20,000 nt of DNA from an uncultured virus (IMG/VR IMGVR_UViG_3300006888_000001) (taxonomy: Duplodnaviria > Heunggongvirae > Uroviricota > Caudoviricetes). The stretch lies in IMG/VR virus record IMGVR_UViG_3300006888_000001, one strand, 5' to 3'. The translations under genes were made by a program, and so were the position numbers. The notes under the pieces were generated by a model. The model was given only the letters and a program-made list of their open reading frames with translations. It searched no databases and had not been told where the DNA came from. This document shows positions 1 to 20,000 of the stretch, in pieces (position 1 is the stretch's first letter; every line of letters begins with the position of its first letter).

Positions 1-1
1 C

Positions 2-130
2 ATCGTCGCTCATGACCTCTACAATCACGAGGGTCTGACAGGGGATGGCATAGCCGAAGCCTTTCAGGAGTTCGCCGCACAGGAGCAATTCAGTTTTTTT
101 CGCTTCGCCCCTTCGACAGTGACCGCTTAG
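2..130 (+). CDS. 3' end of an N6-adenine DNA methylase (HsdM-like or RM fusion subunit), partial; starts upstream of the window
   Basis: Frame 2 is open from the window start and reads IVAHDLYNHEGLTGDGIAEAFQEFAAQEQFSFFRFAPSTVTA*, with TAG at 128-130. The 'HDL.NH.G....GIAEAF.EFA..E..SFF' tail resembles C-termini of methylases that precede RxDAxY/F-type S subunits (from recall). It lies directly before a specificity subunit. Confidence 0.7.
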   Translation: MVAHDLYNHEGLTGDGIAEAFQEFAAQEQFSFFRFAPSTVTA

Positions 131-155
131 GCGCACTGTTGGAGGGGCTTGAAGC
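81..155 (+). promoter_or_regulatory. Putative programmed -1 ribosomal frameshift signal (internal SD, T_TTT_TTT heptamer, 3' stem-loop)
   Basis: AGGAG at 81-85. T7 at 94-100 is phased as X XXY YYZ in the methylase frame. A 6-nt spacer follows, then a 15-bp stem (107-121 with 134-148, two G-U pairs). The -1 frame is open and continuous with the S-subunit ORF. Confidence 0.75.
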
Positions 156-1536
156 AACTATAGCAAAATTATCGCAGCTTGAAAGGACATCGCGCATAGA
201 CGCAGAGTTCTTTAAACGGAGTTTTCTCCGCTCCGAGGCATTTATTAAAAAGTGTCAATGCAAAAGCGTCGATCAACTTACGCATGTCTCGGATGGTAAC
301 CATTTTTCGATTAGCGAAGACTTTGTTGACAATGGAATTCCATATTATCGTGGGCAAGATGTTACAAATCGATTCTTCATCGAGACATCCGCGCCAATCC
401 ACATAACTTATGAAGCATATGATCGAAAATACATGCGTAGGTCTTACCTCAAGCGAGGGGATGTTCTCTTATCAATCATTGGCACTATTGGCGAGTTAAG
501 CCTTGTTGCATCGGATAAACCAGCGACCTGTTCGTGCAAGTTGGCTATACTTCGACCACGCAAAATTACACCTGAGTACTTGGCGGTCTTCCTGCGCTCT
601 GAACATGGGCAAAACCAGATTGAACGGCTTACCCGTGGTGCGGTTCAGAAGGGTTTGATCCTCGAGGACATGGATCAGTTGTGGGTGCCGCAGGTATCGT
701 CAGAGTTCGAGAAGCGCATCACATATACTGTGCTTACGGCCCGCGACAAGCAAGAAGTCTCTGGCAGGGAGTTGATTAAGGCCGAAGAAATCCTATTATC
801 GGCCTTGGGGCTAAAGGGTTGGAAGCCACCGGAACCGCTTAGCTACACAGCCCGCGCTAGCGACGCCTTCGCCGCCGGACGTTGGGATGCGCAGTATTTC
901 CGTCCTTTGTTCGCCGAGGTCGAAAAGCGTCTTTCCGCTACGGGCAAGGCTGTTGCATTGGGTGCGATTCTCGATATCAACAGCCGTGGCCAACAACCAC
1001 TTTATGCGGACGAAGGATTGCCAGTCGTCAACTCTAAGCACGTCCGCACCAATAACGTATTGCTCGACAATGACAATCGCCGCGCCGTGGAAGCGGGCTC
1101 CCCCCTAATCATCAAAAAGGGCGATGTTCTGTTGAATGGAACAGGAGTCGGCACGATTGGCCGAGCCGCGGCCTATCTGCATGAGCAACAAGCGTTGCCC
1201 GACAACCATGTGACTGTCCTTCGCTCTGCACTTGTCGATCCTATATACCTTGCCGTGTTCCTTAATAGCCAGCTTGGCCAGTTGCAGATCGAGCGGCACA
1301 TCAAGGGTTCATCTGGCCAGATCGAACTCTATCCCGACGATATTGCGAAGGTGGTATTTTGGAACGCACCCGATCATGTGCAGGCAAAAGTCCGTAATGC
1401 CGTCTTGTCAGCTTTCAATCAAGAACGTCGCGCACAAGAACTGCTCGAAGGTGCCAAGCGCGCCGTCGAAATAGCCATTGAAGGCGGCGAACCTGCCGCG
1501 CTGGCCTTCCTTGATGCTGTAGAGGAGTCAAACTGA
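139..1536 (+). CDS. hsdS: Restriction-modification specificity subunit (two TRDs, HsdS / type IIB S-like); the frame is open back to 16 and is probably entered by frameshift
   Basis: Two repeated halves start RIDAEFF and RWDAQYF. Each half has TRD-like segments (LKRGDVLLSIIGTIG; IKKGDVLLNGTGVGTIGR; YLAVFLRS..GQ.QIER; YLAVFLNS..GQ.QIER) and a helical spacer. The only nearby start is a TTG. Confidence 0.85.
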   Translation: MEGLEATIAKLSQLERTSRIDAEFFKRSFLRSEAFIKKCQCKSVDQLTHVSDGNHFSISEDFVDNGIPYYRGQDVTNRFFIETSAPIHITYEAYDRKYMRRSYLKRGDVLLSIIGTIGELSLVASDKPATCSCKLAILRPRKITPEYLAVFLRSEHGQNQIERLTRGAVQKGLILEDMDQLWVPQVSSEFEKRITYTVLTARDKQEVSGRELIKAEEILLSALGLKGWKPPEPLSYTARASDAFAAGRWDAQYFRPLFAEVEKRLSATGKAVALGAILDINSRGQQPLYADEGLPVVNSKHVRTNNVLLDNDNRRAVEAGSPLIIKKGDVLLNGTGVGTIGRAAAYLHEQQALPDNHVTVLRSALVDPIYLAVFLNSQLGQLQIERHIKGSSGQIELYPDDIAKVVFWNAPDHVQAKVRNAVLSAFNQERRAQELLEGAKRAVEIAIEGGEPAALAFLDAVEESN

Positions 1537-2333
1537 TGGCCCTTCCCCCGCACGCGCAGGAATGGATGGGCAAGGCCGAGATCGACTACATCGGTCCCTT
1601 TGTGAAGGCATGGGCCGCGTTCAACGCATGGTATCGTCATGCCAGCGGGCAAGCAACCGAACGCGCCATGCTCAAATTCGCGATTCGTGATCACAATAGC
1701 CATCTGCGTCGTCATCTCCTGCCCCTTCTGACCAACGGTAACGGCACAGCAGAAGCGGAGCGGTTGAAGCTGGCGATATGCGACCTGCAACAAAAGCTCG
1801 ACGCCATTCATTTCGAGGTGACGCCCAAAGGACGACGTGAGCGGGTTTCGCTGCGCGAGGTCTGCATCAATCCGCCGGTCAACTGGAACGGCGATCATTT
1901 GGAAAAAAACAGGCACAGCTACACGGTGACAAAGATACAGGGTGGTCAGTATCAGATCACAGTCACATCATTGCAGACACAGCGGGTGCGCTTCCAGCAT
2001 ATTCAAGCAGGCTACGATCCGGCAGAAATCTATACGCTTCCTGATTTCAATAACAAGTTGTCTGAAGCTCAGCGCATAATTCTTCGACAGTTTTACGACA
2101 CATGCAATCCACGCCCAATGACGGATCTTGTTCAAGGCGGTGGCCCGGCGCTTGAAATCTCGACCATGCAGTTCCAATGCAGGGCCGAAGACCTGTTGGC
2201 TGGCTTGGTCGAGACGCTTTACGCCATGCGCAACGCCCTGCTGCACGGCGAAGTCGATCCCGACGAACAGGTGCTTGCCTGCTACGAACCCGCCTATCGG
2301 GTCGTCATGTGCTTCCTTAAGTCAATCGGGTAG
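1536..2333 (+). CDS. HEPN-domain protein (Apea-like), putative RNase effector
   Basis: C-terminal LYAMRNALLHGE carries the HEPN RxxxxH motif. The N-terminal FVKAWAAFNAWY helix is typical of Apea-like HEPNs. TGATG overlap with the hsdS stop. Confidence 0.7.
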   Translation: MALPPHAQEWMGKAEIDYIGPFVKAWAAFNAWYRHASGQATERAMLKFAIRDHNSHLRRHLLPLLTNGNGTAEAERLKLAICDLQQKLDAIHFEVTPKGRRERVSLREVCINPPVNWNGDHLEKNRHSYTVTKIQGGQYQITVTSLQTQRVRFQHIQAGYDPAEIYTLPDFNNKLSEAQRIILRQFYDTCNPRPMTDLVQGGGPALEISTMQFQCRAEDLLAGLVETLYAMRNALLHGEVDPDEQVLACYEPAYRVVMCFLKSIG

Positions 2334-2341
2334 GTGGACAG

Positions 2342-2415
2342 AATCAAGCGGTTAAGAAATTGCCAATGCGGTTACGCCGCACCGACATAACACTTGTGGG
2401 TTTTTTGTGGGTTTT
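2342..2415. promoter_or_regulatory. IHF consensus site plus tandem 11-bp repeat (possible integrase arm-type sites or island junction relic)
   Basis: AATCAAGCGGTTA at 2342-2354 matches WATCAANNNNTTR. TTGTGGGTTTT occurs twice, at 2394-2404 and 2405-2415. Confidence 0.45.
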
Positions 2416-2469
2416 GAACTCACGAGAATTAATGCTGTGGCTCAGTCCGCCAATGTTCTCTCTTCACTC

Positions 2470-3072
2470 TTAAAGTTCAAGTTTAAGTTCTTGTTCCAAT
2501 CCCAAAAAGCTGAGACTCTTGATTGTCTTCTTGCCGTTATCGATGATCAAGACAGTGTAATCTCCCTTATCCAAAGCAATTCTTTCCGGTTTTCTGTCGA
2601 TTAAAAAGGGCCCGATCCTGTTATTCGTGGCTTGATGTATCAGCCAAAGGGTGACCGTCTTTCGAGCGCTTACGGTCAGGACTCCTTTTTCTTTTTTTGT
2701 GCTGACTGGATGTATGACGGCACTGTTCGACGCAGTATTGTCTATTTGCATCTCTTTTTTGGTGATTTGGTAGACTTCATTTGCTATTGGGCGGCTGTTC
2801 GCTATGACTAAGTGCCCGAACTGGTAAATGATATACATTATTACCATAAAAGCAGGAATTCCAAAAATCAATCCTCTCCCATTATTCGCTCGCCAACGAG
2901 TGATCCTCCAAGCCTTGAGGTTTTCGTTTTTCTTTCTTTTCTCCTCGTTGATAATATCACGTGCAGAATACAGACATCCACATCGAGGACACGAAAGAGG
3001 AGAGAATTTCATATCCTGCTCATTCGCCTTGTACAGGCACTTGGGGCAAATTTTCACTGCTTGGTGTCCCAT
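2470..3072 (-). CDS. Hypothetical membrane protein with N-terminal zinc ribbon
   Basis: CPKC...CPRC at the N-terminus, a basic linker, one TM segment (GLIFGIPAFMVIMYIIYQFG) and a beta-rich C-terminal domain. Confidence 0.65.
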   Translation of the reverse strand: MGHQAVKICPKCLYKANEQDMKFSPLSCPRCGCLYSARDIINEEKRKKNENLKAWRITRWRANNGRGLIFGIPAFMVIMYIIYQFGHLVIANSRPIANEVYQITKKEMQIDNTASNSAVIHPVSTKKEKGVLTVSARKTVTLWLIHQATNNRIGPFLIDRKPERIALDKGDYTVLIIDNGKKTIKSLSFLGLEQELKLEL

Positions 3073-3286
3073 TAGCTGGCCAATAATTGAATTTATGAAA
3101 CCGATTATTGTTTTTATGACACGATTTCAACCCAATTTTGCTTTCGTGAGGTACCGTCCTATCATTCTTTACGCAGATGTAGGCGCAGCCGCTTCGTCCG
3201 AATGTATGACAACTTTTTTTGCTGATTTTCTGATCAAGCCGTGCTATTGGGGCGCCCAATAATTCATTTACTCATGGAAGGCGCAC

Positions 3287-3787
3287 ATGAAAAAGTTGTC
3301 CACGACTCTGCTTCTTTTCTTCCTTTTCCAGACGGGGTGCTTCAATCTGGCAACGCCTCCTTCTCAAATATCCGGATCATATACTTCAGAACTGCGGTAC
3401 CAAAGCTTCACGTGCGAAGAGCTCTCCGCAGAATTGAGTTCCCTGGCGCGGCGGGAGAACCAATTGGCAACGGCTCAAGAGCAGCGGCGAAAGTCGAGCA
3501 TGGTTCAGGCGTTTTGGATTGGATATGGCAACGGTGACGGGATAGAAGCCGCAGAATTGGCAAATGTGCGCGGAGAAAAAGAGGCCGTACGAAAGGCCAT
3601 TGAATCGAATCGGTGCGGAGCCTCTAAAAACCTTTCAGCAAAATCCGCCACAACTACCAATCCAGCAGGACCCTTGAACGACAACCTTAGGCGCGACCTG
3701 GAAACCATTGAACAGTGGAGGTCGGCTGGCATCCTCACTGAGAAAGAGGCAGGGGAGTTGAGAAGGGAAGCTCTGCAGAAATACTAG
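3287..3787 (+). CDS. Putative lipoprotein with C-terminal SHOCT-like domain
   Basis: MKK, hydrophobic stretch, then QTGC (imperfect lipobox, Cys18). The C-terminal LETIEQWRSAGILTEKEAGELRREAL resembles SHOCT. GGAAGG RBS upstream. Confidence 0.65.
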   Translation: MKKLSTTLLLFFLFQTGCFNLATPPSQISGSYTSELRYQSFTCEELSAELSSLARRENQLATAQEQRRKSSMVQAFWIGYGNGDGIEAAELANVRGEKEAVRKAIESNRCGASKNLSAKSATTTNPAGPLNDNLRRDLETIEQWRSAGILTEKEAGELRREALQKY

Positions 3788-4149
3788 GGTGAGGGTATGT
3801 CCATTGTTTGACAATTTTTATTTAAAGATAAGTTGCATGTAAAAAAAATTTCACAAAAGACATGAAATTTTATCATGCATAACTAAAATGAGTCTTTTAA
3901 ATTTCACTTTGCCTTGGTAGTGTAGACGAAAAAAATATGATTTCGCTAAGTATAATATACTGTTAAAATTTTGATGCGTAGAACGTTAAATTTAAATTTA
4001 TTTAATTCTGATTAAGCTAAATTTTGTTGTTCTTAACATCTTTAAATGTATTTTTTATGACTGTATATGTGTAAAATATATTTGAATCGTCGTTATTATT
4101 GAAAAAATTTAAAATAACTTTTCAAATCACTAAAAAAATTGAGGTTCGT

Positions 4150-4611
4150 ATGAAGGTGCTTGGAATTCGAACTGCGCCGAAGCAGTTGAGATTTGCATTG
4201 TTGGAAATGGACGGAACTGACATTAAATTCCTTAACCAAGACGCTGAAAATCTGATCAAGGTGCCCGCTAGTGTGACAGAGGTCGAAGACATTGTTCATT
4301 GGCAGAAATCGGAGATTGACAGAATACTCAGGCAAAATCAGGACATCGATTTGGTTGCGATTAAGACGAGCGAATATGCTGGAAATGAAACCAAATTAAC
4401 TCGCTTGGCTTCGTATCTTGACGCCGCTGTTTTGCTGGCCGCTAAAGATGCCAACATCACAGTCTGCACCCGTGTATACAGCCAAATCGGTACCAAAAGA
4501 GCAAACGTCAAGGAACACGCTGAGTCTAGAGTTGGTGCTACGGAAAAGTATTGGAACGAACAAATTGCCGACGCGATTATGGTGGCTTGGGCTGTCAGGG
4601 AAAAAGCCTAG
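4150..4611 (+). CDS. RNase H / RuvC-YqgF-like fold protein with substituted catalytic residues (153 aa)
   Basis: GAGGT RBS at 4141-4145 and ATG at 4150. MKVLGIR (cf. RuvC MxILGID), DLVAIK (cf. D.vaiE) and a C-terminal IADAIMVA helix (cf. ADAlAiA). Confidence 0.6.
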   Translation: MKVLGIRTAPKQLRFALLEMDGTDIKFLNQDAENLIKVPASVTEVEDIVHWQKSEIDRILRQNQDIDLVAIKTSEYAGNETKLTRLASYLDAAVLLAAKDANITVCTRVYSQIGTKRANVKEHAESRVGATEKYWNEQIADAIMVAWAVREKA

Positions 4612-5678
4612 TGTCGGCGCCGAAATTTAATGCAGGAGATAGGCTGTATAAGTATCAGCTAAAGCATCACATTGGTGGTGGTCATTTCGGCGAAGTTTGG
4701 CTCGCGCATGATCTCACTTTAGCTAGGGATGTTGCCATCAAGATTCTCGATGAAAATATGGCTTCTGTGGCGGAGAACCTGAACGAGGCAAAAGTCGGAA
4801 ATAGGCTTGAACACCCGAATGTTATCCACGTTCACTACGCGGACGTTGTCAGAACCCCCTCTGGAAATGTTGTAGCGATTGCTATGGATTTCCACTCAAA
4901 TGGCTGTGCGACTACACAGGTGAATTCATCTAACTTTCTACCAATGACAGAGGCGATTCGAATAACAATCGATATTCTCAGGGGGCTTGAGTACCTTCAT
5001 GAATCCGGCCTTTTTCACAACGACATTAAGCCTTCTAATATTCTTATTGGTCCACGAGGAGAAGGAATCCTCACGGATTATGGAATTTCTTGCGCATCGC
5101 CAAGTTTAAGTCCAGTGAAAGCACCAAATGTCTACATCCTTCACGCAGCGCCGGAAACCATTGCCACATGCAACATCACTCTATCGACTGACATATACCA
5201 AGTTGGTCTAACATTATTCAGATTGTTGAACGGTGTTGCAACTATTCGTGATTTACTTAACAGTGTTGGGGAAAAACAGTTTGAAGACCTAAAAGCAAAA
5301 GGAAAGGTGCCAAGAAAACAGGACTACTTACCATTTCCATCATCTGTAGCTAGAGTTATCGCAAAAGCCACTAAACCCAACCCAACTGACAGATTTCAAT
5401 CAGCACTGGGAATGCGGCGAGCACTCGAAGCAATTTCTGTAACTGGATATTGGACTACCGACGCCACGGGAGATTATCTTGGCGTTTTGGGTAACCAAAC
5501 ATTTCGTTTTTCTCAGGAAAAGACCAAGAGCGGATACAGGTTCAATGCGTTTCGTACGAGACTGGAGAGCGGTAATGAAACTCGCGTGGCGAAGATGTCT
5601 GGTTCAAGGCTAAATAATGATGAAATCAAGAAACATAAGAAAGATTTTATGCTTTCGGTGGTAAACGGTGAGTTGTGA
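4611..5678 (+). CDS. Hanks-type Ser/Thr protein kinase with a short C-terminal extra domain (355 aa from GTG 4611)
   Basis: Motifs GGGHFGEV, VAIK, alphaC Glu (NEA), HNDIKPSN, DYG, APE and DIYQVG. The GTG start overlaps the TAG stop of the upstream gene. No TM segment. Confidence 0.9.
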   Translation: MSAPKFNAGDRLYKYQLKHHIGGGHFGEVWLAHDLTLARDVAIKILDENMASVAENLNEAKVGNRLEHPNVIHVHYADVVRTPSGNVVAIAMDFHSNGCATTQVNSSNFLPMTEAIRITIDILRGLEYLHESGLFHNDIKPSNILIGPRGEGILTDYGISCASPSLSPVKAPNVYILHAAPETIATCNITLSTDIYQVGLTLFRLLNGVATIRDLLNSVGEKQFEDLKAKGKVPRKQDYLPFPSSVARVIAKATKPNPTDRFQSALGMRRALEAISVTGYWTTDATGDYLGVLGNQTFRFSQEKTKSGYRFNAFRTRLESGNETRVAKMSGSRLNNDEIKKHKKDFMLSVVNGEL

Positions 5679-5746
5679 TCTAAGAATTCGCTCCACGGAC
5701 AAAATTTTGCTTCGCTCGCATTTTTCCGGTGAGCTAAGCATTATAC
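5678..5746 (+). mobile_element. Degenerate integron attC recombination site
   Basis: R''-like ATCTAAG (5678-5684), 5 nt, GCTCCACGGACAAAA ... TTTTTCCGGTGAGC inverted arms, 5 nt, R'-like ATTATAC (5740-5746). Central GCTTCGCTCGC. It begins at the kinase stop codon. Confidence 0.65.
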
Positions 5747-5890
5747 GTTACAAGTTATTCTTATAGCAATGGATAATAAAAAAAAAGATTGAATCTTTAG
5801 CGGAATATTTGTTTTTTTATCATTTCTGTTGTTATTTGTTTCCTTCGCAGAATAATCTCCGGTTCGGAGCAGTGCTACATGATGCTGTCG

Positions 5891-6052
5891 TCAACGATTG
5901 CCAATTTCCTTCGCCTTCATCTCATTGAAACAAATGTTAATCTCGCAGTTTAACATTTCATGATTGCTCCTGAGAAGGAACACGGCAACCAGAAGAACGA
6001 GAAAAATGCTGACAATTGCAATTAAAGTTATCATTCCTTCTCTGTAACCCAT
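5891..6052 (-). CDS. Possible small single-pass membrane peptide (53 aa, or 47 aa from ATG 6034)
   Basis: Manual translation: MGYREGMITLIAIVSIFLVLLVAVFLLRSNHEMLNCEINICFNEMKAKEIGNR*. It is not in the supplied ORF track (below its apparent length cutoff). Confidence 0.35.
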   Translation of the reverse strand: MGYREGMITLIAIVSIFLVLLVAVFLLRSNHEMLNCEINICFNEMKAKEIGNR

Positions 6053-6528
6053 TTGGGAGAATATGCAATCCTATGTGTCAAATAGGGGCATACTCGAACT
6101 GATCGTTCGTGAGCCCTCCTCTGAAATGTCATCTGGGTAAATCGGCAATCATCGTCCTGTCACGCCGGTGGCTCAGAGTTCGAACTCAATGGGCTCCGCC
6201 CTGAACTCTAATTTTCTGTGGGATCTAACGAGGTGGAAAAGACGGGGTGTTCCGGGCATTTTTCATTATGGGTACCTATTCGTATGAATGAATATTATTG
6301 CGTACCTTTTGTGCGAATATTACGAGAATCAGACCTAATAATTATGATGTATTGTTGAGATTAAATTATGCATACAGATAAATATTTTTATCGATGCAGA
6401 ATATTTTATTAATTTTTTATACTATATCGATCATAAACATATTAAAATTTGTCAAAATGTTGGATTATTCTTATTGTTATTTTCAAAATCGACTTAATTT
6501 TCTATAATTTATAAATTTTGAATTAGTA

Positions 6529-6993
6529 TTATTTGGAAATTATAGCCAAAACAGCCTTATTTATCATATCTTTACTTGCTTCATTTTCCTTCATTACTTC
6601 GCAAACTTTGTCGATTAGCCGAAGCTGCGCTTCGCAAGACTTCGCATCATCATATGTATTGATCGTAAGCTCGGGGAGATCTTCAGGCTGCGATCCGTCA
6701 ATGTTTTGGGCGTTGGTCAGGCGCAGGTGTCGCGCTGTTGTCTGCGATGCGTCCGGGAGGAACATGTTCCCGGTGCCGTAGAAAAGCCAATTCATATCAA
6801 TGCCATAAGTTTGGCCAAGCTGCTGAATATGCGAGAACTTTGGTTCTGAATTTCCGTCCGTCTTCATGAAACTGTGCATGGATTGCCGGCTGATTCCGGC
6901 GGCCTTGGCCATGTCGGTCTGCTTTATACTGAGCTCGCGCTGAATGAGCAGAAACTGTTCTGAACATTTTACGCTTTCCATGCTGTTTGACAT
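6529..6993 (-). CDS. XRE/CI-like HTH repressor
   Basis: IKQTDMAKAAGISRQSMHSF HTH and a 'GIDMNWLFYGTGNMF' motif typical of phage repressors. ATG 6993 has an AGGGTGA RBS. No S24 peptidase domain seen. Confidence 0.8.
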   Translation of the reverse strand: MSNSMESVKCSEQFLLIQRELSIKQTDMAKAAGISRQSMHSFMKTDGNSEPKFSHIQQLGQTYGIDMNWLFYGTGNMFLPDASQTTARHLRLTNAQNIDGSQPEDLPELTINTYDDAKSCEAQLRLIDKVCEVMKENEASKDMINKAVLAIISK

Positions 6994-7008
6994 ACTGTTC
7001 ACCCTTAT

Positions 7009-7029
7009 GGACAAAAAATTTAATTGTCC
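7009..7029. promoter_or_regulatory. Candidate operator palindrome between divergent cI-like and cro-like genes
   Basis: GGACAA-N9-TTGTCC in the 77-bp AT-rich divergent intergenic gap. Confidence 0.4.
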
Positions 7030-7070
7030 TTATTTCTGTCTTGTATTCATTTCTAAAAGTGAGGGAGGCT

Positions 7071-7286
7071 ATGGGCGCTCTGGTTAAAAAACCTACACGG
7101 CAAAGCGAGCTGAACGCATGGCTCGTGCGACATCGTGTAAAAAAGATGGAACTCGCAAAACTTCTGGGAGTCTCATATCAGCGGCTGGTCCAGCAGCTGC
7201 GCGGCATATACATGACCGATGCCACGCGGGAGAAGCTGGTCTCAGCCGGCATTCCCGCCGAGCTTCTTCCAGGGAGCGACGAATGA
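7071..7286 (+). CDS. Cro-like HTH protein (71 aa)
   Basis: GGGAGG RBS and ATG at 7071. KMELAKLLGVSYQRLVQQL HTH. Divergent from the repressor. Confidence 0.75.
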   Translation: MGALVKKPTRQSELNAWLVRHRVKKMELAKLLGVSYQRLVQQLRGIYMTDATREKLVSAGIPAELLPGSDE

Positions 7287-7546
7287 ACTCTGAAGAAATT
7301 TTGTTCAAACGCAGCGGGCGTAAGCGCGTTTACGGCGACCGGGTCAAGGTGACGTTTTTTCTGGATGAAACCATCCATGCCGAGATCGAAACCACCGGGC
7401 GCGCCATTGGGCTGAATTTGACGGAGTCGTTGCATTGCTGCCTGGTCTTGGGCTTGCCTTTGTTTGAGGCCTATCCGGAACTGACACCCGTATTACAGAA
7501 TAAATTCAAAATAGAAACAACCGAAGAATCGGCTGAGCAGGATTGA
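7283..7546 (+). CDS. Small DNA-binding protein, ribbon-helix-helix-like (87 aa)
   Basis: ATGA overlap with the cro-like gene. KVTFFLDETIHAEIETTGRAIGLNLTESL fits a strand-helix-G-helix pattern. Confidence 0.55.
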   Translation: MNSEEILFKRSGRKRVYGDRVKVTFFLDETIHAEIETTGRAIGLNLTESLHCCLVLGLPLFEAYPELTPVLQNKFKIETTEESAEQD

Positions 7547-7637
7547 TTTTTCCGGTCGCGTCATTCTGAATTTACAGCCATTTTCTTTTTTTGACGTATT
7601 TTCGAATCAGCGTGCAAGGCTATTTGTTCAGAACAAA

Positions 7638-7991
7638 GTGGTCAAGGAGGGGCGTCTGAGACCCAGGGATTACGTCTTTGACAGGGCCAGGGCGATGATG
7701 GCGATGGCTGAGGCCTTGGCCTGCTGGGCACACGAGGATCCCCCGGTTGTCGGACTGGCGCTGCGACCCCTGCTCGAAGTCTTGCCGCCGTGCGTGTCCC
7801 GTAAGGAAGTTTCAACCCTGCTTGGCATCCCCGTGTCCGCCAAGACCCTGCGCAACCTTGATTCCTTGGGAAAGGGGCCGAGAATGCGTTTCAAGGACGA
7901 GTGTTCGGGGGCCGTGCTGTATCCGGCTCCGTTTCTGTTGGAATGGATCGAGAGAAGGGGCCTTGTGCTCCTGGTTGCAAAGACGATGTAG
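7638..7991 (+). CDS. Excisionase/AlpA-like winged HTH protein
   Basis: VSRKEVSTLLGIPVSAKTLRNLDSLGKGP...VLY....LLEWIE pattern. The start codon is uncertain. Confidence 0.6.
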   Translation: MVKEGRLRPRDYVFDRARAMMAMAEALACWAHEDPPVVGLALRPLLEVLPPCVSRKEVSTLLGIPVSAKTLRNLDSLGKGPRMRFKDECSGAVLYPAPFLLEWIERRGLVLLVAKTM

Positions 7992-8053
7992 ACCATCGCC
8001 TTGAAACGCTGGAACCGGCTAAAGATATTGTGTTCACAGGAGGATTACGTTGT

Positions 8054-8332
8054 ATGATGCACGAAGAAATTTTCCGGGAAGAAGTCCGCGCCGCCATCGG
8101 ACAGATTGATTTTTCCAAGGTCAGCCGTCTTGCCGAATTGCAACAGAGGGTGACCCTTTCGGAAAAGGAAGTATCTGAACTGTATGGGTGGTCTACGCGG
8201 CTTCTGCAAGAGTGGCGCACCAAGGGGATTGGTCCGCGCTATATCAAGGGGGCCATGAAAGTTACCTATCGGCGCTCCGATCTTGATGCATACGTTTCAG
8301 CTCAGGCGGTCAAGACACGTGACCAGCTGTAA
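8054..8332 (+). CDS. Excisionase-like HTH (HTH_17-type) protein
   Basis: AGGAGG RBS near 8038-8043. LSEKEVSELYGWSTRLLQEWRTKGIGPRYIK....VTYRRSDLDAYV. Its 3' end overlaps the 3' end of the integrase. Confidence 0.8.
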   Translation: MMHEEIFREEVRAAIGQIDFSKVSRLAELQQRVTLSEKEVSELYGWSTRLLQEWRTKGIGPRYIKGAMKVTYRRSDLDAYVSAQAVKTRDQL

Positions 8333-9422
8333 TCTTTCCAATACGCAATGCTGCCGTCCGCGTGCCGGTAGGGCACAAGTGCGAGTATCGGCGAGTCATC
8401 GTTTCGTTCGAGTGACCGAGCAGGGAGCCGACAGTGTAAAGGGGCTCTCCGGCCTGCACCAACCAGCTGGCGAAAGTGTGGCGCAGGGTGTGAAAGACCA
8501 CCTTGCCCAGGGGATCCGTGATCCCGTCATTGAGGCCGAGGGCGTCAACGGCCCGGCGGAAGCTGTCGCTGACCTCCGAGGCCTGCTTTCCGTTGCGATC
8601 CGGGAAGACGTAATTTCCGGGCGCGGGATTGATGCGACGGAAAATTTCTATGACAGCATCGGTCATGAAGGCCACTCTAGGCTTTCCCTTTTTGCCGTCG
8701 AGGATCTGGATGGTGCCGGAGTGCATGTCCAGGTGGAAGCCCTTGAGCCGGAAAAGTTCCCCGCGTCTCATGCCGGTGTGCAAAGAGACATCGCACAGGT
8801 TGCGCAGGGCAGGGGAGCGGCGGCCGAGTTCATCCATCAGAGCTGCTGCTTCGGGCACGGTCAGGAACCGAAAGCGCTCGTTGTGGACGTCCGGCATATC
8901 GAACTTGGGCATTTGGCCGGTCCACAGTCCCCAATCCTGGCATTTGCGCATGATGCGGCGGAGCTGGGCCAGGACGTGCTTGACTGTCTGCGGCCCGAGG
9001 TCTTTTGCCTGCAGGTCCTTGGCCAGGCGATCGATGTCTGTGGCCGAGATTTCGTGCAGGCACCTTCGGCCCAAGGCTGGCTCTATGTGGTTTTTGAAGC
9101 GGCTCAGGTCCATGGGTTCGGATGGTCTGCCGGCGATATAGCCTTTGCGGTATTTCTCCCATGCATCTGCGATGGTCACAGGCGGGAGGTCTGTAGGCAG
9201 GGTGTCGGAGTGGCGCAGGGTTCGGATGCGTTCGCTCCTGACTTGCGCGGCCAGGGCGGCGTTGATACCATCGCTTCGCCGGCCGACCTTCTCCCATTTC
9301 TTGCGCTGACCGATTTTGTATGTGATGTAAAAGCATGTGTCCGGCTTGCCCATGAAGGTGCGGCCTTCAGTGTCTCGCTGGTATACTCCGATGTGCTTGG
9401 TCTTCTTCCGGTCACCGCTCAT
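8310..9422 (-). CDS. int: Tyrosine recombinase / site-specific integrase
   Basis: HTGMRRGE (R), FHTLRH (HxxR), LLGH and TRRYSH (Y). N-terminal arm-binding-like region. AGGAGG RBS. Confidence 0.95.
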   Translation of the reverse strand: MSGDRKKTKHIGVYQRDTEGRTFMGKPDTCFYITYKIGQRKKWEKVGRRSDGINAALAAQVRSERIRTLRHSDTLPTDLPPVTIADAWEKYRKGYIAGRPSEPMDLSRFKNHIEPALGRRCLHEISATDIDRLAKDLQAKDLGPQTVKHVLAQLRRIMRKCQDWGLWTGQMPKFDMPDVHNERFRFLTVPEAAALMDELGRRSPALRNLCDVSLHTGMRRGELFRLKGFHLDMHSGTIQILDGKKGKPRVAFMTDAVIEIFRRINPAPGNYVFPDRNGKQASEVSDSFRRAVDALGLNDGITDPLGKVVFHTLRHTFASWLVQAGEPLYTVGSLLGHSNETMTRRYSHLCPTGTRTAALRIGKITAGHVS

Positions 9423-9520
9423 TTTTCTACCCTCCTGCTACCCTGCGAGTGCAAAAGTATGCGGTTTTCTGCCCTAGGCACAATTAGTACCAGCACTGAA
9501 ATTACAGCAGGATACAGCAG
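9423..9520. repeat. Short direct repeats between int and the att core (candidate arm-type and Xis sites)
   Basis: CTACCCT at 9427-9433 and 9438-9444, CTGCCCT at 9469-9475, and TACAGCAG at 9503-9510 and 9513-9520. Confidence 0.5.
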
Positions 9521-9549
9521 AAAAAAGCATACGAGAAGGGCGTCCGGCC

Positions 9550-9597
9550 AGCCTCCGGAGCTAAAGGCCGCAAGTTCGATTCTTGCATTGCGCACCA
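9550..9597 (+). pseudogene. 3' half of tRNA-Arg(CCG), an att-site duplication rather than an intact tRNA
   Basis: AGC-CTCCGGA-GCT anticodon arm (CCG at 9555-9557), T arm GCAAG-TTCGATT-CTTGC, and acceptor 3' strand ATTGCGC-A-CCA. No D arm or 5' acceptor strand at the proper position upstream. Confidence 0.85.
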
Positions 9598-9601
9598 GAG
9601 A

Positions 9602-9639
9602 AATCAAGGGCTTACAGAAACAACCTGTAAGCCCTTTTT
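9602..9639 (+). terminator. Stem-loop with T tract after the tRNA fragment, overlapping an IHF consensus site
   Basis: AAGGGCTTACAG (9606-9617) pairs with CTGTAAGCCCTT (9625-9636), followed by TTT. AATCAAGGGCTTA at 9602-9614 matches WATCAANNNNTTR. Confidence 0.7.
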
Positions 9640-9641
9640 CT

Positions 9642-10442
9642 TTCCCCCACCATATCCCCCACCCGAAAGAGCCCGGCCAGCCTTGATTTCAGCGTGGTGG
9701 GGGAAGTCCCCCACTTTTGCTTCACCGGGCCACGGTCGCCATGGTGCAAGACAATCTGCAGAAAGTTCCCCCACCTCCACAAAAAAACCGACCTCAACTA
9801 TGAAGGCCGGGGAGTTTTCCTGCATGGCCAGAGGTCCACTTCTGCGTGGAAATAATCATTTTTTAAGCAAGTCGTCTTGGTTTGTTTATGATTCTGTTGC
9901 GCTTTTCCGCTTCGGGATCAAAAACATTTTGACAATTAGTACACTGATAACATCCATTGCCAAGGGGATTAAGCATTATCATCTTTTCAACAACTTGTAA
10001 GCATTGTGGGCAATATGGTCCGTCAAGTTCGCCATTTTTATTTTTGCTATATGGTAGTCTTGAAATCCATTCAATATTATTTTTAAATTCTAACAGTTTA
10101 TTTAAAGTCTCAATTTCTTTGTTTTTAATTATTATTAACCCATTTAATTTATTTATTTCATTCATAGCAACATTTAAATTCGTATATATTTCGCTTATTT
10201 TTGAATAAAGTTCTGCATTTTTACTTATGTTAATCATGCCTAGCAAGTTTGATGCGACATCTTTTGTATATTGCAATCCTGATATAACGGTGCTTGTAAG
10301 TCCTAATGCATCCATAGGTTCCTCCAGTATAAATAATTGATATTGAACGATTTCTTTGTCCGGCTGATAGCATAGAAGTGGTGGAGATGCAGCAAAAAAA
10401 AGTGCTGTCCCCACCTTCCCCCACCAAAAAAAGCCCCCCACC
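9642..10442. repeat. Eight copies of a (T)CCCCCACC-type motif in two clusters
   Basis: Copies at 9642-9651, 9654-9663, 9696-9705 (inverted), 9706-9715, 9766-9775, 10407-10415, 10416-10425 and 10433-10442. Confidence 0.7.
9863..10315 (-). CDS. Hypothetical protein: N-terminal helical/coiled-coil region plus C-terminal zinc ribbon (150 aa)
   Basis: GGAGG RBS before ATG 10315 (MDALGLTS...). GPYCPQC...CTNC. Very AT-rich. Confidence 0.7.
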   Translation of the reverse strand: MDALGLTSTVISGLQYTKDVASNLLGMINISKNAELYSKISEIYTNLNVAMNEINKLNGLIIIKNKEIETLNKLLEFKNNIEWISRLPYSKNKNGELDGPYCPQCLQVVEKMIMLNPLGNGCYQCTNCQNVFDPEAEKRNRIINKPRRLA

Positions 10443-10579
10443 CGGCGAACCAGGCAGGGGGATATATTCTGGGCCAATTTGCCAACTTTTCGATGTTAGA
10501 CATACTTTCCCTCTTGTCATTGTCTGTGAATGATGTGTATTCACACATTTTTTAAATCTGTGACGGAGAAATTGCAATC

Positions 10580-11413
10580 ATGGAAGAAGGAAAGAGATTT
10601 AGTCTTATATATTTAGATAAAGGTGCTCCGATTCAAGACAGCGAAAGGTTTAGAAGAAGAATTTATTCGTATATTAATCAAAATCACAGTTTATATGAAC
10701 AAGATTTCGGAAAAAAAATCGAATTAGACACTGGATCAAAAGTACCATTTCTATTAAATTATGGATATTCGATAACTAAATTTTTCGAAAAAAATGAAAT
10801 AAGAGATGTTTTAGATTCAATTACAATAATTAATGATATTTTGGTAATAAAACATGATAAACATGATAAATGGAAAGATTTTGTAAGCAAAGTTTTGAGG
10901 GAAGAAAATTTAGGATACATTCTTGATAAAAAAGGAGGTGTTCATTTTTATATTGATGAAGAATTTGAAAGGAACAGATTTTCGACTTTGTTAATGATTG
11001 ACAAGCAAAAGTATGTTGCAGTTCGTTCTGCTTATGAAGATGCTTATCGTCATTTTGATAGCAATCCTATTGATACAAAAGCAGCAGTTAGATCTTTGTT
11101 TGAGTCATTAGAAATACTTGTAAAGCAAATGGTTGTTGCGCAAAATTTGAATAAACGTATTGTAGAAAACGATTTAAAAAACAAATGCTTGCAGATATAC
11201 AATGGCGATGAAACTGCAAAGTTAGCTGTTTCGGCGATGTTCGATTCCTTTGCCTTGTGGGTTAATGGTATCCATTTATACCGCCATGGCCAGGATGACG
11301 CCCAACCAGTGAGGCCGCCTATTGATCTTGCAATTTATATTATGAGTAGCGGAAGTTCCTTTTTACGATGGTTGATTGAACTTAACGAAAAATTGATCGC
11401 GTTGGAACAATAA
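10580..11413 (+). CDS. AbiJ-NTD4-like / C-terminal HEPN-like abortive-infection family protein
   Basis: N-domain with 'RDVLDSIT...W..FV..VLREENLGY'. C-domain 'AYEDAY.HF.....DTKAAVRSLFESLE...YRHG' resembles AbiJ/Abi_C HEPN-like domains. AT-rich. Confidence 0.6.
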   Translation: MEEGKRFSLIYLDKGAPIQDSERFRRRIYSYINQNHSLYEQDFGKKIELDTGSKVPFLLNYGYSITKFFEKNEIRDVLDSITIINDILVIKHDKHDKWKDFVSKVLREENLGYILDKKGGVHFYIDEEFERNRFSTLLMIDKQKYVAVRSAYEDAYRHFDSNPIDTKAAVRSLFESLEILVKQMVVAQNLNKRIVENDLKNKCLQIYNGDETAKLAVSAMFDSFALWVNGIHLYRHGQDDAQPVRPPIDLAIYIMSSGSSFLRWLIELNEKLIALEQ

Positions 11414-11480
11414 TCCCGCCACTCTCCCCATCGCCATGTGGGCAGCAGGGGCGTCCTGTATCCAACGAACACCAGCACGA

Positions 11481-11960
11481 TCAGTATTTCCGAACCATCC
11501 CCGTCACCACGCCCCAGATATCCAGATCCTGCCCGGGTCTGATGCGCAGAGGCTGAAAATCCTTGTTCTCAGGATCAAGCACCCAGTGTCCGGATTTTCT
11601 GTTCAGACGTCGGACGCACATCTCACCATTCACCACCGTGACCACAATCATGCCATGCCTTGGCCCTATGGACCGGTCGACGATGAGAACATCTCCGTCG
11701 AGTATTCCGGCACCGGCCAGCGCGTCGTTCGTGACCCTCACCATGAAAGTGTCTGGAGGGTTCCTGATCATGTACCTGTTGAGATCTAACTCGGCTTCGA
11801 TGTAGTCGTCGGCAGGGGATGGGAAGCCGGCGGAAATACGATCGAGATAAAGCGGCAAGGATATGACCTTGGCGTTCTCGCTGACTGCCTGGCCGACAAT
11901 TTCAAACTGATTCAATTCAGGGTGATGAAACTTGACGATAGAAGCGGCACAGTTTTGCAT
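11481..11960 (-). CDS. umuD: UmuD-like S24 family protein with substituted Ser-Lys dyad
   Basis: ISAGFPSPADDYIEAELDLN signature and GILDGDVLIVDRS. The dyad positions are A80 and R117. Confidence 0.85.
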   Translation of the reverse strand: MQNCAASIVKFHHPELNQFEIVGQAVSENAKVISLPLYLDRISAGFPSPADDYIEAELDLNRYMIRNPPDTFMVRVTNDALAGAGILDGDVLIVDRSIGPRHGMIVVTVVNGEMCVRRLNRKSGHWVLDPENKDFQPLRIRPGQDLDIWGVVTGMVRKY

Positions 11961-12154
11961 GGAGAACCTGCTTGATATGGAGATAGAGCGATGGAGAATT
12001 TGTTACATGGAAAACGGTAGACATCAAACGACAAATTCTTCTTGTGTCATACGGTAGTTATACCCTAAAAACACCCGTGGATTTCCGGCCTGCCCGGTCT
12101 TTTATTCAACCTGTGTGCTGGCTCACTTGCCGCACCTCTTCATTTTGGGACACC

Positions 12155-13609
12155 ATGTTCGAACAAGCATTCAAGAATATCGACGACGCGCTCTGGAAAG
12201 AGAGCGGCTGCACTACGGAACTCGACTACACGGAGCAGACATCCTGGCTCCTTTTTCTCAAATACCTCGACGCGCTGGAACAGGACAAGGCCACGGAAGC
12301 GGCCTTGGAAGGACGGGAGTATTCGTTCATCCTTGATGCGCCCTATCGCTGGGAGGTGTGGGCCGCGCCAAAGAACGGCGGTGGCAAGCTGGACCACAAC
12401 AAGGCCATGACCGGGGATGATCTGGTCGATTTCGTGGACCGCAAGCTGTTCCCCTATCTGCACGGTTTCAAGCAGCGGGCCACCGGGCCGGATACCATCG
12501 AATACAAGATCGGCGAGATTTTCGGCGAGATCAAAAACAAGATCCGCAGCGGCTACACCCTGCGCGACATTATCGACCACGTGGACGAACTGCGTTTCGG
12601 CTCCCAGAGCGAAAAACACGAACTTTCCGCCCTGTACGAAGAGAAGATCAAGCGCATGGGCAACGCGGGCCGAAATGGCGGGGAATACTACACGCCGCGC
12701 CCGCTCATCCGGGCCATGATCCAGGTCACGCAGCCCAAGATAGGCGAGCGCATCTATGACGGCGCCTGCGGCTCGGCGGGATTTCTGTGCGAATCCTTCG
12801 CCTACCTCTCGGCCAAGCCAAACCTGACCACGGACGACCTCAAAACCCTTCAGGAACGCACTTTCTACGGCAAAGAAAAGAAGTCCCTCGCCTACGTCAT
12901 CGCCATCATGAACATGATCCTGCATGGCATCGAGGCCCCGAATATCGTCCACACCAACACCCTGAGCGAAAACCTGGCCGACATCCAGGACAAGGACCGC
13001 TTCGACGTGATCCTGGCCAACCCGCCCTTCGGCGGCAAGGAGCGCAAAGAGGTCCAGCAGAACTTCCCCATCCGCACGGGCGAGACGGCCTTCCTCTTCC
13101 TGCAGCACTTCATCAAAATGCTCAAAGCTGGCGGCCGCGCGGCCGTGGTCATCAAGAACACGTTCCTGTCCAACTCGGACAATGCTTCCGTCTCTCTACG
13201 CAAGCTCCTGCTCGAAAACTGCGACCTGCACACGGTGCTCGATTGCCCCGGCGGCACGTTCCAGGGCGCGGGAGTGAAAACCGTGGTCCTCTTCTTCGAA
13301 AAGGGCCGCCCTACACGCAATGTCTGGTTCTACCAACTCAATCCAGGCCGCAGCATGGGCAAGACCACGGCTTTGAACGATGCCGACTTGGTCGAGTTTG
13401 TAGAACTGCAGAAAAGCAGGGCCGACTCGCCCAAAAGTTGGAGCGTGGACGTTTCCCAGATTGGCCATGCGAGCTTTGACCTCTCAGTCAAGAATCCGAA
13501 CAACGGCGAGGAAGTAAAGCACCGCAGCCCGCAGGAGATCATGGACGAAATCGTGGCGCTGGACGTCGAGAGCGCGGAAGTGCTGGCCAACATTAAGGCA
13601 CTACTATGA
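12155..13609 (+). CDS. hsdM: Type I R-M methyltransferase subunit (484 aa)
   Basis: MFEQAFKNIDD start, GEYYTPR, IYDGACGSAGFL (motif I) and LANPPFGG (motif IV). Confidence 0.95.
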   Translation: MFEQAFKNIDDALWKESGCTTELDYTEQTSWLLFLKYLDALEQDKATEAALEGREYSFILDAPYRWEVWAAPKNGGGKLDHNKAMTGDDLVDFVDRKLFPYLHGFKQRATGPDTIEYKIGEIFGEIKNKIRSGYTLRDIIDHVDELRFGSQSEKHELSALYEEKIKRMGNAGRNGGEYYTPRPLIRAMIQVTQPKIGERIYDGACGSAGFLCESFAYLSAKPNLTTDDLKTLQERTFYGKEKKSLAYVIAIMNMILHGIEAPNIVHTNTLSENLADIQDKDRFDVILANPPFGGKERKEVQQNFPIRTGETAFLFLQHFIKMLKAGGRAAVVIKNTFLSNSDNASVSLRKLLLENCDLHTVLDCPGGTFQGAGVKTVVLFFEKGRPTRNVWFYQLNPGRSMGKTTALNDADLVEFVELQKSRADSPKSWSVDVSQIGHASFDLSVKNPNNGEEVKHRSPQEIMDEIVALDVESAEVLANIKALL

Positions 13610-14820
13610 AGCAGGGGTGGCAGACCAAAAAACTGAGCGAAGTCTCCTACGTGTTCGACGGACCGCACGCGACACCGAAGACCGTTGATTCTGGTCCGAT
13701 ATTTCTGGGGGTAGGCGCGCTTCAAGATGGCGTCATCAATCTCAGAGAAACGCGGCATGTTACCGAAGAGGACTTCAAGCAATGGACTCGACGAGTTTGC
13801 CCACAGCAAAACGATGTAGTGTTTTCTTATGAAACCAGAATAGGCCAAGCTGCAATTATACCTGAAGGTTTAGATTGTTGCCTTGGTCGACGTATGGGCT
13901 TAGTTCGTTTCAAAGATAACACGGTTGATCCTCAATTCTTTTTATACCAGTATATTTCTCCTCAGTTTCAAAATTTTCTTGAAACTAAGACAATACATGG
14001 TGCGACTGTTGATCGTATTTCGATTAAAGAATTCCCTTGTTTTTCAATAACTGTGCCTCCGCTCCCCGAACAGCAACGAATCGTCGCCATCCTCGACGAA
14101 GCTTTTGCGGGCCTCGCCACTGCCAAAACCAACGTCGAAAAGAACCTCCATAATGCCCGCGCCCTCTTCGAAAGCCATCTCCACGCCGTCTTCACCCAGC
14201 GCGGTCCAGGATGGATGGAGAAACAATTCGAGGAGTTGATCGAGAGCAACATCATAGGGCTTACCAAAAGCAGTCGAGATCAAGACGAAGACAAATCTTT
14301 CCCATATGTGAAAATGAACAATATCACGCGTGACAATCGGTTTGACTTCTCCAATTTCACATGTGTTGACGCTACTACCGAAGAAGTGAGCAAATTTTCG
14401 CTCATGGATGGCGACTTTCTGTTTAACACGAGAAACAGCCATGAATTGGTCGGAAAATCCTGCATCTATGAATCCGACTCGAATGATATCGTATTGTATA
14501 ATAACAATATCATGCGAGTCAGATTCCGGCGCGGCGTTGATGCCAGATTTGTCCTTTTTGCGTTCTCGTTCAAAGACGTTGCTGATGAACTGAATGCATT
14601 GAAAAGCGGCACGACCAATGTTTCGGCCATCTACTTTAAAAATTTGAAGTCACTGACTATTCCCATTCCTTCAATGACGGAACAAAAGATGATCGCCGCG
14701 AGGCTGGAATCGCTCGTGGCAGAAACCCAACGCCTCGCCGTAATCTACGAGCGGAAGCTCACCGGACTGGATGCGTTGAAAAAATCCCTACTGCACCAAA
14801 CCTTCAGCGGCCAACTCTGA
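13606..14820 (+). CDS. hsdS: Type I R-M specificity subunit
   Basis: ATGA overlap with hsdM. Two TRDs with conserved spacers [17 protein letters not shown] and [16 protein letters not shown]...[11 protein letters not shown]. Confidence 0.95.
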
Positions 14821-14846
14821 TCACCACACCTCGGAGCAACAATACA

Positions 14847-16643
14847 ATGGCCACGCAACGCTACTCAGTAACCCCTCACCCAATCGAAACTCTCCTGACC
14901 TGGGTGAAATCCGGCGAAATCGCCATCCCCGAAATCCAGCGTCCCTTTGTCTGGGAAGCGACCAAAGTTCGCAACCTGCTTGATTCCTTGTATCAGGGCT
15001 ATCCGGTGGGCTATCTGATCGCCTGGCGCAATCCCAAGGTCAAACTGAAGGACGGCTCCATCTCCATTGGCAAGCGCATCCTCATCGACGGCCAGCAGCG
15101 AGTCACGGCGCTCATGGCGGCCCTTCTTGGCCAGGAAGTGCTGACTGACGACTACGAGACGCGGCAGATCCAGATCGCCTTCAATCCACAAAACGAGACA
15201 TTCGAAGTAGCCAACCCGGCCATCCGCAAAGATTCGGCTTGGCTGCCGGATGTGGCGCAGGTTTTTGCCACGAACGCCAGCATTTTCCAGATGGTCGAGG
15301 CCTATTGTGCGGTCAATCCCGATGTCTCGAAAGACGATGTCTACAAGGTGATCGAAAAGCTGCGCGGCATCATCCACAACCATGTGGGCATCATCGAGTT
15401 GGCGGAAGATCTGGATATCGAGACAGTGACCGAAATCTTCATCCGCGTGAACTCGGCCGGAGCCCCTCTGTCGCAAGCCGACTTCGCCATGTCCAAGATC
15501 GCGGTGAACGAGACCTACGGTGGCAACATGCTGCGCAAGGCCATCGACTATTTCTGCCATCTCGCCGTGGCCCCTGAATTTCTTTCCAAGATCAAGAAGG
15601 GCGACAAGGCCTTCATCGAATCCGAATTCTTCGACAAGATGAAGTGGGTCGCCGACGTCAATGACGACATCTATGATCCGACCTACACCGACATGCTGCG
15701 CGTCGCCTTCACCTCGGAATTCGGACGCGGGAAACTGCAAGACCTCGTGGCCCTGCTCTCGGGTCGCAATTTCGAGACCAAGCAATACGAGGAAGCCATT
15801 GCGGAAGAGTCGTTTGCAAAGCTCAAAAACGGCATTCACGCGTTCATCAACAAGACTCACTTCGACCGCATCGTCATGATCCTGCGGTCGGCGGGTTTCA
15901 TCGTCAGCAACCTGGTCGGCAGCCAGAACGCCGTCAATTTCGCCTATATCCTCTATCTGCGCGGCCGCTCGGAAAAAGTGCCTGCCGACGAACTGGAACG
16001 CCTGGTGCGCCGCTGGTTCGTCATGTCCATGCTGAGCAAGCGTTACAGCAGCGCCCCGGAATCGACCATCGACTTCGATATCCGTCAGATTGATAACAGA
16101 GGTGTGGTTGCGTATGCGGATGCGGTGATTCCCAACGAACTGCCGGACAGTTTCTGGACAGGCATGCTGCCGCAGTTCCTTGATACGTCTTCAAGCATCA
16201 GCCCCTATTTTCGCTGCTATCAGGCCGCGCAGATCAAACTCGGGGACCGGGGCTTTCTTTCCCGCGACATCACCGTGGCGGACCTGCTTCTGAACCGGGC
16301 CGACGTACATCACGTCTATCCCAAAAAGCATCTCAAGGATGCTGGATTGTCACGCGGGAGCTACAACCAGATCGCCAACTTCGTGATCGCCCAGAATGAG
16401 ATCAACATCGCAATCGGTGCCAAGGCCCCTGCCGTCTATTTTGCGGAACTGGCTGAACAAGCCCAAGGCGGTATGAAGAAATACGGGGGCATCACGGACA
16501 AAGACGTTTTGCATGCAAATCTGCGCATGAACTGCATTCCGGACGGCCTGCTCACTGGCGCAATCACGGAATACAGTGATTTTCTCGAAGAGCGGCGCAA
16601 ATTGATGGCCTTGAAAATGAAAGATTGGTTCGAGGTGTTGTGA
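14847..16643 (+). CDS. GmrSD-like restriction protein (DUF262 plus C-terminal HNH-like/DUF1524 domain)
   Basis: [17 protein letters not shown] and IFIRVNSAG (DUF262). DVHHVYPK...NQIANF.....INI (His-Me finger-like). Confidence 0.85.
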
Positions 16644-16774
16644 TGATTCAGGACCGGGACATTGCCTTGATCGAGGAGCTTCGCGCCCAGCCCGACGAAT
16701 CGGCTTGGCTGGAGTTCAAGAGAGACAACGATGACTCGGAGATATTCGACAAATGCTACGCATTAAAGCCCTAG
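16643..16774 (+). pseudogene. Truncated 5' remnant of an AlbA_2/Schlafen-domain gene (43 aa)
   Basis: TGATG coupling to the upstream gene. [43 protein letters not shown] contains the E..WLEFK motif and then breaks into AT-rich DNA. Confidence 0.7.
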
Positions 16775-16823
16775 GTACTCGATATATGTTTCGCGGAAGT
16801 AATACTATTTTAAGGAAATTTTC

Positions 16824-17165
16824 ATGGAAAAAGATTCATACATAGGAATAGGATTCATTATTTTCGGACTATTGATTGGCGGCGTTGGCGTGGCTACAGC
16901 AGGAGTTGGAATCGGTATACCAGTTATCCCAATAGGTGTTTACCTCGTATGGAGAGGATTTTCTCGAAAAAAATTCACAGACAATCGAAGTGATCCTTTT
17001 TGGTTTGAAAAGTCTTCAAAAGGAAAGATTGGGATTGGAATACTGTTAATTATAATCGGCATTGCTACAAGTGCACTGGTTATAGGAATACCCATAGCAT
17101 TGTACGGAGCATATTTGATCTATACAGCATTAAAATCGAGTAAGTCACCCCTCTTTCGCCAATAA
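16824..17165 (+). CDS. Small Gly/Ile-rich multi-pass membrane protein with internal duplication
   Basis: AAGGA RBS. Two similar hydrophobic halves, each IGIG...AT....GIP....G.YL. Confidence 0.7.
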   Translation: MEKDSYIGIGFIIFGLLIGGVGVATAGVGIGIPVIPIGVYLVWRGFSRKKFTDNRSDPFWFEKSSKGKIGIGILLIIIGIATSALVIGIPIALYGAYLIYTALKSSKSPLFRQ

Positions 17166-17223
17166 ATCGACTAGCATTATCAGCATCCTAAGTGGGTAAA
17201 ATCAGCGCACTAGCGAGACCCAA

Positions 17224-19668
17224 ATGAACGAAGCCGAAACCCGCCTCCTGCATATCGACCCGGCCCTCAAGGCCGCAGGCTGGGGTGTGGTCGAAGGCAG
17301 TCGCATCCGGCCCGAGTATCCCATTACCTTGGGCCGCATCCAGGGTGTGGGACGGCGGGCCAAGGCTCTCACGGCCGATTACGTCCTAGAGTACCGCAAC
17401 ACGAAGCTGGCCGTGGTGGAGGCCAAGGCCTGGGACAAGGCGCTGACCGAAGGGCTGGCCCAGGCCAAGGATTACGCCGACAAGTTGGCCGTACGCTTCA
17501 CGTACTCCACCAACGGACAGGGCATCTATGCCGTGGACATGGAAACGGGCAGCGAGGCCGAAGTTTCCGCGTATCCCACACCGGAAGAACTCTGGGATCG
17601 GACCTTCGTCGTGCAAAACCTCTGGCGGGACCGCTTCAAGGCCGTGCCCTTCGAGGACCGGGGCGGTTACTTTCAGGGCCGATATTACCAAGACATCGCC
17701 GTGGAGCGGGTTCTGTCCGCCATTGCAGACGGCCGGGACCGCATCCTGCTGACGCTGGCCACAGGTACGGGCAAGACCTTCATCGCCTTCCAGATCGCCT
17801 GGAAGCTCTTCCACAGTCGCTGGAACCTGCAGGATTGGCGACAGGACGGCGAACCGAGCCGCAGGCCGCGCATCCTGTTCCTGGCCGACCGCAACATTCT
17901 GGCGGATCAGGCCTACAACGCCTTTTCCGCCTTTGCCGAGGACACCTTGGTGCGCATCGCGCCGGACGAAATCAGAAAGAAAGGAAAGGTGCCCAAGAAC
18001 GGCAATATCTTCTTCACCATCTTCCAGACCTTCATGTGCGTGCCGCCAACAGGCGAAGAACCGAGCCCCTATTTCGGGGACTACCCGCCCGATTTCTTCG
18101 ACTTCATCGTCATCGACGAGTGCCATCGCGGCGGCGCCAAGGACGAAAGCAGATGGCGGGGCATTCTGGAATACTTCGCCCCTGCAGTGCAGCTTGGCCT
18201 GACGGCTACCCCCAAACGGGACGTCAACGCCGACACGTACGCCTATTTTGGCGATCCAGTCTTCATCTATTCACTCAAAGACGGCATCAACGACGGATTC
18301 CTCACGCCGTTCCGCGTCAAGCAGATCGCCACCACTTTGGACGAATATGTGTACACGTCCGACGACACGCTGATCGAAGGCGAAATCGAGGACGGAAAGA
18401 TTTACGGTGAGGCGGATTTCAACTGCATCATTGAAATCAGGGCGCGGGAAAAGAAACGGGTCGAAATTTTCATGGCCCTCATTGACCAGCGCGAGAAAAC
18501 CCTGGTCTTTTGCGCGAACCAGGACCACGCCCTGGCCGTGCGCGATCTGGTCAACCAGCTCAAGTCCTACGGGGACCCGAACTACTGCCAGCGTGTCACG
18601 GCCGATGACGGGGTGCTCGGCGAACAGCACTTGCGCGCCTTTCAGGACAACGAAAAGACTATTCCGACGGTTCTGACCACTTCACAGAAGCTGTCCACCG
18701 GAGTGGATGCCCGCAATATCCGCAACATCGTTCTCATGCGGCCCATCAATTCCATGATCGAATTCAAGCAGATCATTGGACGCGGCACACGTCTGTACGA
18801 TGGCAAGGACTATTTCACTATTTACGACTTCGTCGAAGCTCACCATCACTTCAATGATCCGGAATGGGACGGCGAACCCGTGGAGCCTGACGCATGCGCG
18901 GTCTGCGGTAGTTATCCCTGCGTCTGTATCAAGGAACCCGTGGGTCCATGCCTGATATGCGGCCAATCTCCATGCACATGCCCCAGGCCGCCCTGCCCGG
19001 AGTGTGGGCAACGGCCATGCGCCTGCCCTAAGGAGCCATGCCCCAAATGCGGGCAGCATCCATGCAAATGCGTTAAAAGAGCCAGAATCAAACTGTCCGA
19101 CGGCAAGGAACGCACCATCCAACACATGGTGGCCACAAGCTTCTGGCACCCGGATGGAACGCCGATGTCCGCCGCGCAGTTTATGGAAGCGCTCTTCGGA
19201 CGATTGCCGGAATTCTTCCAGGACGAAGACGAGCTGCGCAGCATCTGGAGCGTTCCGAACACCCGCCGCAGACTCCTAGACGGTCTGGCGGAGAAAGGCT
19301 TTGGCAAGGAACAACTCGCTGAAATGCAAAAGATCATCGACGCGGAAAAATGCGACATCTTCGATGTGCTGGCTCATGTAGCCTACGCCGATGTGCCGTT
19401 GACGCGGGAAGAAAGAGCGACCAAGGCCAAAATCAGCATTCAGCAGCGTTTCAACAGCAATCAGCAGGCTTTCCTGGACTTTGTCCTTGGCCACTACGTG
19501 AATGTCGGCGTGGAAGAACTGGACCAGACGAAGCTGACCCCTCTTTTACGGCTGCGCTACGGCAACTCGTTGAAGGATGCCATGGCGGATCTGGGCCGGG
19601 CGGAAGAGATCAACAAAATATTTGTCGGGTTTCAGAGATATTTGTATCAGGCGGGAATACCGGCTTGA
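17224..19668 (+). CDS. hsdR: Type I R-M restriction subunit (EcoEI/EcoAI-like, DEAD-type helicase)
   Basis: ADYVL...VVEAK nuclease motif, LATGTGKT, DECHR, LGLTATP and QIIGRGTR. EcoEI_R_C-like tail. Confidence 0.95.
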   Translation: MNEAETRLLHIDPALKAAGWGVVEGSRIRPEYPITLGRIQGVGRRAKALTADYVLEYRNTKLAVVEAKAWDKALTEGLAQAKDYADKLAVRFTYSTNGQGIYAVDMETGSEAEVSAYPTPEELWDRTFVVQNLWRDRFKAVPFEDRGGYFQGRYYQDIAVERVLSAIADGRDRILLTLATGTGKTFIAFQIAWKLFHSRWNLQDWRQDGEPSRRPRILFLADRNILADQAYNAFSAFAEDTLVRIAPDEIRKKGKVPKNGNIFFTIFQTFMCVPPTGEEPSPYFGDYPPDFFDFIVIDECHRGGAKDESRWRGILEYFAPAVQLGLTATPKRDVNADTYAYFGDPVFIYSLKDGINDGFLTPFRVKQIATTLDEYVYTSDDTLIEGEIEDGKIYGEADFNCIIEIRAREKKRVEIFMALIDQREKTLVFCANQDHALAVRDLVNQLKSYGDPNYCQRVTADDGVLGEQHLRAFQDNEKTIPTVLTTSQKLSTGVDARNIRNIVLMRPINSMIEFKQIIGRGTRLYDGKDYFTIYDFVEAHHHFNDPEWDGEPVEPDACAVCGSYPCVCIKEPVGPCLICGQSPCTCPRPPCPECGQRPCACPKEPCPKCGQHPCKCVKRARIKLSDGKERTIQHMVATSFWHPDGTPMSAAQFMEALFGRLPEFFQDEDELRSIWSVPNTRRRLLDGLAEKGFGKEQLAEMQKIIDAEKCDIFDVLAHVAYADVPLTREERATKAKISIQQRFNSNQQAFLDFVLGHYVNVGVEELDQTKLTPLLRLRYGNSLKDAMADLGRAEEINKIFVGFQRYLYQAGIPA
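18895..19071 (+). repeat. Four tandem CxxCGxxPCxC peptide repeats within HsdR
   Basis: CAVCGSYPCVC, CLICGQSPCTC, CPECGQRPCAC and CPKCGQHPCKC, joined by Pro-rich linkers. Confidence 0.9.
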
Positions 19669-19999
19669 ATGGATTGAACAAATAAGTTGTCTTATCAATG
19701 GCGCTTTCTCGGCTGTAGCAAAGCAGCCGTGGGGCCGGGAAATCAAGCATTGTGGGCATTTCCGCCATCTCGGGCTCGGGATGGACGATATCGCCGAAGC
19801 CGAGGTCAATTTGCATGTTGATGCGTGCCGTGCCCAGGCTCCCGAGAAATCGCACTCTGATTCCCTCATACTCGGCGTCCTCGGTGATGCGCTCGGTCCG
19901 AAGCGAATCAGGATCGAACGAAAGTCCGTCCATGCCCACATCCATCATCATGATATCCCGGATTTGACGGAGAATGAGTGCTTCCTCACGACTTGTCCT
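19610..19999 (-). pseudogene. AbiEii/AbiGii-type nucleotidyltransferase toxin, 3'-truncated; 5' part lies beyond the window
   Basis: The frame is open to the window edge: ...DGLSFDPDS..ERITEDAEYEGIRVRF...RINMQIDLGFGDIVHP...PRLLCYSRESAI. Similarity stops near 19696, before the expected AEK...RMKDFYD segment, and the ORF runs into the hsdR antisense strand. Confidence 0.75.
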
Positions 20000-20000
20000 G

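Follow-up and report, generated by a model that had tools for sequence, protein, structure and literature searches.

A probable programmed -1 frameshift cassette between a restriction-modification gene and its specificity subunit, conserved across bacterial phyla

Introduction

The dnaX gene of Escherichia coli gives rise to two products, tau and gamma, at a fixed ratio and from one message, by means of an SD-like element, a phased slippery heptamer and a 3' hairpin located about 6 nt further on. The dnaX frameshift has been reviewed (PMC5009743), and the motifs H_HH.U_UU.Y and V_VV.A_AA.R have been placed among the most efficient -1 motifs in E. coli (Sharma et al. 2014, PMC4066793). Among restriction-modification (RM) enzymes, BsaXI is described as a heterotrimer of composition (RM)2S (PMC11997821), while an artificial fusion of the M and S subunits of EcoKI required extra free M in vitro (Roberts et al. 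2012, PMC3510504).

Here we analyse the junction between an RM gene and the gene of its specificity (S) subunit at the beginning of a 20,000-nt stretch of DNA, hereafter the window, from an uncultured virus of the Caudoviricetes (IMG/VR record IMGVR_UViG_3300006888_000001). A previous sequence-only reading had proposed that this junction is a -1 frameshift cassette which allows one mRNA to encode both a free methylase chain and a methylase-S fusion. Comparison with homologous junctions supports the recoding interpretation, on account of the retained heptamer and -1 relation, the compensated hairpin and the scarcity of start codons.

Results

The features of the junction are as follows.

2..130, plus strand: 3' end of the RM gene in the 0 frame (42 codons and TAG), from translation; the remainder of the gene lies upstream of the window
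81..85, plus strand: SD-like AGGAG, a possible 5' stimulator, 8 nt 5' of the heptamer
94..100, plus strand: slippery heptamer T TTT TTT, phased as X XXY YYZ with respect to RM
101..106, plus strand: 6-nt spacer CGCTTC
107..148, plus strand: predicted stimulatory hairpin, from fold, pairing and covariation
139..141, plus strand: TTG, the one canonical codon at which a free S might start, inside the 3' arm of the stem
94..1536, plus strand: coding sequence of the S subunit, -1 frame, from the heptamer (FFSLRPFDSDRLGALLEGLEA...), with its stop at 1534-1536
1536..2333, plus strand: conserved 265-aa ORF overlapping the S stop, probably the third gene of the operon

The RM frame (frame 2) reads ...CAA TTC AGT TTT TTT CGC... 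and terminates at TAG 128-130, its translation at the junction being ...QFSFFRFAPSTVTA*, and the S frame (frame 1), translated there as ...IQFFSLRPFDSDRLGALLEGLEA..., is open from 16 to 1536. Heptamer, phase, RM stop and open -1 frame were all confirmed where the sequence-only reading had placed them, and so was its statement that no ATG or GTG precedes 139, the earliest ATG, GTG or TTG of frame 1 being the TTG at this position, at a distance of 8 nt from the RM stop. An ATT at 88-90, considered as a possible S start behind AGGAG, is spaced from it by just 2 nt, as judged by eye. Elsewhere in the same window, a classical type I pair is joined by ATGA.

The window's own RM is limited to the last 42 residues. 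Its tail, FAAQEQFSFFR.APSTVTA*, is almost the same as in the related genome locus L001, whose upstream ORF encodes 675 aa with HSDR_N_2, N6_Mtase and Eco57I domains, a combination also present in L010, L058 and L041. The best solved relative of the RM is RM.BsaXI (E 4.7e-20, for the methylase part only). The S frame matches Pfam Methylase_S, displays a two-half layout of 465 aa in alignment A1 and matches PADLOC Specificity_I (PDLC03197) at full length with 453 bits, the model beginning at the TTG 139 residue. PADLOC labels RM and S as type I M and S, and a scan of flanking ORFs in L001, L010, L021 and L058 revealed no helicase-type R gene. Since the upstream gene encodes a nuclease-methylase in the relatives, a BcgI/BsaXI-type (RM)2S arrangement fits better than a type I M2S1 one. 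The sequence-only reading, which had named both kinds of 2:1 complex, is refined accordingly. Judged by the domains of its relatives, the pair fits better as a type IIB-like enzyme of the BcgI/BsaXI type, which would cut on both sides of a bipartite site with no translocating HsdR. The best NCBIfam matches belong to the MADS set NF047738/NF047740 (MAD2/MAD5), and membership was rejected at 314.3 bits for RM and 116.7 bits for S, against cut-offs of 720 and 400, respectively. The 265-aa ORF shares 80% identity with the post-S ORF of L001 and 44% with that of L010, and had no match in Pfam, NCBIfam or PADLOC; kinship with the DUF6577-bearing S fusion P0017 was considered and discarded, as no similarity was found.

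The search for related genome loci returned 601 pattern matches, 383 of them confirmed by tblastn, and 80 loci were analysed, 64 of which were readable, having an S match that begins within residues 1-5 as well as DNA upstream of it. Heptamer, 6-nt spacer, stem and -1 relation are kept in 50 of these 64 loci, from at least 8 phyla; in 50/64 the distance from the cassette to the codon that aligns with TTG 139 is constant at 45 nt, and an upstream ORF of roughly 650-810 aa occupies the +1 frame when S is taken as reference. The taxa include Alpha-, Beta- and Gammaproteobacteria, Bacteroidota, Verrucomicrobiota and delta-proteobacterial lineages, as well as Chlorobaculum, Armatimonas, Tichowtungia and Victivallales. 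A metagenome scan that allowed deviations of +/-2 in spacing yielded 69 matches, and 66 of them showed identical spacing and the -1 relation. Hence the heptamer, the frame relation and the hairpin noticed in one junction are retained in its homologues, in 50/64 and 66/69 cases. It is this conservation, and not the single sequence, that excludes a chance origin. Megablast of window positions 1-1600 against a plasmid collection gave no match.

Place and phase of the heptamer are constant throughout 51 cassettes, which comprise 44 TTTTTTT, 4 TTTTTTC and 3 GGGAAAA, the latter in three Verrucomicrobia loci. Homopolymers of 7-8 T occur in 44/51 cassettes and a T7 or T8 run in 64/69 metagenome matches; what distinguishes T7 from T8 loci is a substitution and no indel, so that the frame relation is retained. 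Among the 64 tabulated loci one T-run indel was found (L008, with T6 and a changed frame) versus 50 canonical cassettes, L020 carries one extra base, and 3 metagenome contigs with the same local sequence contain a T8-type cassette altered to T9 and thereby in frame. Switching of T-tract length among relatives, by which phase-variable RM genes would be recognized, was not found, the spacing being fixed in 66/69 matches. The T7 run recurs in independent assemblies, and it is therefore no assembly error of a T8, an outcome that would have spoken against the recoding interpretation.

An SD-like core of at least 4 nt is present within 20 nt upstream of the heptamer in 45/51 cassettes. The Glu codon at this site is GAG in 35/44 loci versus 20.4 expected from the usage of each RM gene, the loci being related. 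As the same bases encode a conserved K/Q-E, the support is partial: the AGGAG is present at 81-85, 8 nt from the heptamer, as a possible stimulator.

The 16 of 80 loci outside the main table are partial or truncated S matches, where a regular expression for the cassette matched only L049 and, at an irrelevant site, L074. Six of them were inspected. The genes are fused in L049, which bears the cassette, in L023, which lacks a T run, and in L062, where T TTT TTC is followed by no immediate -1 stop; they are separate in L024, and L054 and L029 are uninterpretable.

Folding of window positions 101-153 reproduced the 15-bp stem with two G-U pairs described previously (107-121/134-148), which encloses a 3-bp inner stem (124-126/131-133) and a UUAG loop at 127-130. 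In the fold, as had been claimed, the TTG is located in the 3' arm and the RM stop, TAG, in the loop. Conversely, a further GCTTC/GAAGC extension of the stem is absent from the RNAalifold structure of the 51 aligned cassettes, which reaches window position 156 and contains 13 pairs; the fold ending at 153 could not include it. Such an extension would abolish the spacer. The energy of the hairpin is -32.5 kcal/mol versus -16.5 +/- 3.2 in 200 dinucleotide shuffles (z -5.04, 0/200 as good), and its median over 51 cassettes is -31.4 kcal/mol. Scores ranged from z -4.4 to -7.0 in 12/12 frameshift-type loci folded, and the split-gene relative L016 showed no hairpin (z +1.09).

Across the 51 cassettes the stem positions are paired in 80.5% of 969 cells, versus 37-63% when the partners are slid. 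The compensatory changes for which the sequence-only reading had suggested a test were borne out by a covariation score of 0.219 versus 0.171 in shuffles (0/500 as high), a measure partly confounded by the coding function of both arms and by shared ancestry. Pair 20/53 occurs as CG in 42 cassettes, UA in 6, UG in 2 and GC in 1, pair 28/45 as AU in 23 and GC in 14, and pair 29/44 as six pair types. In the 5' arm, the partners of the TTG bases belong to the conserved F-D/N codons (pairs 23/50, 24/49 and 25/48). No frameshift element was detected by Rfam in window positions 1-400, whose lone match, mir-2072, arose by chance (19.6 bits versus a gathering score of 100).

Coding constraint past the heptamer was evaluated over ten codons in the 38 loci where the RM stop falls 0-1 codon beyond it. 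Stops interrupted the S frame in 0/38 loci and the other two frames in 1/38 and 30/38. Mean BLOSUM62 per residue reached 3.58 in the S frame compared to 1.42 and 1.30 in the others, and the S-frame entropies per codon position were 0.66, 0.59 and 1.20. The stretch from heptamer to TTG is, by these measures, under protein selection in the S frame. The motif PF[DN]xx[RK][YL]xxLLxGLE recurs within in-frame fusions (P0028 and P0034).

No canonical start occurs from the heptamer to the Pro codon in 39/51 cassettes, and none through the LL codons in 5/51. If S were made without recoding, a proper start would be expected; most homologues lack a usable one 5' of the S-frame peptide. A free S initiated within that interval would still carry the PF[DN] motif. 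Either of two conserved Leu codons provides a canonical start in 46/51 cassettes, and the codon of TTG 139 is TTG in most relatives. The start overlaps or adjoins the RM stop in 12/51 (8 TTGA, 3 ATGA and 1 GTGA), and in some lineages S may accordingly be produced as a separate chain. The RM stop lies in the hairpin loop, as in the window, in 13/51, and RM ends ahead of the stem in 38/51. Given that the RM stop of the window is 8 nt before TTG, termination-reinitiation could also yield a free S. The GGAGG of the 3' arm was considered as SD for a later start and discarded, the window having no start within 90 nt past TTG and the relatives no conserved one.

Relatives with RM and S fused in frame encode the same linker peptide as the S-frame stretch. 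In all eleven fused loci with T7 (11/11) the run stays in phase and precedes a hairpin, and the -1 frame stops immediately at TGA or TAA; seven of the eleven were also folded separately. In L051 the hairpin 6 nt past T7 is an unrelated one of 10 perfect base pairs. A slip in these fused genes would give a short chain, which would be the opposite polarity of the same cassette. Truly split relatives also exist, joined by ATGA (L016) or TGATG (L024).

Discussion

Our findings indicate that the junction most probably directs programmed -1 ribosomal frameshifting, giving both RM and an RM-S fusion. Ribosomes at the two final Phe codons of RM (UUU UUU within U UUU UUU, 94-100) would meet a hairpin of about 18 bp 6 nt further on, where a fraction of them would slip one base back and continue via FFSLRPFD... 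into S, producing a fused RM-S chain of about 1150 aa, while unslipped ribosomes would end at TAG 128-130 and release free RM. One free RM and one RM-S chain would together have the composition (RM)2S, and the 2:1 requirement would provide a reason for two products. The anatomy of the junction, the conservation of site, spacing, stem and -1 relation across phyla, the S-frame selection ahead of any start and the fused relatives are observed; that ribosomes slip, how efficiently they do so and that RM joins RM-S in the enzyme we infer.

Runs of T7/T8 are liable both to slippage by RNA polymerase and to replication indels. An identical fusion product would be expected if RNA polymerase added one U on the T7/T8 run, with the edited mRNA encoding RM-S and no slip by the ribosome. 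The prevalence of such runs (44/51 cassettes, 64/69 metagenome matches) would suit this transcriptional slippage, as would the under-representation of UUUUUUU in all frames, possibly caused by slippage or indels (Sharma et al. 2014, PMC4066793). Nevertheless, 7/51 cassettes carry T6C or GGGAAAA(A)G; as slippage runs for the polymerase these are short, but they constitute classical in-phase ribosomal heptamers, and the covarying hairpin about 5-6 nt downstream has the geometry of a ribosomal stimulator. A hairpin 3' of a transcriptional slippage run is not known to have a role, and we regard slippage by the polymerase as unlikely. The T run might also be a mutational hot spot, so that the window would display a broken RM-S fusion, by decay or assembly error of a true T8, or an ON/OFF switch. 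This is highly improbable in view of the same -1 relation in 50 genome loci and 66/69 metagenome matches from unrelated assemblies, of T7/T8 length differences that are substitutions, of non-homopolymer heptamers at the same place and of selection on both hairpin and S-frame peptide, even though a T8 in the window would create an in-frame fusion, T9, T6 and extra-base variants are found (three contigs, L008 and L020), and homopolymer switches are described in RM genes, namely type III methyltransferases (Antonov 2013).

The remaining explanation dispenses with recoding. S would be made only as a free chain, translationally coupled from TTG 139 or, in relatives, from an initiation codon located at the RM stop, and the hairpin would mask the start until opened by the ribosomes that translate RM. 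It could account for the canonical start at a conserved Leu codon (46/51), the window-type RM stop in the loop 8 nt ahead of TTG (13/51), the NTGA-type overlaps (12/51) and the onset of the PADLOC S profile at the TTG 139 residue, and has precedents in the split relatives L016 and L024 and in the ATGA of the type I pair in the window. What it leaves unexplained are the phased heptamers, GGGAAAA included, and the presence of the cassette in fused genes; moreover, the ten codons before TTG are under S-frame selection after the RM frame has ended and match the linker of in-frame fusions, five loci lack any start, and RM ends before the stem in 38/51. The choice of TTG itself can be traced to its base pairs with the F-D/N codons, at their invariant A and the bases around it. 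We therefore consider free S as the sole product distinctly unlikely.

Under the frameshifting interpretation, one module of slip site and hairpin might operate in both polarities within one enzyme family, giving RM-S from split genes and free RM from fused ones, in which case frameshift efficiency, rather than gene dosage or separate initiation, would set the RM : RM-S ratio. We tentatively speculate that it could be a tunable switch between methylation- and cleavage-competent assembly states, e.g. on entry into a new host or under translation stress; this whole proposal is possible, albeit doubtful.

Few bacterial proteins have been studied as thoroughly as RM enzymes, yet we found no paper describing programmed frameshifting as a route to their subunits; 'hsdS' occurs once in the text of PMC4066793, a mention that may bear on priority, and the main text and one supplement file of Antonov 2013 name only a phase-variation 'DNA methylase' cluster. 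If our interpretation is true, a large multi-phylum family is mis-annotated, with S starts wrong or truncated (the window S is called as 318 aa, P0006), RM and S are covalently joined in one chain of the active enzyme, the 2:1 stoichiometry is set by a simple RNA module, and a widespread case outside mobile elements joins the few cellular bacterial genes with -1 frameshifting. The natural 'extend' and 'truncate' versions of the cassette would offer material for studying the evolution of frameshift efficiency, with practical bearing on the expression of type IIB-like enzymes and on methylome prediction.

As to the described RM systems, MADS provides the top NCBIfam matches (MAD2/MAD5), but the scores are far under the cut-offs and here RM is directly followed by S. 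BsaXI and BcgI share the chain with a PD-(D/E)xK-type N-terminal domain and an N6-adenine methylase, along with a separate two-TRD S (PMC11997821); the resemblance to BsaXI is confined to the methylase domain, and frameshifting has 0 occurrences in PMC11997821. The 'Type IMS' HsdM-HsdS fusion of EcoKI is similar in that an M-S fusion is functional, the C-terminus of M adjoins the N-terminus of S, and extra free M is required in vitro (PMC3510504), which corresponds to the need for two products proposed here. However, it was engineered by deleting a natural 1-nt overlap, and EcoKI, as portrayed there, relies on translational coupling, with no slippery site or hairpin.

Among the frameshifting systems, the OrfA-OrfAB arrangement of IS3/IS911 resembles our junction, since the shift joins overlapping ORFs, the downstream ORF lacks an efficient start, and a heptamer is followed by a 3' structure; the heptamers of insertion sequences likewise include U_UU.U_UU.C and G_GG.A_AA.A (PMC4066793). 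Unlike these elements, the junction involves no transposase, and its putative stimulator, a long hairpin of simple form, has the beginning of S encoded in its arms. The layout of heptamer and hairpin, with an SD-like element as a possible addition, is common to dnaX and the present cassette, which differs in having U UUU UUU instead of A AAA AAG, in a window-type shift that would lengthen the protein and in belonging to a restriction-modification enzyme; the fused relatives, with their immediate -1 stop, copy dnaX, in that a shift would lead to the short chain.

Architecture of the RM/S junction

Comparison of related loci supports the view that the junction between the nuclease-methylase gene (RM) and the specificity subunit gene (S) carries a −1 frameshift cassette conserved across a widespread RM family, at which ribosomes slipping back one base would make an RM-S fusion and the remaining ribosomes free RM. 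The window starts within the RM gene, whose last 42 codons (frame 2; ...AEAFQEFAAQEQFSFFRFAPSTVTA) end at the TAG at 128-130. The −1 frame (frame 1) is open from 16 to 1536, and its earliest ATG, GTG or TTG is the TTG at 139; its 465-aa product has a Methylase_S domain and matches the PADLOC Specificity_I model PDLC03197 over the full length. The public gene call of this S (P0006) has only 318 aa, with a start deep inside the gene, and the S starts chosen by gene callers vary across the family (MEGLEA, MSPFD, VLQFFSGRPF...), a scatter that we read as a sign of a missing start codon. The elements of the cassette in the window are:

81-85, + strand: SD-like AGGAG
94-100, + strand: slippery T7 heptamer, read AGT TTT TTT in the RM frame, a phased X XXY YYZ
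107-121 with 134-148, + strand: outer stem of the hairpin, 15 bp with two G-U pairs, from the fold of RNA 101-153

All positions in the sequence-only reading (heptamer, TAG stop, open −1 frame, AGGAG and TTG 139) were correct, and its observation is confirmed. Folding of RNA 101-153 reproduced its 15-bp stem (−32.5 kcal/mol, z −5.04; as good in 0 of 200 shuffles) and added a 3-bp inner stem with a UUAG loop holding the RM stop codon, where that reading had placed it; the further stem extension GCTTC/GAAGC was unsupported by RNAalifold on the aligned cassettes. Its −1 frameshift interpretation is supported by the comparative sequence evidence described below.

Because the window holds the RM 3′ end only, the domains of the upstream gene were read in relatives. 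The ORFs preceding S in four genomic loci (L001, L010, L058 and L041) encode 675-793 aa in which HSDR_N_2, N-terminal and of nuclease type, is joined by N6_Mtase and Eco57I, the L001 ORF has a C-terminal tail almost identical to that of the window RM, and the best solved relative is the type IIB enzyme RM.BsaXI. On account of these domains and this relative, the pair is described as a BcgI/BsaXI-like RM chain with an S chain. In PADLOC the two chains are labelled as M and S of a type I system. A MADS assignment was rejected: MAD2 and MAD5 were the top NCBIfam matches, yet with scores far under the cut-off.

Conservation among genomes and metagenomes

Related loci were fetched with an alignment of 28 S homologues, using one genome per species; of 601 pattern matches, tblastn confirmed 383, from which the 80 best were taken. 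Sixty-four, with upstream DNA available and an S match beginning at residues 1-5, were tabulated, and 16 partial or truncated loci were left out.

Junction types in the 64 tabulated loci
Same cassette as the window: 50/64
In-frame RM-S fusion: 10/64
Ordinary split pair with ATGA overlap: 1/64 (L016)
Aberrant: 3/64 (L008, T6 and altered frame; L020, extra base after the stop; L037, one TTT codon fewer)

The heptamer and the −1 relation, whose conservation at homologous junctions the sequence-only reading had proposed as a check, are kept in 50 of the 64. In all 50 the phased heptamer starts exactly 45 nt upstream of the codon aligned to TTG 139 and is followed by a 6-nt spacer and the stem, with a long upstream ORF at +1 relative to S. 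By record title, these loci belong to Alpha-, Beta- and Gammaproteobacteria, delta-proteobacterial lineages, Bacteroidota (Pedobacter, Mucilaginibacter), Verrucomicrobiota, Chlorobaculum, Armatimonas, Tichowtungia and Victivallales. Among the 16 untabulated loci, a fusion was seen in L023, in L062 and, with the cassette, in L049, while the genes form a split pair in L024. Metagenome contigs were scanned with the run start and two outer arms fixed and the spacing free by ±2, and in 66 of 69 matches both the spacing and the −1 relation were the canonical ones; with the arms required by the pattern, the sample is a test of spacing and frame and not of the stem. The other three contigs (L112, L140 and L141, locally identical) carry T9 in a T8-type cassette, which places RM and S in frame (…GFFLKRPFDEARY…); candidate explanations are an in-frame allele that occurs naturally, phase variation, and an error in the homopolymer.

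Counting the window along with the 50 loci, TTTTTTT stands at the heptamer position in 44 cases, TTTTTTC in 4 and GGGAAAA in 3. The last three are Verrucomicrobia (L018, L025 and L031) with the RM frame CCG GGA AAA, so that G GGA AAA, a classical site, stands in the correct phase at an unchanged distance from the same stem; the most efficient −1 motifs of E. coli include H_HH.U_UU.Y and V_VV.A_AA.R (Sharma et al. 2014, PMC4066793). In ten loci the run is T8: the first spacer base is replaced by a T, which gives T TTT TTT TGA or TAA, leaves the frame relation unaltered and puts the RM stop directly against the heptamer. Overall, the RM stop lies directly after the heptamer in 11 loci, one codon later in 27 and nine codons later, as in the window, in 13.

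The 51 cassettes align gap-free. A helix of 19 pairs, between columns 16-34 and 39-57, has standard pairs in 80.5% of 969 cells, against 37-63% for slid partners. Cells changed on both sides numbered 50 versus 24.7 expected, and the covariation score was 0.219 versus 0.171; neither value was attained in 500 shuffles, a test that overstates the significance of the stem, owing to the coding role of both arms and the relatedness of the sequences. Compensatory changes, likewise proposed as a check in the sequence-only reading, were found at pairs 20/53 (CG 42, UA 6, UG 2, GC 1), 28/45 (AU 23, GC 14) and 29/44 (six pair types). Those at 20/53 are mostly synonymous in both arms (CCC to CCT plus GAG to GAA), and in L066 the change accompanies an amino-acid change (CCG with AAC). 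RNAalifold independently returned 13 outer pairs; the inner five pairs of the helix depend on the register and find weak support under the fixed structure. All 12 cassette loci folded gave a hairpin with z −4.4 to −7.0, against z +1.09 in the split-gene control L016. With our own script, the 51 cassettes had a median fold energy of −31.4 kcal/mol, and 60 distinct cassettes from metagenomes one of −32.5 kcal/mol. Rfam holds no model for the cassette.

Evidence for translation of the S frame upstream of the TTG

The ten codons after the RM end were analysed in the 38 loci where RM ends 0-1 codon past the heptamer. Stops occur in 0/38 loci in the S frame, 1/38 in the RM frame and 30/38 in the third frame, and mean pairwise BLOSUM62 scores per residue are 3.58, 1.42 and 1.30, respectively. 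By codon position in the S frame, entropy is 0.66 at the first, 0.59 at the second and 1.20 at the third. The consensus is FF-S/L-x-x-P-F-D/N-x-x-R/K-Y/L-x-x-L-L-E/K-G-L-E, its R/K exchanges costing three base changes (CGN to AAA), and the same motif (PFDAxKYxxLMDGLEA) lies within true in-frame fusions (proteins P0028 and P0034, and fused loci). This selection, together with the motif inside fusions, argues that the S-frame peptide before the TTG is made and, in most loci, is accessible only from the RM frame.

From the heptamer up to the Pro codon, 39 of 51 cassettes are devoid of any canonical start, and in five (L002, L009, L047, L070 and L079) none occurs even as far as the LL codons. In 12 of the 51 a start overlaps or adjoins the RM stop (8 TTGA, 3 ATGA, 1 GTGA), and in some lineages free S may additionally be made, which counts against a pure fusion model. 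The bases of the TTG at the window 139 position pair with Phe-Asp/Asn codons of the 5′ arm (pairs 23/50, 24/49 and 25/48), and this pairing accounts for the frequency of TTG there, since CTG would mismatch an invariant A.

Fused relatives

AGT TTT TTT stands in phase in eleven fused loci (nine cyanobacteria, the Crenothrix locus L051, and L080), followed in all eleven by an immediate TGA or TAA in the −1 frame and by a hairpin (−22.5 to −37.5 kcal/mol) whose first paired base lies 2-6 nt past the heptamer, at 6 nt in six of them, as computed with our own script; seven of the eleven were also folded with the tool that served for the 12 cassette loci. The cyanobacterial junction is 13 nt longer than the split form, with the same 3′ arm (GATGGGCT) and a 5′ arm (AGCCCATC) that codes for another linker segment (SPSV). 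L080 and the split form are one spacer base apart. In L051, from a Crenothrix MAG, a perfect 10-bp hairpin (GGCCTGTCAG...CTGACAGGCC; ~2650-2700) begins exactly 6 nt after T7 and is unrelated to the usual stem of the family, which suggests an independent replacement of the stimulator. The exceptions among fused loci are L062 (T TTT TTC), with no immediate −1 stop, and L023, with no T run. On the simplest reading of these sequences, both layouts would give the same two chains, RM ending near ...SFF and RM-S, with the default and the shifted product swapped between them.

Neighbouring genes

An ORF of 265-272 aa overlaps the S stop (window 1536-2333, + strand; L001:7401-8198; L010:7392-8210) and is conserved after S, with 80% identity to L001 and 44% to L010. 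It had no match in Pfam, NCBIfam or PADLOC, and it is probably the operon's third gene, one as yet uncharacterised. In some Verrucomicrobia (P0017, P0029; L018 region) S has a ~230-aa C-terminal extension with PF20217 (DUF), which shows no similarity to this ORF. A Ser/Thr protein kinase at 4551-5678 (+ strand; Pkinase, E 1e-34), with PD-T4-6 and mad6 as top PADLOC models and an NCBIfam MAD6 match under the cut-off, may represent a defence gene of its own. At 12044-19668 (+ strand) lies a type I system of the classical kind, which comprises hsdM (12044-13609), hsdS (13606-14820), a GmrSD-type gene (14847-16643) and hsdR (17224-19668; ResIII, EcoEI_R_C), and suggests a defence island; the hsdM stop and the hsdS start overlap there in the ordinary way, as ATGA, so that the window supplies its own contrast to the frameshift junction. 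A small ORF at 6529-7014 (− strand), weakly similar to RstR/DicA-type phage repressors (E 1.7e-4, below the cut-off), hints at a mobile or phage-related region.

Discussion

Several other processes could be proposed for this junction. Transcriptional slippage would yield the same protein and may contribute on T7 and T8 runs, but leaves the phased non-homopolymer heptamers and the 3′ hairpin unexplained. Phase variation or error in the T run finds some footing in the T9 allele and L008, where indels do happen; it is contradicted, as is an assembly error at the window T7, by a frame relation that is constant in more than 110 independent loci. Independent initiation of S at the TTG seems very improbable to us, since it leaves unexplained the phased slip-site variants, the selection on the S frame upstream and the cassette in fused genes.

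Our literature search found no paper on frameshifting at an RM/S junction. Restriction-modification, restriction enzymes and restriction endonucleases go unmentioned in the part of the review by Atkins et al. (2016) that was searched; the main text and one supplement file of Antonov (2013) contain only a phase-variation 'DNA methylase' cluster; and the words 'restriction' and 'methylase' are absent from the Sharma et al. (2014) main text, where 'hsdS' occurs once. The mechanism is known; its occurrence in this gene family, the purpose of fusing subunits and the use in two polarities are absent from the literature searched.

A need for an (RM)2S composition, to which one RM and one RM-S would add up, might be the reason for two products. 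An engineered EcoKI M-S fusion was active in vivo and in vitro required added free M, and its authors noted that the M C-terminus adjoins the S N-terminus (PMC3510504). BsaXI is described as an (RM)2S heterotrimer (PMC11997821), and RM plus RM-S from the cassette loci would match that composition.
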